A stretch of DNA of 64,000 nucleotides from Trueperaceae bacterium. Lineage in GTDB: Bacteria; Deinococcota; Deinococci; Deinococcales; Trueperaceae. Both the position numbers and the translations under genes were made by a program. The DNA is taken from positions 2,592,001 through 2,656,000 of the forward strand of contig OZ243927.1 in the NCBI GenBank assembly GCA_965213925.1, in the 5' to 3' direction. Positions 1 through 64,000 of this stretch are shown one piece after another; position 1 is the stretch's first letter, and the number at the start of each line of letters is the position of its first letter. The notes below the pieces were generated by a model. That model was given only the letters and a program-made list of their open reading frames with translations, did not search any database and was not told the origin of the DNA.

Positions 1-942
1 TTCGTCCAAGAAGTCCTGCGTGCCCAGTTCACTCGGGGCGAAGCTCTGCGCCATGCGGCCTAGCGCGTCCAGATCGTTCGCCCGCACGGCGTCCATGAAT
101 TCAGCCGTGGTGAAGGTGTTGACGGCGTCCTCCGAAGCCATGCTCTGCGTGCCGAATACGCCCACGTCATTGAAGGTGATGGCTTGTCCGGTGAAGTCCT
201 CTATGTCGGCTAAGTTCGACTGACCCGAAAAGACCTCGACGTAGCGGATGACCTCGGTGCGGTTCTGGTTGAGGTCGTAGGTGACGACGTGCAAGGTCGT
301 GTCGCCTTCGAAGCCCTCGGCGGAGAGGGCGACCTCGGTTTCGCTGCCGTTAAAGTCGAAGGGCACGCCCGGCACAAACTGATTGAGGTAGCCCGAGCTG
401 CCGCGGCTCTGACCCAAGGCGGCGGACGAGAAGGTGAAACCGTTGACGTCCGGCTCGGCGAGTTCGCCGTCGACGGTGAAGGTGAAGGTGTCCTCTTCGC
501 CGCCGCCTGTGAAGCTGTCGCCGTTGTCGACGCTCACGTTGAGTTCGGGGGGCTGGGTGGGCAAGAAGGGGTCAAAGATTTCAAGCTGGATGGTGTCGTA
601 GAAGGTCTCTTCGCCCTCGGTGACGCGCAAGCCTTCGACCCGCGAGGTGGCGTATCCCTCTTGGCGGAACTCCAACGCCTGCGTGCCCTTGGGCACGGAC
701 AGGCTGTAGAAGCCGTCCGCGTCGGTTTCGGCGCTCGTCTCCTCGCCGACGACGCTCACCGTCGTGCCCTCGACGGGCTGCCCCGCTTTGCGCAAGGAGA
801 CGTAGCCCGACACCGTGCCAAGCTCCTTGTTGAGCGTTTCTTGCGAGGTGTTCTCCTGCGTCAGGTCTGCGCACGCCGCTAGGACGAGCAGCGCGAACGC
901 AGCCATGATCACCGCACCGAAACCCTTGAGATGGGTTTTCAT
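1..942 (-). CDS. Secreted lipoprotein with carboxypeptidase-regulatory-like/Ig-like domains (3' end outside window)
   Basis: Manual translation from ATG at 942 (RBS AGGAGG): MKTHLKGFGAVIMAAFALLVLAAC lipobox, then GTVSGYV...PVEGTTVSV...TDADGFYSL; frame stays open to the window edge. Absent from the ORF track. Confidence 0.75.
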   Translation of the reverse strand, partial: MKTHLKGFGAVIMAAFALLVLAACADLTQENTSQETLNKELGTVSGYVSLRKAGQPVEGTTVSVVGEETSAETDADGFYSLSVPKGTQALEFRQEGYATSRVEGLRVTEGEETFYDTIQLEIFDPFLPTQPPELNVSVDNGDSFTGGGEEDTFTFTVDGELAEPDVNGFTFSSAALGQSRGSSGYLNQFVPGVPFDFNGSETEVALSAEGFEGDTTLHVVTYDLNQNRTEVIRYVEVFSGQSNLADIEDFTGQAITFNDVGVFGTQSMASEDAVNTFTTAEFMDAVRANDLDALGRMAQSFAPSELGTQDFLDE

Positions 943-1611
943 ACTTTCCTCCTGTGAATGAACGTTTGACCCTAGCCTCGAGCCCTCATTGCCAGCCTTC
1001 GCGACAACCTAACCTGAACGCCCGAATGTGCCAGGGTGATTAGGTTTGCGTCATGAGATCGAGGCACACCACGACCTACGTATTTATCCCTCCTGAAGTA
1101 AAATATTTCACTCTAAGTCGCCCACTATTCAACTGGAACGTACGACCCCAATACTAACACATGTAAAGAATTCAACATTTATATAAGTAAGGTGACCACT
1201 GAGGTATTTCTGCGGATGTGAAAAGAAGTGGCGTAGAAATCTCGGCTCTTGAACTGCTGCTATCTTATAGCCACTAAATACCCTGTTCTGGGTGTAAAAG
1301 GCCGGTGTTGAACCGCTATCTCGACCTCAAACGCAACTTTTTAACATCAGGTAGAACGGCTGTGCGGGACTGGTGGGAACCTGCGACTCGAGACGTAGCC
1401 TCATTTCAAGCGTGTCGTGGCGCGGATGTGTACAAAGTGCGGATGACACAGCGGGTTCAGATACGATTTCTATGCATTTTATGTCCGGGCGGCTCGAGCC
1501 TGACGCGGTTTCCTATACACCGGCTCGCTTAGAAGCGTAATACGCTCTTCCTTGTTTGACGCACCACCCATTTCCCCTTCAAAACGTTTGAGCTATCCTA
1601 AGGAGTCGTCC

Positions 1612-3651
1612 TTGAGCCTGATCAGCATGAGCCCCTCGACACGCCGTTTTTCTGCCGCCGACGCCGCCGAGCTGTACGGCGTGCCGACCTGGAGCGGCGG
1701 CTATTTTCGCGTTGGACAGGGCGGGCAGATGCAGGTCTCGCCCTCCGCTGACGGTCAGGGCGTCGCGCTTTCAGATATCGTCACCGACCTTCAGGCACAA
1801 GGTCACACGCTGCCCGCCGTGCTGCGCCTTCCGCAGATTTTAGAGCACCGCTTGGACGAGCTTAACAGCGCGTTCGCCGCGTCGATCCGAGAGGCTGGGT
1901 ACGGCGGACATTACCAGGGCGTCTTCCCGATCAAGGTCAACCAGCGCCGCGTCGTGGTCGAGACGATCGCCGAGCACGGCGCGCGCTACCGCACCGGCTT
2001 AGAGTCGGGCAGCAAGGCCGAACTCGCCATCTGCTTGGCGCAGGACATCCACCCGGACGCACTGCTCTGCTGCAACGGCTTTAAGGACGACGACTTTATT
2101 CGTCTGGCGCTGCGCGGGCGGCAGCTCGGCAAAAGCGTCGTCATCACCCTGGAGAAATACGCCGAGTTGGAGCGCGTGTTGCGCATAGGTGAGGAATTAG
2201 GCGTCGAGCCCGCGCTGGGGCTGCGCTTCAAGCTCCACGCGAAGGGCTCGGGCAAGTGGGCGGACTCGGGCGGCGACAGCGCCAAGTTCGGGCTCTCCGC
2301 CGCCGAGATGGTCAAGGTCGCGCAGCGGCTCAAGGAATGCGGGCGTTTGCACACGCTCGAGATGCTCCACTGCCACGTCGGTTCTCAACTCACCGACATC
2401 CGCAAAATCCGCGTGGCGGTGCGCGAGGCGGCGCAAGCCTATGCGCAGCTCCGCGTCTTAGGCGTGCCGATTCGCTACCTCAACGTGGGCGGCGGGCTCG
2501 CGGTGGACTACGACGGCTCCAAAACGACCTTCTACGTCTCCGCGAACTACAGCCTGCAGGAGTACGCCGACGCCGTCGTCTACGCCGTGCAAGAGGTTTG
2601 TGACGCTGCTGGTAACGGCGCAGGTGTGCCGCCGCACCCGCACCTCGTCACCGAGTCGGGGCGGGCGCTCACCGCGCACCACGCGGTCGTCGTCTTGCCG
2701 GTCGTGGACGCGGTCGGTCCGACCCGAGCGCCGCTCGAGCTGCCCGAACTGAGTGAACCTGCTCACACGCTCGTCTCTGACATGCGCGAGCTTCTCACGG
2801 ACATCACGCTCAAAAATTACCGCGAGGTCTACTTTGAGGCGGCCAGCAACAAGGACACGATGCACAACCTCTTCGACTTAGGCTACTTAAGCCTCCTGGA
2901 GCGGGCGCACATCGAGAGCCTCTACAGCCGCATCTTGGACCGAGTCTCCAGGGTGATTCAGGGGCTCGAGTACGTCCCCGACGAGTTCGAAGACTTGCCG
3001 AAACTCTTAGCGGACAAGTACATCTGCAACTTCAGCCTCTTCCAGAGCCTGCCCGACAGTTGGGCCATCGGCGCGCTCTTCCCGGTTGCGCCCCTAAGCC
3101 GCCTGGACGAAGCGCCGACGAGAAACGCGACTCTGGTCGACATAAGTTGCGACTCGGACGGGAAGATATAGTATTTCCACGTTTCATTGCTGTAGCAAAG
3201 AAACGTGCGAGCGGATGCGAGAAGAAACAGACGCAATCAGTTGGTGCAGCGAAGTGTGGAAGTACTAATAGATAAGTTCATCGACCTGCGCGACGTCAAG
3301 GCGACGCTGCCGCTGCACCCACTGCGCGAAGGCGAGCCTTACTACTTAGGCGTCTTCTTGTCGGGGGCCTACCAAGACGTGCTCGCCAACTCGCACAACC
3401 TCTTCGGGCGGGTGAACGAGGCGCACGTGCGCGTGACGGGCGAGGGCGGGTTTGTGCTCGAGCGCGTCGTGGGCGGTCAGAAGGCGCGGCGCGTGATCGA
3501 AAACATGGGCTACGAAGCCGTAGAGCTTTACGGCCGGCTCAAAGAGGAGGTCGACGAGCGCCTCCAGGCAGGAGATATCACGGCGCAAGAGGCGAGCGAC
3601 CTCTTAGAGACCTACAATGCAGAATTGGTGGGGTATACGTACCTTGAATAA
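1612..3651 (+). pseudogene. speA: Biosynthetic arginine decarboxylase, interrupted by a 99-bp insertion carrying in-frame stops
   Basis: Motifs VFPIKVNQ, HVGSQ, NVGGGLAVDYDG, CNFSLFQSLPDSW, CDSDGKI|DKFID, GAYQDVL. The two ORF halves (to 3171 and 3205-3651) are in the same frame. RBS TAAGGAG precedes TTG at 1612. Confidence 0.92.
3169..3267. mobile_element. MITE-like element inside speA, 3-bp ATA target duplication
   Basis: Terminal inverted repeats TAGTATTTCCAC / GTGGAAGTACTA (11/12); flanking ATA at 3166-3168 and 3268-3270; removal restores DGKIDKFID. Confidence 0.88.
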
Positions 3652-3711
3652 CCGCGCTACGCCGTCTACATTCGAGCGCGGCGCTGTGTAGGGGTGATTC
3701 ATGAATCACCC

Positions 3712-4905
3712 CTACGTGGTCAGCGTTTCAGATTCATCGCTTTTCACGACAACGCCACCAAAAACAATGCGCTGCGGGCGTCTATAGACGCTCGCGTCCT
3801 CCAACGGGTTGCCGTCCCACGCTGTGAGGTCGGCGAACGCGCCGGGTCGCAGCGTGCCGACCTGCCCCGCCAGCCCGAGCGCGTCCGCTGCCACCGTCGT
3901 CGCGGCGCGAAAGACGTCCGAGAGGTCCACGCCAACTTGGGCGAGTAGCGCCAACTCTCTATGCAGGTTGCCGTGCGGGTTAAAGGGCGTGCCTGAGTCG
4001 GTGCCGGAGACGATGGGCACGTCCGCCCGGTAGGCCTCGGCGGTATTTTCACGGTGCCGCCGGGCGATAGGGCGCGTTTTTTCTAGGACCCAGTCGGGCA
4101 TTCCCGCGTCGTCGCCGCCGGAAAGGATGCCGTCTGGCGCGGCTAAAGTCGGCACTAAAAAGCGCGTCTTGAGCATGTCCAAGGCGTCTTCGTCCCATTC
4201 GTCGAACGCGCCGTGCTCGACCGTATCGATGCCCGCGCGAAGGGCATTCTTGATCCCCTCCAAGCCCTGCGCGTGCGCGGCGGTGCGCCGCTCCGCCTTG
4301 TGCGCCTCCTCGACGCCCGCGCGCAGCTCGTCCTCGGTGAGCGCCGTTGCGCCCGCCCGCACGTTTTGCGTCAAAACGCCGCCCGTCGCCATAAACTTGA
4401 CCACCTGTGCGCCCGCTTTGAGTTCGCCGCGCACGGCCCGCCTCATGGCGTCAGGTCCGTCCGCCTCGAGCCCCAACTTATGCCCGTGACCACCCGTCAT
4501 GGTGAGGTTGCGCCCCGAACTCTGGACGCGCGGTCCGCTGAGTCGCCCCTCGGCGACCGCCCTGCCGAGGTCGACCGCGACGTTGTCCGGTCCGCCCAGG
4601 TCGCGCACCGTCGTCACACCCGCCCCGAGCTGCGCGCGCATGTTCTTCTGCGCTAACAGCACGCGCTCCGTCAGGCTCAGCGCTTGTAGATACGCTACTG
4701 GATTCGCGCTCGCGTCCAATAAGAGATGGACGTGCGCGTCGATAAGCCCAGGCGTCACCGTGCCGGTCAGTTGCACGTCTTCAGCGCGCGCCTCACCCTC
4801 TTCAAAGTCCACGATGCGCCCACCCTGTGTGCTGAGGCGTCCGGTGATTCTCTCCAGCGTTTCGGGGAAGAGGAAGGTCGCGTGATAGGTCGTTGAGTGG
4901 CTCAA
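3712..4905 (-). CDS. Metal-dependent amidohydrolase (Xaa-Pro dipeptidase-like)
   Basis: PGLIDAHVH, GVTTVRDLG, KFMATGGV, AAHAQG, DTVEHG, SGTDSG motifs. Confidence 0.85.
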   Translation of the reverse strand: MSHSTTYHATFLFPETLERITGRLSTQGGRIVDFEEGEARAEDVQLTGTVTPGLIDAHVHLLLDASANPVAYLQALSLTERVLLAQKNMRAQLGAGVTTVRDLGGPDNVAVDLGRAVAEGRLSGPRVQSSGRNLTMTGGHGHKLGLEADGPDAMRRAVRGELKAGAQVVKFMATGGVLTQNVRAGATALTEDELRAGVEEAHKAERRTAAHAQGLEGIKNALRAGIDTVEHGAFDEWDEDALDMLKTRFLVPTLAAPDGILSGGDDAGMPDWVLEKTRPIARRHRENTAEAYRADVPIVSGTDSGTPFNPHGNLHRELALLAQVGVDLSDVFRAATTVAADALGLAGQVGTLRPGAFADLTAWDGNPLEDASVYRRPQRIVFGGVVVKSDESETLTT

Positions 4906-5066
4906 GAGGGTCTCCTTATGAGGGTTAGCCTATAATAGACGAGCGGAACCTTGCGCGAGTAGGGGAGAGGTACAGACTTTTATGTGCCCTAAACCCGTTT
5001 CTTCCGCGAGGAAGGTGTCGGTAAGCCAAGAAAATAGCGCCCAGACATCATCCAGGCGCTATTTAG

Positions 5067-5234
5067 TACACCGTCAACTAAGTATTGATACCTTCTTACT
5101 GATGTCACCCTGAGCCGAAGGCGTAAGGGTCTCGTCTCGCAATCTCTGTTAGAGGAGTCAGCAAGGGCAGAGATTCTTACGCTCCACTGCGTTCCGCTCA
5201 GAATGACATACTTCATTGTTTAGTTGACGGTGTA
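5067..5234. mobile_element. MITE (168 bp) enclosing a REP-like palindrome
   Basis: Perfect 15-bp TIR TACACCGTCAACTAA (5067-5081 / 5220-5234); TTTAG duplicated at 5062-5066 and 5235-5239. Confidence 0.85.
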
Positions 5235-5247
5235 TTTAGGTTGAAGT

Positions 5248-6078
5248 TTAGGAGCGCAAAAAGTCCAGCATCAACTCGTTAAGCTTCTCGGTGTGCGTGT
5301 ACTGAAGCCCGTGCGGTGCGCCCTCGATGACCTCTAAGCGGCTGTCTTTGATCATCTCGGCAGCTTGCTTGCCGCTCGCGTCTAACGGGACGATCTGGTC
5401 AGCGTCGCCGTGGACGATAAGCGTAGGCACCGTGATCTTCTCCATGTCGGGGCGAAAGTCCGTCGTGCCGAACGCCGTGATGCACCTTTGCATCGCCCTG
5501 GGCGAGCAGAACGCCGCGATCATCTTGTTGTAGTGGAGCAAGTCGTCGCTAATGGAGTCGCCGTCGTCGTAATTGACAAACTGCTTGCCGAAGCTGTCTA
5601 AAAAGGCGATGCGGTCCTCCTTGACGTTCTCCATAAATTCGTCGAACGCTTCTTGCGGCACGCCGTCAGGGTTATCGTCCGTCTGAAGCATGTAAGGCGT
5701 CACCGCGCTGATGAGCATCGCTTTAGAGACGCGGTCTGTGCCGAACTGACCGAAATAACGCGCCACCTCGCCGCCGCCCATCGAAAAGCCCGCTAAGGTC
5801 ACGTCGTGCAGGTCGAGCGCCTTGATGAGTTCGTGGACATCGTTCGACATCGTGTCGTAGTCGTAACCGCTCCAGGGCTTGTCCGAATCGCCGAAGCCGC
5901 GCCTGTCGAACGCGACGCAGCGGTAGCCGGCCTCGGTCAGCGCGTTGACCTGGTACTCCCACATGCGGTGGCTGAGGGGCCAGCCGTGGATGAGTACGAC
6001 GGGCGGACCTTCACCGTAGTCTTGAAAATAGAGGTTGACAGGGTAGTCTCGCTCGGTTGCAACTTGAACAAAAGGCAT
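5248..6078 (-). CDS. Alpha/beta hydrolase (non-heme haloperoxidase/arylesterase family)
   Basis: HGWPL, DRRGFG, GFSMGG nucleophile elbow, HGDADQIVP, PHG. Confidence 0.9.
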   Translation of the reverse strand: MPFVQVATERDYPVNLYFQDYGEGPPVVLIHGWPLSHRMWEYQVNALTEAGYRCVAFDRRGFGDSDKPWSGYDYDTMSNDVHELIKALDLHDVTLAGFSMGGGEVARYFGQFGTDRVSKAMLISAVTPYMLQTDDNPDGVPQEAFDEFMENVKEDRIAFLDSFGKQFVNYDDGDSISDDLLHYNKMIAAFCSPRAMQRCITAFGTTDFRPDMEKITVPTLIVHGDADQIVPLDASGKQAAEMIKDSRLEVIEGAPHGLQYTHTEKLNELMLDFLRS

Positions 6079-6117
6079 GAATTCCTCCTCGAGAATAGGC
6101 TGTGAACGACCCTACCA

Positions 6118-7578
6118 CTACTGAGCACCGAAGGTGACGGACTTAGATGCGAGTTCTAGCGCTAAGTCCACGGTTTCACCTCCGCGCTGCACCGTAATCG
6201 TCACCTCCGTGCCGACACCTTTTTCGCGCAACACGCCGAGTAGCTCGTCGAAGTTTCTGGTACGTTGACCGTCCACTGCGGTGATCACATCTGCTCGCAG
6301 ATCGAAGTCTACGACCTGCCCGGCGTCGTTGGTGATGGGCTCGGCTTCTAAGTCGCGCAAGCCCGCTCTTTCTGCCGGGCTGTTCGGCGCGACGTTGCCT
6401 ACAATGACGCCCGCACGCGGTCCCAAGTCGAAGCGGCGCTCGCGCCGCGGGTTATAAGCGCCCGTCAGACCGTAGCGCCGTGAACCCAAGGTAAAGCCGA
6501 TCACCGGAATGTCGCGCCGCTCGCCCGCCCTCAAGCTCGCGATCACGTCGCTCTCGGCGGAGACCGGCACCGCGTAGGAGTTAAAGCGCCCGCCCTCTTC
6601 GGCGAAGGGCGCGATGATGCCTTGTGGTGCGCCCGAAAGCGCGATGTAGCTCACGACGCCGATGGCTTCGCCGTCCGCGTTGATGACTGGGCCGCCCGAG
6701 TCGCCGGGGGCGAGGGGGGCGGTGAGTTCGATGGCGGTATCGGCGAATGTCGAGCGGAGAGGCGCGACGTCTAGGCGCGTGACCTCGCCGACGCGCCCCT
6801 CCAAAAAGTCGCCGCGGCTGTTGCCGATAGCCAGTACCTCGCTGCCAATCTCAGTGGTTAAGCCCGTGAGCGGCAGGTAGGGAACTTCATTAGAGACGTC
6901 CGCTTGCAAGAGCGCGAGGTCGAGGTAGGCGTCGAAGCCGATGAGTTCCAAGGGGTAGCGCATCTGGTTGGGACCGACCGCGACGATGCTGCGCTCACGG
7001 GCTTGACCGGGGTTGGTCGGGTCGACCACGTGATACGCCGTCAGGACGAGACCGTCGGGCGAGATGAAAAAGCCGGAGCCGACGCCCTGCACAACCGAGT
7101 TAAAAACGTTGCCGCTTCTCACCTCGAGCTGCAAGCTCGCCGGGCGCGTCTGTTCGAAGACGCTGAGCAGGGTGCCGCTCGGAGCGACCACTTCGGGCAG
7201 GCCGCGCTGCGCGAAGTGGAGTTGGGGCTCCTCCGGGCGCTGGACACTCAGCGCGACGAGCCCGATTGTAAAGAGAAGACCCAAAAGGAGAAAAACGCGC
7301 CGCATGGAGCGCAGAGGACCCGGCGGGGGCGCAGCGGTCTGTGACGCTGCGGGGAGAGGCACCCTGGGCCGCCCGAGAGCCACCTCGAGCTGTTCCTCTT
7401 CGCGCCCGTCCGACGTCTGCGCCTCAGCACCTTGTTCCTCAAATTGTGAGGTTACAGCCTGTGACTCTTCAGCTTCATCCTGGGCTCGAGTTTCGCCCTG
7501 CGTTTCCTGCGCCGCGCCCTGCACCGGCTCCCGTCTCCTCTGCTCGGTGGCTAGCGCCCGTTCGTCCTCGTAATTCAC
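6118..7578 (-). CDS. HtrA/DegP-like membrane-anchored serine protease (S1C) with PDZ domain
   Basis: TM segment, GSGFFISPDGLVLTAYHVV, DLALL, PGDSGGP, SPAERAGL PDZ motif. Confidence 0.85.
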   Translation of the reverse strand: MNYEDERALATEQRRREPVQGAAQETQGETRAQDEAEESQAVTSQFEEQGAEAQTSDGREEEQLEVALGRPRVPLPAASQTAAPPPGPLRSMRRVFLLLGLLFTIGLVALSVQRPEEPQLHFAQRGLPEVVAPSGTLLSVFEQTRPASLQLEVRSGNVFNSVVQGVGSGFFISPDGLVLTAYHVVDPTNPGQARERSIVAVGPNQMRYPLELIGFDAYLDLALLQADVSNEVPYLPLTGLTTEIGSEVLAIGNSRGDFLEGRVGEVTRLDVAPLRSTFADTAIELTAPLAPGDSGGPVINADGEAIGVVSYIALSGAPQGIIAPFAEEGGRFNSYAVPVSAESDVIASLRAGERRDIPVIGFTLGSRRYGLTGAYNPRRERRFDLGPRAGVIVGNVAPNSPAERAGLRDLEAEPITNDAGQVVDFDLRADVITAVDGQRTRNFDELLGVLREKGVGTEVTITVQRGGETVDLALELASKSVTFGAQ

Positions 7579-7786
7579 GCATCGCTCGCTTTCTCTAGGG
7601 GTGATGTAGTCGTAATACCTAACGTCTAGTTTAAGGGTAGACGAGTCTAGCGGACTATGCCGTATTCGTCATTACTCAAACGTCGTTCTTGGCGGCGTGC
7701 CGTCTCGCATAGCCGTCTCACGGCTTCGGGTACAAATGACTCTTTTGACTCCTTCCCTCCTCGAGGCGCCGGCGTATACTACAAGG

Positions 7787-8815
7787 ATGAGTACGCCCGC
7801 CCCCGTTGACAACTCCGGTGAAACCGACTACAGCGCTAAGATTCAAGCCGTCGCTGACAAACTTCGTGCCTGGGAAGGACCCGTCGTCCTCATCGCCCAC
7901 GTGGACCCAGACGGCGACGCGCTCGGCAGCACGCTCGCGCTTAAACGCGCCCTGGACGCGCTCGGTAAAGAGACGGTGCTGCCGCTCGAAGCTCCGCGCT
8001 ACCTCGCGTTTCTAGCCGAAGAGGGCGAACTCTCCGCGCCGCTAGAGACGCTGCCCGAAAGGTGCCTCCTGGCGATTCTCGACGTGGCGGACGAAGACCG
8101 CGCTGAGGGTGCGCCCTTAGAAGGTGCCGCGTTCACGCTCAACCTCGACCACCACGGGACGAACGTCCGCTTCGGCGACCTCGCCTGCGTCGAGCCGGAC
8201 CGCGCGGCAACGGCGCACATCGTCAAAGACGTGATCGACGCGATGGGGGTTCCCTGGAGCCCCGCCATCGCGACGCCCTGCTTGACGGGCATCCTGACCG
8301 ACACGGGCAACCTCCGCTACGGCAACACCGCGCCGGCGACCCTTCAAGCGGCGGGCGACCTCATCGCTAAGGGTGTACCCTACGCCGAACTCACCGACCG
8401 CTTGCAGTGGCGTCACCCCGACTACTTCAGGATGCTCGGCAAGGTGATGTCCACCGCCGAATTCCCGCTGGGCGGCTTGGTCGCGATGGCCCGCTTGACG
8501 CAGAGGATGCGCGACGAGATCGGTCCGACTGACGACGACTCGGACGACTACGTCGGTTTTATCCGCTACGCGGAAGGGGCGCAACTCGCGATTTTTCTCA
8601 AGGAGCGCACGGACGAGGCGGGACCGAAAACGAAGATTTCGGTGCGCGCCCGTGAGGGCGTCTCCGCGCAGGCGGTCTGCTTGGCGTTTGGCGGCGGCGG
8701 ACACGTCGCGGCGGCGGGCGCGACGGTACACGCCGACATGGAGGAGGCGCGGCGGCAGGTTTTGGAGGTGGCGAAAGAGGAGTTGGAGGCTCGAGGGTTC
8801 GACGTGCCGGGTTGA
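7787..8815 (+). CDS. nrnA: DHH/DHHA1 phosphoesterase (bifunctional oligoribonuclease/PAP phosphatase)
   Basis: HVDPDGDALGS, LDHH, GILTDTG, FGGGGHVAAAGA; start set at ATG 7787. Confidence 0.85.
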   Translation: MSTPAPVDNSGETDYSAKIQAVADKLRAWEGPVVLIAHVDPDGDALGSTLALKRALDALGKETVLPLEAPRYLAFLAEEGELSAPLETLPERCLLAILDVADEDRAEGAPLEGAAFTLNLDHHGTNVRFGDLACVEPDRAATAHIVKDVIDAMGVPWSPAIATPCLTGILTDTGNLRYGNTAPATLQAAGDLIAKGVPYAELTDRLQWRHPDYFRMLGKVMSTAEFPLGGLVAMARLTQRMRDEIGPTDDDSDDYVGFIRYAEGAQLAIFLKERTDEAGPKTKISVRAREGVSAQAVCLAFGGGGHVAAAGATVHADMEEARRQVLEVAKEELEARGFDVPG

Positions 8816-8846
8816 GTTCGGCGGGGATAGTAGCGTTTCGCCACAT

Positions 8847-8962
8847 GGTAGTGGTTCTAAGTCGAATGCTGTTGTGTACGCCTTCTACCGTCTCCAGGCA
8901 ACAAACAAGGGGTTTCAACCCCTTGCTTTGACATCCGTGTCATCCCAGACAGAGCCACTACC
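8847..8962. mobile_element. MITE (116 bp) with 8-bp target duplication and IS1-like GGTAGTG ends
   Basis: TIR GGTAGTGGTTCT / AGAGCCACTACC (11/12); CGCCACAT duplicated at 8839-8846 and 8963-8970. Confidence 0.88.
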
Positions 8963-9011
8963 CGCCACATCAAAGGAAACTGGTTTTGTATCTAAGGGGT
9001 CCGGATTCTTC

Positions 9012-10763
9012 TTATTCCGACGTCTCTACAAGTGGCGTATCTGCGCTTTGAGCGCGGTCTCTTTCAGCGTGGACTGCGCCCTGTTCTTCTTCTAAAAGGG
9101 TGTTCGGCAGCGAGAACCCGAAGCAGCTCCCCTCACCGGGCGTGCTCCTCACCCACACCTCGCCGCCGTGCAACTCGACCAAACGCTTGCTGAGCGCAAG
9201 CCCCAAGCCTGTACCGCCGTAGTTGCGGGCGAGCGAGCTGTCCACCTGTGAAAAGGGCTGAAAGAGCTTGGCGAGGTCGTCCTCGGCGATGCCGATGCCG
9301 TTGTCTTCGACCTCGACGCGCAGCCAGCCGCCGACCTCTTGCGCCCTCAGCTCGACGCGCCCGCCTAGCGGCGTGAATTTAACCGCGTTGGCGAGGTAGT
9401 TGTAAAGCACCTGTTTCACGCGCAGTGGATCGCAGGAGAAGGGTGCTAGGGAACCCAGCGCAGCGGCGAGTTGAATTCCCTTCGCCGCTGCGCTGGGGCG
9501 AACGCCCTCCAGAGCCTCTTGCAAAAGCGGCTCCATAGGGGTTTGGCGGCGCGTCAAGCTCACCCTGTCCGCCTCGATTTTGGAGAGGTCTAAGAGGTCG
9601 TTGATGAGCGAGAGCAGGTGCGACCCGGAGTCGTGGATGCTCTTGACCTGCTCTTGCTGCTTGTCATTAAGCGGGCCGAAAAGCTCGTCGGCGAGCAGTT
9701 GTGAAAAGCCTAAAACGGCGGTTAGGGGCGTGCGCAGCTCGTGCGACATGGTCGCCAGAAATTCGCTCTTGAGGCGGTTCGCTCGCTCCAACGCGGTGTT
9801 ATTCTCGCGCAGCTCGGCCTGCGAGCTGCGTAGCGCCGCCTCGGTGCGCTTGTAATCGCTCAGGTCGCGCACGGCTGCGACGCGCACGGTGCGCTCTTTG
9901 TAGGGGAGGGAGCGCTCGAGCAACTCCACGGGCAACAAGCTGCCGTCGCGCCTACGCCCGACGATTTCGGCGGGTTGGCTGCGCACCACGTCCGAGGCGG
10001 TGCGCTCTCGCACAAAGGCGACGGACTCGGCCCCGACGAACTCACCCACATGCTGCCCGATAAGCTCGTCCGGGCGGTAGCCGATCATCGCGCCGAGCCT
10101 AGCGTTCGCGTCCAAGATAAGGCCTTTTTCGTGCACCACGATCCCTTCGAAGCTCGCGTCCGCTAGGCGCTGAAAGCGCTCTTCGCTCTCCCGTAGCGAC
10201 GCCACGGTGCGCTCCAAGGTGCGCTGCTCGGACGCTAAACGTTTCAAGATGCTCGAGCGCACCGTGTAAATTAGGACCGAAAAGAGCGACGCGGCGAAGA
10301 GCGCGAAGCCGTAATGCAGCGTTCCCGCGGTCGCCGTTTCGGGCAACGTGACGACGACGAGCCCCCAACTCAGCAAGGTAACACCGACTAAGCCGAGCAG
10401 CCAGGGAAGGGAGAGGAGCAGGCTGCCTAGAGCGACGATGAGGAGGAGCACGTTGGTCGTCTGTTCAATTTCGGCGGTGAGATAGAGGTGGGTCAAGCAG
10501 TTGCCGAGCACGATGCCCACGAGGAGCGCCGCGCAAGGATGCGCCCGAGCAGCGCGAACCGGACGCGCGCCCCAACGCCGGTATAGCGTTATGAAGAGCG
10601 CGGACGAGACGAGGGCGACCGCCGCCATAATGAGCGCAGCCGCGCCTTCTAATACGAAGAGATGGCTCGGAGCGTAGAAGAGGTAAAGAAGTGCCAGGAC
10701 GAGGGCGACGGTGCGCAGCTGCCTCGCGACCTCGAGGTCGAACCTCTCTTGCAGCGCGTCCAC
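9012..10763 (-). CDS. Membrane-bound PAS-domain sensor histidine kinase
   Basis: Multiple TM helices, PAS domain, H-box MSHELRTPL, N box NAVKFT, G boxes DNGIGI and GGTGLGL. Confidence 0.9.
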   Translation of the reverse strand: MDALQERFDLEVARQLRTVALVLALLYLFYAPSHLFVLEGAAALIMAAVALVSSALFITLYRRWGARPVRAARAHPCAALLVGIVLGNCLTHLYLTAEIEQTTNVLLLIVALGSLLLSLPWLLGLVGVTLLSWGLVVVTLPETATAGTLHYGFALFAASLFSVLIYTVRSSILKRLASEQRTLERTVASLRESEERFQRLADASFEGIVVHEKGLILDANARLGAMIGYRPDELIGQHVGEFVGAESVAFVRERTASDVVRSQPAEIVGRRRDGSLLPVELLERSLPYKERTVRVAAVRDLSDYKRTEAALRSSQAELRENNTALERANRLKSEFLATMSHELRTPLTAVLGFSQLLADELFGPLNDKQQEQVKSIHDSGSHLLSLINDLLDLSKIEADRVSLTRRQTPMEPLLQEALEGVRPSAAAKGIQLAAALGSLAPFSCDPLRVKQVLYNYLANAVKFTPLGGRVELRAQEVGGWLRVEVEDNGIGIAEDDLAKLFQPFSQVDSSLARNYGGTGLGLALSKRLVELHGGEVWVRSTPGEGSCFGFSLPNTLLEEEQGAVHAERDRAQSADTPLVETSE

Positions 10764-10765
10764 GT

Positions 10766-11677
10766 TCAGGTCGCTCGGTGCGTGCGGTCCGCACCGTGAG
10801 CGCTACCGTAGCGCGCGCTGAGCGCGGCGGCGCGTTCGGCTAACGCGGGCAATTGCTCTCTATCTACACCTGTGCGGAAGCCCCTGACCTCCAAAAACGG
10901 CGCGACCTGTTCGGTAGGCAAGTTGCCCACGAGGTCGTCCGCTGCGAAGGGACAGCCGCCCACGCCCGCGAGCGCCCCTTCGAACCAGCGCAACCCGTAG
11001 GACAGAGCGACCTCCAAAGGTTCCTGCCAAGCGTCGGGGCGCGCGTGCAGGTGTAAGCCGAGCGTGGCGAGCGCGGCGACCTCTTGCGCGGCGCGCAGCA
11101 CCGCGTCTACGCGCGCCGCGTCCGCCGTGCCGACCGTGTCCGCAAGGGCGATGTCCGTTACGCCCATCTCCCTGAGCCGCGCCACCGCCGCCGCCGTGTC
11201 GTCCGGTTCCCAAGGCTCGCCGTACGGGTTGCCGAAGCCCATCGAGAGGTAGACGGTGAAGCCGACGCCGTGAGCTTGGGTCGTCTCGAGCATCGTCTCG
11301 GCGAGTCTCCACGAGTCCGCCAAGTCGCGCCCGGTGTTGCGCTTTTGAAAGGTCTCGTTCACCGAGAGCGGGTAGCCGACGCTGGTGACGCGCGCGTCTA
11401 CCGCTCGGGTCAGACCGCGCTCGTTGGCGACGATCCCCAAGAGGTCTACGTCCGATCCCAACGCGCTAAGGGACGCCAAGACGTCCTCCGTGTCCGCGAG
11501 CTGCGGCACGGCTTTCGGCGAGACGAACGAGCCCATGTCGAGCGAGCGGAAGCCCGCGGCTAAGAGCGCCTTGAGGTAACGCACCTTCTCTTCGGTCGGG
11601 ATGAACCCCGCTAAACCCTGCCAAGCGTCGCGCGGACACTCGACGTAACGCACTTCGTTCGTCCCTGACCCATTCAT
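10766..11677 (-). CDS. Hydroxymethylglutaryl-CoA lyase
   Basis: ECPRDAWQG, SFVSPKAVPQLAD, LADTVG, GLHLH, GGCPFA, GNLPTE. Confidence 0.88.
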   Translation of the reverse strand: MNGSGTNEVRYVECPRDAWQGLAGFIPTEEKVRYLKALLAAGFRSLDMGSFVSPKAVPQLADTEDVLASLSALGSDVDLLGIVANERGLTRAVDARVTSVGYPLSVNETFQKRNTGRDLADSWRLAETMLETTQAHGVGFTVYLSMGFGNPYGEPWEPDDTAAAVARLREMGVTDIALADTVGTADAARVDAVLRAAQEVAALATLGLHLHARPDAWQEPLEVALSYGLRWFEGALAGVGGCPFAADDLVGNLPTEQVAPFLEVRGFRTGVDREQLPALAERAAALSARYGSAHGADRTHRAT

Positions 11678-11807
11678 CCTTGCAGTATAGCTAATATGAG
11701 AGGTCTCGGACGTAGGATCGGCTCAACGTGCACGTCCCGCTCTTGTGACGCAAAGGTTCTGTAGCCTCTTACGTCTTCTCCTCCTCGCACCCTTTATACT
11801 TGTCCCT

Positions 11808-13424
11808 GTGTTAGTCGCTCTGGAGCTTAAAGACTTCGCCATCGTAGACGAGTTGCGCTTAGAACTCTCGCCGGGGCTCAACGTCTTGACAGGGGAGACG
11901 GGCGCGGGTAAGTCCATCCTGATCGACGCACTGAGCCTCCTCATCGGCGGACGCGCCGACTCGTCGCTCGTGCGCACCGGGGCGCAGAGTGCGCTTATTC
12001 AAGGGCTTTTCGAGGACGCCCGCTTGGAGTCGGCGGCGCGGCGTCTGCAGCGTTCGGGGCGCTCTAGCGCCCGTGTGGACGGCGAACTCGTCACGGTGGG
12101 TGAACTCTCCGAGGTGGGCGGACACCTCATCGCGATCCACGGACAGCACGCTTCGCAGACGCTACTAGATAGCGCGGCGCAGCGTCAACTGTTAGACCGT
12201 TTGCTGCCGCCTAAAGCACAAGGCACGCTGCGCGACCTCCGCGCCACTTACCGCCGTTTTACGGAGGTCGAAAGAGAACTCGCCGCGCTTAAAACCGCCC
12301 TGCGCGAACGGGCGCAGCGGCTCGACATGCTCGAGTTTCAACTGCAAGAGATCGGCGCGGCAAACCTCCAAGCGGATGAAGAGGTGGCGCTCCGCGACCG
12401 TTTAGACAGCTTGCGCCACGCCGAGCGCATCGTGCAGGGTGCGAGCCGCGCGGTGCAGGGGCTCAGCGAGGGTGAAGCGAACGCCGTCGACCTCATTGCT
12501 TTAGCCCTGCGCGACCTGCAGGGCGCGGGGCGCTACAACAAGACGCTCGCCGACCTGGGCGGTGAGCTGAGCGACGCGCTCGCCAGCACCGAAGCGATCA
12601 GCGCCGAAGTGAGCAGTTTTTTGAGCGATTTCGAGATGGACGCGGGGCAGCTCGAGCGCTCCGAGCGCCGCCTCGCCCAGATCGAAGGGCTCAAGCTCAA
12701 ATACGGCGACAGCGTGGCGGCGGTGCTCGAGTACTACGAGCGTGCGAGCGAGGAGTTGCGGCGGCTCGAGCGGGCTGAAGGTGATATGAGCGACCTGGAG
12801 GCGGAGCGCGCGCGCTTACGGGAGGCGTTGCAAACACTAGCGGACGCCCTGAGCTGCGCGAGAAGAGACGCCGCCAAAACCCTCTCCGAGACCGTAACGC
12901 GCGAACTCCGTCCGCTCGGCATGGCGAACGCTCATTTTGTGGTCGGTTTAGAGCGCCGCGACGACGTCAACCAACACGGACAGGACAAAGTTACCTTTCT
13001 CTTTAGCGCTAACTTGGGCGAGCCGCCCGCGCCGCTGAGCGCGGTGGCGTCGGGGGGCGAACTATCGAGGCTCATGCTCAGCCTCAACGTCGCGACGGGC
13101 ACGGACGCCGCGACGCTCATCTTCGACGAGGTGGACGCTGGGCTCGGCGGTCAGACCGCCCGCTCGGTCGGCGCGCTTCTCAAACGCCTCGCCGCGCGCC
13201 ACCAGGTGCTCGTCGTGACGCACCTGCCGCAAGTTGCCGCCTTTGCCGACACGCAGTTCTTTGTAGAGAAGCTCGAGCGTTCGGGTCGCACGACCACGCG
13301 CATCTCGCGCTTAGACCCACAGGGGCGCGAAGCCGAACTCGCGCGGATGCTCTCGGGCGGGGCGACGGAAACGGCGCTCGCGCACGCGCGCGAACTGCTA
13401 CAAGAGGTCAAAGCGGTTGCTTAG
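11808..13424 (+). CDS. recN: DNA repair protein RecN
   Basis: LTGETGAGKSILIDAL, HGQH, ASGGELSRLML, FDEVDAG, VTHLPQVAA; GTG start at 11808. Confidence 0.95.
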   Translation: MLVALELKDFAIVDELRLELSPGLNVLTGETGAGKSILIDALSLLIGGRADSSLVRTGAQSALIQGLFEDARLESAARRLQRSGRSSARVDGELVTVGELSEVGGHLIAIHGQHASQTLLDSAAQRQLLDRLLPPKAQGTLRDLRATYRRFTEVERELAALKTALRERAQRLDMLEFQLQEIGAANLQADEEVALRDRLDSLRHAERIVQGASRAVQGLSEGEANAVDLIALALRDLQGAGRYNKTLADLGGELSDALASTEAISAEVSSFLSDFEMDAGQLERSERRLAQIEGLKLKYGDSVAAVLEYYERASEELRRLERAEGDMSDLEAERARLREALQTLADALSCARRDAAKTLSETVTRELRPLGMANAHFVVGLERRDDVNQHGQDKVTFLFSANLGEPPAPLSAVASGGELSRLMLSLNVATGTDAATLIFDEVDAGLGGQTARSVGALLKRLAARHQVLVVTHLPQVAAFADTQFFVEKLERSGRTTTRISRLDPQGREAELARMLSGGATETALAHARELLQEVKAVA

Positions 13425-13433
13425 GCTGAGGCG

Positions 13434-14060
13434 ATGAACGTGCCAAGTTTACGCGAAGCTGAAGGGTTCCTCGCCGAAGCGCAGGCGCGCAACCCCGGTC
13501 CTTGGGTCGCGCATTCACGTAACGTGGGTAGAGCGGCGGAGGCGATCGCAACGTATTGTGTAGGGCTCGAGCCCGGCGAAGCCCTCGTCTTGGGCTACCT
13601 CCACGACATCGGACGGCGCGAGGGCGTGACCGCCAACCGGCATATGCTCGACGGCTACACCTTTCTCGCGGAGGAGGGTTACACGGACGCCGCGCAGATT
13701 TGCCTGACCCACTCCTTTCCCATATCCGATAACCGCGCCCTGGAAACGGCAATAGGCGCGTGGGACTGCTCGGAGGAGGAGCTGGCGTTCGTTGAGCGTT
13801 ACGTAGGGGACCTGACCTACACTGACTACGACAGGTTGCTCCAGCTCTGCGACTGCTTGGCGCTAGCCTCTGGTTGCTGCACGTTGGAAAAGCGCTTTGT
13901 CGATGTGACGCTGCGCTACGGCTTCAACGACTTTACGCTCCCCCGCTGGCGCGCGTACTTGAACCTTCAAACTTACTTCGAAGGGGAGATGTCGCGCCCG
14001 CTCTACAGCGTTCTCCCCGGCGTTATAGAAACGACCTTGGGCTTCTCCGAGGTGTCTTGA
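13434..14060 (+). CDS. HD-domain phosphohydrolase
   Basis: HSRNV...LHDIGR...THSF...LCD motifs. Confidence 0.8.
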   Translation: MNVPSLREAEGFLAEAQARNPGPWVAHSRNVGRAAEAIATYCVGLEPGEALVLGYLHDIGRREGVTANRHMLDGYTFLAEEGYTDAAQICLTHSFPISDNRALETAIGAWDCSEEELAFVERYVGDLTYTDYDRLLQLCDCLALASGCCTLEKRFVDVTLRYGFNDFTLPRWRAYLNLQTYFEGEMSRPLYSVLPGVIETTLGFSEVS

Positions 14061-14651
14061 AGCAACAGCGCGCGCAAAGTCGTGCAGAACAACACTTCTC
14101 TGCTCACGCAAGCTTCTACAACGCTAAAGACATCGTCCCTAAATGTGCGTACCAGTCGGTATTCTCCCAAGTAGGAGTGCAGTAAATGGGCTAGCATCTG
14201 CTAAATTATTCACGAACTAGAAAGTTGTGAAACTTTTCTTTATTGAGTGAACAAAGAAGGGCGCGAACGGTTGGGAGAATCCTTTGCAGGACACCGTTCG
14301 CACCTGTTGTTAGGGTAGCGGATAGGCTCTTACAAAATTCTGACTCGAGCCCTTCGCGCTATCTTTCGCCGGGTACTCCCGACGGTTCTTCTTTTCGGGC
14401 TCCTCGGTCTAGGCGTCTTATAAAAACATTCACGCTCAAAAAGCTCGAGCTGATGTCCGCTTTTGTCGTTTCCACGCAACTAGGCACGCCGCTCGCCGCC
14501 TCAGCCACAACCTTCTATTTCAGCGAGTCGCTTTCGCTGACCAAGCTCGGCTTCGCTAAGGTCACATTGGTCGGCGTCACCGGGCCGACGCTGAGCGGAG
14601 GAAGCTGCCGGCCGCACGCTTCGTATCTACGCTGCGCCTAAACCGGGTGCA

Positions 14652-15305
14652 CTACTCCGAACGTAGCACCGTCCAGAGCGCCTCGTCGGTGAAGTCGCGA
14701 ATGACGAGCGCCGCGCCCGACTTCTTGAGGTCTTCGGGCTTTTGCGTGGTGGCCATACCGACCGTGAGGATGCCCGCGCTCGAGGCGGAGCGAACCCCCG
14801 CCAGCGAATCCTCGAAGACGAGCGCCTGCTCAGCGGAGACGCCTAGCTCCTCTAAGCTCTTCTCATACGGAAGCGGGTCGGGTTTGCCGTGCTCCAACTC
14901 CTCCGCTAAGACGAGCACCGGGAACGTCTCGCCTAGACCCGCCGCTTGCAGCATAAAGTTCACATTTTCACGCGGCGCACTCGTCACGAGCGCCCGCTTC
15001 ATCTCCTTGTTATCCATCCAAGAGAGCAGGTCGATTAAGCCCTGCATGGGCGTCAAGTCCTCAGCGAAGTCGCGGAACTTCGCCTCTTTCTCGTTCATAA
15101 TATCGGCGCGTTCCTCGTCAGAGAGGTCGGGGAAGAGGTCGCGTAAGATGTCCATGTTGGGGCGACCGCTCATCTCGGCGTTATAAAACTCACGGTCGAT
15201 CTCTTTGTCTCGCGCGCTCAACACCTCGTGATAGGCGCGAAAATGAATATCATCTGTGTCGATAAGCGTGCCGTCCATGTCGAAAATGATTGCCTCAAAC
15301 GTCAT
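14652..15305 (-). CDS. HAD-family phosphatase
   Basis: FDMDGTL, VTSA, GKPDP, FEDS. Confidence 0.9.
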   Translation of the reverse strand: MTFEAIIFDMDGTLIDTDDIHFRAYHEVLSARDKEIDREFYNAEMSGRPNMDILRDLFPDLSDEERADIMNEKEAKFRDFAEDLTPMQGLIDLLSWMDNKEMKRALVTSAPRENVNFMLQAAGLGETFPVLVLAEELEHGKPDPLPYEKSLEELGVSAEQALVFEDSLAGVRSASSAGILTVGMATTQKPEDLKKSGAALVIRDFTDEALWTVLRSE

Positions 15306-15483
15306 GGCTCAGTCTATAGGAAAGTGCGCCCCTTCACATCCCGCTCCAGCGCACAAAGCGGCGTGATAAAATAATTTAGTGATCTTACGATTAAAGCGCA
15401 ATCAATGTAAAATGCCTTTATAACTAAATTAAAAAAGTGTTTTGTTTTAAAATTATTAAGTTGATTCATAAAGGAGGTTAGGA

Positions 15484-16812
15484 ATGAGTTACAAAAACTT
15501 GACGGAACGCCGCGCTCAGGCGGTCGCCTCTGCCGTTTATTCCGTCCATCCCTTTTACCCGCAAAGAGCCGAAGGGTCTTACGTATGGGACAGCGAGGGC
15601 AAGAAGTATCTCGACTGGTCCACGGGCATCGCGGTCATGAACATAGGACATTCGCACCCGAAAGTTCTGGAGGCGGTGCGCAGGCAGAGCGAGACCTTTC
15701 AGCACCTCTGTTTTGCGGTGGGGATGCACGAAACCTACATCCAGCTCTGCGAAAAGCTGGGCGAAATCGCGCCGGGGTCGTCGCCCAAAAAGACTTTTTT
15801 GATCAATTCGGGCGCGGAAGCGGTGGAGAACGCGGTGAAGATCGCCCGCGTCGCCACCGGACGTCAAGGGGTGGTCGCCTTTACCCACGCCTTTCATGGG
15901 CGCACGCACATGGCGCTCTCCTTGACGGGCAAGGCGAACCCTTACAAGGCGGGCTTCGCGCCCCGCGCCGCCGAAGTCTACCGCGCCCAGTACCCGTACT
16001 GCTACCGCTGCCCCTATACCGGACCCAGTGATAAAGAGGACGGAAGGTGCTGCCAGAGCGACCTCACGCGGCTGCGTGAGATGGTCAAGTACACGGTCGG
16101 TGAGGGCGAGGTGGCGGCGTTTCTGCTCGAGCCCGTTGCGGGCGAAGGCGGTTTCATCCCCGCGCCCCCCGAGTTCTTGCGCGCCCTACGCGACTACTGC
16201 GACGAAATCGGCGCACTGTGGATCGACGACGAGATTCAGTCGGGTATCGGGCGCACGGGCGCGTGGTGGGCGGTCGATCATTATAACTTAGAGCCCGACC
16301 TCGTCACGAGCGCCAAGGCGCTCTCGTCGGGCTTTCCCGTTTCGGCGGTGGTCGGCAAGGCGGAGGTGATGGACCAGGTTCAGCCCGGTCAGATCGGCTC
16401 GACCTTCGGCGGCAACCCGACCGCGTGCGCCGCCGCTTTAGCCACCTTGGAGGTCATCGAAGAAGAGGGACTCTTAGCGCGTGCGCAGGAGATCGGCGCA
16501 GTGGCGAAAGAGCGCCTCGGCGCGCTACAAAAGGAGCATCCGCAGATCGGCGACGTGCGCGGTGTGGGGGCAATGATCGGGCTCGAGTTCGTTTTCGAGG
16601 ACGGCGTAACGCCCCACCCCGCCGCCGTCGAAGCGGTCGTCACGCACGCTAGAGACCACGGGCTCATCCTCTTGCCGACGGGAACCTACAGCAACGTCAT
16701 CCGGTTACTTCCGCCCATCAACATGGGCGATGAAGAGTTGGACGAGGGCTTGAGCAAACTGGAAACGGCGGTGAAGCGTGCGCTCGAGCTTGCCGTCGTC
16801 GGTATGGATTGA
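15484..16812 (+). CDS. gabT: 4-aminobutyrate aminotransferase-like class III aminotransferase
   Basis: NSGAEAVENAVKIAR, AFHGRT, EPVAGEGG, DEIQSGIGRTG, AKALSSG; AT-rich upstream region with RBS AAGGAGG. Confidence 0.8.
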   Translation: MSYKNLTERRAQAVASAVYSVHPFYPQRAEGSYVWDSEGKKYLDWSTGIAVMNIGHSHPKVLEAVRRQSETFQHLCFAVGMHETYIQLCEKLGEIAPGSSPKKTFLINSGAEAVENAVKIARVATGRQGVVAFTHAFHGRTHMALSLTGKANPYKAGFAPRAAEVYRAQYPYCYRCPYTGPSDKEDGRCCQSDLTRLREMVKYTVGEGEVAAFLLEPVAGEGGFIPAPPEFLRALRDYCDEIGALWIDDEIQSGIGRTGAWWAVDHYNLEPDLVTSAKALSSGFPVSAVVGKAEVMDQVQPGQIGSTFGGNPTACAAALATLEVIEEEGLLARAQEIGAVAKERLGALQKEHPQIGDVRGVGAMIGLEFVFEDGVTPHPAAVEAVVTHARDHGLILLPTGTYSNVIRLLPPINMGDEELDEGLSKLETAVKRALELAVVGMD

Positions 16813-16903
16813 CGTAGATTCCGGTGAGCCATACTGTTTCGGGGCGATTCCTACAAGAATCGCCCCGAAACTAGTGTATCTTTCTCGCGGAGTTACTCGA
16901 CCT

Positions 16904-17794
16904 TTACCAGCCTCTCGTCGCCAAAAGCTCCTCTTCTTTCAAGTCAGGGATGTTGATCCCGACCATCGCCTCGCCTAAGTCGCGGGAAACTTCCGCCAAG
17001 ATGTCGGGGTTATCGTAGTGCGTCACCGCTTTGACGATGGCTTGACCGCGCTTCACGGGGTCGCCCGACTTGAAAATGCCCGAGCCGACGAACACGCCGT
17101 CCACGCCGAGCTGCATCATGAGCGCGGCGTCGGCGGGCGTCGCGACGCCCCCGGCGGCGAAATTCACGACGGGTAGCGTCCCGTTTTCGTGGATGTACAC
17201 GACCAACTCGTAAGGCGCTCTGAGGTCCCTCGCGGTGGTCATCAGCTCTTCGCGCGGCAGGTTCTGAATGCGGCGAATCTCGCCCATGATGGTGCGGGCG
17301 TGGCGCACCGCCTCGACGACGTTGCCCGTGCCCGCCTCGCCTTTCGTGCGGATCATCGACGCGCCCTCCCCGATGCGGCGAAGCGCTTCGCCCAAGTCTT
17401 TCGCGCCGCACACGAAGGGCACGGTAAAGGCGTGCTTATCGATGTGAAAGCTTTCGTCAGCGGGCGTGAGCACCTCGGACTCGTCGATGAAGTCCGCGCC
17501 CAAGGCCTGTAAAATCTGCGCTTCGACGAAGTGACCGATGCGCGCTTTGACCATCACCGGGATCGAGACCGCGCCTAAAATTCCCTCGATCATGCTCGGG
17601 TCCGACATTCGCGCGACGCCGCCCTGAGCGCGAATGTCGGCGGGCACGCGCTCTAAAGCCATCACTGCCGTCGCGCCTGCGTCCTCGGCGATGCGCGCTT
17701 GTTCGGGGTCGATGACGTCCATGATGACGCCGCCCTTAAACATCTCCGCGAAGCCGGTTTTGATCCTGAGTGAGCCGATGGTGGTTTCTGGCAT
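16904..17794 (-). CDS. pdxS: Pyridoxal 5'-phosphate synthase lyase subunit
   Basis: [45 protein letters not shown] start at 17794. Confidence 0.96.
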
Positions 17795-18567
17795 GGTAAT
17801 CCTCCGTGCAAAATAGCGTAAAACGTGACCTCGAGGGGTCAAGTATGGCGCTCAGTATACGCTGTAACCCCCCGTTTCACACGTCGCTTGGTGGTCAATG
17901 CTTGATCTAGTTACTTGGCTTAGTTCGCGTAGGGACGGCTGGAGAAGAAATCAGTAGACGTCCCTTACCACTGCCGTTTGGACCTGCTTGGGAAAAGTGC
18001 CATTCGGTCATCCGTGTAGGAAAACTCAATATCGGCGCGAAAACGCAGCGGCGCACGAAAGTAGAGGGCAGCGCCTGGTGAAAACGGCGAAGCGCCTTCA
18101 ATTGCCGGGGGGAGTCAAGAGGTTCGCCGTCCCCGCCACCGCTGCCCCTAACGCCACTTTAGAGGCTGACTGGACTCCTCAATCGTAGCCTTGTTCACGC
18201 TTACTAGTTTTTATGAGCGCTCGAGGAAGCCGACAAACTTTGACTTTCGTAGTTATTGGAGGATTTTGATCGACCGCTGCTCTACTTGCGCAATCGTAGC
18301 GAGGACTCTACCGGGCGAAGATGGAGTCGTAAGACTGGCTTAAACCAGGTGATATAGCCTTTCCATGTGGGCCAAAAGAAGTCCGCGAGGAGAGAGTTGG
18401 ATGCGTTTCATCACGTGTCTCCTCGCGGTGTTCCGCTGGCTGTCCCCCGGCGGGGTCGGACGGATGCTCGGTCCGTCTTGCTCTTATGATAAAGGACCGT
18501 GCGTACAAACGTGAAGAGGTGACTGCACCAGTCCTCCCCCACCACCTGTACTAGCAGGGGGTGGACG

Positions 18568-19824
18568 CTAAAAGCTCGCGAGCCCGCGTTCGCGCGCCCA
18601 CACGACGGCTTCGGCGCGCGAATGCACCCCGATCTTCTCATAAATCTGCGTGATGTAGTTGCGCACGGTCTGTTTGGCGATGCCTAAGTCCTGCGCGATG
18701 GTCGTGTTGTCCAACCCCTGAGCGAGCCGCTCCAACACTTCGCGTTCCCGCTTGGTGAGCCCCGAGACCGCGGCGGTATCGACCCCTTCTGAACGCAGCA
18801 GGGCGAGCTTCTCCATGACCGAGCGCGAAAGCCACGCGGTATCGGACATGACCTCTTCGATGGCCTGCACGAGTTGACGCTCGGTGCGCTGGCGCTCGGT
18901 CACGTCATAAAACATGAGGAGCACGTCGGCGGCGAACTCGGTGGTGCCGGGTTTGCGGGTAGCGGGTTTCGTCGCGTGAGGTCCTATGTCGGGCTCAACA
19001 GCGTCGGACTTAGTGGCGGCGGGCTCGGCGCGGCGCTCCGCGTCGCTCAGGACCTCGGCGGAAGCTAACACGTCGCGGGTGTCGCCGGTTTTGGTGCGAA
19101 TCTGCAAGGCGAGTTCGCGAAAGCCGTGACCGCTCGCTAGGTGCGCGGCAAAGGAAGCCCGGTCCGCTTCGGACTGCCACAGCCCGAGTTCAGCGCCGCT
19201 CCGCTTGAGGACCTCCTCTTCCCGGAAGCCCGTCAGCGTCAGGAAGCTCTTGTTGACCTCGATGATGCGCCGCCCCTGCAGCATACACGCGGGCACGGGC
19301 GCAACGTGGAACATCGTGCTGAGGCGCACCTCGACCTCTTTTTGCGCGGTGATGTCAGCGAAGGTCAGGATGCCGCAGGTGTCGCCGTCTAGCTCTAAAG
19401 GTTTCGCCGAGATGAGCACCGTTTTCTCGAGCCCCGACTTCGTCTTCACACCCGCTTCGACCTTGGAGGCTTGCTGCCAGGTGCGCGGCGCGTTGAGGAG
19501 CGCCTCGCGCTGACGCGGGTCGCTGAAGAGGTCCAGTTGCGGCAGCGCTTCGCCGCGCACCTCACGCTGAGCGTAACCCGTCAACTCCGCAAAGCCGCTA
19601 TTCACCATCATGATGCGCTCGTCCATGAGCCGCACGATAATGGCGGGGGCGGGGTTCACGTCGAAAACGGCGTAGAAGCGCTCCTCCGCCTCCTGCCGTT
19701 CACGCTCCGCCCTGTCTTTTTGCGCCTCGGCCCTAGCCTTGTCGTCCCTCAGCTCGTCTTTAGCCTTTTCCTTAGCGCCTCTATCTTTAATATCGCTCAC
19801 GTTGTCCCCAACTGCTGTCCCCAA
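18568..19824 (-). CDS. PAS-domain LuxR-family transcriptional regulator
   Basis: Two PAS repeats; C-terminal LTKREREVL...GLDN..IA..L.I...TVRNY HTH. Confidence 0.85.
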   Translation of the reverse strand: MGTAVGDNVSDIKDRGAKEKAKDELRDDKARAEAQKDRAERERQEAEERFYAVFDVNPAPAIIVRLMDERIMMVNSGFAELTGYAQREVRGEALPQLDLFSDPRQREALLNAPRTWQQASKVEAGVKTKSGLEKTVLISAKPLELDGDTCGILTFADITAQKEVEVRLSTMFHVAPVPACMLQGRRIIEVNKSFLTLTGFREEEVLKRSGAELGLWQSEADRASFAAHLASGHGFRELALQIRTKTGDTRDVLASAEVLSDAERRAEPAATKSDAVEPDIGPHATKPATRKPGTTEFAADVLLMFYDVTERQRTERQLVQAIEEVMSDTAWLSRSVMEKLALLRSEGVDTAAVSGLTKREREVLERLAQGLDNTTIAQDLGIAKQTVRNYITQIYEKIGVHSRAEAVVWARERGLASF

Positions 19825-20009
19825 CTTCTGCTGGCTGCTGCCTCCGGCGGATTTGCCTTAGTTAATACGTCTATTCTACATCATCTTGCCGCGCAGGCGT
19901 TCCGGGTCGTTCGCGCTGCAAGGATAAGGAGGTAGGAATGGGGGGTGAAAACGCCCTTTCTCCTCATTCCCTCGCCGAGCACACAGCCGCGGACGCGCTA
20001 TACTCAGCT

Positions 20010-21572
20010 ATGTCTTCCGCTGTCGCGATGCAAAAAATCGTCAAACGCTTTCCGCTCGTCCTCGCCAACGACCACGTCACCCTGGAGGTCGCCCGGGGCG
20101 AAGTCCACGCGCTCATCGGCGAAAACGGCGCGGGCAAGTCCACCCTGATGAAGATTCTATACGGCTTGCAGCAGCCCGACGCGGGCAAGATCGTCGTGGA
20201 CGGCAAAGAGGTCGCCATCGAGAGCGCCAAAGACGCGATCGCTTTGGGCATCGGCATGGTGCATCAGCACTTTATGCTGGTCGAGCCGCTTACCGTGGCG
20301 GAAAACTTGGTGCTGGGCTCCGAGCCTACGAGCGGACTCTCGCTCAATTACCGCGCCGCCAGGGAGCGCACGGCGGACCTTATCGAACGTTTCGGCTTCG
20401 ACATCAGCCCGGACACCAAGATCGAAGACTTAGCGGTGGGCTTTCAGCAGCAGGTCGAGATTCTTAAAACGCTCTACCGCGACGCCCACATCCTCATTAT
20501 GGACGAGCCCACCGCCGTACTGACGCCGCAAGAGACGAGAGGGCTCTTTAAGTTCGTGCGCGAGTTCGCCGAGAGCGGCAACGCGGTGATTTTCATCTCG
20601 CACAAGCTCGACGAAGTCATGGAAATCTGCGACCGCATGAGCGTGATGCGCGACGGCAAGATGATAGGCACGGTGGAGCGGGAGAATACAAACCAGCGGC
20701 AGCTCGCCAACATGATGGTCGGGCGCGAGGTCATCATGAGCGTGGAGAAAGCGCCCGCTGAGCCTCAAGAGGTGAAGCTCGAGCTGCAAGGGGTCACCCT
20801 GCGCCACCCCGACAAGCACAAACCGCTCGTCGACGACGTCTCCTTTAAGCTCCGTGCGGGTGAAATTTTAGGCGTTGCGGGCATCGAAGGCAACGGTCAA
20901 TCTGAACTTGTCGAATGCATCGCAGGTCTGCGCGACGTGGACCACGGGCGCATCCTCTTAGCCGACCAAGACGTCTCGACTAGGAGTGCCAAAGAGGTGC
21001 GTCAAGCCGGGCTCTCGCACATCCCCGAAGACCGCCTCGAGCGCGGGTTAGTCGGCGAATTCAGCACCGCGATGAACAGCATTTTGGGCGACTATTACCA
21101 TCAGCCCTACAGCAACCCGCTCGGTCTCATCGACGAGCGCAAAGTCGAGGCGCACGCCGCGAAGCTCGTTCAGGAGTACGACGTGCGCCCCGCCTCGACC
21201 AGCGTCATGGCGGCGAGCTACTCGGGCGGCAACGCGCAAAAGCTCATCGTGGCGCGGGAGCTGGAGCGTCAACCCGAGGTGCTTATCGCCTCGCAGCCCA
21301 CCAGAGGCGTGGACATCGGTGCGATCGAGTTTATCCACAAGCAGATCGTCGGCGCGCGAGATGACGGCTTAGCCGTTCTGCTCGTCTCGGCTGACCTCAA
21401 CGAAGTGATGAGCCTTTCCGACCGAATTTTGGTGCTTTTCGAGGGCAAAGTCATGGGCGAACTCACGTCGGAAGAGGCGAACGCGGAGCGGCTGGGACTC
21501 CTCATGTCGGGGTCTAAGGTGCAAGGTGATGAGGTCGAGGAGAGTTTCGAGGCGGCGTCGGAGCGGGTTTAG
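20010..21572 (+). CDS. ABC transporter ATP-binding protein (sugar/nucleoside type, tandem NBDs)
   Basis: [34 protein letters not shown]. Confidence 0.9.
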
Positions 21573-21681
21573 CGTTCCGCGGCTTGCTCTACGCCGTGGG
21601 TTTGGAGCACCGCGCTGTCCAACTTGGTGAGCACGCCTTTGCTGCTGTACGCACCGACATCAATGCCTAAGAGAAGCGCCA

Positions 21682-23316
21682 TCAGCCGAGCGCCTGGAGA
21701 TGAACTGCGCCGCAAAGGTGAACGTTCACGCCGAGCGCATTAAAGGCTGCCGCTTTCGCCGCCAATGCGCGGTTCGCGTCCCCTTCCGAGGGGGCGTAAG
21801 CGACTTGGATGTGGTTCGCCTTGTGACGGGCCATCATCTGGTCGCGCGAGACGCCGTGCAGCAGCGCGTGCATGATGGGCCACTGCGGCGTCGTCGCTTC
21901 ACGGCGGCGCGTCGTCTCCTCGTCCGGCAACATCACCGCGCTGCCGCGTCCTAAGTCAACGTGTAACGTCCCTTTAGCGAGATAGACGCGGCTCCAGACG
22001 ATCTCGCCCGGCTTGCTCACGCCTGAGAGCGTGCCGCCGCCTAGCGGAAAATACATCGGCGGTTGGCGGTAGCTCGTCGCGTCCGCGTAGCCCCGCGCTA
22101 AGTGCGACGCCGGGAGCGCCCCTGAAATTTGCAGCGTCCATATGAAGGCGTCGAGGTCTTCACCCGTATAGTGCTCGCCCCACCGGAGGTCGTGCAGCGT
22201 CGTCGCCGGGTCGAAGCCGAGGGCACGCCAGACGCGGTTCGTGACGAGCGCGTCCACCGCCGCCCCTTCGTCCACCTCGTTGAAATGCGGCAACGCCGCG
22301 CCCGGATAGAGTTCCTCGCCGCTCTTCGCGTGACGTACAGGTGGACGCTCCACGTTGTTGAGCAGTCCTTCGGTGAGGTCGGACGCGGGCGCGGCGTCTT
22401 TAAGCCCTTGCTGGTACTGGATGCCGATGGCGTCGCAGCCAAACTCATGCGCGGTGCGCGTGGCGGCGATGTACATTTTGAGTTGCTCTAGGACCTGCGC
22501 CTCGGTCAGCTCAGCCTCCGGGTCGTCACCTTTGTCATCGCCGTAGTCGAAGGACATACCCCGCTCGGTGAGCCATCCCAGCGCGCTCTTCGCTTCACCC
22601 TCCTCAACCTCTCGCATCGCCGCGACGAGGGCACTCTGCGAGAGTCGCTCCTTGTAGATACCCAAAGGGTTCAGGTATTCGTCGTCGATGATCGCGTTGT
22701 ACATCCCCATACAGCCCTCGTCGAACACGCCGAGAATCGCCATGTTGTGCCTGAGGTCGTCCGCGAGGTCTTGACCTATCTGCTGCGCTTCGGAGGAGAG
22801 GCTCGAGGGATTCAAAGCGCAAACGTGACTGGTATCGTGCTCCACGCTACCCTCACGGAGCCACGCCCGCAGCCCGTCCAAGAAGAAGTCGTCCGTGAAG
22901 TCTTTGCTCCAGAGGGTGCTGTAGGCAACGCCCGCTTTGGTGAGGCTGCCGTTGAGGTTCAGAAGCCCCACCAGACCCGGCCACTGACCGCTCCAGTTGG
23001 CGACGGTGAGGATCGGACCCCGGTGTCGCCGCAAACCTGCCAGTACGTGGTGGCTGTACTGCCAGACCGCCTCCGCCACGACGACGGGCACGTCTAGCGG
23101 GACGGTGTTGAATACATTCATCCCCATCCGCTGAGAGTCGATAAAGCCGTGCCCCTCAGCTTCGCTGAAGGGGTGTGCCCGTTTAAGTGTTGCGTCTTCG
23201 CGCCCAAACGCTTCCGTGAGACGCCGCTCCATATCGGCTTGCGCGGCCCAGCAGGTTTGATTGGCAGACAGGCGAAGATCGCCGCTGGCAACGAGATAGA
23301 CTTCTTTTGACATCAT
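21682..23316 (-). CDS. L-fucose/arabinose isomerase-like protein
   Basis: [38 protein letters not shown]; sits beside a sugar-acid dehydratase relic. Confidence 0.65.
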
Positions 23317-23338
23317 GCCTCCTTGGTCGTTTGAGCGT

Positions 23339-23866
23339 TTACTTCAGCAGTGAGGGCGCGCGCCAGCCGCTACAGGTGCCGCCACTGACGGCTGGCAGCG
23401 CCGCCCACAGCCGCGTGTCGGTAGGTAAAGTCTCGTCTCAGGCGAAAGCTCGGCTTTGACGCTCTTGCAAGCGTCGCGCTCCTTCATCCGTAGAGAAGTG
23501 CGTGTCGCTCATCTCTCCGACGAGGTCAAGCGTGCCGGAACTGCGGCTTGAGTCGGTAGCGGTGCAAAAGGTGTCCTTCTCGAGCACCTTACCAAGCGGA
23601 CCTCCCGCTGACCCTTCCGGTCCAACGTGAGCGGTACACGCGCCCGTCGAGACGCCGGAGAAGCGGGCGTCGGTCACGAGCGCCACCCTATAAAGGCAGG
23701 TGCTTGAGCGCAGAGGCGATCTGTAGGTTTCCTCCATCCCGGTTCCGGCAGGTCCGACGCTGACGAGGACCATCACGCCGTCCACTTCTACAGCACCCTC
23801 TTTAATAGCGCGAAGCGCGGCGCGTTCGCGGGTGAAGGCTCGAGCCGGCCCCTCGTGGTGGTACGT
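23339..23866 (-). pseudogene. C-terminal relic of an IlvD-family (YjhG/YagF xylonate) dehydratase
   Basis: GPAGTGMEETY, VTDARFSGVSTGAC..HVGPE...GGPLGKV, DTRLWAAL; frameshifted, 5' part absent. Confidence 0.75.
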
Positions 23867-23892
23867 CAGTTACTTTGTCCACCACATAAGTA

Positions 23893-23920
23893 AGAGGTGC
23901 CGACACACTTCGGCACCTCT
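23893..23920 (-). terminator. Hairpin downstream of trxA
   Basis: Perfect 11-bp inverted repeat AGAGGTGCCGA / TCGGCACCTCT. Confidence 0.55.
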
Positions 23921-24016
23921 ATAAGCTTTGTTTTGCTCTAGCTAGAGCTTTCGCCACCTAAACTGCTCGCTTGGAGTTTTAGGCTGACCCATGTCTCTTT
24001 TAAGTGGGGTTAGGGT

Positions 24017-24352
24017 TTAGTTGACACCTGCCCCTACATACTGACTAATCCGCGACTCGTACGCGCCTTTAGGCTGCGCCCCGATCATCGTCTCGACGGG
24101 CTCGCCATCTTTGAACAAGATGACGGTGGGAATGCTCATCACGCGGTAGCTCATCGCGGTCTGCTGGTGGTCGTCCACGTTGAGCTTGCCCACTTTAACC
24201 TTGCCTTCGTAGTCGCCAGCGAGTTCTTCAATGACAGGTCCGACCATGCGGCAAGGACCGCACCAAGGAGCCCAGAAGTCCACGAGGACTAAGCCCTCTT
24301 GGGTTTCGTCTTTGAAGTTGCTGTCGGTAAATTCGATGGTGTTTTCTGCCAT
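24017..24352 (-). CDS. trxA: Thioredoxin
   Basis: VDFWAPWCGPC, VMSIPT. Confidence 0.95.
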   Translation of the reverse strand: MAENTIEFTDSNFKDETQEGLVLVDFWAPWCGPCRMVGPVIEELAGDYEGKVKVGKLNVDDHQQTAMSYRVMSIPTVILFKDGEPVETMIGAQPKGAYESRISQYVGAGVN

Positions 24353-24451
24353 GTTTCCTCCTAACTCAATGTAGATGAGGTGGCTGAGAAAGTATGTCTT
24401 TTAGACAGCAATGAGTGGTGAGTTGAAAGCAGCGAGTCGAAAGATTTCCGC

Positions 24452-25645
24452 TCACCGCTCACCGCCCGTCCAGCTTGACCGGATTGCTTTTAACTCGTTG
24501 CTGTTCTCCCAGATATACAGCTTCGACGCGTCGTCCCCTCTCGTAAACCGGGGCGGCGCGAGCGACAGGGCGCGGTAGCCTCCCTTGACAGCGGAGCGCA
24601 CGAGCGCGAGATCGCTTGCTCTATCGCCGTGTAGCGCCCGCGCCGCCGCGACCTCTCGCTCGACGGATAAGTCGGGCGAAGACCCTTTAGAGTCCGTGCC
24701 GAACGCCACCTCGACGCCATACTTCATATAGAGTTCCCAGGGAAAGCGTCCGCATTCTAAAGCGGTATTTGAGCGCGGACAGTGCACGACCACGCAGCCC
24801 GCGCGCTGCACCTCGCGCACGTCTTCCTCAGACACGTGAACCACGTGAATGAGCGTCGGTTGCGCGTCCAAAACGCCTAGCGCTCTAAGGTATTGCACGG
24901 GCGTCAAACCGGAGGGCTGCCAGTTGGGAAGCCACCGGCGCATCATCTCGCTGAGCGGACCTATTCCGTCCTTATGCAGCGCTATCTCGCCCTCGCTTTC
25001 GGCGACGTGAATCTGCATAGGTAGGTTAGAGCGCCGCGCCAAGGCTGCGAGCTTCTGTAAGAGGGGCGCACTGACCGTGTGGGGCGTGTGGGGTGAGAGA
25101 CCGAGCTTGACGCCACCAGGATGTTCCCAAGCGCGGAACTTGCGGAGCTTTTCGACTGTTTCAGTGAAGATTTTGTCTGCGTCTTCAGGCTTAGGACCGA
25201 AAACTTCCCAGTAGGCGACCCCTTGTAAGTCGGGAGAGGTGAGCAGAAGCTCCATGACCGCTTCGCTCGTGACAATGTCACCCATCGTTGTTACGCCTCT
25301 CGAGCGCATCTCCCCCAGCCCTGCTCTTGCTGCCTCTAAACCTTTTGCGCGGCGTTTCGGCATATAGGCGATAACTTTAGTTATGAAAGCCTCATAACTG
25401 CCCGGTGTAAAAGGCATGTAGGAGAGGTCTAGGTGGGTGTGGGCGTTGACTAAAGGGGGCGAGATGGCGAAGCCTTTGTCCTCGACTTCTACATCCGGAA
25501 AGTTCTGCTTGGCGACCTCCAGGTCGTCCACCGCGACGATCTGCGCCTCGTCACCTTCGCCCTGGACGACCACCGCGCCGCTCGCTCTCGGTGTTCCCAT
25601 ACCGTTATAGACAACGTCCGCTGCTAAGATTTGGCGCTGTAACAT
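24452..25645 (-). CDS. Amidohydrolase family deaminase
   Basis: NAHTHLDL, SPHTPHTV, HVAESEGE, HCPRSN, GTDS. Confidence 0.8.
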   Translation of the reverse strand: MLQRQILAADVVYNGMGTPRASGAVVVQGEGDEAQIVAVDDLEVAKQNFPDVEVEDKGFAISPPLVNAHTHLDLSYMPFTPGSYEAFITKVIAYMPKRRAKGLEAARAGLGEMRSRGVTTMGDIVTSEAVMELLLTSPDLQGVAYWEVFGPKPEDADKIFTETVEKLRKFRAWEHPGGVKLGLSPHTPHTVSAPLLQKLAALARRSNLPMQIHVAESEGEIALHKDGIGPLSEMMRRWLPNWQPSGLTPVQYLRALGVLDAQPTLIHVVHVSEEDVREVQRAGCVVVHCPRSNTALECGRFPWELYMKYGVEVAFGTDSKGSSPDLSVEREVAAARALHGDRASDLALVRSAVKGGYRALSLAPPRFTRGDDASKLYIWENSNELKAIRSSWTGGER

Positions 25646-25706
25646 GCTCTATCATACGGGCACAGTGCTGAGAGGATTGAAAGCAGAGCGTTTTTAGCAG
25701 TTGGAG

Positions 25707-26830
25707 GAGACACCCCTAAAAGTCGGTTGAGTACTTGAGAGGTGTAAGGAGCACTTTAAGCCAGGGTCTGCTAGGACGACTTGTGAAACGCTGCCAAGAG
25801 GACTTGCCGCGAATGAGGTGATGATGCCATCTATAGCGAGCTTCTTTGGACCAATCGAGGGCGCGGTGAAAAGCTTTAACGACGCGCTTTTTACTTCTTG
25901 ACCAGAGCGCGCTATAGAGAGTTTCTGAAGCGTTGTTGGTCAAGGGCATCGCCTTGTGCTGCCAACAGCGTTCAAGCTGTGTCCAGGCGTTGAGTAAAGG
26001 CTCGAGCTGGGTTGCGCCGTAGCGAGCGGTGAGGACGCCTAGAAACCACCTAGCATCGTTGAGGTTGGTGCAGGCGTAGAGAAAGCGCAAGTCCGCAGCA
26101 ACACGTTCGCGTTCCTCGCGAGGGAACTGCTTGACGACCTCTCTGATGACATGGAACCAACATCTTCCATGCGGCTCGTCAGAGAAGTATTCACACGCCG
26201 CTGCAATGCTCTTACACCCATCACTGATCATCAGCTTAGGGTTGTGCTCAGCGATCAACTCACGAATGACTTCTTCATCACGGCTTTCGCACAAGGCGTA
26301 ACCCACAATGGCTTGTGACTTGAGCTCAGTAAGCGTGTACGTCCACCACTCGCCTAGTCTGAACTCGTCCACGCTCGCCGCGTTGAGCGTCGTAGGTTTG
26401 ACTTGTCGCTCTTCCAACCGTTCCGCCCTCAAAGCGCGTGTGCCTTGCCAAGAGGCACGGGTCTCGGGGCGAAGTGGATAGCCCAAGTGCTCGGCTATCT
26501 CAGCCGCGCAGCTTTCGTCCACTTGATGCGCGTCCAATACGGCAAAGATGCCTTCTACCTTTTGGCTATACCACTTGTGACGTGTTACGCCCGCTGGATA
26601 GACGCAGCCTAAGCTACCTTTGCACTTTCTGCAGCGCACGCGCAATACCTTCTCTTCGCGTACACCGTTGACATCGCGGTGTTTCCTGACTCGGTAGCCA
26701 CCACCCTCGGGCTTCCTTATCTTGCACTTAGGGCAACGTCTATCCAGTAAACTCGCTCGGGGGTAAGTTTGGGCTTCCACAACCCATTCTTACCCCTCCT
26801 TGCTACTCAACCGACTTTTCGTGCAACCTC
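25707..26830 (-). mobile_element. IS256-like (Mutator-type DDE) insertion sequence, 1124 bp
   Basis: Ends GAG-N8-AAAAGTCGGTTGAGTA inverted at both termini; 8-bp duplication AGTTGGAG at 25699-25706 and 26831-26838. Confidence 0.85.
25716..26780 (-). CDS. DDE transposase with N-terminal Zn ribbon and CxxH motif
   Basis: CPKC...CRKC, VDE, ISDG, RCWFH, TNNASE; lies between the TIRs. Confidence 0.85.
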   Translation of the reverse strand: MEAQTYPRASLLDRRCPKCKIRKPEGGGYRVRKHRDVNGVREEKVLRVRCRKCKGSLGCVYPAGVTRHKWYSQKVEGIFAVLDAHQVDESCAAEIAEHLGYPLRPETRASWQGTRALRAERLEERQVKPTTLNAASVDEFRLGEWWTYTLTELKSQAIVGYALCESRDEEVIRELIAEHNPKLMISDGCKSIAAACEYFSDEPHGRCWFHVIREVVKQFPREERERVAADLRFLYACTNLNDARWFLGVLTARYGATQLEPLLNAWTQLERCWQHKAMPLTNNASETLYSALWSRSKKRVVKAFHRALDWSKEARYRWHHHLIRGKSSWQRFTSRPSRPWLKVLLTPLKYSTDF

Positions 26831-26887
26831 AGTTGGAGAACACGCTTGACTTCATCTCACCTAGCGCTGTACGCTGAATGTCCCTTC

Positions 26888-26959
26888 GGGCGGTTAGCTC
26901 AGTGGGAGAGCACTCGCTTCACACGCGAGGGGTCACTGGTTCAAATCCAGTACCGCCCA
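26888..26959 (+). tRNA. tRNA-Val (anticodon CAC), CCA not encoded
   Basis: Cloverleaf: acceptor GGGCGGT/ACCGCCC, D arm GCTC/GAGC, anticodon arm CTCGC-TTCACAC-GCGAG, T arm ACTGG-TTCAAAT-CCAGT; TTGACT...TACGCT promoter-like motif upstream. Confidence 0.96.
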
Positions 26960-27031
26960 TACTTATAAAGAATGTGTAGCACGCAATAAACCGGAATGTC
27001 TAAACAGCGTTCTGGTTCTCTTTTTGCTTGG

Positions 27032-27053
27032 CGGCACCTTTTCGGCACCTTTT
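27032..27053. repeat. Putative integrase arm-type sites (CGGCACCTTTT x2)
   Basis: The 19-mer CGGCACCTTTTCGGCACCT recurs exactly at 39936-39954, inside the other island end. Confidence 0.7.
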
Positions 27054-27082
27054 GAGCGTGCTTCAAGCAGGGGTACGCCGCC

Positions 27083-28275
27083 GTGCTGAGCGATCTCAAC
27101 CCAGCACAACGGCTTATATACACCGAAACCGCAAAGCGTCATGGTCAAGTCTTCGCCAATAAGCTGTTAGCGTCTTGGAGCGCTGAGAAGCGCCCTACCC
27201 CTTCACCTATAGAATTGCGCCTTGTAATGTCTCAAACGCCCTAGAAGCGCACTCGAGCCACCTAGCCGCAACAGAATTACTAGCGCCCTACCGAGAAGCG
27301 CTAGGCGCTGCATACAAAACCCTTCGCGCCCTTGCCCGCTAGACTATTGAACAGGCAACAGACGACGACCCAGCACCGCACCTCATGACGACCTACTGGA
27401 CGCTCGAAGAGATCACCGGACTCAGTGAGCGCACCCTACGCCGTCACCTCATCGAAGATGGACACTCCTGGTCAAAGATGGTTCGCCACCTTATCGACGT
27501 TCGTCACAACTACGGCACCATGCCTCAAGGGGAAGAAGACAAGAGCGTCATCACGAACATGGTGATCCGCTTTTTCCCTAGAGGACGCCTGAGCCTACAA
27601 GCCAAGGTCAAACGGTGGGGAGAACGCAACCTCATCGAAGAGGCGGATAACGGACGCACACGCGCTACCAGGCTACGGGCATATGAGAAGGAGCAGCGCT
27701 ACGAACGGCGCGAACCGCTAATGTCCGCATCAAGCTCTGTGGGAGAGCAGATCGAAAAACACAACTGGTTCATGGCTAAGCTAGGACAGACGGTACCCAC
27801 TAGAGCGAAAAAGGAAGATTTCGGTAGACTATATGCGGACATTCCCACGAAGCACTTGCTGGACGCACTTCGCGCTGATTTACAGCTCACCGAAGAGAAC
27901 GACCGGTACCGTGGCGCGAACGTCAAGCGTGCCCGTTCCCTGTGGGTGGAGAACGCAGGGCAACTTCTAGCCAAACGCCATAGTGAAGATTGCCCACACC
28001 CTGTGTACGCACACTCGAAGCACGTCACTTACGCCGACGGCTTCACGAAGCTGTGGCAAAAGGCGATATGGACGGCACTCAAAGCACAACTGTACGGCGG
28101 TACAGAGGTGGGCTGGAGGCTGTTAGGGCGCATGATTTTACTCGCTGAAGAGGTCAAAGGGGAGGGGGTGAAGAAGCCTGTAGCCTACGCTTGGAGCATG
28201 GTCAAGCGGGAGGGGTTTGCGGAGCTGATGCGGGACTATGGCGCGGGCGCGGTAGGCGATCCTGTGCGGGCGTAG
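27083..28275 (+). pseudogene. Degraded plasmid-type replication initiator-like HTH protein
   Basis: HTH-like YWTLEEITGLSERTLRRHL and C-terminal KKPVAYAWSMVK. The frame extends upstream past an in-frame TAG (27340-27342) and a probable frameshift near 27240. Rep function is inferred. Confidence 0.45.
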
Positions 28276-28283
28276 CTCGCTGC

Positions 28284-28898
28284 TTACTGCGCTAGGTGCT
28301 CTTTAATTACCTTCTGCACGGTTGAGAATGGTCTGTTGAGGTGACGACTCGTTGAACGGACGCCGCCGAGCTGCTTCCACGTCTCAATGATTTGCCGCTT
28401 CTCCCTATTGGGGAGGGGCGGACGGCTTACCCGTTTTCCTTGCGCCTTAGCCCTTGCCATGCCCGCTTTCACGTTCTCGCTGATGGTGTCGCTCTCTAGC
28501 TGAGCGAAGCCCGCAATCACAGTGAAGAAGAATTTGCCGTGGCTGGTTGTGGTGTCGATCTGCTCTTGATAGGAAACGAAGTCAATACCCAACGCTTCGA
28601 AGTCCTTGAGGGCGTTCAAGAGGTCTTGCGTGCTTCGCGCGAAGCGGTTATAGCGGAAAACTAGCAGCACATCAAATTTGCGCTTGTGCGCGTCACCTAG
28701 CAAGCGGTTGAAGCTTTGGCGCTTGGTCTTCTTCTCGTGCCTACCGCTCTCTTCATCCACATAGATATCGTAGATGTTCCACTCGCGCAAGTCGGCGTAC
28801 TTCCGCAAGGGCATGAGCTGGGTTTCTGGGTCTTGGTCCTTGTCTGTGGTCGAGACACGGGCGTAGATAGCGACTCTCTTTCGGCGCGGCGGGCTCAT
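28284..28898 (-). CDS. Serine recombinase (resolvase/invertase family)
   Basis: YARVST, DVLLV...RFARS, ISENVKAGMARAKAQG, C-terminal HTH. Confidence 0.92.
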   Translation of the reverse strand: MSPPRRKRVAIYARVSTTDKDQDPETQLMPLRKYADLREWNIYDIYVDEESGRHEKKTKRQSFNRLLGDAHKRKFDVLLVFRYNRFARSTQDLLNALKDFEALGIDFVSYQEQIDTTTSHGKFFFTVIAGFAQLESDTISENVKAGMARAKAQGKRVSRPPLPNREKRQIIETWKQLGGVRSTSRHLNRPFSTVQKVIKEHLAQ

Positions 28899-28899
28899 A

Positions 28900-28931
28900 G
28901 GTGACTATAAAGGATTTCCTTTATAGTCACC
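28900..28931. promoter_or_regulatory. Perfect 15-bp palindrome at the resolvase start (res-site-like)
   Basis: GGTGACTATAAAGGA-TT-TCCTTTATAGTCACC between the divergent resolvase and hsdM. Confidence 0.6.
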
Positions 28932-29033
28932 AAAATCTTCTACTCTGAAAGCCGATAAAGAGGGGGTTTCTCAAGGAGTACTCTATCACCCCTTTGTGGT
29001 CACCTGATCTACAAGTGTTGATAAGATAGCGTT

Positions 29034-31115
29034 ATGACTCGCAGCGCTAAAGTAAAAGAACTATCCGGCTTTATTTGGAACATCGCTGATCTGCTGCGCG
29101 GCGACTACAAACAATCTGATTATGGCAAGGTGATCTTGCCCTTTACCGTTTTGCGCCGCCTCGACTGCGTACTGGAACCTACTAAAGAAAAGGTGCTCAC
29201 CTTCTACGAAACCAAAGCCAAAGCGCTCAACGTCAACAACTTAGAGCCCATCTTGAACAGCCAAGCGCGGCTACCTTTTCACAACATCAGCAAGTTCAAC
29301 TTCCAGAAGCTCGAGCAAGACCCTAGTAACCTCGCCGCCAACCTCAAAAACTACATCAACGGCTTTTCGGCGAACGGTCGCGAGATTATCGAGTACTTTC
29401 GCTTCAACGAGCACATAGACCGCTTAGATGACGCTAATATCTTGCTCCTCATTCTTCAAAAGTTCGCAGAAACTGATCTCCACCCCGAAACTGTAAGCAG
29501 CCTCGAGATGGGCTACGTCTTCGAAGAACTTATCCGCAAGTTCTCCGAACTCTCCAACGAGACCGCAGGCGAACACTTTACGCCCCGCGAGGTCATCCGG
29601 CTCATGGTCAACGTGCTGCTTCATAACGACACCGCCTCGTTGCGCAAAGAAGGCATCGTCAAAACCATCTACGACCCTGCGTGCGGCACAGGCGGAATGC
29701 TCTCCATCGCCGAGGAGTACATCCGCGAACTGAATGAGGACGCCAAACCCGTCGTCTTCGGTCAGGAGATCAACCCCGAAAGCTACGCCATCTGCAAGAG
29801 CGACATGCTTATTAAAGGGCAGAATGTCTCTAACATCAAATTCGGCAACACCTTCACCAGCGATGGTCTAAGGGATGAGCGGTTCGACTATATGCTCTCC
29901 AATCCGCCGTTCGGCGTGGAGTGGCGCAAGGTGCAAAAGCATATCGCCGATGAGCACACCAACCGAGGCAACAAAGGGCGCTTCGGCGCAGGGCTGCCGA
30001 GAATCAGCGACGGCTCGTTTTTGTTCTTGCAACACATGCTCGCCAAGATGAAGCCCAAGGATGAGGGCGGCAGCCGCGTCGCTATCGTCTTCAACGGCTC
30101 CCCGCTCTTCTCGGGTGGCGCAGGCAGCGGCGAGAGCAACATCCGCACCTGGATCATCGAGAACGACTGGCTAGAAGCCATCATCGCGCTGCCCGACCAG
30201 CTCTTCTACAACACCGGCATCTACACCTACGTCTGAATTTTGACCAATGCGAAAGCGCCCGAGCGCAAGGGCAAAGTGCAACTTATCAATGCCATCCACT
30301 ACTACCAGAAGATGAGCCGCAGCCTCGGCAACAAGCGTCACGAGATCGCTGACGGCGAAGACGGCACGCCCGACCAGATTGCCGCCATCACCGAACTCCA
30401 CGGTAACAACGAAGACGGCGAAGTGCGCACCTTCAACTTAGAGGGTGAAGAGGAAACCCTGACCGTGAGCAAGGTCTTCGACAACAAAAATTTCGGCTAC
30501 TGGCGCATCACTGTAGAGCGCCCGTTACGTCTGAACTTCCAAGTGAGCGAGGCGCGTATTAAACGTTTAGATGAGGAAACGACCTTCGCCAACCTCGCCA
30601 AGTCTAAAAAGAAGGGTCAAGCCGCTCGAGACGAGATAGCCGAAGGTCAAAAGCTGCAAGATGACATCAAAACCATGTTGCGCAGTATGGACGCTGAAAA
30701 AGTCTACAAAAACCGCGATACCTTTGAAGCTGAACTCAAAATGGCAAGCCACACCCACGGTGTTACACTGAGCGCTCCCCTCAAAAAAGCCATCCTGAGC
30801 GCCCTGTCCGAGCGCGATGAAACGGCGGACATCTGTACCGATTCCAAAGGCAACCCCGAGCCCGATACCCAACTACGCGACTTTGAAAACGTCCCCCTCA
30901 AAGACGACATCGCCGCCTACTTCGAGCGCGAAGTCTTGCCGCACGTACCGGACGCCTGGATAGATGAGAGCAAGACCGTGAAGGGCTATGAGATCAGCTT
31001 CACCAAGTACTTCTACCAGTACAAGCCCCTGCGCCCTTTGGATAAGATACGCGCCGAGATCATGACCTTAGAAGAGGAGACCGAAGGGATGCTGCAAGAG
31101 GTGCTAGGTGCATGA
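29034..31115 (+). pseudogene. hsdM: Type I RM methyltransferase subunit with internal TGA
   Basis: GEHFTPREV, YDPACGTGGML, NPPF; TGA at 30234-30236 replaces the Trp of TGIYTYV[W]IL; the downstream ORF continues in the same frame. Confidence 0.9.
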
Positions 31116-31214
31116 AGCAGTGTCCCCATGCTATTCTGATTTACCAGTACCCGCCAAGGCTATGTCCATTTGGATACCCTCAAATTGGCGGGTCGCTCTT
31201 TGGTTTGAACAGCT

Positions 31215-31940
31215 ATGAAGCCGTATGAAAGGTATAAGGATTCTGGCGTTGAGTGGATTGGAGAGGTGCCGGAGCATTGGGAAATTGCACCACTTAAATT
31301 TGTCGCAGAGATTCAGACAGGTTTAACACTTGGCAACAAATACGATGGTTTAGAAACGGTTGAACGTCCTTACTTGAGGGTAGCTAACGTCCAAGATGGT
31401 TTTCTTGATTTGGACACAATCACAACTATCTTGGTTCCAAAAAGGAGTACGGTGCGGTATGAGCTGCAAGCTGGGGATGTCCTGATGACTGAAGGGGGTG
31501 ATTTCGATAAGCTTGGACGAGGATACGTGTGGGAAGATCAGATCAAAGGTTGTCTCCATCAAAACCATGTATTCGCAGTCCGACCAAATCAGAGCAAGCT
31601 TTATCCATACTATCTCGCCTTTCTAACTTCCTCCTATCACGGAAAAAACTACTTTACAAGTACATCTCAGAAAACGACTAATTTAGCTACGATAAATCGA
31701 ACGAAGCTCGGGCAGTTTTTGCTGATTCTACCTACAGCCAATGAACAAAAAGAGATTATCGAGTTCCTCGAGCAAAAAACCTCTCAAATTGACACAACGA
31801 TTAGCAAAGCTGAGAGGCAGATTGGGCTTTTGCGGGAGTACCGCACGGCGCTCATCTCTGAGGTGGTGACGGGCAAGGTGGATGTGCGGGGTGAGCGTGT
31901 CGGTTCGGCGGTAAGCGGTTCGCGGGAGGTGGCGGTGTGA
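31215..31940 (+). CDS. hsdS: Type I RM specificity subunit, half-size (single TRD)
   Basis: KDSGVEWIGEVPEHW start, one lower-GC TRD, PTANEQKEI...ALISEVVTGK end; only 241 aa. Confidence 0.88.
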   Translation: MKPYERYKDSGVEWIGEVPEHWEIAPLKFVAEIQTGLTLGNKYDGLETVERPYLRVANVQDGFLDLDTITTILVPKRSTVRYELQAGDVLMTEGGDFDKLGRGYVWEDQIKGCLHQNHVFAVRPNQSKLYPYYLAFLTSSYHGKNYFTSTSQKTTNLATINRTKLGQFLLILPTANEQKEIIEFLEQKTSQIDTTISKAERQIGLLREYRTALISEVVTGKVDVRGERVGSAVSGSREVAV

Positions 31941-34898
31941 GCACGGCGACAAAAGAGAACGCCTTTGAAACGGCAATCGTTCGCCATCTCGTCATGCACG
32001 GCAATTACGTCGAGGGCGATAGCCGCAGTTTCAGCAAAGAACTCGCGTTCGACAAAGGGGCGGTGCTGGCGTTTTTGCAGAGGACGCAGCCTCAGGCGTG
32101 GCAGAAGTTAGCGGGTATTCACGGTCAGAGCGTAGAGGCTAAGCTGACGCAGCGGCTCTTTAAGGAACTCGACAACCGGGGCATGTTGGATGTGTTGCGG
32201 CACGGCATTATTGATTACGGGGTGCGCTTTCAGCTCGCGTACTTTAAGCCTGCCTCGAGCCTGAACCCCGACGCGATGGAGAGGTATCGCCAGAACGTGT
32301 TGAGCGTGACGCGGCAGCTTCACTACAGCGTCAAAGAGTCGCGCAAGTCGGTGGATTTGTTACTCAGCCTGAACGGGCTACCCGTCGCGACGGTGGAGCT
32401 GAAAAATCAGTTCACGGGGCAAAACGTTTCTAACGCTAAGCGGCAGTACAGCCAGGACCGCGACCCGCGCGAGCTTCTGTTTCGGTTCAAGAAGCGGGCG
32501 TTGGTGCATTTTGCCGTGGACACCGACGAAGCCTACATGACCACGCGCTTAGACGGCAAGAACACGCGCTATCTGCCCTTTAACCGAGGGCACGAGGGGG
32601 GTGCGGGCAACCCGCAAAATGAGGGTAAGCACCGGACGGCGTACCTGTGGGAAGAGGTCTGGGCGAAGGACAGTTGGCTGGATATCATCGGCAAGTTCTT
32701 GCACCTGGAGAGGCGAGACCTCACCGTGGACGGGCGCACGGTGCGGCGGGAGTCGCTGATCTTTCCGAGGTATCACCAGCTTGACGCGGTGCGCAAGCTT
32801 TCGGGTGACGCAGAGCGGCAGGGCGCGGGGCAACACTATCTGGTGCAGCATTCGGCGGGGAGCGGCAAGAGCAATTCGATTGCGTGGCTGGCGTATAGGC
32901 TCTCGAGCCTCTACAACGACCGTGACGAGCGCGTGTTTGATTCGGTCGTGGTGATTACGGATAGGCGCGTGCTGGATAAGCAGTTGCAGGACACGATTTA
33001 TCAATTTGAACATAAGCAAGGCGTCGTGCAGCGGATTGATAAGGGCTCTAAGCAGCTCGCTGAGACGTTGGCTTCGGGGTCGCACATCATCATCACGACC
33101 TTGCAGAAGTTTCCGTTCGCGGAGGTGCTAGATGAGGTGGGGACGATGCCCGAGCGGACGTACGCGGTCATCGTAGATGAGGCGCATAGCTCGCAGGGCG
33201 GCGAGGCGTCGAAGAGCATGAAGAGCGTGCTGGGCGTGTCTGAGGAAGTGGATGCAGGTGAGGTAGATGATACCGAGGACGCGGTTCGCGAGGCGATGCG
33301 CTCGAGGGGTCGGCAGGCGAACCTGAGCTTCTTCGCGTTTACAGCGACGCCTAAGCAAAAGACGCTGCAAGCCTTTGGCGTACCTGATGCTAAGGGAGAG
33401 TATAGACCTTTCCACCACTATTCAATGCGCCAAGCTGTCGAAGAAGGCTTCATCATGGACGTGTTGCGCAACTACACGACCTACAAGAGCTACTACCGCC
33501 TCTCGAAAGCGATAGAGGATGACCCGAAGCTCAACAAAAAGCAAGCAGCTAAAGCTATTGCCCGCTCTGTGTCGTTCCTGCCAGGCGTGCTCACCCAAAA
33601 GACAGAGGTCATCATTGAGCACTTTCGGCAGTGTGTGATGCACAAGATAGGTGGTAAAGCCAAAGCGATGGTCGTGACCTCTTCGCGTCCTCATGTTGTG
33701 CGCTATAAGGAGGAGTTTGACAATTACTTGCAGGAGCAGGGGTACACCGATATCCGGGCGCTCGTGGCGTTCACCGCGTTTACAGACCCAGAAACAGACA
33801 TTTCTTACAGCGAGCGTGATCTTAATGGCTTCGGCGAAGGGGAGCTACCGGAGCGCTTCGCGTCGGAAGCGTATCAGCTTTTGCTCGTAGCTGACAAGTA
33901 CCAGACAGGCTTCGACCAGCCGCTTTTGCACACCATGTATGTAGACAAGAAGCTTTCGGGCGTGCGAGCGGTGCAGACGCTCTCACGCCTTAACCGAACC
34001 CACCCCGGCAAAGAGGATACATTCGTGCTCGACTTCGCCAATAGCGAAGAGGAGATATTGGCGGCGTTCAAGCCATTTTTACGAAGAGACAACCCTCGCG
34101 AGCGGCGTGGACCCTAATGACCTCTATAGCCGCAAAACCGAGTTAGAAGAATTTCAAGTCATCTATGCAGATGATGTCGAAGCATTTGCGTCAGTATTTT
34201 TTAGACAGACTGAAAGTGGGCGCGACCACCGGCTTCTGAATGCTTATGTTGATCCTGCTGTAAGTAGGTTTAGAACGCTCGAGGACGAGAGAAGAGAGGT
34301 CTTCAAAAAAGACTTAACAAGGTTTGTTCGGCTCTATGCGTTTCTCGCTCAAATTATGCCCTTCAAAGATGCCGAGCTAGAGAAGTTCTACGCATATGCT
34401 CAGTTTCTAGCAAGCAAGCTGCCGCGCCGTGAAGGGGACGGCTTTCAGCTTGGTGACGAGGTTGCGCTCGAATACTACCGCCTACAAAAGATGAGTGAGG
34501 GCCGCCTCAATCTGGAGAACGAAAGCGCCCCCTTAAACCCGCTATCTGAAGCAGGAAGCCGTGCTGAGAAAGAGGTTGAAGCTAAGCTCTCGGAGATAAT
34601 TGATATTCTGAATGAGCGCTTCGATAGGGATTTTGATGATGGTGATAAGTACTTCTTCAATCAGGTTGAGGAGGACCTTGTTAAGGATGACGTGCTCGCG
34701 CAGCAAGCTAAAACCAATACTATTAGCAACTTCAGATATGGTTTTGACGAAGCATTTATAAGCAAGCTAATCGAGCGTATGGAACTAAATCAGGACATTT
34801 TCTCGTTAATTATGGACGACAGTACGTTCAGCAATGCGGTCCAAGAATGGATGCTGGAGAAGGTTTACCAACGGCTCAATAGACCTCAAGACGCATGA
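31937..34898 (+). pseudogene. hsdR: Type I RM restriction subunit, +1 frameshift in a T5 run
   Basis: VELKN, QHSAGSGKS, DEAH, FTATP, TGFDQP; removing one T at 34076-34080 gives FKPFYEETTLASGVDPNDLY and joins the two ORFs. Confidence 0.9.
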
Positions 34899-35257
34899 TC
34901 TAAACTTGTTGGCTTTGCGGCTTTCGCTGGTCCTATCACGATCTCTTGCCGTGGTAACGTACTCGCTTCGTCCTCCACGGTTATCGTCACACGCTGCTCG
35001 AGCCTGCTCAAAAAGTGAAGCAGCCGCTCCACCGAGAAGTTCTTCAGTCTGCCATTAACGATGTTGGACACGTCCGGTTGAGCAATACCTAACACTTCGG
35101 CGGCGTGAGCCTGTGTCCAGTCTCGCGCCTCAATCACGTCATAAATTGCGCTGGCAAGCCTAGCTTTCAGCAACCGCTCTTCGGGATTGGGCAAGCCTAA
35201 ATCAGCAAAGACATTGCCGCTGCCTTTCGTGATGGCTATATCGTCTTTCTTACTCAT
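34886..35257 (-). CDS. XRE/HigA-type antitoxin (HTH)
   Basis: KGSGNVFADLGLP, WTQAHAAEVLGIAQPDVS..VNG...FSVERL; overlaps the toxin stop. Confidence 0.85.
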   Translation of the reverse strand: MSKKDDIAITKGSGNVFADLGLPNPEERLLKARLASAIYDVIEARDWTQAHAAEVLGIAQPDVSNIVNGRLKNFSVERLLHFLSRLEQRVTITVEDEASTLPRQEIVIGPAKAAKPTSLDHAS

Positions 35258-35597
35258 TGTCCGCATCCTCCTTAGCGCGTTTAAGCCGAGCACGTATCAC
35301 GTCTATATCAGGCTTCGGAGTGGCAATTCCCTGTTTAGACTTCTTTTTGAAAACATGCAGCACGTAAATGTAGTCTCCTAGATTCACTGCGTACACCGTG
35401 CGGTAGGTATCTTTGTCGTAGTCGATCCGCAGCTCTTGCACCCCGGATAAACCTTTGAGCGGTTTGATTCGTGGGTGAGAGAGCCCCCGCTGTACGCGGT
35501 CAAGGATAAAACCTGTATCATCCTGTACCTGTTCGGGCATCTCTTTGAGGTCATCAAGTGACGACCCAACCCATCTCACCTCTTTAAGTATTGACAT
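35250..35597 (-). CDS. RelE/HigB-type (Gp49-like) toxin
   Basis: WVGSSLDDL, GVQELRI, YRTVY, YVLHVFKKKS..GIATPK. Confidence 0.85.
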   Translation of the reverse strand: MSILKEVRWVGSSLDDLKEMPEQVQDDTGFILDRVQRGLSHPRIKPLKGLSGVQELRIDYDKDTYRTVYAVNLGDYIYVLHVFKKKSKQGIATPKPDIDVIRARLKRAKEDADNE

Positions 35598-35617
35598 ATC
35601 GTAGCCCTACCATAAAT

Positions 35618-35646
35618 ACAATATAGTGAATTAACTATATTTGCAA
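35618..35646 (-). promoter_or_regulatory. TA promoter with palindromic operator
   Basis: Minus strand TTGCAA-N17-TATTGT with ATATAGT-N6-ACTATAT palindrome at 35621-35640. Confidence 0.6.
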
Positions 35647-35789
35647 ACGATTAGTGAGGAAACGTATGCTGCTTTCGAGTTAGTTTCGTCGCTGCTAGCT
35701 TGTAGCACTGGGTGGTATCTATAAAGCAACTATATCGTAACCAGTAAGTAACCGCGTTGTACACGGCGTTTACTTGCTAAAGAGAGAAG

Positions 35790-36134
35790 ATGTCTATGCC
35801 TACCCGAACGGTTAAGATTTCCGAACGCCTTTATCAACGTGCCGCGCAACATGCCGATAAGCTAGGTATCTCAATTTGTGATTCGCTGGATCGGCTAGCG
35901 AGCGGTGGTGAACAAGCGGCAGACGTGCATTTCTCCGAGGCACTACTTTCTCAGCTAAAGGAGATGGAAGTCGAACTCGAGTTACAGCGGAAAATCTTTT
36001 CACATCAGCTTCACAGTGCTCTGTCAGGTATCGTAGCTGGACAGGGCGTTCTCGCGGAGAAGCTACAAATTGATCCTCAAAAGCTGTACTCAACCGTAAA
36101 TGCGATGATCCAAAGCGAAGAAAGCGAATTATAA
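35790..36134 (+). CDS. Hypothetical protein, possible N-terminal ribbon-helix-helix
   Basis: TRTVKISERLYQRA...LGISI pattern. Confidence 0.5.
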   Translation: MSMPTRTVKISERLYQRAAQHADKLGISICDSLDRLASGGEQAADVHFSEALLSQLKEMEVELELQRKIFSHQLHSALSGIVAGQGVLAEKLQIDPQKLYSTVNAMIQSEESEL

Positions 36135-36172
36135 GTTTCTCAGTTACACGTTTCTGAAGGGAGAATAAGCTA

Positions 36173-36784
36173 GTGGGCTACGGTACTGGCTATAAGCGTG
36201 GGATAACCCGGCGGATTGAAAAGAAAAGCGATCCGCTCACCCCTAGAGACTTGACGGATGTTGAAGCACTTACTCTCTTCCTCAACGGGAACCACAAAAC
36301 AGCACAAGCGACCCTTGAACATGTCGAAGGTGACTTCATGCTGCTAGCGGATTTCACGGAAAGTGACTTCCTGCTAATAGACGGAATTGGGAAAGCTTAC
36401 GCTAAAAAGCTAGCCAAGTGCATGAGCACTGTGAAGAGATCAATCGACAAGCATCTTGAGACTCGAGAACTAGTAGACTCCATTTTCTCCAAGCATGGAG
36501 TTCTTCCTGCGCATCAAGAAACAGAAGAAGAAGCAGTCACTAACGCTTTTAACCATCATGTTTTTAGTCGGTCTTACGATAAGTTACCACCAATGGCTCC
36601 GCTTCCTAAAACGTCTCAACAGCCTGATACGGTTAAGGAGACTCAGGAGCTTCAAAGTAAAAGAAAGGCGTTGTATAGCGCATTTTCAGAGTTTCTTGAT
36701 AGATCGATTAGAAAGGAAGATAAGCCGCTGTCTAAAAGCATTCTCGAAGGGATGCGCGAAAGGCTTCCGTCTGACCTCGGATGA
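36173..36784 (+). CDS. Hypothetical protein with helix-hairpin-helix motif
   Basis: LLIDGIGKAYAKKL; RBS GGAG upstream. Confidence 0.5.
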   Translation: MGYGTGYKRGITRRIEKKSDPLTPRDLTDVEALTLFLNGNHKTAQATLEHVEGDFMLLADFTESDFLLIDGIGKAYAKKLAKCMSTVKRSIDKHLETRELVDSIFSKHGVLPAHQETEEEAVTNAFNHHVFSRSYDKLPPMAPLPKTSQQPDTVKETQELQSKRKALYSAFSEFLDRSIRKEDKPLSKSILEGMRERLPSDLG

Positions 36785-37348
36785 GATGGGGGCTTCTATG
36801 AGCCTGTTTTCATGCCTTTCCGCCTGTTAAGAAGCCGTCCTAGACGGCTTTTCCAGGTTTTGCATTAAGTAAAATTGGTCGGTTTTACCGTCTGTCACGC
36901 AAACTGACCGAGTCAATTCGCTCTATAGAAGCAGAGCGTGTACTTTGTTCGAAGCAGTCCTTCTTATTCGGACGCTAACCAACGCAAACGGAAGGGAGCA
37001 TACATTGAGCGCAAAGAACTGACGAAGCTGCGCTCGAGTGTTTGCAAAAACCAAAAACCGACAAAAATTTATCGGCCAAACAAGGGGTGACCATAACCTA
37101 AAACAGCAATATGTGTTAAGGTTCGCTCAAAGAAAAAAGGTCCGACGGACATCGGACCTCAATTTAGGACACCACGCGCAAAACAGCGTGCTACCCAGCC
37201 TGATCACCTGAAAGTGTAGCACATTTAGCGTGTGGCGTCCCGGAAAGGACGTCATGTTTTTTGATGCTGAGAATCTATGTTGTTTGCTGCTTCCTTGCAC
37301 TTCTAAAAGATCAACTCTAGTTACATCTGTTCCTGTGGGGAAAGCACA

Positions 37349-37546
37349 GTGAGTGCGGAGAAGCAGGTTCTTACTGTTGCGGATGTCGCCTTACTGTTAG
37401 GTGTATCAAAAGACAAAGTATATGAGATGGTGAGGGGTAATTTGATTCCTCACAAACGGATCGGACGCCGTATCATCGTCCCTGCAAAACCGCTCGACAA
37501 CTGGCTCAATAGCCCGGACAATTGGGAATCCTTCGACGCCTCATGA
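37349..37546 (+). CDS. Excisionase-like HTH protein
   Basis: LTVADVALLLGVSKDKVYEMVRGNLIPHKRIGRRIIVP, directly upstream of the integrase. Confidence 0.85.
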   Translation: MSAEKQVLTVADVALLLGVSKDKVYEMVRGNLIPHKRIGRRIIVPAKPLDNWLNSPDNWESFDAS

Positions 37547-37569
37547 ATGATGGGACTCGGAGGTACGTC

Positions 37570-38703
37570 ATGGGTAGAAAAGGCAGAAACGGTAACGGTG
37601 AAGGCTCAATTTTCAAATTGGCGGATGGTACATGGCGTGGCTTCATCACGCTGGGCTACGACTTGAGAGGAAAGCAAGTCAAGAAATGGCGGCGGGGCAA
37701 GACACGCCGCCAGGTTTCCGAGAAGCTGAACAAGATCGCGGCAGAGTCAGGGAGCCGTTTAGTATCCCGCCCTGAAAAGGTGACGGTTGAAGAGTGGCTG
37801 AAGCGCCACGCGGAACTTCGCGGCAGAGAGGTTAGACCGCGCACCCGCGAGAATTATAAGCATTACCTCAGTAAAATTTTGCCCGCGTTAGGACACCTCG
37901 AGCTTCGAAAACTTACACCACTTCAGGTCCGAACCTTTTACAGCAAAATGACAGACGCAGGGTTAAGCCCTTCTGTACGTCAGCACATCCACCACTTCTT
38001 GAAAAGTGGCATGAAAGATGCGCTCAGGATGGAGCTGATTGAGCGTAACCCTTTAGAGGTTATAGACGCGCCAAAGGGCGGCAGAGTCGTTCAACCTCGA
38101 GTGTGGGAACCTGAGCAGGTTAGCGCCTTTCTCAAAGTAGCCCAAGGAGAAAGGTTTTATGGCGCGTTCTACCTCATGATCACATTAGGACTTCGTATAG
38201 GAGAGGTCTTAGCGCTGCACTGGTCCGACTTAGAAGAGGATCGTTTGAGCATCAGTAGAACTCTTGTGGTAGTTGGAAATAAAGCTGAGCTGGGTCCACC
38301 TAAAACGGAACGTAGTTACCGGACAGTCTATCTCAGTCAGGATGTCCTGAAGGTGCTCGAGCAGCGCAGAGAAGAACAGGTAATAGAGCGCAGTATTACT
38401 CATTCGTGGAAACCTAATGACCTGATCTTTTGCTCTACGGTGGGAACTCCGGTCAATACCCACAATTTCAGACGCACATACCGCCGTCTCGTTGAAAGGG
38501 CAGAGGTGCCGATGATCCGGGTCCACGATCTACGACATACGTACATCACGCTAGCTCGGGATGCGGGCATAGATGCCGAAGTCGTAGCGAACCGCGTAGG
38601 ACAAGATGTGCGCGTCACTATGCAGATTTACAGCAAAGTTACCGAATCAAGAAAACGCAAAGCAGCAAGGAGCTTGGAGGCACTTCTTCATGGCACTATC
38701 TAA
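37570..38703 (+). CDS. Tyrosine integrase
   Basis: RNGNGEGSI arm-binding N-terminus, GLRIGEVLAL, HDLRHT, TMQIY; RBS GGAGG. Confidence 0.93.
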   Translation: MGRKGRNGNGEGSIFKLADGTWRGFITLGYDLRGKQVKKWRRGKTRRQVSEKLNKIAAESGSRLVSRPEKVTVEEWLKRHAELRGREVRPRTRENYKHYLSKILPALGHLELRKLTPLQVRTFYSKMTDAGLSPSVRQHIHHFLKSGMKDALRMELIERNPLEVIDAPKGGRVVQPRVWEPEQVSAFLKVAQGERFYGAFYLMITLGLRIGEVLALHWSDLEEDRLSISRTLVVVGNKAELGPPKTERSYRTVYLSQDVLKVLEQRREEQVIERSITHSWKPNDLIFCSTVGTPVNTHNFRRTYRRLVERAEVPMIRVHDLRHTYITLARDAGIDAEVVANRVGQDVRVTMQIYSKVTESRKRKAARSLEALLHGTI

Positions 38704-38776
38704 CGGGTAGTGCTCCAGCGATTTCTTCCAAACTCAACCCGAATTATGCGAGGGTAGAAGAACTTGGAGGAAGAAG

Positions 38777-39064
38777 ATGGGCAAGCAACGAAAGTCCTGG
38801 AGCCTAGAGGTCAAAGAGACCACCGTGTTATCGGTGCTGCGAGGCGAGGTCAGCGTGGCTGAGGCAGCCAGACAGCATGGGGTCAATAAGAGCCAGATTC
38901 ACACCTGGAAGGCAAACTTTCTCGAAGGCGGGCGTGCCAGGCTCGCTGGGAACAAGCCGGATAACGGACAGGTAACCTTAGAGCGCGAGAATGACCGCTT
39001 GAAGCGCATTTTGGCTGAGAAAGAGTTGGAGCTAGATATTTCGCGAAAAGTGCGGCGGCTCTGA
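38777..39064 (+). CDS. Transposase OrfA (HTH + coiled coil)
   Basis: SVAEAARQHGV..SQIHTWK, LERENDRLKRILAEKELE. Confidence 0.85.
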   Translation: MGKQRKSWSLEVKETTVLSVLRGEVSVAEAARQHGVNKSQIHTWKANFLEGGRARLAGNKPDNGQVTLERENDRLKRILAEKELELDISRKVRRL

Positions 39065-39066
39065 GT

Positions 39067-39913
39067 ATGGCTGAGCTGTTAGCGCTACGTCAGAGCCGAC
39101 CGGAGCTGAGTTTAAGACGCTTTGCCCAGTATGCCGGGATACCGGCAGCTACGTGACTTTGAAAAAAGCAGTGCTACAAGGCGTGCTCGCGAAGAAGAAG
39201 GGGACAAATTGCGCGAAGCCGTCAAGCACGTAGCGCTGCAACACCCGACTTATGGCTACAGATTTCTCTATCAGGAGTTGCGGGATCAAGGGGAGCAAAT
39301 AGGTCTGCACCGTGTGCGCCAGCTACTTGGAGACCTCGAGCTAAACCCACCACAACCGCGCAAGACGAGAAACCCCTCGCCGCAGGTCGTGCCGCCTCCC
39401 GAGTGGCCTGCTGGGAGACGGGTGCAGATTGACGCTACCCGTTTATCGCTCGCTGATGGGGTGTGCTGGGTCTATCACGTGTTGGACGTGCAACCGCGTA
39501 CCGTGCTAGCGAGCAAAGCCGTTAGGGGTCTGTCGATGCACTTAGCCAAAGCAGCCCTCGACGAAGGCATTGCCGTGTTGCGCTCGCAGAGTATCCGCAG
39601 CGCTATCCTCGTCCAGAGCGACGACGGCTCGGACTTCACCGGCGAGGTGTTTCAAAATGCTTGCTTGCGCCACGGTGCGTGGGTCAGATGCAAAGTCAGC
39701 CAAAAAGGCGGTATGGGCATCCTTGAAAGGCTCAACCGCACCTACAAATACTCGTTCGCTTTTAGGCATGACTGGCGATCACTCGCCGAAGTTCAACAGG
39801 CTCTACCTGACTTTCACTGCTGGTATAACCGCAAGCGGCGGCATTCAGCTTTGGACTACACCACCCCCTGGGCTACACTTATTGGAGCGGCAAACCCTCG
39901 CTTAGCCGCTTGA
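39067..39913 (+). pseudogene. Transposase OrfB (rve-type DDE), frameshifted near 39140
   Basis: The ATG 39067 frame (MAELLALRQ...YAGIP) must shift into YRQLRDF...PTYGYR...QIDAT...QSDDGS...ERLNRTYK...RRHSAL. Confidence 0.7.
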
Positions 39914-40072
39914 AGAAATTTTTGGAGCAGTACCACGGCACCTTTTCGGCACCTACAGAGGCTCAAATAAGTTCGTTATCGACCAACTCAGACCTAATAG
40001 GCAAATTCAAAAAGCGTGTGCAGCACGTTATTTCAGACTCTATCCGACTTAAACCAAAGAGCAGCCGGAGCA

Positions 40073-40115
40073 CTTCACACGCGAGGGGTCGCTGGTTCAA
40101 ATCCAGTACCGTCCA
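40073..40115 (+). repeat. att repeat: displaced 3' half of tRNA-Val
   Basis: CTTCACACGCGAGGGGTCgCTGGTTCAAATCCAGTACCGtCCA, 41/43 identical to the tRNA. Confidence 0.92.
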
Positions 40116-40140
40116 TTACGAGAAAGAGTGTTGGAGACGC

Positions 40141-40178
40141 AAGGAACGGGAGATAACTTATCTCCCGTTCCTTCTTTT
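40141..40178 (+). terminator. Intrinsic terminator after the displaced tRNA half
   Basis: Perfect 16-bp inverted repeat AAGGAACGGGAGATAA / TTATCTCCCGTTCCTT followed by CTTTT. Confidence 0.7.
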
Positions 40179-40543
40179 GCTACCTCTGTACCACAGTTTT
40201 GACCACAGTTGACTAAGAACTCCTTATTCGCAAGGCTATATTTAGGTCATTACGATGAGTTAAGCAAGAGCAGCAATTACGAGTTGCTTATTGATTTCGT
40301 AACTTGGGTTTCTCGACCTTTCCTCAATTTATTTACGCACGCCCAGAGAGGCAAAATCATTTTCGCTTCAATAGCCGCACATGCCTAAAGTGAGGACTAA
40401 CAGCTTTTATTCTTTCTCGACATAGCATAGCCGTGTGAGAATTTTTACGCTAGTGTAAGGGTTAAAATGCAGATCATCGTAATCTTGAAGGGTTTAGGCC
40501 TTCAAGGATATATAAAGTCACCTGCATCTAGTGAGGATAAGCG

Positions 40544-41362
40544 TTGCTACACCTTGAAGATTTGACGAAGGGTACGTTCATTAAGGGGCTTCTGCCCTCC
40601 GAGACCGTTACCGTTATAGATATGCAGTGGTTCGGTTCGGCTGCAGTTGAGCTTACCTATAAAAGACCTGATGGCAGTATCGGTGGCGAAATGGTTTACC
40701 GCGACCGCGCAGAGGCGTTCGAGCTGGTACAACCAGGACGAAACTGGGATATAGGCGCGGATGGTCGGCTTTTACGTCTTGCATCAGAGGCTTACCGTAT
40801 CCGCCTGGCCCATCTGTTTGACCCTCATTTAGCCGTTCACACCTCTCTAGTAGAACCGCTACCTCACCAGATTACTGCCGTGTATGAGGCGATGCTGCCC
40901 CGTCAGCCGCTGCGTTTTTTACTTGCTGACGACCCCGGCGCTGGCAAAACCATTATGGCAGGGCTCCTCATCAAAGAGCTTTTCGCTCGCGGAGATTTGC
41001 AGCGCTGTTTGATCGTCTGTCCAGGGAGTCTCGTCGAACAGTGGCAAGACGAGCTTTACGAACGCTTTCAGCTTCCTTTTGAGATCATGACAAATGACAA
41101 GCTAGAAGCTGCTCGCACGGGCAACTGGCTCGCAGAGGAGCCGCTCGTCGTCGCCAGGTTAGATAAGCTCGCGCGCGATGATGACCTTCTCGCTAAACTC
41201 GAGCTGACCGATTGGGACCTGATTGTGTGCGACGAAGCGCACAAGATGTCCGCGACCTTTTTCGGCGGAGAGATCAAGTATACCAAACGCTATCGGTCGT
41301 CTGATGCAGCCTTCGCCGTTGCCGCGCCGTCCGCCTCGTGCCATCCTCGCTCCTTTTCTTAG
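40544..41362 (+). pseudogene. N-terminal fragment of an SNF2-family helicase
   Basis: PLPHQITAVY, LLADDPGAGKT, CDEAH; similarity stops after KYTKRYR (~41295); no helicase C-terminal domain. Confidence 0.8.
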
Positions 41363-41578
41363 CTCGTGACCCGTTTTAGAAAATGTAAATTACAGGGCTT
41401 GGTCACGTTACGGTACGCTACTACGCTGTGTAGAGCCTTCTTCGTATGACGCGGCTCTCGCGAAAGATATCGCTCTCGCCTCCGCAGTGCTGCCAATCGC
41501 TCAAACAAGTGTAGCCGAATTCGACGCGAGATGGCTTGGACGCCTGACTTCATATCGTCCCCTCAGGTTGCCCGATAC

Positions 41579-42615
41579 TCATACATCTGGTTCCTCGAGC
41601 TGCTGCTTGGCGTGGCGGATCGCGCTCTGCAACTTCGCCTCCAAAAGCTCACGCGGTGGCAAGACCGTCAGGTACTCCGCTACGTGAATGCCGCTCTTAT
41701 CCAATTCGAGCAACTCGATCTGCTCCCGCTTCTTGCCTGCGCAGAGGATGATACCTAAAGGCGGCTTCTCGCCCGGCTCCTGTTCGTAGCGGGCGAGCCA
41801 ACGCAGATACAGCTCCATCTGCCCCTTGTACTCCGCCTTGAAGTTACCCAGCTTGAGGTCGATGGCGACGAGCCGCTTGAGCTTGCGGTTGTAGAAGAGC
41901 AGGTTGAGGTAGAAGTCGTCCTGGTCGATTTGCAACCGCTTCTGCCGCGCTACAAAAGAAAAGCCGATGCCTAGCTCGAGCATAAAACTTTCCAACTCGC
42001 GCAAGATGGCGTCCTCTAAGTCCTTCTCCAAGTAGCGATCTTGTAAGCCCAAGAAATCCAAGAGGTAGGGGTCCTTGAGGAGCAAGTTCGGCGAGACAGC
42101 GCCGTGCTCCCTGAGGTTCGCTAGCTCTTCCTTAACCAGCGCCTCGGATTGCTTCGAGAGGGCGCTACGTTCATAGAGCATCGAATCAATGCGTTCCCGA
42201 AGCTGTCGCGACGACCACCCCTCCAGGCGGCTCAGCTCGGTGTAAAAGTCGCGCTTGAGAGGGTCATCTAAGTACATGAGGGTCCTGATATGCGTCCAAC
42301 TCAATTCTCTACGCACCGCGTAGAGAATCGCCTCGTCGGGATAGGTCTCGGCTAAACGTAGGCAGTGCCGAAGCTGCTGCTCGCTCCAGCCCCGTCCATA
42401 GACTTCACCCAGCCGCTCTGAAAGCTGCTTAATCACCTCTTTGCCATAGGTCGCCCGCTCGCCGGAGAGAACGGTTGCTTCAAATGCCGCCCCACCTGCC
42501 AGTAGAGCAAGGTCAGCTCCGCGTTGACCGATGCTGCCGCCCGCCGCCGCGCCGCGTCGATGAGCCCGCGTACCTTGGTGAATAACCGCTCGTTTTCGGG
42601 GGGTGATAAGCTCAT
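41579..42615 (-). pseudogene. YhcG/DUF1016 PD-(D/E)XK nuclease, frameshifted near 42478
   Basis: VNAELTLLYWQVG, then a shifted frame ATYGKEVIKQLS, LSWTH, KDPYLLDFLGL, LELGIGFSFVARQKR, GQMELYL. Confidence 0.85.
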
Positions 42616-43294
42616 ACTAAGCAAGTCCATCCTATTAAAAAGTCTCGCGTCATCCTTTGGTTGAGCTGTCGTAATAAGGCTTATGCTTGGGAAAGGCGGT
42701 TTTAACATCCATACTAGAGAGGATGACGGTGATAACCCTTGTCTTCGGTTTAAGCGCCATACTTGCTCCATCCTACTTGCTGCAACGCGACAAGCGCCAT
42801 TTCGAGATTAAGTTGCCCCGCGCCCAACTCAAAGAAGAACGCTCGCCGCTAGGCAACCCAGAGGGAGAGCACAAAAGGCGTGCTCTCCCTCTGGGAGATT
42901 TCCAGCGTATGAGGCAGTGATGCAGCTATAGGGACGTGTCAAGCCAAAAGGCAGGGCTTGACACTTATGCTACAATTCAAATTTTTGACGTTCTAGACGA
43001 GAAAAATTCACAAAAAGGGCTTGGCAAACTGCTTAATTTTTGGTAATATAAGAACAGTTAGCAAGCCTGACGAGAACCTTGACAACCCGCAGACCGACCG
43101 CGCCGCGCCGACCACTCGAGCGCCCAATTTTGCTCAGCTCTGGAGAGGCTGAGTAGGGATAACCGCTCGCGTTCCCAGCAACGCCAGTGCGCAAGGTCTG
43201 TAAACGGATATTGGAAAAGAAAGCGCCCAGGCTGCCTAACTTTGGTCGGTGAAACAGCCTGAGCACCCTACTACACACCCCTGTAAGGAGTGCT

Positions 43295-43630
43295 ATGAAA
43301 GTATCCGAGGTTTTTAAGCAGTTTGTCAATGCCGTGAAGTATGAACCTGAGCATCATAGGGTTGATGTGTTGGCGGCGGAGTTGGTAAGCGCGTTAGCGT
43401 TAGCCCCCGAACGCCGCGCCCTCGCTGCCATTGTCTATTTCGAGCAGACGGATGAATTAGAAGATACAGCTTTAGCGCTGCTCGAAAACATGTACGGCGT
43501 CAAAGCAACAGTCAAGGCGCTCAATCCTCAAAACTGGACCTACCGCCAAGTCACGCTGAGCTTAGAAGACGAACCCGTGCCTTTTGTGGGTGCGGTCGTT
43601 CAAGAGCGGTTTGTAGGGATGGCGGTATGA
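43295..43630 (+). CDS. Hypothetical protein, first gene of the leading-region operon
   Basis: RBS TAAGGAG; ATGA overlap with the next gene. Confidence 0.65.
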   Translation: MKVSEVFKQFVNAVKYEPEHHRVDVLAAELVSALALAPERRALAAIVYFEQTDELEDTALALLENMYGVKATVKALNPQNWTYRQVTLSLEDEPVPFVGAVVQERFVGMAV

Positions 43631-43839
43631 GTGCCGCCCTCTCCCTCGTAGACTGCCCAACCTGTCAAGGTGAAGGGTTTGTCCTCGCCAACGAAGGACA
43701 CGCCAGCGAGTCGCCTATTCGCTGCGCTGCATGTGATGGTTCAGGCACGCTCGAGGTCTGCGGCGGGTGCGGCAACGTGCCTACCGTCGAAGCTGGGCTC
43801 GAGGTGTGCCCCTGCGTGAAGGTGCAGGTGGCAGCGTGA
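43627..43839 (+). CDS. Small Cys-rich (DnaJ-type zinc finger) protein
   Basis: CPTCQGEG, CAACDGSG, CGGCG, CPC; coupled to neighbours on both sides. Confidence 0.65.
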   Translation: MSAALSLVDCPTCQGEGFVLANEGHASESPIRCAACDGSGTLEVCGGCGNVPTVEAGLEVCPCVKVQVAA

Positions 43840-44660
43840 GTCAGGCGAAGGTTGAAAAGACCCACCGCGCCGCTGCGTTGCTCGCTGAAAGCGTTGAGCG
43901 CTTGTTAAGCAGTGACACCTATCAGGACGCCCTACGCTTCCGTGCAGGGTTCCAAACTCGCTACAGCTTTTGCAACTTGTGGCTCATCTACATGCAGAAA
44001 CCCGACGCCACGATGGTCGCGGGCTACAAAAAGTGGCAAAAGGTAGGGCGGCCGGTCAAGAAAGGCGAAAAGAGCCTCGCCATTTTCGCCCCCTTGACCA
44101 AGAAGGATAAGGAGACAGGCGAAACGGAGGTGTTCGGCTTCCGTTCGGCAACCGTTTTTGACGTGAGCCAGACCGAAGGCGAGCCGCTACCCGAGATGCC
44201 CCGTCCAGTGGTGCTCGAGGACGACAGCACGCAGATTCGCGAGGTATTAGGGAGGCTCGAGCACTTCACCCGTATGAGCGGTTTTACGCTGAGCACTAAA
44301 TCGCTAGGACGTGCGTTCGGTTCGTTTTCACCTGCCACAAAAAGCATCACCCTACGTGACAACCTCCCGCCCCTGCAACGCTTGAAAACGTTGGTTCACG
44401 AGGTCGCGCACGGCTTGCTTCACCAAGATACCCCTCTTACCGAAGCCACCCGCCACCTCGAGGAATTAGAAGCGGAGTCATGCGCCTTTATCGTCCTCCA
44501 CAGTTTAGGACTCGATACGAGCCGTTATAGCTTCCCCTATCTAGCGCACTGGGTAGAGCAGCCCGAAGACCTCTTACCCGCAGCGGAGCGAGCAAGTAAG
44601 GCAGCCGATACTATTTTGGCTGCGCTCACCGAGGCTCGAGAATTAGCGGTGGCAGCATGA
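43836..44660 (+). CDS. ArdC-like ssDNA-binding antirestriction protein with zincin-like domain
   Basis: YSFCNLWLI..Q.P.AT.VAGYKKW...GR.VKKGEK, VFDVSQT, HEVAH, ELEAES. Confidence 0.85.
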   Translation: MSQAKVEKTHRAAALLAESVERLLSSDTYQDALRFRAGFQTRYSFCNLWLIYMQKPDATMVAGYKKWQKVGRPVKKGEKSLAIFAPLTKKDKETGETEVFGFRSATVFDVSQTEGEPLPEMPRPVVLEDDSTQIREVLGRLEHFTRMSGFTLSTKSLGRAFGSFSPATKSITLRDNLPPLQRLKTLVHEVAHGLLHQDTPLTEATRHLEELEAESCAFIVLHSLGLDTSRYSFPYLAHWVEQPEDLLPAAERASKAADTILAALTEARELAVAA

Positions 44661-44793
44661 CACCGAGTAGGAACGCGCCTAAACACTCCAACCTCGCCAA
44701 CCCAACACCGCGTTATCAGATGCGCCGCGAGAACAAGACGAAACGGCGCAAGCGTAAAAACACCGTCTGTCTCGTTATGTTGAGGAGACTAGC

Positions 44794-45555
44794 ATGAGCA
44801 AGTCATCATCTGTGAACTGGGAGACGCTGCACCAGCAGCTCTCCCAACTTTTCTCGAGTGAACACATCCAATACCGCGCTGGCGTGGTGAGCCGAGATAA
44901 GAAACGAGCCCAAGCCTTGCCTTATGCCGAGCCGAGAGTCTACGAAGACAGGCTCAACCAAGTCTGCCCCGAAGCGTGGAACGTGTCGTTTGCCCCCTGG
45001 GGTGAGCGCATCATCTGTTCCTTGACCATCCACAACCTCACCAGGAGCAGCACGGGCGAGAGCGACCAAGCCGGGACGAGCGCCGAAGCGCAGGCGTTCA
45101 AGCGGGCATGTTCTAAGTTCGGCTTAGGAAGGTTTCTCTACAGCATGGATGCGCCCTGGGTGCGCTACGACGAAGATAAAAGGCGCTTAGCGGAGCAACC
45201 GCGCCCGGTGCTCCCTGGTTTGAGAACGAAACCAACTACTGACTCGAGCCCATCCGAGAAAGAGCAGGAGGCGGCGAAAGACCGCCCCGCCGATGACGAA
45301 CTGCTCAGCAAACACCGCGCTCACCTCTTGCACAAAGAGCTAGGCAGCCTCCCTAACATTCTCAGTAGGGAACACACCGAACTCGCCTCACACGTCACTC
45401 AACACCCCATCGAGAGCTTTACCGAACTCTGTGAGAAAGAGGCGCGGCAACTGCTCGCGTATGCCCGCAAGGTGAACGAGGAGCGTGAAGAGGAGATACC
45501 GAAACGTCCACCTAAACGACAAAAGCGAAGAGCAGCGCAAGAGGTTAGGGCGTGA
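44794..45555 (+). CDS. Rad52/Rad22-family ssDNA-annealing protein (DdrA-like)
   Basis: RAGVVSRDKKRAQALPYAEPRVYEDRLNQVCPEAW, AFKRACSKFGLGRFLY, PWVRYD. Confidence 0.8.
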   Translation: MSKSSSVNWETLHQQLSQLFSSEHIQYRAGVVSRDKKRAQALPYAEPRVYEDRLNQVCPEAWNVSFAPWGERIICSLTIHNLTRSSTGESDQAGTSAEAQAFKRACSKFGLGRFLYSMDAPWVRYDEDKRRLAEQPRPVLPGLRTKPTTDSSPSEKEQEAAKDRPADDELLSKHRAHLLHKELGSLPNILSREHTELASHVTQHPIESFTELCEKEARQLLAYARKVNEEREEEIPKRPPKRQKRRAAQEVRA

Positions 45556-45752
45556 AGGTGAAGCGGAAACCCAAGCTCGATAAAACAATCCGCGCTCTAC
45601 TCAAGCAAGCGCTCGAGACCCACCCCGACCTACTCCAATACTTAGGTGTAGGAAATTCTAAGACCATGCTTATTGATACCGACTACCAAGTTGTCACGCC
45701 GCAAACGAACAGGAGAGGAGCCTAGCGCTCCTCTTTTTTACAAGGAGTCTTT

Positions 45753-47537
45753 ATGTCAGAAACCGCGACGCAATCCAAGAAGACCCGCACCCGCAAGCCA
45801 AAAGCTAAGACGCAGCAGGAGATGGGCGGTATACGCGCAATCAAACACAGCGACCTCACCCCGAGCCCCTTGAACCCCCGTAAACGTTTTGATGAACAGG
45901 CAACCAAAGACCTCGCTTCGAGCATCAACGAAAAGGGCATCCTGCAAAACCTCGTAGCGAGACCTAAAGGAGAAGGTGAAGGCTACGAAATCGCCGCCGG
46001 AGAACGGCGCTATAGAGCGGTAGCTTTGCTTATCAAGCAAAAGGAATTACCCGAGGACTACACCCTCCCTGTCAAAGTTCAAAACTTGAGCGACTTAGAG
46101 CTTGTTCAACTCGCTACGAGCGAAAACAGCGACCGAGCCGACATGCACCCGTTAGAAGATGCCGAGGCGTATAGAACGATGCTCGAGTTAGGTACAGATA
46201 TAGAGAGCATCGCCCTCAGAATGAGTAAGAGCGAGCAGACGGTGAAACAGCGTCTCGCTTTAGCCGAGAAGTTGAGTGAGGAGGTCAAAGAGGCGTATTA
46301 CAATGGCGACCTCATTTTGAGTCAAGCGCAAGCCTTGACCGCTGCTAGCTTTGAGATGCAAACTAGCTTGCTCGAGACCATCCAGAGCGACCCTTATGGT
46401 GAGTGGGACGCTTACGCTATTCGCCAATTCTTAAACGACCACCTCATTCCGGTAGCCAACGCCATCTTCCCCCTCGAGCACTATCAAGGCGAACTCAGCA
46501 ACGACCTCTTCAGCGACGACGCTGAAACATGCTTTCTCGATACGGAGCAAGCCAAACGATTACAGCTTGAAGCACTCGAGCAGATGAAAGTGAAGTACCA
46601 AAAGACCTGGGCGTGGGTCGAAGTGCTCACCTCTTACAACTTCTACCGCTGGAATTATGAAACGTACGAAAAGACCGACCCGACAACTCAGGGCGTCATC
46701 ATTACGCTAAGCCCACACAGCTTAGAGGTCTCTGTGCACGAAGGGCTGACGAAGCGAGAGAAGGACTCGAGCCTCACGTCCTCGACATCGACGCCAGCAA
46801 CCACAGCAACAGACTCGAGCCCAACAAAGCCCAAGAAGCCGAAAGACGCCTACACGAGGAAACAACTCGAGACCGCCTGCAAGCTCAAGACGGTGGCGCT
46901 GCAAGACGAACTCACCCAATCGTTCCGCACCTGCCTCATCCTAAACATCATGGGACTGCTCGGCGTGAACGACGTAAAAATCAAAGGCGACGCGCCCGCG
47001 CTCGGTACGAACTTTCAGAGTGAGAGGCTCGAGTCCCGCTTCAAGGAACACGAAGCGAAGCTCAACGAGTCGTTAGATAAACGCGAAGCAGGGGGCTACC
47101 CTCTCAAAGTTCATACCTACGGCGAAGGTCAAGCAAAACTCTATACCTATCTCAAAGCGCTACCCGACGAGCAACTTCATGAACTGTTCTGTGCTCTCAC
47201 CGCCGTTTATGTAGGCAACTGGAACGACTACAACACGGACACCGGAGACCGCCCTCTAGCGCTCGAGGTTGCCAAAGACTTAGACCTCGATATGTACCAG
47301 CACTTCACCTTAAACGAGGACTACTTGAAGCTCTACCGCAAGAACCAACTTCACGCTTTGGCTCGAGAGGTGGGCATCTCCTTCAACACTGAAGGGCTGA
47401 AGACGGAGGTGCTACGTAACCTCATCTTGGAGCGAGCAGAGGGCAAAGCCTACTTGCCGGGTCCGCTGCACTGGTTTGAAGCGGGACAAGAACCGCCGGA
47501 GGGGGAGGTGAAAGAGGCGTTGGCGGAGGCTGCTTAG
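45753..47537 (+). CDS. ParB/RepB/Spo0J-family protein (long plasmid leading-region type)
   Basis: NPRKRFD, GILQNL, IAAGERRYRA, SEN.DRADMHPLEDAEAY, HTH. Confidence 0.88.
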   Translation: MSETATQSKKTRTRKPKAKTQQEMGGIRAIKHSDLTPSPLNPRKRFDEQATKDLASSINEKGILQNLVARPKGEGEGYEIAAGERRYRAVALLIKQKELPEDYTLPVKVQNLSDLELVQLATSENSDRADMHPLEDAEAYRTMLELGTDIESIALRMSKSEQTVKQRLALAEKLSEEVKEAYYNGDLILSQAQALTAASFEMQTSLLETIQSDPYGEWDAYAIRQFLNDHLIPVANAIFPLEHYQGELSNDLFSDDAETCFLDTEQAKRLQLEALEQMKVKYQKTWAWVEVLTSYNFYRWNYETYEKTDPTTQGVIITLSPHSLEVSVHEGLTKREKDSSLTSSTSTPATTATDSSPTKPKKPKDAYTRKQLETACKLKTVALQDELTQSFRTCLILNIMGLLGVNDVKIKGDAPALGTNFQSERLESRFKEHEAKLNESLDKREAGGYPLKVHTYGEGQAKLYTYLKALPDEQLHELFCALTAVYVGNWNDYNTDTGDRPLALEVAKDLDLDMYQHFTLNEDYLKLYRKNQLHALAREVGISFNTEGLKTEVLRNLILERAEGKAYLPGPLHWFEAGQEPPEGEVKEALAEAA

Positions 47538-47601
47538 ACGTAAATCCTAAAGTGAGGGGGCACACGTCCCCTCAAGCCACGTTTCAATAAAGGAGAAGGA
47601 C

Positions 47602-48288
47602 ATGCAAGGTACGAACCGTACCCACCACATCGGCGCAGCGATTGAATCTCACATGCGTTACACAGCAGACAACCGCGCTATCTTGAGTTTCACTTTGGGC
47701 ATCCGCGAAGAGGTCGAAAGAAGAACAAAAACGGCTTACCTACCCGTCATCCTCTTCGGCTCTTATGCCGAGGCGCTCAAGCCCCTCCTTACCCCAAGTA
47801 GCGTTGTAGAACTCTTCGGCAGGTTAGAGCAGTCTACCTTTGAGGACGACGCGGGCAAGCTGCGTACAAACAACACGCTCATCCCCGAGCAACTCCTTGT
47901 TTTAGAAGGTGACTTCACCTTCTTCACCGATAAGAAGGGGCAGAGGCTCTTACAAGGCGGCTTAAACGAAATTACCCTCTCTGGCAACACCACCAAAGAC
48001 GCCGACCTCCGCGCTACGAGTGGAGGCGCTAAGGTGACGAATTTGCGCTTAGCGGTGAACGAACGTCAGGGTGAGCGTGAGCACGTCCTCTACCTCAATG
48101 TCACAGGCTGGAACGCCCAGGCAGAGCACTTCGAGTCCCTCCAACGAGGCGACGGAGTGAGCGTCACAGGGAGACTCCTCAATGACAGCTACAAGCGAGA
48201 CGGCGAGATGGTCTACACCTTGCAACTCGAGGCAAACCGCGCCTATCCTCTCAAAGCTAAGAAACGCACCCCCATCGCCGATGTCTAA
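47602..48288 (+). CDS. ssb: Single-stranded DNA-binding protein with two OB folds
   Basis: Two repeats (MQGTNRT...MRYT...GRLEQ; GLNEITLSGN.TKDADLR.T...LAVNE...GRLLND); no acidic C-terminal tip. Confidence 0.85.
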   Translation: MQGTNRTHHIGAAIESHMRYTADNRAILSFTLGIREEVERRTKTAYLPVILFGSYAEALKPLLTPSSVVELFGRLEQSTFEDDAGKLRTNNTLIPEQLLVLEGDFTFFTDKKGQRLLQGGLNEITLSGNTTKDADLRATSGGAKVTNLRLAVNERQGEREHVLYLNVTGWNAQAEHFESLQRGDGVSVTGRLLNDSYKRDGEMVYTLQLEANRAYPLKAKKRTPIADV

Positions 48289-48682
48289 TCTATTCGACGA
48301 ACTCAAGAAGCTGTTTGGCTCGGATGAAGAAGACGTAGACGAAACCACACACTTCGAACGAGAACGAGATCGCGTCACTAAAGCCTTTACCGACGCCGGG
48401 CTCAGCGAGGAGCACGCGAAAGACCTCGCTACGAAGTTCATCACCGGCTACTTGGACTACGGCTCAGGAAGAGGTGGATTGCATCCCGACCAAATCGCCG
48501 AACTTATCGAGCGGAACGTCTTCACCTTCGGTACGCGCCGCCTTGTTTTAGACATCGAACTCGCCTCGGACGAGTACCATCTGAACCTGAAGGTGCTCGC
48601 GGCAGGTAACGATGCAGCGAATCAGCTCGAGCAGATGGCGAAAGCCGTTCATAAACGCAGTCATGAGGGGGAGCCTTCGTAA
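48281..48682 (+). CDS. Hypothetical protein
   Basis: ATG overlaps the end of ssb; operon-like codon usage. Confidence 0.6.
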   Translation: MSNLFDELKKLFGSDEEDVDETTHFERERDRVTKAFTDAGLSEEHAKDLATKFITGYLDYGSGRGGLHPDQIAELIERNVFTFGTRRLVLDIELASDEYHLNLKVLAAGNDAANQLEQMAKAVHKRSHEGEPS

Positions 48683-48845
48683 ACCTATACAGATTGGGTG
48701 GGAAGAACGGAAAGAAAGGAGCCGCGCCCTCAAGATGATGTGATGCGCAGTGCTCGGCGCGGCTCGAGACTCAGTGTAAAAAACACCTTCTGACATGATT
48801 CTGACGTACCAACGTCAATTTCACCTGACCTCCGAAAGGAGACCC

Positions 48846-49427
48846 ATGTTCTTCGCCTTCATGTCCCGCCTGCGCTTCATCGAAAGGTGGAGCACCATGC
48901 GCAAAACCAGACGCGAGAACGTTTTAGAGCACACCGCCCAAGTCGCGATGATCGTTCACGCGCTAGCCTTGCTTAGTAACGAACGGCACGGCGGGACGTA
49001 CAACCCCAACAAGCTCGCCACCTACGCCCTCTATCACGACGCTGACGAAGTCCTCACGGGTGATCTGCCCACGCCCGTCAAGTATCACAACCCGCAGATG
49101 CGAGAGGTATATGCGCTCATTGAAACGGATGCTCGAGCCAGGCTTCTCAAGATGCTGCCTGAAGACTTACAACCGCACTACCGACCGCTTATTACAAGTG
49201 ACCTCGAGCCCGACGAAGCCAAGCTGCTCAAAGCGGCGGACCGGCTCACGGCGTACCTCAAGTGTTTAGAAGAAAAATCACTCGGCAACGGTGACTTCAG
49301 TTCGGCGGAGCGGGAGATCAGGGCGGACTTAGAGGCGCTCGAGCTGCCCGAGGTGAAGGACTTTCTTGAGACCTTTGCCGAAGCCTTTACGCTCAACCTG
49401 GATGAGCTAAGTGGGCGCGAGGTGTAG
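48846..49427 (+). CDS. yfbR: HD-domain 5'-deoxynucleotidase (YfbR-like)
   Basis: FFAFMSRLRFIERWS.MR...ENV.EH, YHD..E.LTGDLPTPVKY, KAAD, LKCLEE...GN. Confidence 0.85.
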   Translation: MFFAFMSRLRFIERWSTMRKTRRENVLEHTAQVAMIVHALALLSNERHGGTYNPNKLATYALYHDADEVLTGDLPTPVKYHNPQMREVYALIETDARARLLKMLPEDLQPHYRPLITSDLEPDEAKLLKAADRLTAYLKCLEEKSLGNGDFSSAEREIRADLEALELPEVKDFLETFAEAFTLNLDELSGREV

Positions 49428-49484
49428 CTTTAGCGGATGAGCAGCTTGTTAGGAGCCGAGGTCCTAACCCTCAGAAAGGAACCT

Positions 49485-49985
49485 ATGCTCGCCGAACTTT
49501 GTAGCATAGCAGGGATGCGTTCACTCTCACCCACAGCCAAGGTGCTCTATCTCTACTTGCTTCCTCAAGACAAGGTCGAGCTGTCTCGCCGCGAGCTCGC
49601 GCGGCAGCTCGGCTTCCGCTTTGAGAACGCCCCGAACCTTCATTACGCCTTGGAAGAGTTAAGAGAGGCGGGCTTGCTCGAGTACCTCGGCACGCCGCAA
49701 CAGGGTCGTCAAACGCCCTTTCGTCTCCTTAGTCATAATGCGCCGAGGGGCTTCAAAGGGCGTAAGATGCGGTCTTTGCCTACGGAACTTCATACGGAAA
49801 GCCCTACGGTTCAGGCAAGCTACCTCTACTTGCTCGGCGCCCCGGGGAGCCACACCACGAAGGAAGTCGAGGCTGCGCTCGGCGTCAGCTATATCGGAGC
49901 TTACCGCGCGTTGCGGCGGCTTCTCGAGTTGGAGCTAATCCGCCACGCGGAGGGTCAAAACCCGCAGCGTTTTATGCTGCAATGA
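49485..49985 (+). CDS. Tandem winged-HTH protein
   Basis: LSPTAKVLYLYL...SRRELARQLG and SPTVQASYLYL...KEVEAALGVS repeats; RBS AAAGGA. Confidence 0.65.
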   Translation: MLAELCSIAGMRSLSPTAKVLYLYLLPQDKVELSRRELARQLGFRFENAPNLHYALEELREAGLLEYLGTPQQGRQTPFRLLSHNAPRGFKGRKMRSLPTELHTESPTVQASYLYLLGAPGSHTTKEVEAALGVSYIGAYRALRRLLELELIRHAEGQNPQRFMLQ

Positions 49986-50026
49986 GTTTTTTGTAGAACT
50001 CGAGAAACAACTTTACGACACGTTCC

Positions 50027-50335
50027 TTACTCCGTAGTTGGCGTGGTATCAGCTTGCGCTAGGGTATTAGAATTGCGCTCCTCTACCTCTTCCGTGCGCT
50101 CGGGTTCGTCGCGCGGTGCAGGTGTAGGTGTCGCTAGGTTTAAGTCGAAGAGTAAACGATCTTTCTTAGCTTTGAGGTGCTCGCCGAGGACGCTTTTGAG
50201 TCACCCCTCCTCCAACGCTCCGGCTGCTTCGAGTGCCAGAACTGTACGACCTATGAGTACTTCGCGCCGCTCCTCCAATTCCTGCTCAGAGCGCTCTTTT
50301 TCCGCCCGGATTTTTGTCAGGCGGGTCTCCGAAGA
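50027..50335 (-). pseudogene. 3' relic of a MobS/TraD-like mobilisation accessory gene
   Basis: ERREVLIGRTVL...EEG*LKSVLGEHLKAKKDRLLFDL; in-frame TGA at 50201-50203; no start found. Confidence 0.5.
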
Positions 50336-50344
50336 GGTGGACGC

Positions 50345-50641
50345 CGCCGGGGTACGGAGTCCTTGCTGCTTAGCGTCGAGCGTACAGTCAACGAGGCTGT
50401 AGCGCGGATGTCTGACCGGCTCGCCAAGCTCCTCGCCCGCACCGCTATCGAGAGCAGCGCGACGCGCAAAGCGCAGAACATCTACAAGCACCTCGAGGGG
50501 GCTCCCGAAGCCACCATACGCGAGGTGAATGACCTGGCTTGGCAGCGTGCGGTCAAGATGCTCAAGGAGCGGCACGGTGACATCCATGAGGTCGCAGCGG
50601 CCCTGAGCTATCTGAGTTACGAGGTCGGTTCAGATGAGTGA
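50345..50641 (+). pseudogene. 3' part of a relaxase-accessory gene
   Basis: VERTVNEAVARMSDRLAKLLARTAIES...WQRAVKML overlapping the relaxase start; 5' end unclear. Confidence 0.45.
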
Positions 50642-51332
50642 CCCGGTCTTCGGCGAGATCGCACGAGAGGAAGGGCGCGGCTATTTAGGGCGGCGTACGA
50701 TTTCGGTGGTGAGGCTGCCTCAATACCGTGCTCCTTTGGCTCGAGCGGGCAGCGTCTCATCGCGACCAAACACCAAGAGAGCCGTGATCAAAATGAACTA
50801 CGTGATTCGAGGACGGGGGAGCGCCCGCTGCATTAAAGCGAGTGCGCGGTACTACCAGACCCGCGAGACGGAGGCGGGCGAGCGCGTCGTGCGCCCCGCC
50901 TTCGCCGAGGACGCCGAGGTGCTGTCCCGCCAAGAGGTCAACCATCGGCTTTCGGAAGCAGACCAGACCCACCGGCTGCACTACCGCGTCGTGCTGTCGC
51001 CGGGAACGGACCGAAACGCCGAAGGTGGCGATCTCGAGGGGTGGACGCGGGGTGTCATGCGCGACTTAGGGACGAGGCACGGCTCCTCCTGGCTCGCCGT
51101 CGCGCACGCCCGTGAAACGGCACACACTCCCTACGCTCACGTCCACGTCCTCGCCTCGGTGGACGCCAAGGTCAACAAGACAACGCTACAAACGTGGCGC
51201 GAGATTGCAGACTAGGCATGGGGACGTGAACTGAACTTCCAGCGCTCGCTCGAGCCTAACGGCTGGAGTGAAGGGGATATGCGGCAGGTGCGTGAGCGCT
51301 TTGCCCGTCTGCAGCAGGGGCTCGAGCGGTGA
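50634..51332 (+). pseudogene. HUH relaxase (MOBP-like) with internal TAG
   Basis: ARYYQTR, HYRVVLSP, AVAH...AHVHVL; TAG at 51213-51215, frame continues to a TGA overlapping the next GTG. Confidence 0.75.
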
Positions 51333-53314
51333 GCGTCCGTTACCCTTTACTCGTCAGCATAGCTGGCGTCGGTTTCGTGATCTCGGTCGCCCTCTTCTTG
51401 ATACCCGTAATCGAAGTGTACCGGAGCGAGCACCGCCGCCTCCTCGCGCTGTATGCGCCCGTGATTGACGCACCAGCGCAGGCATATGTGCAGTGTTTTA
51501 TGGCGCAGGGGTGCTTCGCACAGTGGTCGAGCGCGGTCAATACCGTCGCGCCGCTACCTTTTCTAGGCGTGCTCGCGTCACTCGTTCTAGCTGCGTGCGG
51601 CTTAGACCCGAAGTAAATCTCGAGGGTCTACACGGGCACCTTCGGCGACCGTGCACACTTCCGCTCGCTGCGTCTCGCCGACCCCTTACACGACCCGGTG
51701 GCGGGCAGGTCGCTCCTCATTGGCTATCACGTGCCGCTCCCCGACACGCAGCCCGAGCGCGCCCTAACGCTCCAGGGTGAGCGTTTAGAAGGGCTCGACC
51801 CTCAGCTCCTCGCGCTGCAGCCCGGCTACGGAGGGCGACCTGAACTCGGCCACGCTGCGGTGTTCGGCGCAACGCGCTCGGGTAAGTCGCTCCACCTGAC
51901 CGCGCAGCTCGGACGCTGGTCGGGTTCATTCGCCGCTCTGGACATCCGGGGCGAACTTTACCGGCGCACCGCTGGGCTCAAGGCGCGAGGCGGCGAGGTG
52001 GTGGTGCTGAGCCCCGAGGGAGTCGGTGCGCGTTACGACGCGCTCTCCGAAATCATCGCCACATGCAACGGCTACGCGACTGCCGCCGAGATCATCGCCG
52101 CGCGGCATGAGGATCAAGAAAAGGCGTTCGCAGACCGGGCGGCGTCGGGCATCGAGGCGGCGCTGCGGGCAGCGGTGCGTCTGGGCGAACGCCCAATCCC
52201 CTTCCTGCGCAGGTTGGTGAAAGAGGGCGGAGTCAAAACCTTCGTCGAGACGATCTACGCGGTGAACGACGACGAGACCCGAGTGGCGCTCAACACCTTC
52301 TTAGACCCGAACTCGGGGGCGGACTTCAGCCCGGCTAAGGTCCTCGAGGACAAGTTCTTGGTAAGTTCGTGGGGCTCGATGCGCAACAAGCTTAAACCGT
52401 TCCTACGTGCTGGTGTACAGTCCCTCTTCAGCGGCAGCGACTTCAGCGCTGCCGACCTGATGAAGCGGCCCACGGGTGTCTACCTGCAGTTTCCGGAGGA
52501 GACGCCGGAGGCAACGAAGACGGTCTATGACCTGGTGGTCTCGAGCCTACTACGCGGGATGATGCGCTTCGTCGACCGCGAACGGCAGGGGGCACTACCG
52601 CGTGTGCCCGTGCTCGTTGGGTTAGACGAAGCGGCGACCGCGCCCCTAGCCGACCTCAAGACGCTTCTGGCGACCACCGCCAGCCGGGGCATCTCGGCGC
52701 TCGTATACCTGCAATCCCCGTCGCAGTTCGACGACCTCTACGGCAAGAACGTGACAACTTCCATTCTGGCGAACTGCTCGCTGGAGCTGTACTACAAGAT
52801 CGAGGACCTCGCTACGGCGCGTTACGTGTTTGAGCGCTGCGGCAAGACGTCGGCTCCGACCGAGGCGAAGAGCCAGCGGCGGCAGCTTTTCGCGCCGCCC
52901 CCGACGGTGTCGCAGAGCACCACCGGACGCGAGGTACTGACGGTTGACGAAGCGATGCTCGTCGGCGGTGAAACGCGCCAGGTCGCCTTGGGCTTCGTCT
53001 CCGGCAAGCGACCGCTGCTCTTCAAACGCTTCAACTACTACGAGCATCCGTGGCTGGACAAGCTGATGGCCGCCTACCCTGCGCCCGAACTCGAGACGTC
53101 CGTGCCGCAGTCTGAACCGACACGCGACCCTGTCCAAGCCCCGCTCCAGCGTCTAAGCCGGTCGCGGAGACGCCTGACATCTAACGCCTCCGCACCGAGC
53201 CGCCCAGGCACGTCTGGCGCGGCTCGAGCAAGACGACGCAACCTGGCTGCCCGAAGCGTCGCTCGGTTTGCGCAGCGAGCAAGGCGCGTTGCTCACTCTG
53301 TCTTATACCCATAA
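51329..53314 (+). pseudogene. VirD4/TraG-like coupling protein with internal TAA
   Basis: Two TM helices (51329-51613), TAA, then same frame GATRSGKS, LDIRGEL, LDEA, QSPSQF..LYG, GREVLT.DE. Confidence 0.8.
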
Positions 53315-53611
53315 CCTTCCCTTAGCGGACGCCTTGCCACGCTTCGCCTCCCGTGACCCGCGAGAGGAGGTGCGCTTCGGTGTTCGCGTTGGCTACCAGG
53401 TGATGCTAGGGAGACCTTGACCTCCCTTGAGTTGTAGAGCACATGCTGCTACGTTGGCTAAAGGCATGAGAATGAGCTATTCGTCGTGACGCGGTGAACT
53501 TACCGCAACACTGTTGTCCGCGAGGAAGCTGCGGCGCTTTTGCAGGAGCTGTTAGTGAGGCTCGGTTAGGTCATAAAGTTGCTTTCTTGGCATGTCTCTT
53601 GTGCGTGTGAC

Positions 53612-55015
53612 GGTTGAGATGAGAGAGCTCCCAAGTAGCAAAGCGCTACGCTGAGGTGCGGGCGATAGCCCGGAAGGGAGCGAAAGATGAAAGGAACAGG
53701 AGCAATCGGTAGAGTGATCGGCATCGATCTAGGCGACCGCTACTCGTATGTGCATGAACTCGACAAAGAGATGGGTGAGACGCTGAGCCAAACGAGAATA
53801 CCGACCACGCCTGAAGGTTTCGCCGCGCACTTCTCCTCGACACCTCGCGCACGCATCACCGTCGAGGTAGGCAGCCACTCCCCGTGGACCAGTCGCCTGT
53901 TACAGGGATTCGGTCACGAGGTCATCGTTGCCAACCCGCACACGCTCGCGCTTATTCATGGCACAAGCCGCAAACGCGACGAGTTGGACGCTGAGAAGCT
54001 CGCTCGCTTGGCACGGCTTGACCCTAAACTGCTGTCACCCATACGTCATAGGAGTTTCCAGTTCCATGCCGATAGAACAAGGCTCAAGGTCAGAGAGGCA
54101 TTGGTGCGAGCGCGGACCAGCTTGATCGTGCATCTACGCAATCTGCTCAAAGGCTTCGGCATTCAACTTCCCAAATGCGCTGCGACCTGTTTTCATAAGC
54201 GGGTGCTCGAGCACCTACCTGAGGCGCTCAAACCTGCAGTTGAACCGCTGCTCGAGAGCCTAAAGACGATCAGCCGCCAAATCTATGAGATGAAAAAGGA
54301 CCTCGAGCAGCTCACCGCAGAGCGCTACCCGGAGGCACAATGCCTCCAGCAGGTGGTCGGCGTGGGTCCTCTTCTTTCGCTCGCCTTTATCCTCACCATC
54401 GAAGACCCGGTGCAGTTCAAGAAGAGTCGCGATGTCGGCGCGTACCTGGGGCTCGTTCCTAAACAACATCAGTCTGGTGATAGCGACCCAAGTTTAGGCA
54501 TTGGTCAGGGTGACAAGCTGCTGCGAAGTTTGCTCGTCCAAAGCGCGCAGTACAAGCTTGGTCACTTCGGTCCCGACTGCGACCTAAAGCGCTTCGGCGC
54601 AAAGATCGCTGAATCGGGCGGACAGCTAGGTCAGACGCACAGCGTCCAGCGTCTATGACGCTAACCTGTGGTAAGAAGCGGGCGATTATCGCGGTGGCAC
54701 GCAAGCTGGCGGTGCTCTTGCACCGGCTTTGGACAACCGGTGAGGTCTACGATCCGTTCTACAATAGCAAGTCATTGGTAAACCGAGCGGTTTAAGGCAC
54801 CTACTCTATACCAAAGACGTGTCTAGGGGGACTGCGTCCTGTACGGGCGGCCCCACGAGGTCGTGAGTAGGCAAGCAGCCCCCACCCTTGACGGACCCCA
54901 ACACCGTTTTCGTCCAGCTTGACTGGATGCACCTTAGAGTGCGGATAGAGGCCAGCCTCAGGTTCATAAGGGTATACTCAGTAATACCTCAGCAAAAAGA
55001 AGCTCTCTCATAGAG
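53612..55015 (+). mobile_element. IS110-family element, IS1111 type (ends approximate)
   Basis: Sub-terminal inverted repeats ATGAGAGAGCT (53619-53629) / AGCTCTCTCAT (55001-55011); long 3' non-coding region. Confidence 0.8.
53687..54795 (+). pseudogene. IS110 DEDD recombinase disrupted by a ~41-bp insertion
   Basis: IGIDLG, VEVG, KRDELDA, GVGP, GLVPKQHQSG; C-terminal GKKRAIIAVARKLAVLL continues in another frame after 54667. Confidence 0.85.
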
Positions 55016-55244
55016 ACCGTTAATTGCATAATGCTGAACGCTGGTTCCACTAGATTCTCACGGCGTGATCCTTCGCAAGGAGAAACTCTAAACCGAGCGC
55101 ACTATCCCATGTTCATTGAGGATACGCTTATATGCCGAGGGCATGGAGCGTATGGGCAATGTGCTTTCGTCCACCTACTAACGACATCCAAGGCGTAGAG
55201 ACATTTTGCTATGACGGGACGCCTCGGCATCTAAGCCTTAACTA

Positions 55245-56678
55245 TCAATGCTTGATCATCACGTGTTTGGTGACCTGATAGTCCCTGACCGCTTCAACCG
55301 ACATGTCTTTACCGAAGCCCGACTGCTTAAAGCCGCCATGCGGTCCTTCGGAGATCAGTTGCGTGTGGTCGTTCACCCAGAGCGTGCCGTACTCGAGCTG
55401 ACCACTAAGATGCAACGCTCGCCCCACATCTTTTGTGAAGATCGAGGCAGCCAAGCCGTAAGGGACATCGTTGGCGAGCGACACCGCGTCGGCTTCATCC
55501 TCATAAGAGGAGAGCACCAACACAGGACCGAAGACTTCGCTCTGCATGATTTCCGAATCCTGTTTTGCGCCCCTTATCACGGTGGGTTCGAAGTAGTAGC
55601 CCGCGCCCTCCTGAGCGTTGCCCCCTAGAATGACTTCGGCTCCCTCCGCCTCAGCACGTTTCACGAACCCTTCGACGCGCGAACGTTGCGCCTGCGAAAT
55701 GAGGGGTCCCACCATCGTATCGTTCGCAAAGGGGTCGCCGACTTGAACCACTTTCATCGCTTCGATTAGGGCTTCTTCCACCTCCTTGTAACGCGCTTTC
55801 GGCGCGTAGACTCGCGTGGCAGCAGTGCAATCCTGACCCGTGTTTACAATCGCGGCGAGGCTCGCTTTTTGGGCGACGAGACCGATATCAGCGTCCTCGA
55901 AGACCAAGACGGGCGCTTTGCCGCCCAGCTCGAGATGTACTCTTTTAAGCGTCTTCGCCGCGCTCGCCATAGTTTTTTTACCTGTCGCCGTTGACCCCGT
56001 TAAACTGACCATTCGGACGAGCGGATGCTCTAAGGCGGCTTGTCCGACCTCCGCACCGCCCGAAACGATATTGACGACACCCTCAGGAATCCCCGCCTCT
56101 CGGATGAGGTCCGCGAGCATCAAGGTGGTCAGCGGCGTTTCCTGAGCGGGTTTGAGCACGACGGTGCACCCCGCCGCCAGCGCCGGTCCGAGCTTCCACG
56201 CCGCCATCATAAGCGGATAGTTCCAGGGCGCAATCTGCCCGACGACACCGACGCTCTCGCGCCGGAACATCGAGGTGTAGCCCGGTGCGTAGTCGCCCGC
56301 TGCCATACCGTTCGTATCGCGAGCTGCCGCCGCGAAGAAGCGCAGGTTATCGACTACAAAGGGCAAGTCGGTGGCGAGGCTCAAAAACGCATAAGGCTTG
56401 CCTGTATTCTCGCTCTCGACTTTGGCAAACGCTTCAGTGCGTGTCTCGAGCAAGTCAGCAAGCCGCCACAGCGCATTCGAACGCTCGCCCGGCGTCAGTT
56501 TCGACCAGCGCCCATCCGTAAAAGCGTTGTGCGCTGCGTAGACAGCGGCGTCAACGTCCTCTCCGGTCGCCTCAGCGACTTCAGCAACCCTTTCACCCGT
56601 CGCCGGATTTTCGATGGGCGTACGAGCGTCACCCTTGCTTTTGGTTCACTGACCGTCGATGAATAGGTCGAATTTCAT
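55245..56678 (-). pseudogene. Aminobutyraldehyde dehydrogenase-like aldehyde dehydrogenase with early TGA
   Basis: MKFDLFIDGQ*TKS...NPATGE (TGA at 56646-56648), PWNYPL, LELGGKAP, GQDCTAATR, EVFGPV, GGFKQSGFGKD. Confidence 0.85.
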
Positions 56679-56750
56679 ATAACCTCCGGCGGTTAAAAGA
56701 ACCTTCATGCACTTGAAACGCACCTCACACTAGCCTGGTTTGACCTACCC

Positions 56751-57566
56751 TTACACGCCCCACCCAAACCTGACGAGGTGAAGTGCGCTCAGCGCAGACG
56801 CTTCACGCCACCCACGCCACACTGCTTCGACTTGCTGGGTTTGCCCTAAGCTGTCCCTCCCTAAACTCCGCAGATATAACCCCTCGCCAAACGCACCGTG
56901 AACGAGCGATTCGCCGAACGTAGGACGAACGACGCGCTGCTCTTCCTTACGCTGCTCCTTCTCACTGCGGGACGCTTCGTCCCACAGCCACACGCCCGCA
57001 GCGAGATAGGTGTGCGTGTCCGAAATACCGAGATGAGACGCGGAGCGCGGGGTCAGCTCGAGCCCGTCCGCATAAACCAACCTCTTCTCACGGTAGATAT
57101 GCAAGCGGCTCGAGACCCGCCGAAAACTAAAGACCTCACGGTGTGCGGTGCGCCCCATAGAAAAGCGCTCCAACGTGCCGAAGCGAGCGCCCTCGTCCAG
57201 ATAAACCTCGGTGCGCTGAGTAAAGTCAGCGTCTCGGTAGGGAATCACTAAACCGGGGTAGTATTCAAGCTCTGCCCCGCGCTCGACGTGCACCGTGACC
57301 TTCTGACACGCCGAGCCGCCAGGCATCGTGTGAAGTTTGGTCGCCGACTGATTGACGAGCACAACTTTTGCGCCCGTTTTAACAGAAATAGAGAGGTCGT
57401 AATGGTCCCCTTTCATCACGCCCGGACCGACGTTGAGAAGTTGCAACACTACCCGCCCGTCCGCTAGGGGAAAGGGTCGCAGGATTTTGAGCGGACTGCC
57501 GACGAACTGCTCTGCTAGATAAGTTCGTCCTGCTCGCTCGCGAAAGGTCAGCTCGAGCCGACTCAC
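56751..57566 (-). CDS. ureD: Urease accessory protein UreD
   Basis: PLKILRPF, G...GD, QSATK, GRTAHRE; last gene of the operon. Confidence 0.85.
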   Translation of the reverse strand: MSRLELTFRERAGRTYLAEQFVGSPLKILRPFPLADGRVVLQLLNVGPGVMKGDHYDLSISVKTGAKVVLVNQSATKLHTMPGGSACQKVTVHVERGAELEYYPGLVIPYRDADFTQRTEVYLDEGARFGTLERFSMGRTAHREVFSFRRVSSRLHIYREKRLVYADGLELTPRSASHLGISDTHTYLAAGVWLWDEASRSEKEQRKEEQRVVRPTFGESLVHGAFGEGLYLRSLGRDSLGQTQQVEAVWRGWREASALSALHLVRFGWGV

Positions 57567-57586
57567 CCCGTGCTGACGTACTACAC

Positions 57587-58201
57587 TCAGGCGCTGACCT
57601 CTTCAAAGAGCACGTCGCGCCTAATCCAACCGATGACCTCTTCGACGCCCGCGCCCGCTTTGAGGTTCGTAAAGACCTGCGGCTTCTCCCCGCGCTGCGC
57701 CTTCGCGTCGCGCTCCATCACGCTCAAGTCCGCGCCGACAAGAGGTGCGAGGTCGGTCTTATTGATGATCAAGAGGTCGCTCCGCGTCACGCCGGGACCG
57801 CCCTTGCGCGGCACCTTGTCGCCGCCCGATACATCCACCACGTAGATGCTCACGTCCACGAGTTCCGGGCTAAAGGACGCCGAGAGGTTATCGCCGCCGG
57901 ACTCGAGAAACAAGATATCCAACTCGGGATAATGCCCCATCATCTCATCCACCGCCTCCTGATTGATGGACGTGTCCTCCCGAATTGCCGTGTGCGGACA
58001 GCCGCCCGTCTGCACCCCTTTAATGCGCTCCGTGGGCAGTGCACCCGAGCGGTTCAAGAACTCCGCGTCCTCGTAGGTGTAGATGTCGTTGGTGATGACC
58101 GCGACGCTGTAGTTTTCCCTCATCCGCTTGCAGAGCGCGTCCAAAAGCGCCGTTTTGCCTGAGCCTACCGGACCACCGATGCCGATTTTGACGGGTTTCA
58201 T
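57587..58201 (-). CDS. ureG: Urease accessory GTPase UreG
   Basis: [33 protein letters not shown]. Confidence 0.96.
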
Positions 58202-58248
58202 GGTTATCCTCCTCTTTGAAAGTGCGTTCAGTAATCGTCTCGTATTGG

Positions 58249-58297
58249 AAGGACTGAGGACTGAGAGAAAAGATTCTAACCTCAGTCCTCAGTCCTT
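58249..58297. repeat. Heptamer-based palindrome (AGGACTG)n / (CAGTCCT)n
   Basis: Perfect 17-bp inverted repeat; related copy at 62329-62392. Confidence 0.8.
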
Positions 58298-58318
58298 TTC
58301 TCTTTACTTCTAGGGTTT

Positions 58319-58969
58319 TCATGACTGGAACAGCCTCGAGTACAAAAACGCCTGCTGATGCGCCCGAACATCGAGTGCTGGCGTTGCCGAGAAGAGGTTG
58401 GCGTGCGGGTCTGCCAATACGCGCTCCACTACGTTTACTATATCCGGTTGGAAACGAGTCAATATCTCCTGCGCTTGCTCGGGGCTAAGAGGCATACAGC
58501 GCGTGGCGGCGGCGAGTGAAGAGGTTAAGGTGGACTGTGCGAAGGCGAGTAAGAGAGGTTGAAGTTGGATGTCTAAACGCCGCCCAAGTGCGCCGAGGGC
58601 GACAGCTTGATGCGGTTCGCTCAGTTCGAAGTCCAGTACTTGCGGGTAGATTCGCGCCGCGAGCGTGAGGAGCCGTTTGCCGAGTTTGAGGCTGGTGTTT
58701 CTTAGACCTGGAATAGGTTTCCAAGCCGTAACCTCTTGGCAAAGGTTATTGAGAACCTCTTCGTCTTCCGCTGCAAACGCGAGCGCACACGCCGCCAGGT
58801 CTAAGCGCCCGAAGCCTAACTCTAACTGTACACTCAAGACCTCTTCCAAGCCTTCTTTATCTAACCCCATCTGCGCGTAGGTCTCCAAACCCGACGAATG
58901 CGCGAAGCTGCCGATGGGAAAGGCGGAGTCGGTGAGTTGGAGGAGGCGGAGGAAGCTGAGATGGTCCAC
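58319..58969 (-). CDS. ureF: Urease accessory protein UreF
   Basis: LQLTDSAFPIGSFAHSSGLE, C-terminal YSRLFQS; GTG start at 58969. Confidence 0.92.
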   Translation of the reverse strand: MDHLSFLRLLQLTDSAFPIGSFAHSSGLETYAQMGLDKEGLEEVLSVQLELGFGRLDLAACALAFAAEDEEVLNNLCQEVTAWKPIPGLRNTSLKLGKRLLTLAARIYPQVLDFELSEPHQAVALGALGRRLDIQLQPLLLAFAQSTLTSSLAAATRCMPLSPEQAQEILTRFQPDIVNVVERVLADPHANLFSATPALDVRAHQQAFLYSRLFQS

Positions 58970-58982
58970 GTCAGAGTGTAAG

Positions 58983-59273
58983 CTAACCCTCTTCGGGAAC
59001 GAAAAAACGATAAGTATTCTCGTTTGGTTTCTGCCAAAGAAGCCTTCCGCAGTTTGGACATTCGTATAGTCGACCGTGCGAATCAAACACTGTCCGGTCA
59101 GCTTCTGAAATGTGCTCACTCACCGTACTCGACTTCTCCCCGTTCGCAGTCTGTAGTAGAGCTTCAGCGTCAATCATTTGCTCATAATCTCTGTCTAGGA
59201 CCGTTGTCCATCCCTCATCAGGTATAGGCGTTAAGTTGTGGACGTAGCCGCATTTGCAAACAAGTTTAGGCAT
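58983..59273 (-). CDS. Small Zn-ribbon-like hypothetical protein inside the urease operon
   Basis: MPKLVCKCG...YECPNCGRL; lower GC than its neighbours. Confidence 0.65.
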   Translation of the reverse strand: MPKLVCKCGYVHNLTPIPDEGWTTVLDRDYEQMIDAEALLQTANGEKSSTVSEHISEADRTVFDSHGRLYECPNCGRLLWQKPNENTYRFFVPEEG

Positions 59274-59299
59274 AGTTTGAACAGGTGCTCCAACCAAGT

Positions 59300-59746
59300 T
59301 TAATGACTATGCTCCCCCGGCGGCTTCCCTCTAAAGGGTCTCTGGGTACGCTCCGCCGCTAACCCTTCTTTCTCCAACCTCTGCTCGAGCGGCATGTTCC
59401 AGAGCGCAAACACTTGACCCGCTTGAATATCAATATCGCGGTGCAAGTTGCCGATCAAATGACCAATGAAGGCGGCTTGTTCGATGTTCTCGGGTGTCAC
59501 CACGAGCACCTCTTCGGGCGCGGCGGTAACGACGTAGGCTTTATTTCCCTCGGCGTGGAGGGCGTGACCGACGTGTAAGGTGGTGCCGGTGGGCAGCTCG
59601 AGCGCAAATTCCTGCCCGTCCGACGCCGTCAAACGACGCCGCACCCGCTGACGGTCTTCGCTGGTCATGGGGAGTTCGACGACTTCATAATCATCGAAGT
59701 GATGGAGGTGCGGCAGGCTTTGAATGCGAATCAGGGTTTGGGGCAT
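59300..59746 (-). CDS. ureE: Urease accessory protein UreE
   Basis: RQRVRRRL.ASDG, GHLIGNLH, C-terminal EHSH. Confidence 0.88.
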   Translation of the reverse strand: MPQTLIRIQSLPHLHHFDDYEVVELPMTSEDRQRVRRRLTASDGQEFALELPTGTTLHVGHALHAEGNKAYVVTAAPEEVLVVTPENIEQAAFIGHLIGNLHRDIDIQAGQVFALWNMPLEQRLEKEGLAAERTQRPFRGKPPGEHSH

Positions 59747-59789
59747 AGATAGGGGTCTCCAATCGGAACAAGGGGTTGCAACCTCTTGC

Positions 59790-61492
<1,703 letters not shown>

Positions 61493-61496
<4 letters not shown>

Positions 61497-61873
61497 CCGT
61501 CGGCTCCTACGTCAACCTCTTGATAACCCTGCGCTTTCGCCCCCCTTAGGGCGTCGGCTTGGTTGGACCCCAACCCTCCATTTACCAACGCATTCATCCC
61601 ATAAACCTCTCGCTTTCCACTAAACGCCACGAGCGTCACCTCGCGTCCTTCACCCGGCTCGAAGCGCAAGGCGGTTCCCGCTGGTACGTCCAAGCGAAAG
61701 CCGTATGCCTGTTCTCGGCTGAACCTGAGCGCCTTGTTGACCTCAAAGAAGTGCGTGTGCGAGCCGACTTGGATGGGTCTGTCGCCGGTGTTGTCCACGC
61801 GCAAGGTGACGCTCTCACGCCCCGCGTTGAGTTCAATCTCGCCTTCGTCTACGAGCAGTTCACCTGGAATCAT
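61493..61873 (-). CDS. ureB: Urease beta subunit
   Basis: [31 protein letters not shown]. Confidence 0.97.
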
Positions 61874-61887
61874 CTTAGCTCCTTAAA

Positions 61888-62000
61888 AGCGTGTCAGCAT
61901 TTCAGCGTGTCAGCTAGTCAGGAAAACCTAAGTCCAGTCAGCCAATCCGGGTTGTGCTTTCTGGTTTTCCTGAAGTGCTGAAACGCTGACTAGCTGAGTT
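61888..62000. repeat. Imperfect palindrome of short TCAGC/GCTGA repeats between ureA and ureB
   Basis: TCAGCATTTCAGCG..TCAGCTAGTCAGGAAAACC ... GGTTTTCCTGA..GCTGAAACGCTGACTAGCTGA. Confidence 0.7.
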
Positions 62001-62002
62001 GC

Positions 62003-62305
62003 TCACCTAATCGGGTCATGAATCGTCACCAGCTTCGTCCCGTCGGGAAACGTCCCTTCCACCTGAATCTCTAGGACCATCTCGGGCACGCCCTCCATTA
62101 CGTCGTCGCGCCCCAAAATCGTCGCGCCGTAGCTCATCAAATCGGGGACGCTCCGCCCGTCGCGGATGCCCTCCAACACCTCAGCGGTGATGAGCGCGAT
62201 GGCTTCAGGGTGATTGAGCTTGAGCCCCCGTTCTCTGCGGCGACGCGCTACTTCTGCCGCCGTGAAGATGAGGAGCTTGTCGCGTTCGCGTTCGGTGAGT
62301 CGCAT
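62003..62305 (-). CDS. ureA: Urease gamma subunit
   Basis: [35 protein letters not shown]. Confidence 0.97.
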
Positions 62306-62328
62306 GGGATAGTTTACCTCTTGTGAGG

Positions 62329-62392
62329 AAGGACTGAGAGAAGAGGACTGAGAGGAAAGTTCTCTAACCTCAGTCCTCAGCACTCAGTCCTT
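62329..62392. repeat. Second heptamer-based palindrome (GGACTGAG / CTCAGTCC)
   Basis: Shares AAGGACTGAG, TCTAACCTCAGTCCTCAG and CAGTCCTTTTCTCTT with the 58249 copy. Confidence 0.8.
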
Positions 62393-62437
62393 TTCTCTTA
62401 CTAAACGCATCTCAATAACGGCGGGTAGGAGGTCGCG

Positions 62438-64000
62438 CTAGCGAATAAAGAGCATCTCTTGATAGGTAGGCAGCGGCCACAGGTCGTCGGCGACGATTGC
62501 CTCGAGCCCATCTGCCGCCTCGCGTACTTTATGCATGGTGGACCTGATTTCGTCGTGGGCGTAGTGAGCGCCCTCTAAACCTTCTGGCACGTTTCGTTTG
62601 AGCGCCTCGAGCTGCGCCGTGTTGTCCTGGAGCGACTTGACGAGGCTCGTGACCTTGTCGAGCGTGTCGGTGTCGAACTCGTAGCCGATAGCTTTGAGGC
62701 TGGCGCAGGTTTGTGCGAGTTCGCCCTGGTAGCGCACGGCGGCGGGGAAGATGATGGTCTTCGCCATCTCCACAACCAAGTTCGACTCCAGGTTGAGGCT
62801 CATGATGTACTGCTCTAAAGCGACTTCGTAGAGGCTTTCCAGCTCGTGCTTGCTGAGCACGTTGTAGCGCTCAAACAGGGCGACGGCGTCGTCGGATATT
62901 AGCGCGGGCAGGGCGTCCGGGGTCGCTTTGAGATTGGGCAGCCCACGCGACTCGGCTTCCTTTTCCCATTCTTCCGAGTAGCCGTCGCCGTCGAACAAGA
63001 CCGCGCCGTGCTCTTGGATGATGGTCTTGAGGAGCGACTGGACGGCGGCGTTGAAGTCGTCCGCGCCCTCAAGCGCATCGGCGACATAGTCGAGCGACTC
63101 TGCCAAGATGGTGTTGATGACGGTGACGGGGCGCGAGATGGATTGGCTCGAGCCCACCGCGCGAAACTCGAACTTGTTGCCCGTAAAGGCGAAGGGGCTG
63201 GTGCGGTTGCGGTCGCCCGCGTGCTTGGGCAGGGGCGGCAGCGTATCCACACCGACGCCTAAAGTTCCCGACGACTTGGACGAAGTCGCGCCGCCGTTGT
63301 TTTTAATCTGTTCGAACACATCGGTCAGTTGGTCACCTAAGAAGATGGAGATAATCGCGGGCGGCGCTTCGTTCGCGCCCAAGCGGTGGTCGTTGCTCGC
63401 CGAGGCAATCGCGGCGCGTAAGAGCGGCGCGTGGCGGTGCACGGCGCGAATCACGGCGGCGCAGAAGACTAAAAATTGCGCGTTGTCGTGGGGGTTGTCG
63501 CCGGGCTCTAACAAATTCCCTTGCGTCGCGTTTCCCAAGGACATGTTCACGTGCTTACCGCTCCCGTTGACGCCCGCAAAGGGCTTCTCGTGGAGCAAGC
63601 AGGCAAAGCCGTATTTGCCCGCGACCTTGTGCAAAACGCTCATGATGACCTGCTGGTGGTCGGCGGCGACGTTGGCGTTTTCAAAGACGGGCGCGAGTTC
63701 GAACTGCGCGGGCGCGACCTCGTTGTGACGGGTTTTGATGGGCACGCCGAGCTTGAACAGCTCGCGCTCGAGGGCGTACATACACGCCTGCACGCGCTCG
63801 TTGATCGCGCCGAAGTAGTGGTCGTCGAACTCCTGACCTTTGGGGGACGGTGCGCCGAAGAGGGTGCGCCCCGCGTTCAAGAGGTCGGGACGAGCCAAGT
63901 AAAAGTTACGGTCAATGAGAAAATACTCTTGCTCTGCGCCCGCCGTCGAGGTCACGAGTGCGATGTTGGTGTGACCGAACAGCTTCAAGACGCGCTTCGC
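62438..64000 (-). CDS. Glutamine synthetase type III (5' end outside window)
   Basis: [74 protein letters not shown]. Confidence 0.93.

Follow-up and report, generated by a model that had tools for sequence, protein, structure and literature searches.

A TAG-ended MITE with the layout of a translational bypass cassette most likely inactivated speA of a Trueperaceae bacterium in a recent insertion

Introduction

Does a stop codon within the gene for biosynthetic arginine decarboxylase end its protein, or can ribosomes reach the second half of the gene beyond it? This question is raised by speA in the window, a stretch of 64,000 nt from the genome of an uncultured Trueperaceae species, where the coding sequence breaks off at an inserted element and resumes behind it in the same frame. 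The initial annotation had read the insert as laid out for translational bypass, with an ATA codon followed immediately by TAG and the same codon reappearing just before the conserved sequence resumes. It had suggested a MITE that ribosomes can hop over and had offered a recent knockout as a second reading that gives the same picture.

Two known systems stand behind the first reading. In T4 gene 60, as outlined in the account cited here, matched GGA codons border a 50-nt gap, a UAG follows the take-off codon and a take-off stem-loop forms in the A site, while a nascent-peptide signal that holds the peptidyl-tRNA and 5' and 3' stem-loops contribute as well (PMC7026636). For the bypass elements (byps) in mitochondria of the yeast Magnusiomyces capitatus, the work cited here gives 81 copies in genes, with lengths of 27-55 nt (bioRxiv 10.1101/2022.08.31.505936).

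The interrupted speA gene

All features described here lie on the forward strand. The N-terminal part of speA (1627..3168) comprises 514 codons, from an ATG at 1627 to Ile-514 (ATA, 3166-3168); its translation has no internal stop, carries the motif CDSDG just 5' of the break and matches the NCBIfam profile NF003763 (biosynthetic arginine decarboxylase, 636 positions) with E = 2.1e-196. The C-terminal part (3271..3651), 126 codons and a stop at 3649-3651, is intact, lies in the frame of the N-terminal part and matches the same profile with E = 7.3e-38; the sequence encoded 3' of 3271 includes ATLPLHPLR and VIENMGYEAVELYGR. As the N-terminal half covers profile positions 6-508 and the piece 3268-3651 covers positions 508-634, the two halves join exactly. 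A further stop or frameshift was sought in both halves, in the translation and in the alignment with orthologues, and none was found, in agreement with the initial annotation, which had seen no other lesion there. The break lies five residues after CDSDG, which we take to be a catalytic-site motif of SpeA.

Across the break, the window reads GAC GGG AAG ATA up to the insert, TAG TAT TTC CAC at its start, GGA AGT ACT A at its end and ATA GAT AAG TTC ATC GAC beyond it, which translates in the speA frame as CDSDGKI-stop-YFHVSLL-stop-QRNV...VEVLIDKFIDLR. The insert is a 99-bp element (3169..3267, TAG...CTA) between two copies of ATA. The left copy (3166..3168) is the codon-aligned Ile codon that had been interpreted as the take-off site, and the right copy (3268..3270), interpreted as the landing codon, directly precedes the codons for DKFID. 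The element and one ATA together measure 102 nt and lie in phase 0 in speA. Thus, the layout that had drawn attention to the locus is present in every detail.

The termini are inverted repeats, TAGTATTTCCAC on the left (3169..3180), which opens with the in-frame TAG stop (3169-3171), and GTGGAAGTACTA on the right (3256..3267); positions 1-12 of the element pair with positions 88-99 through 11 Watson-Crick pairs and one G-U pair. Over the first 22 positions there are 17 Watson-Crick pairs, 4 G-U pairs and 1 A-C mismatch, i.e., 21 of 22 positions pair when G-U is included, which bears out the previously proposed stem of about 22 bp with G-U wobbles. The hairpin described just after the stop was found as well. 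This subterminal hairpin (3178..3207) has 13-nt arms and a TGTA loop, with one internal mismatch in the speA copy, and its 13-bp stem sequence covaries between subfamilies of the element. Translation places a second in-frame TAG at 3193..3195, and an alignment of the family copies described below identified a conserved core, GAGCGGATGCGA, at 3209..3220.

At minimum energy, the element forms a three-way junction in which the 3178-3207 hairpin and a third hairpin sit on a terminal stem of 12 bp, with -34.9 kcal/mol vs -31.6 kcal/mol for the long-stem form. When the flanks are included, the fold reaches -38.5 kcal/mol (z = -3.2), a stability attained by 0 of 200 shuffled sequences. No match at E <= 1 was obtained when positions 3050-3400 were searched against Rfam.

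A MITE family and its IS630-family partners

BLAST and iterated nhmmer searches identified about 19 related loci in the window's own genome (G000). Members of the family are 95-230 bp long and follow one plan, with the ends TAGCATTT[C/G]CA ... TG[G/C]AAATGCT[A/G], the subterminal hairpin and the core. In the three genomes of the genus, a strict motif matched 13 times in G000, 10 times in G001 and 32 times in G002, 55 times in total vs 0 in reversed-pattern controls. An earlier, narrower motif had no match in the other 125 of the 128 family genomes searched. With the element as the query, BLAST also reached two other genera, where the matches were weaker (G005 at 80% and G024 at 78% identity). 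A loose-pattern scan of genome contigs gave, among the matches listed, mostly chance hits and at least five real loci (one Trueperaceae MAG).

Altogether, 58 copies were delimited in G000, G001 and G002, leaving aside L162, which has no recognisable right end, and L163. Perfect 3-bp duplications flank 48 of the 58. The direct repeats outside the TAG...CT[A/G] ends vary (CAG, TAC, ATA, TTT, CTT, CAA, TGA, GAT, TGG, AAG and others) and many are TA-rich. Two pairs of G000 copies represent one insertion each within a larger duplicated stretch. The copies are small, noncoding (with stops in the host frame) and dispersed, and they have terminal inverted repeats and a duplication of constant length. 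These are the properties of a MITE, and the insert had been proposed to be one, with TAG ends and a 3-bp duplication.

The speA copy has three close matches in G000, each with 98% identity to it over 93 bp, and these three do not differ from each other over 99 bp. Relative to its nearest G000 copies, the speA copy shows 5 differences in 99 positions, among them a change in one inverted repeat that is paired with a change in the other, and a right end of this kind is also seen in a G002 copy (95% identity over 94 bp). Dating of the insertion by this 5/99 divergence was considered and rejected, because cut-and-paste movement leaves no donor copy and a similar right-end variant exists in G002.

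TAGCAYTTCCA ends with 3-bp duplications also border two longer elements in G000, each of about 1 kb: C1:1889067-1890059 and the degraded C1:1552937-1553987. In the former, two ORFs overlap at an A7 run and contain the Pfam domains HTH_Tnp_IS630 (E = 7.3e-10) and DDE_3 (E = 9.9e-32), and tblastn matches in plasmids are annotated as IS630 family transposase (about 40% identity). Because its ends and 3-bp duplications are common to these transposase-encoding elements, we classify the insert as a non-autonomous derivative, a MITE of an IS630-family element. A shorter stretch next to the core, CGAGCGGAT (3208-3216), recurs in the degraded copy, close to where its transposase ORF begins, and an origin of the MITE by internal deletion would fit this occurrence. 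As a rule, the IS630 family duplicates a TA target. The duplications found here are 3 bp long and include CAG, TGG, GAT, AAG and TTT, so that membership in this family is assigned by the transposase domains only.

Probable insertional inactivation of speA

We consider it very probable that speA underwent a recent insertional inactivation by the MITE. The 99-bp MITE, an internally deleted IS630-family derivative presumably moved in trans by the DDE transposase of that family, would have inserted at the AT-rich ATA, the codon of Ile-514, and would have duplicated this ATA. Since the element begins with TAG and the duplication is codon-aligned, ribosomes would meet a stop directly after Ile-514 and produce a 514-residue SpeA without the last 126 residues, leaving the gene presumably inactive. 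The event would be recent relative to the species split in the genus, such that no further lesion has accumulated yet.

All of the bypass hallmarks follow from an insertion in phase 0, for which the expected share is 0.30, because the duplication supplies the matched codons, the TAG end the stop and the inverted repeats the stem. Orientation is irrelevant, as both ends of the speA copy read TAG. The layout is not beyond chance once the element is recognised, and the 102-nt length plays no role in hopping. The recent knockout that the initial annotation had named as giving the same picture is therefore the best explanation.

Such a knockout might also be reversible, with precise excision of a still-mobile MITE, mediated by the transposase or by the repeats, restoring speA in part of the population. 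The three 98% identical copies imply recent activity of the family, an IS630-family element that is possibly intact (its two ORFs overlap at the A7 run) is present, and excision of the element plus one ATA would restore the reading frame of the orthologues. However, an empty-site allele was not seen among the listed contigs of four sequencing runs, which leave the junctions uncovered, there is no sign of selection for loss or regain of speA, and we regard reversibility as very unlikely.

The speA genes of G001 and G002 are uninterrupted (open frames of 647 and 689 aa, 87% identity) and have a single ATA/ATC at the site; the insert occurs neither in these two orthologues nor in any of the 119 other listed homologues. 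Among the best 120 database proteins, the 514-aa fragment from the window is alone in its cluster, while 118 of the other 119 are 631-689 aa long and one has 579 aa. A second strain of the species was sought among these 120 proteins and not found. SpeA homologues are present in Truepera radiovictrix (71% identity) and in several Trueperaceae MAGs; together with the MAG loci from the contig scan, they assign the organism to the Trueperaceae.

In both halves of speA, dN/dS is 0.11-0.16, the same as between the intact orthologues, and unique changes at otherwise invariant sites (N-terminal plus C-terminal half) number 6+1 in G000 vs 5+1 and 6+0 in the orthologues. With a between-species dS of about 0.6-0.8, the dN/dS of the halves can neither date nor detect a recent loss. 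The lack of decay only says that the insertion would be young relative to speciation or that the gene would still be under selection.

The search for an alternative arginine decarboxylase in the genome gave 0 hits for PF01276 and 0 for PF01862, and the sole other PF02784 gene, inspected by eye, resembles lysA by sequence. The genome also has three intact arginase-family genes and an intact gene for spermidine synthase. Since these downstream genes are intact and no alternative decarboxylase was found, a knockout of speA would leave the pathway headless. The intact polyamine genes fit a recent loss, and bypass would predict the same. Among 40 relatives of the order, 7 gave no speA match, including two with single-contig genomes, and an eighth (67% complete) gave a weak match only; loss of speA is thus tolerated in the group.

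Copies within genes and their reading phase

Only four of the 58 copies lie inside genes, and three of these, including the one in speA, are codon-aligned (phase 0). At L174 in G002, a 96-bp copy splits a gene of XRE type (HTH_3) in phase 0, with QEDIL followed by the TAG of the element and L ITTLERY behind it; an intact homologue in G000 represents the empty site. At L183 in G002, codon 33 of a membrane-protein gene is followed by a 101-bp copy, likewise in phase 0 (CTA-TAG...CTA), and the G001 orthologue as well as a G002 paralogue read straight through the empty site. Relative to two homologues, this gene has a further 14-nt frameshifting deletion 409 nt downstream and is, judging from its sequence, a decaying pseudogene despite a bypass layout like that of speA. 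At L181 in G002, a gene for an NAD(P)-binding protein (N-terminal part: NAD_binding_10, E = 1.9e-10) is interrupted by a 101-bp copy that is out of phase, and the 104 added bases shift the frame. L183 and L181 show that some insertions of this family are plain knockouts and have persisted. Apparent ORFs that span the G000 copies at 801596 and 4214474 and the copy L196 were considered and, by eye, not accepted as genic, their junctions falling either 5' of a start codon within AT-rich sequence or in frames that look antisense.

To derive the expected phase-0 share of 0.30, long G000 ORFs were combined with the spectrum of duplications observed at 40 non-genic copies. Against it, three of four copies in phase 0 corresponds to P = 0.086, and two of three, when speA is left out, to P = 0.22; the excess is suggestive, not significant. 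A MITE that ribosomes can hop over had been expected to be codon-aligned within genes more often than chance, and that proposal has gained no support from these numbers, with L181 out of phase. The small number of intragenic copies argues against an element that is generally harmless in genes, and the preference for AT-rich targets also contributes to it.

Several observations run against a knockout: the three of four intragenic copies in phase 0 vs 0.30 expected, the pathway left headless, the lack of an identical donor copy in the genome, and the dN/dS of both speA halves, which is like that of the intact orthologues but cannot reveal a recent loss at this dS. Cut-and-paste transposition would explain the missing donor.

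Alternative readings of the locus

In a programmed bypass, peptidyl-tRNA-Ile would leave the AUA at 3166-3168 with UAG in the A site and re-pair with the AUA at 3268-3270, yielding wild-type SpeA. The matched AUA codons and the immediate UAG agree with this, as does the lack of another AUA in the 99-nt gap, for which we roughly estimate a chance of about 0.14. The fold is compact, and its terminal stem of 12-22 bp sets both AUA codons side by side. Codon alignment is seen in three of the four family members within genes, the search for a second arginine decarboxylase found none beside intact downstream polyamine genes, and speA is otherwise free of lesions. However, each hallmark is automatic from a phase-0 insertion of the element, the phase excess is not significant, and merely 4 of 58 copies are intragenic, among which L181 lies out of phase and the gene at L183 bears another, frameshifting lesion. 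The insertion is missing from both same-genus orthologues and the 119 other listed homologues. The nearest local hairpin, 3178-3207, begins 9 nt after the start of the stop rather than at the take-off codon; a stem does start at the UAG, its partner strand being the distal terminus of the insert. The gap measures 99 nt, compared with 50 nt in gene 60 and 27-55 nt in the mitochondrial elements, as given in the outlines of these systems (PMC7026636, bioRxiv 10.1101/2022.08.31.505936). A programmed bypass at this site is therefore highly improbable. We give just as little probability to the wider form of this reading, in which the ribosome would slide over the folded 99-nt MITE RNA and the family would be the bacterial counterpart of the yeast mitochondrial bypass elements.

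The interrupted gene could also be a minority allele, or an artefact of assembly from a mixed sample, and not the working gene of the organism. The best-matching sequencing run (0.49 of sampled words) contains several related strains, with contigs of about 91% identity beside identical ones. Among the listed contigs of four runs, neither junction is bridged, no joint is seen and the bins 3096-3167 are almost uncovered, so that these contigs bear on neither a filled nor an empty allele. Small shares in biofilm metagenome runs represent MITE pieces in other contexts only. Metagenome scans with a degenerate speA::MITE junction pattern and with a 24-nt exact speA stretch beside the site gave 0 matches each, in collections from which close records may be missing. 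However, the insert has exact boundaries and a perfect 3-bp duplication, as real transposition leaves behind, and it sits in a contig of 4.58 Mb, which makes this explanation extremely unlikely.

TAG is a true stop in this genome, ending 355 of 1153 long ORFs, and aragorn identified 46 tRNA genes and one tmRNA gene, with no CUA-anticodon (suppressor) tRNA found among them. Because TAG is such a common stop and no CUA tRNA was found, read-through of two TAGs is not credible, and the argument that the second TAG (3193-3195) speaks against simple read-through holds, as both would have to be suppressed. Tolerance at the protein level, either by read-through with a 34-residue insertion or as a split enzyme with a C-terminal piece starting at GTG 3205, is scarcely conceivable: the 102-nt insert is in frame with only TAG stops and an in-frame ORF (3205-3651) begins with GTG inside the element, but two TAGs need suppression, a Shine-Dalgarno-like purine run was not found upstream of 3205, and the break lies just past CDSDG with its presumed catalytic role.

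Comparison with known systems

Taken as a knockout, speA of this uncultured Trueperaceae species would be a young pseudogene that arose via a previously undescribed MITE family, a result at the level of annotation, and the genome would then be without a recognisable arginine decarboxylase while the rest of the polyamine route is intact. If bypass were true, speA and the XRE-type gene of G002 would stay partly functional, which would explain the three of four copies in phase 0; a 99-nt hop would be twice the longest known programmed bypass and the first chromosomal bacterial case.

RUP of Streptococcus pneumoniae is a bacterial MITE that stems from an insertion sequence of the IS630/Tc1-mariner type. 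The family described here resembles RUP-like MITEs in its size of about 100 bp, its terminal inverted repeats, the lack of an ORF, its many, mostly intergenic copies and the ends that it has in common with a resident IS630 element. It differs from them in the varied 3-bp duplication (not TA), the covarying 13-bp subterminal hairpin and a strict motif found in one genus. Rickettsia palindromic elements (RPE) are open in the frame of their host genes and are translated within them. The speA insert is likewise a palindromic mobile element of about 100 bp that lies in frame in a protein-coding gene; in contrast to RPE, it has two in-frame TAGs in a genome where TAG terminates, and its frame is not open.

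With the byps of Magnusiomyces capitatus, as they are summarised in the report, the family has in common that small mobile inserts in coding sequence are bordered by matched codons (bioRxiv 10.1101/2022.08.31.505936). Unlike them, the MITE measures 95-230 bp, and of its four intragenic copies among 58, one lies in a decaying gene and one is out of phase. A short gap, given for byps and gene 60 in the accounts cited, and retention in relatives with a functional downstream ORF, to be expected of a programmed bypass, are not found for the speA insert. It is most improbable that the MITE family is a bacterial analogue of byps, in which the codon-aligned TAG end, the duplicated codon and the three-way-junction RNA would allow a 99-nt hop.

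The likeness to T4 gene 60 consists of identical codons that flank an untranslated insert, a UAG after the first of them, RNA structure and, for both that gene and byps, a mobile origin, as far as the cited accounts describe these features (PMC7026636, bioRxiv 10.1101/2022.08.31.505936). In contrast to the gene 60 outlined there, the gap in speA is 99 nt, not 50 nt, and the nearest local hairpin starts 9 nt past the start of the stop. The speA insert also differs in being unconserved in relatives, and transposition alone explains its layout. A transposon that ends in a stop triplet and makes a 3-bp duplication mimics the hallmarks of gene 60 in about one third of its genic insertions, and for this reason such a layout should not by itself count as evidence of bypass.

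MITE copies within genes

No polyamine genes adjoin speA in the window. Its neighbours, all on the opposite strand (-), encode an amidohydrolase (window 3712-4905), an alpha/beta hydrolase (5248-6078) and a trypsin-like/PDZ protease (6118-7578), and the MITE insertion is not expected to exert a polar effect on any gene downstream.

Three further genes, all in G002, one of the two other genomes of the genus, carry copies of the element. A membrane-protein gene on contig C8 (L183:1398-2400) has a MITE after codon 33 in phase 0 and a second lesion, a 14-nt deletion that shifts the reading frame; G002 also contains an undamaged paralogue (L195), and G001, the other congener, has an orthologue (L194). 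On contig C4, a 96-bp copy splits an XRE-type HTH gene (L174:1249-1680), again in phase 0 (TTA-TAG...TTA); the first TAG is the only stop that this insert adds to the host reading frame. Directly downstream lies an ORF of 320 aa that contains a DPPY motif and probably encodes a DNA methyltransferase; because of this position, the HTH gene may encode a controller protein of a restriction-modification system. In the third gene, NAD(P)-binding (NmrA/epimerase-like) and also on C8 (L181:1034-1998), a 101-bp copy has inserted out of phase.

Subterminal hairpin and modular architecture

The subterminal hairpin of 13 bp was compared between the speA copy (window 3178-3207) and 54 family copies (G000, L148-L197): there are at least 12 distinct stem sequences, nearly all perfectly complementary, around a 4-nt loop that reads TGTA or its reverse complement TACA. 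Few copies have a mismatch in the stem, the speA copy among them. This pattern suggests that a DNA palindrome is being maintained or flipped, rather than that an RNA is under selection.

The family is modular. Longer members of 120-230 bp (G000:C1:1375718-1375836, 4214303-4214475, 55174-55339, 819440-819579 and 1226241-1226470, with further loci L156-L161) carry an extra internal module after the conserved core, starting GCGTTCACGAAGTC. Two identical copies (G000:C1:801499-801597 and 1476028-1476126), each with a TAC duplication, share an AT-rich flank of ~60-70 bp on either side, and therefore sit inside a larger duplicated unit.

IS630-family partner elements

Two IS630-family insertion sequences in the window's own genome (L164:501-1493 = G000:C1:1889067-1890059; L165:501-1551 = G000:C1:1552937-1553987) encode HTH_Tnp_IS630 and DDE_3 domains; in the former, two ORFs overlap at an A7 run. 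Elements of the IS630/Tc1-mariner group as a rule duplicate TA at their target, whereas both insertion sequences and all their MITEs make target duplications of 3 bp that vary in sequence.
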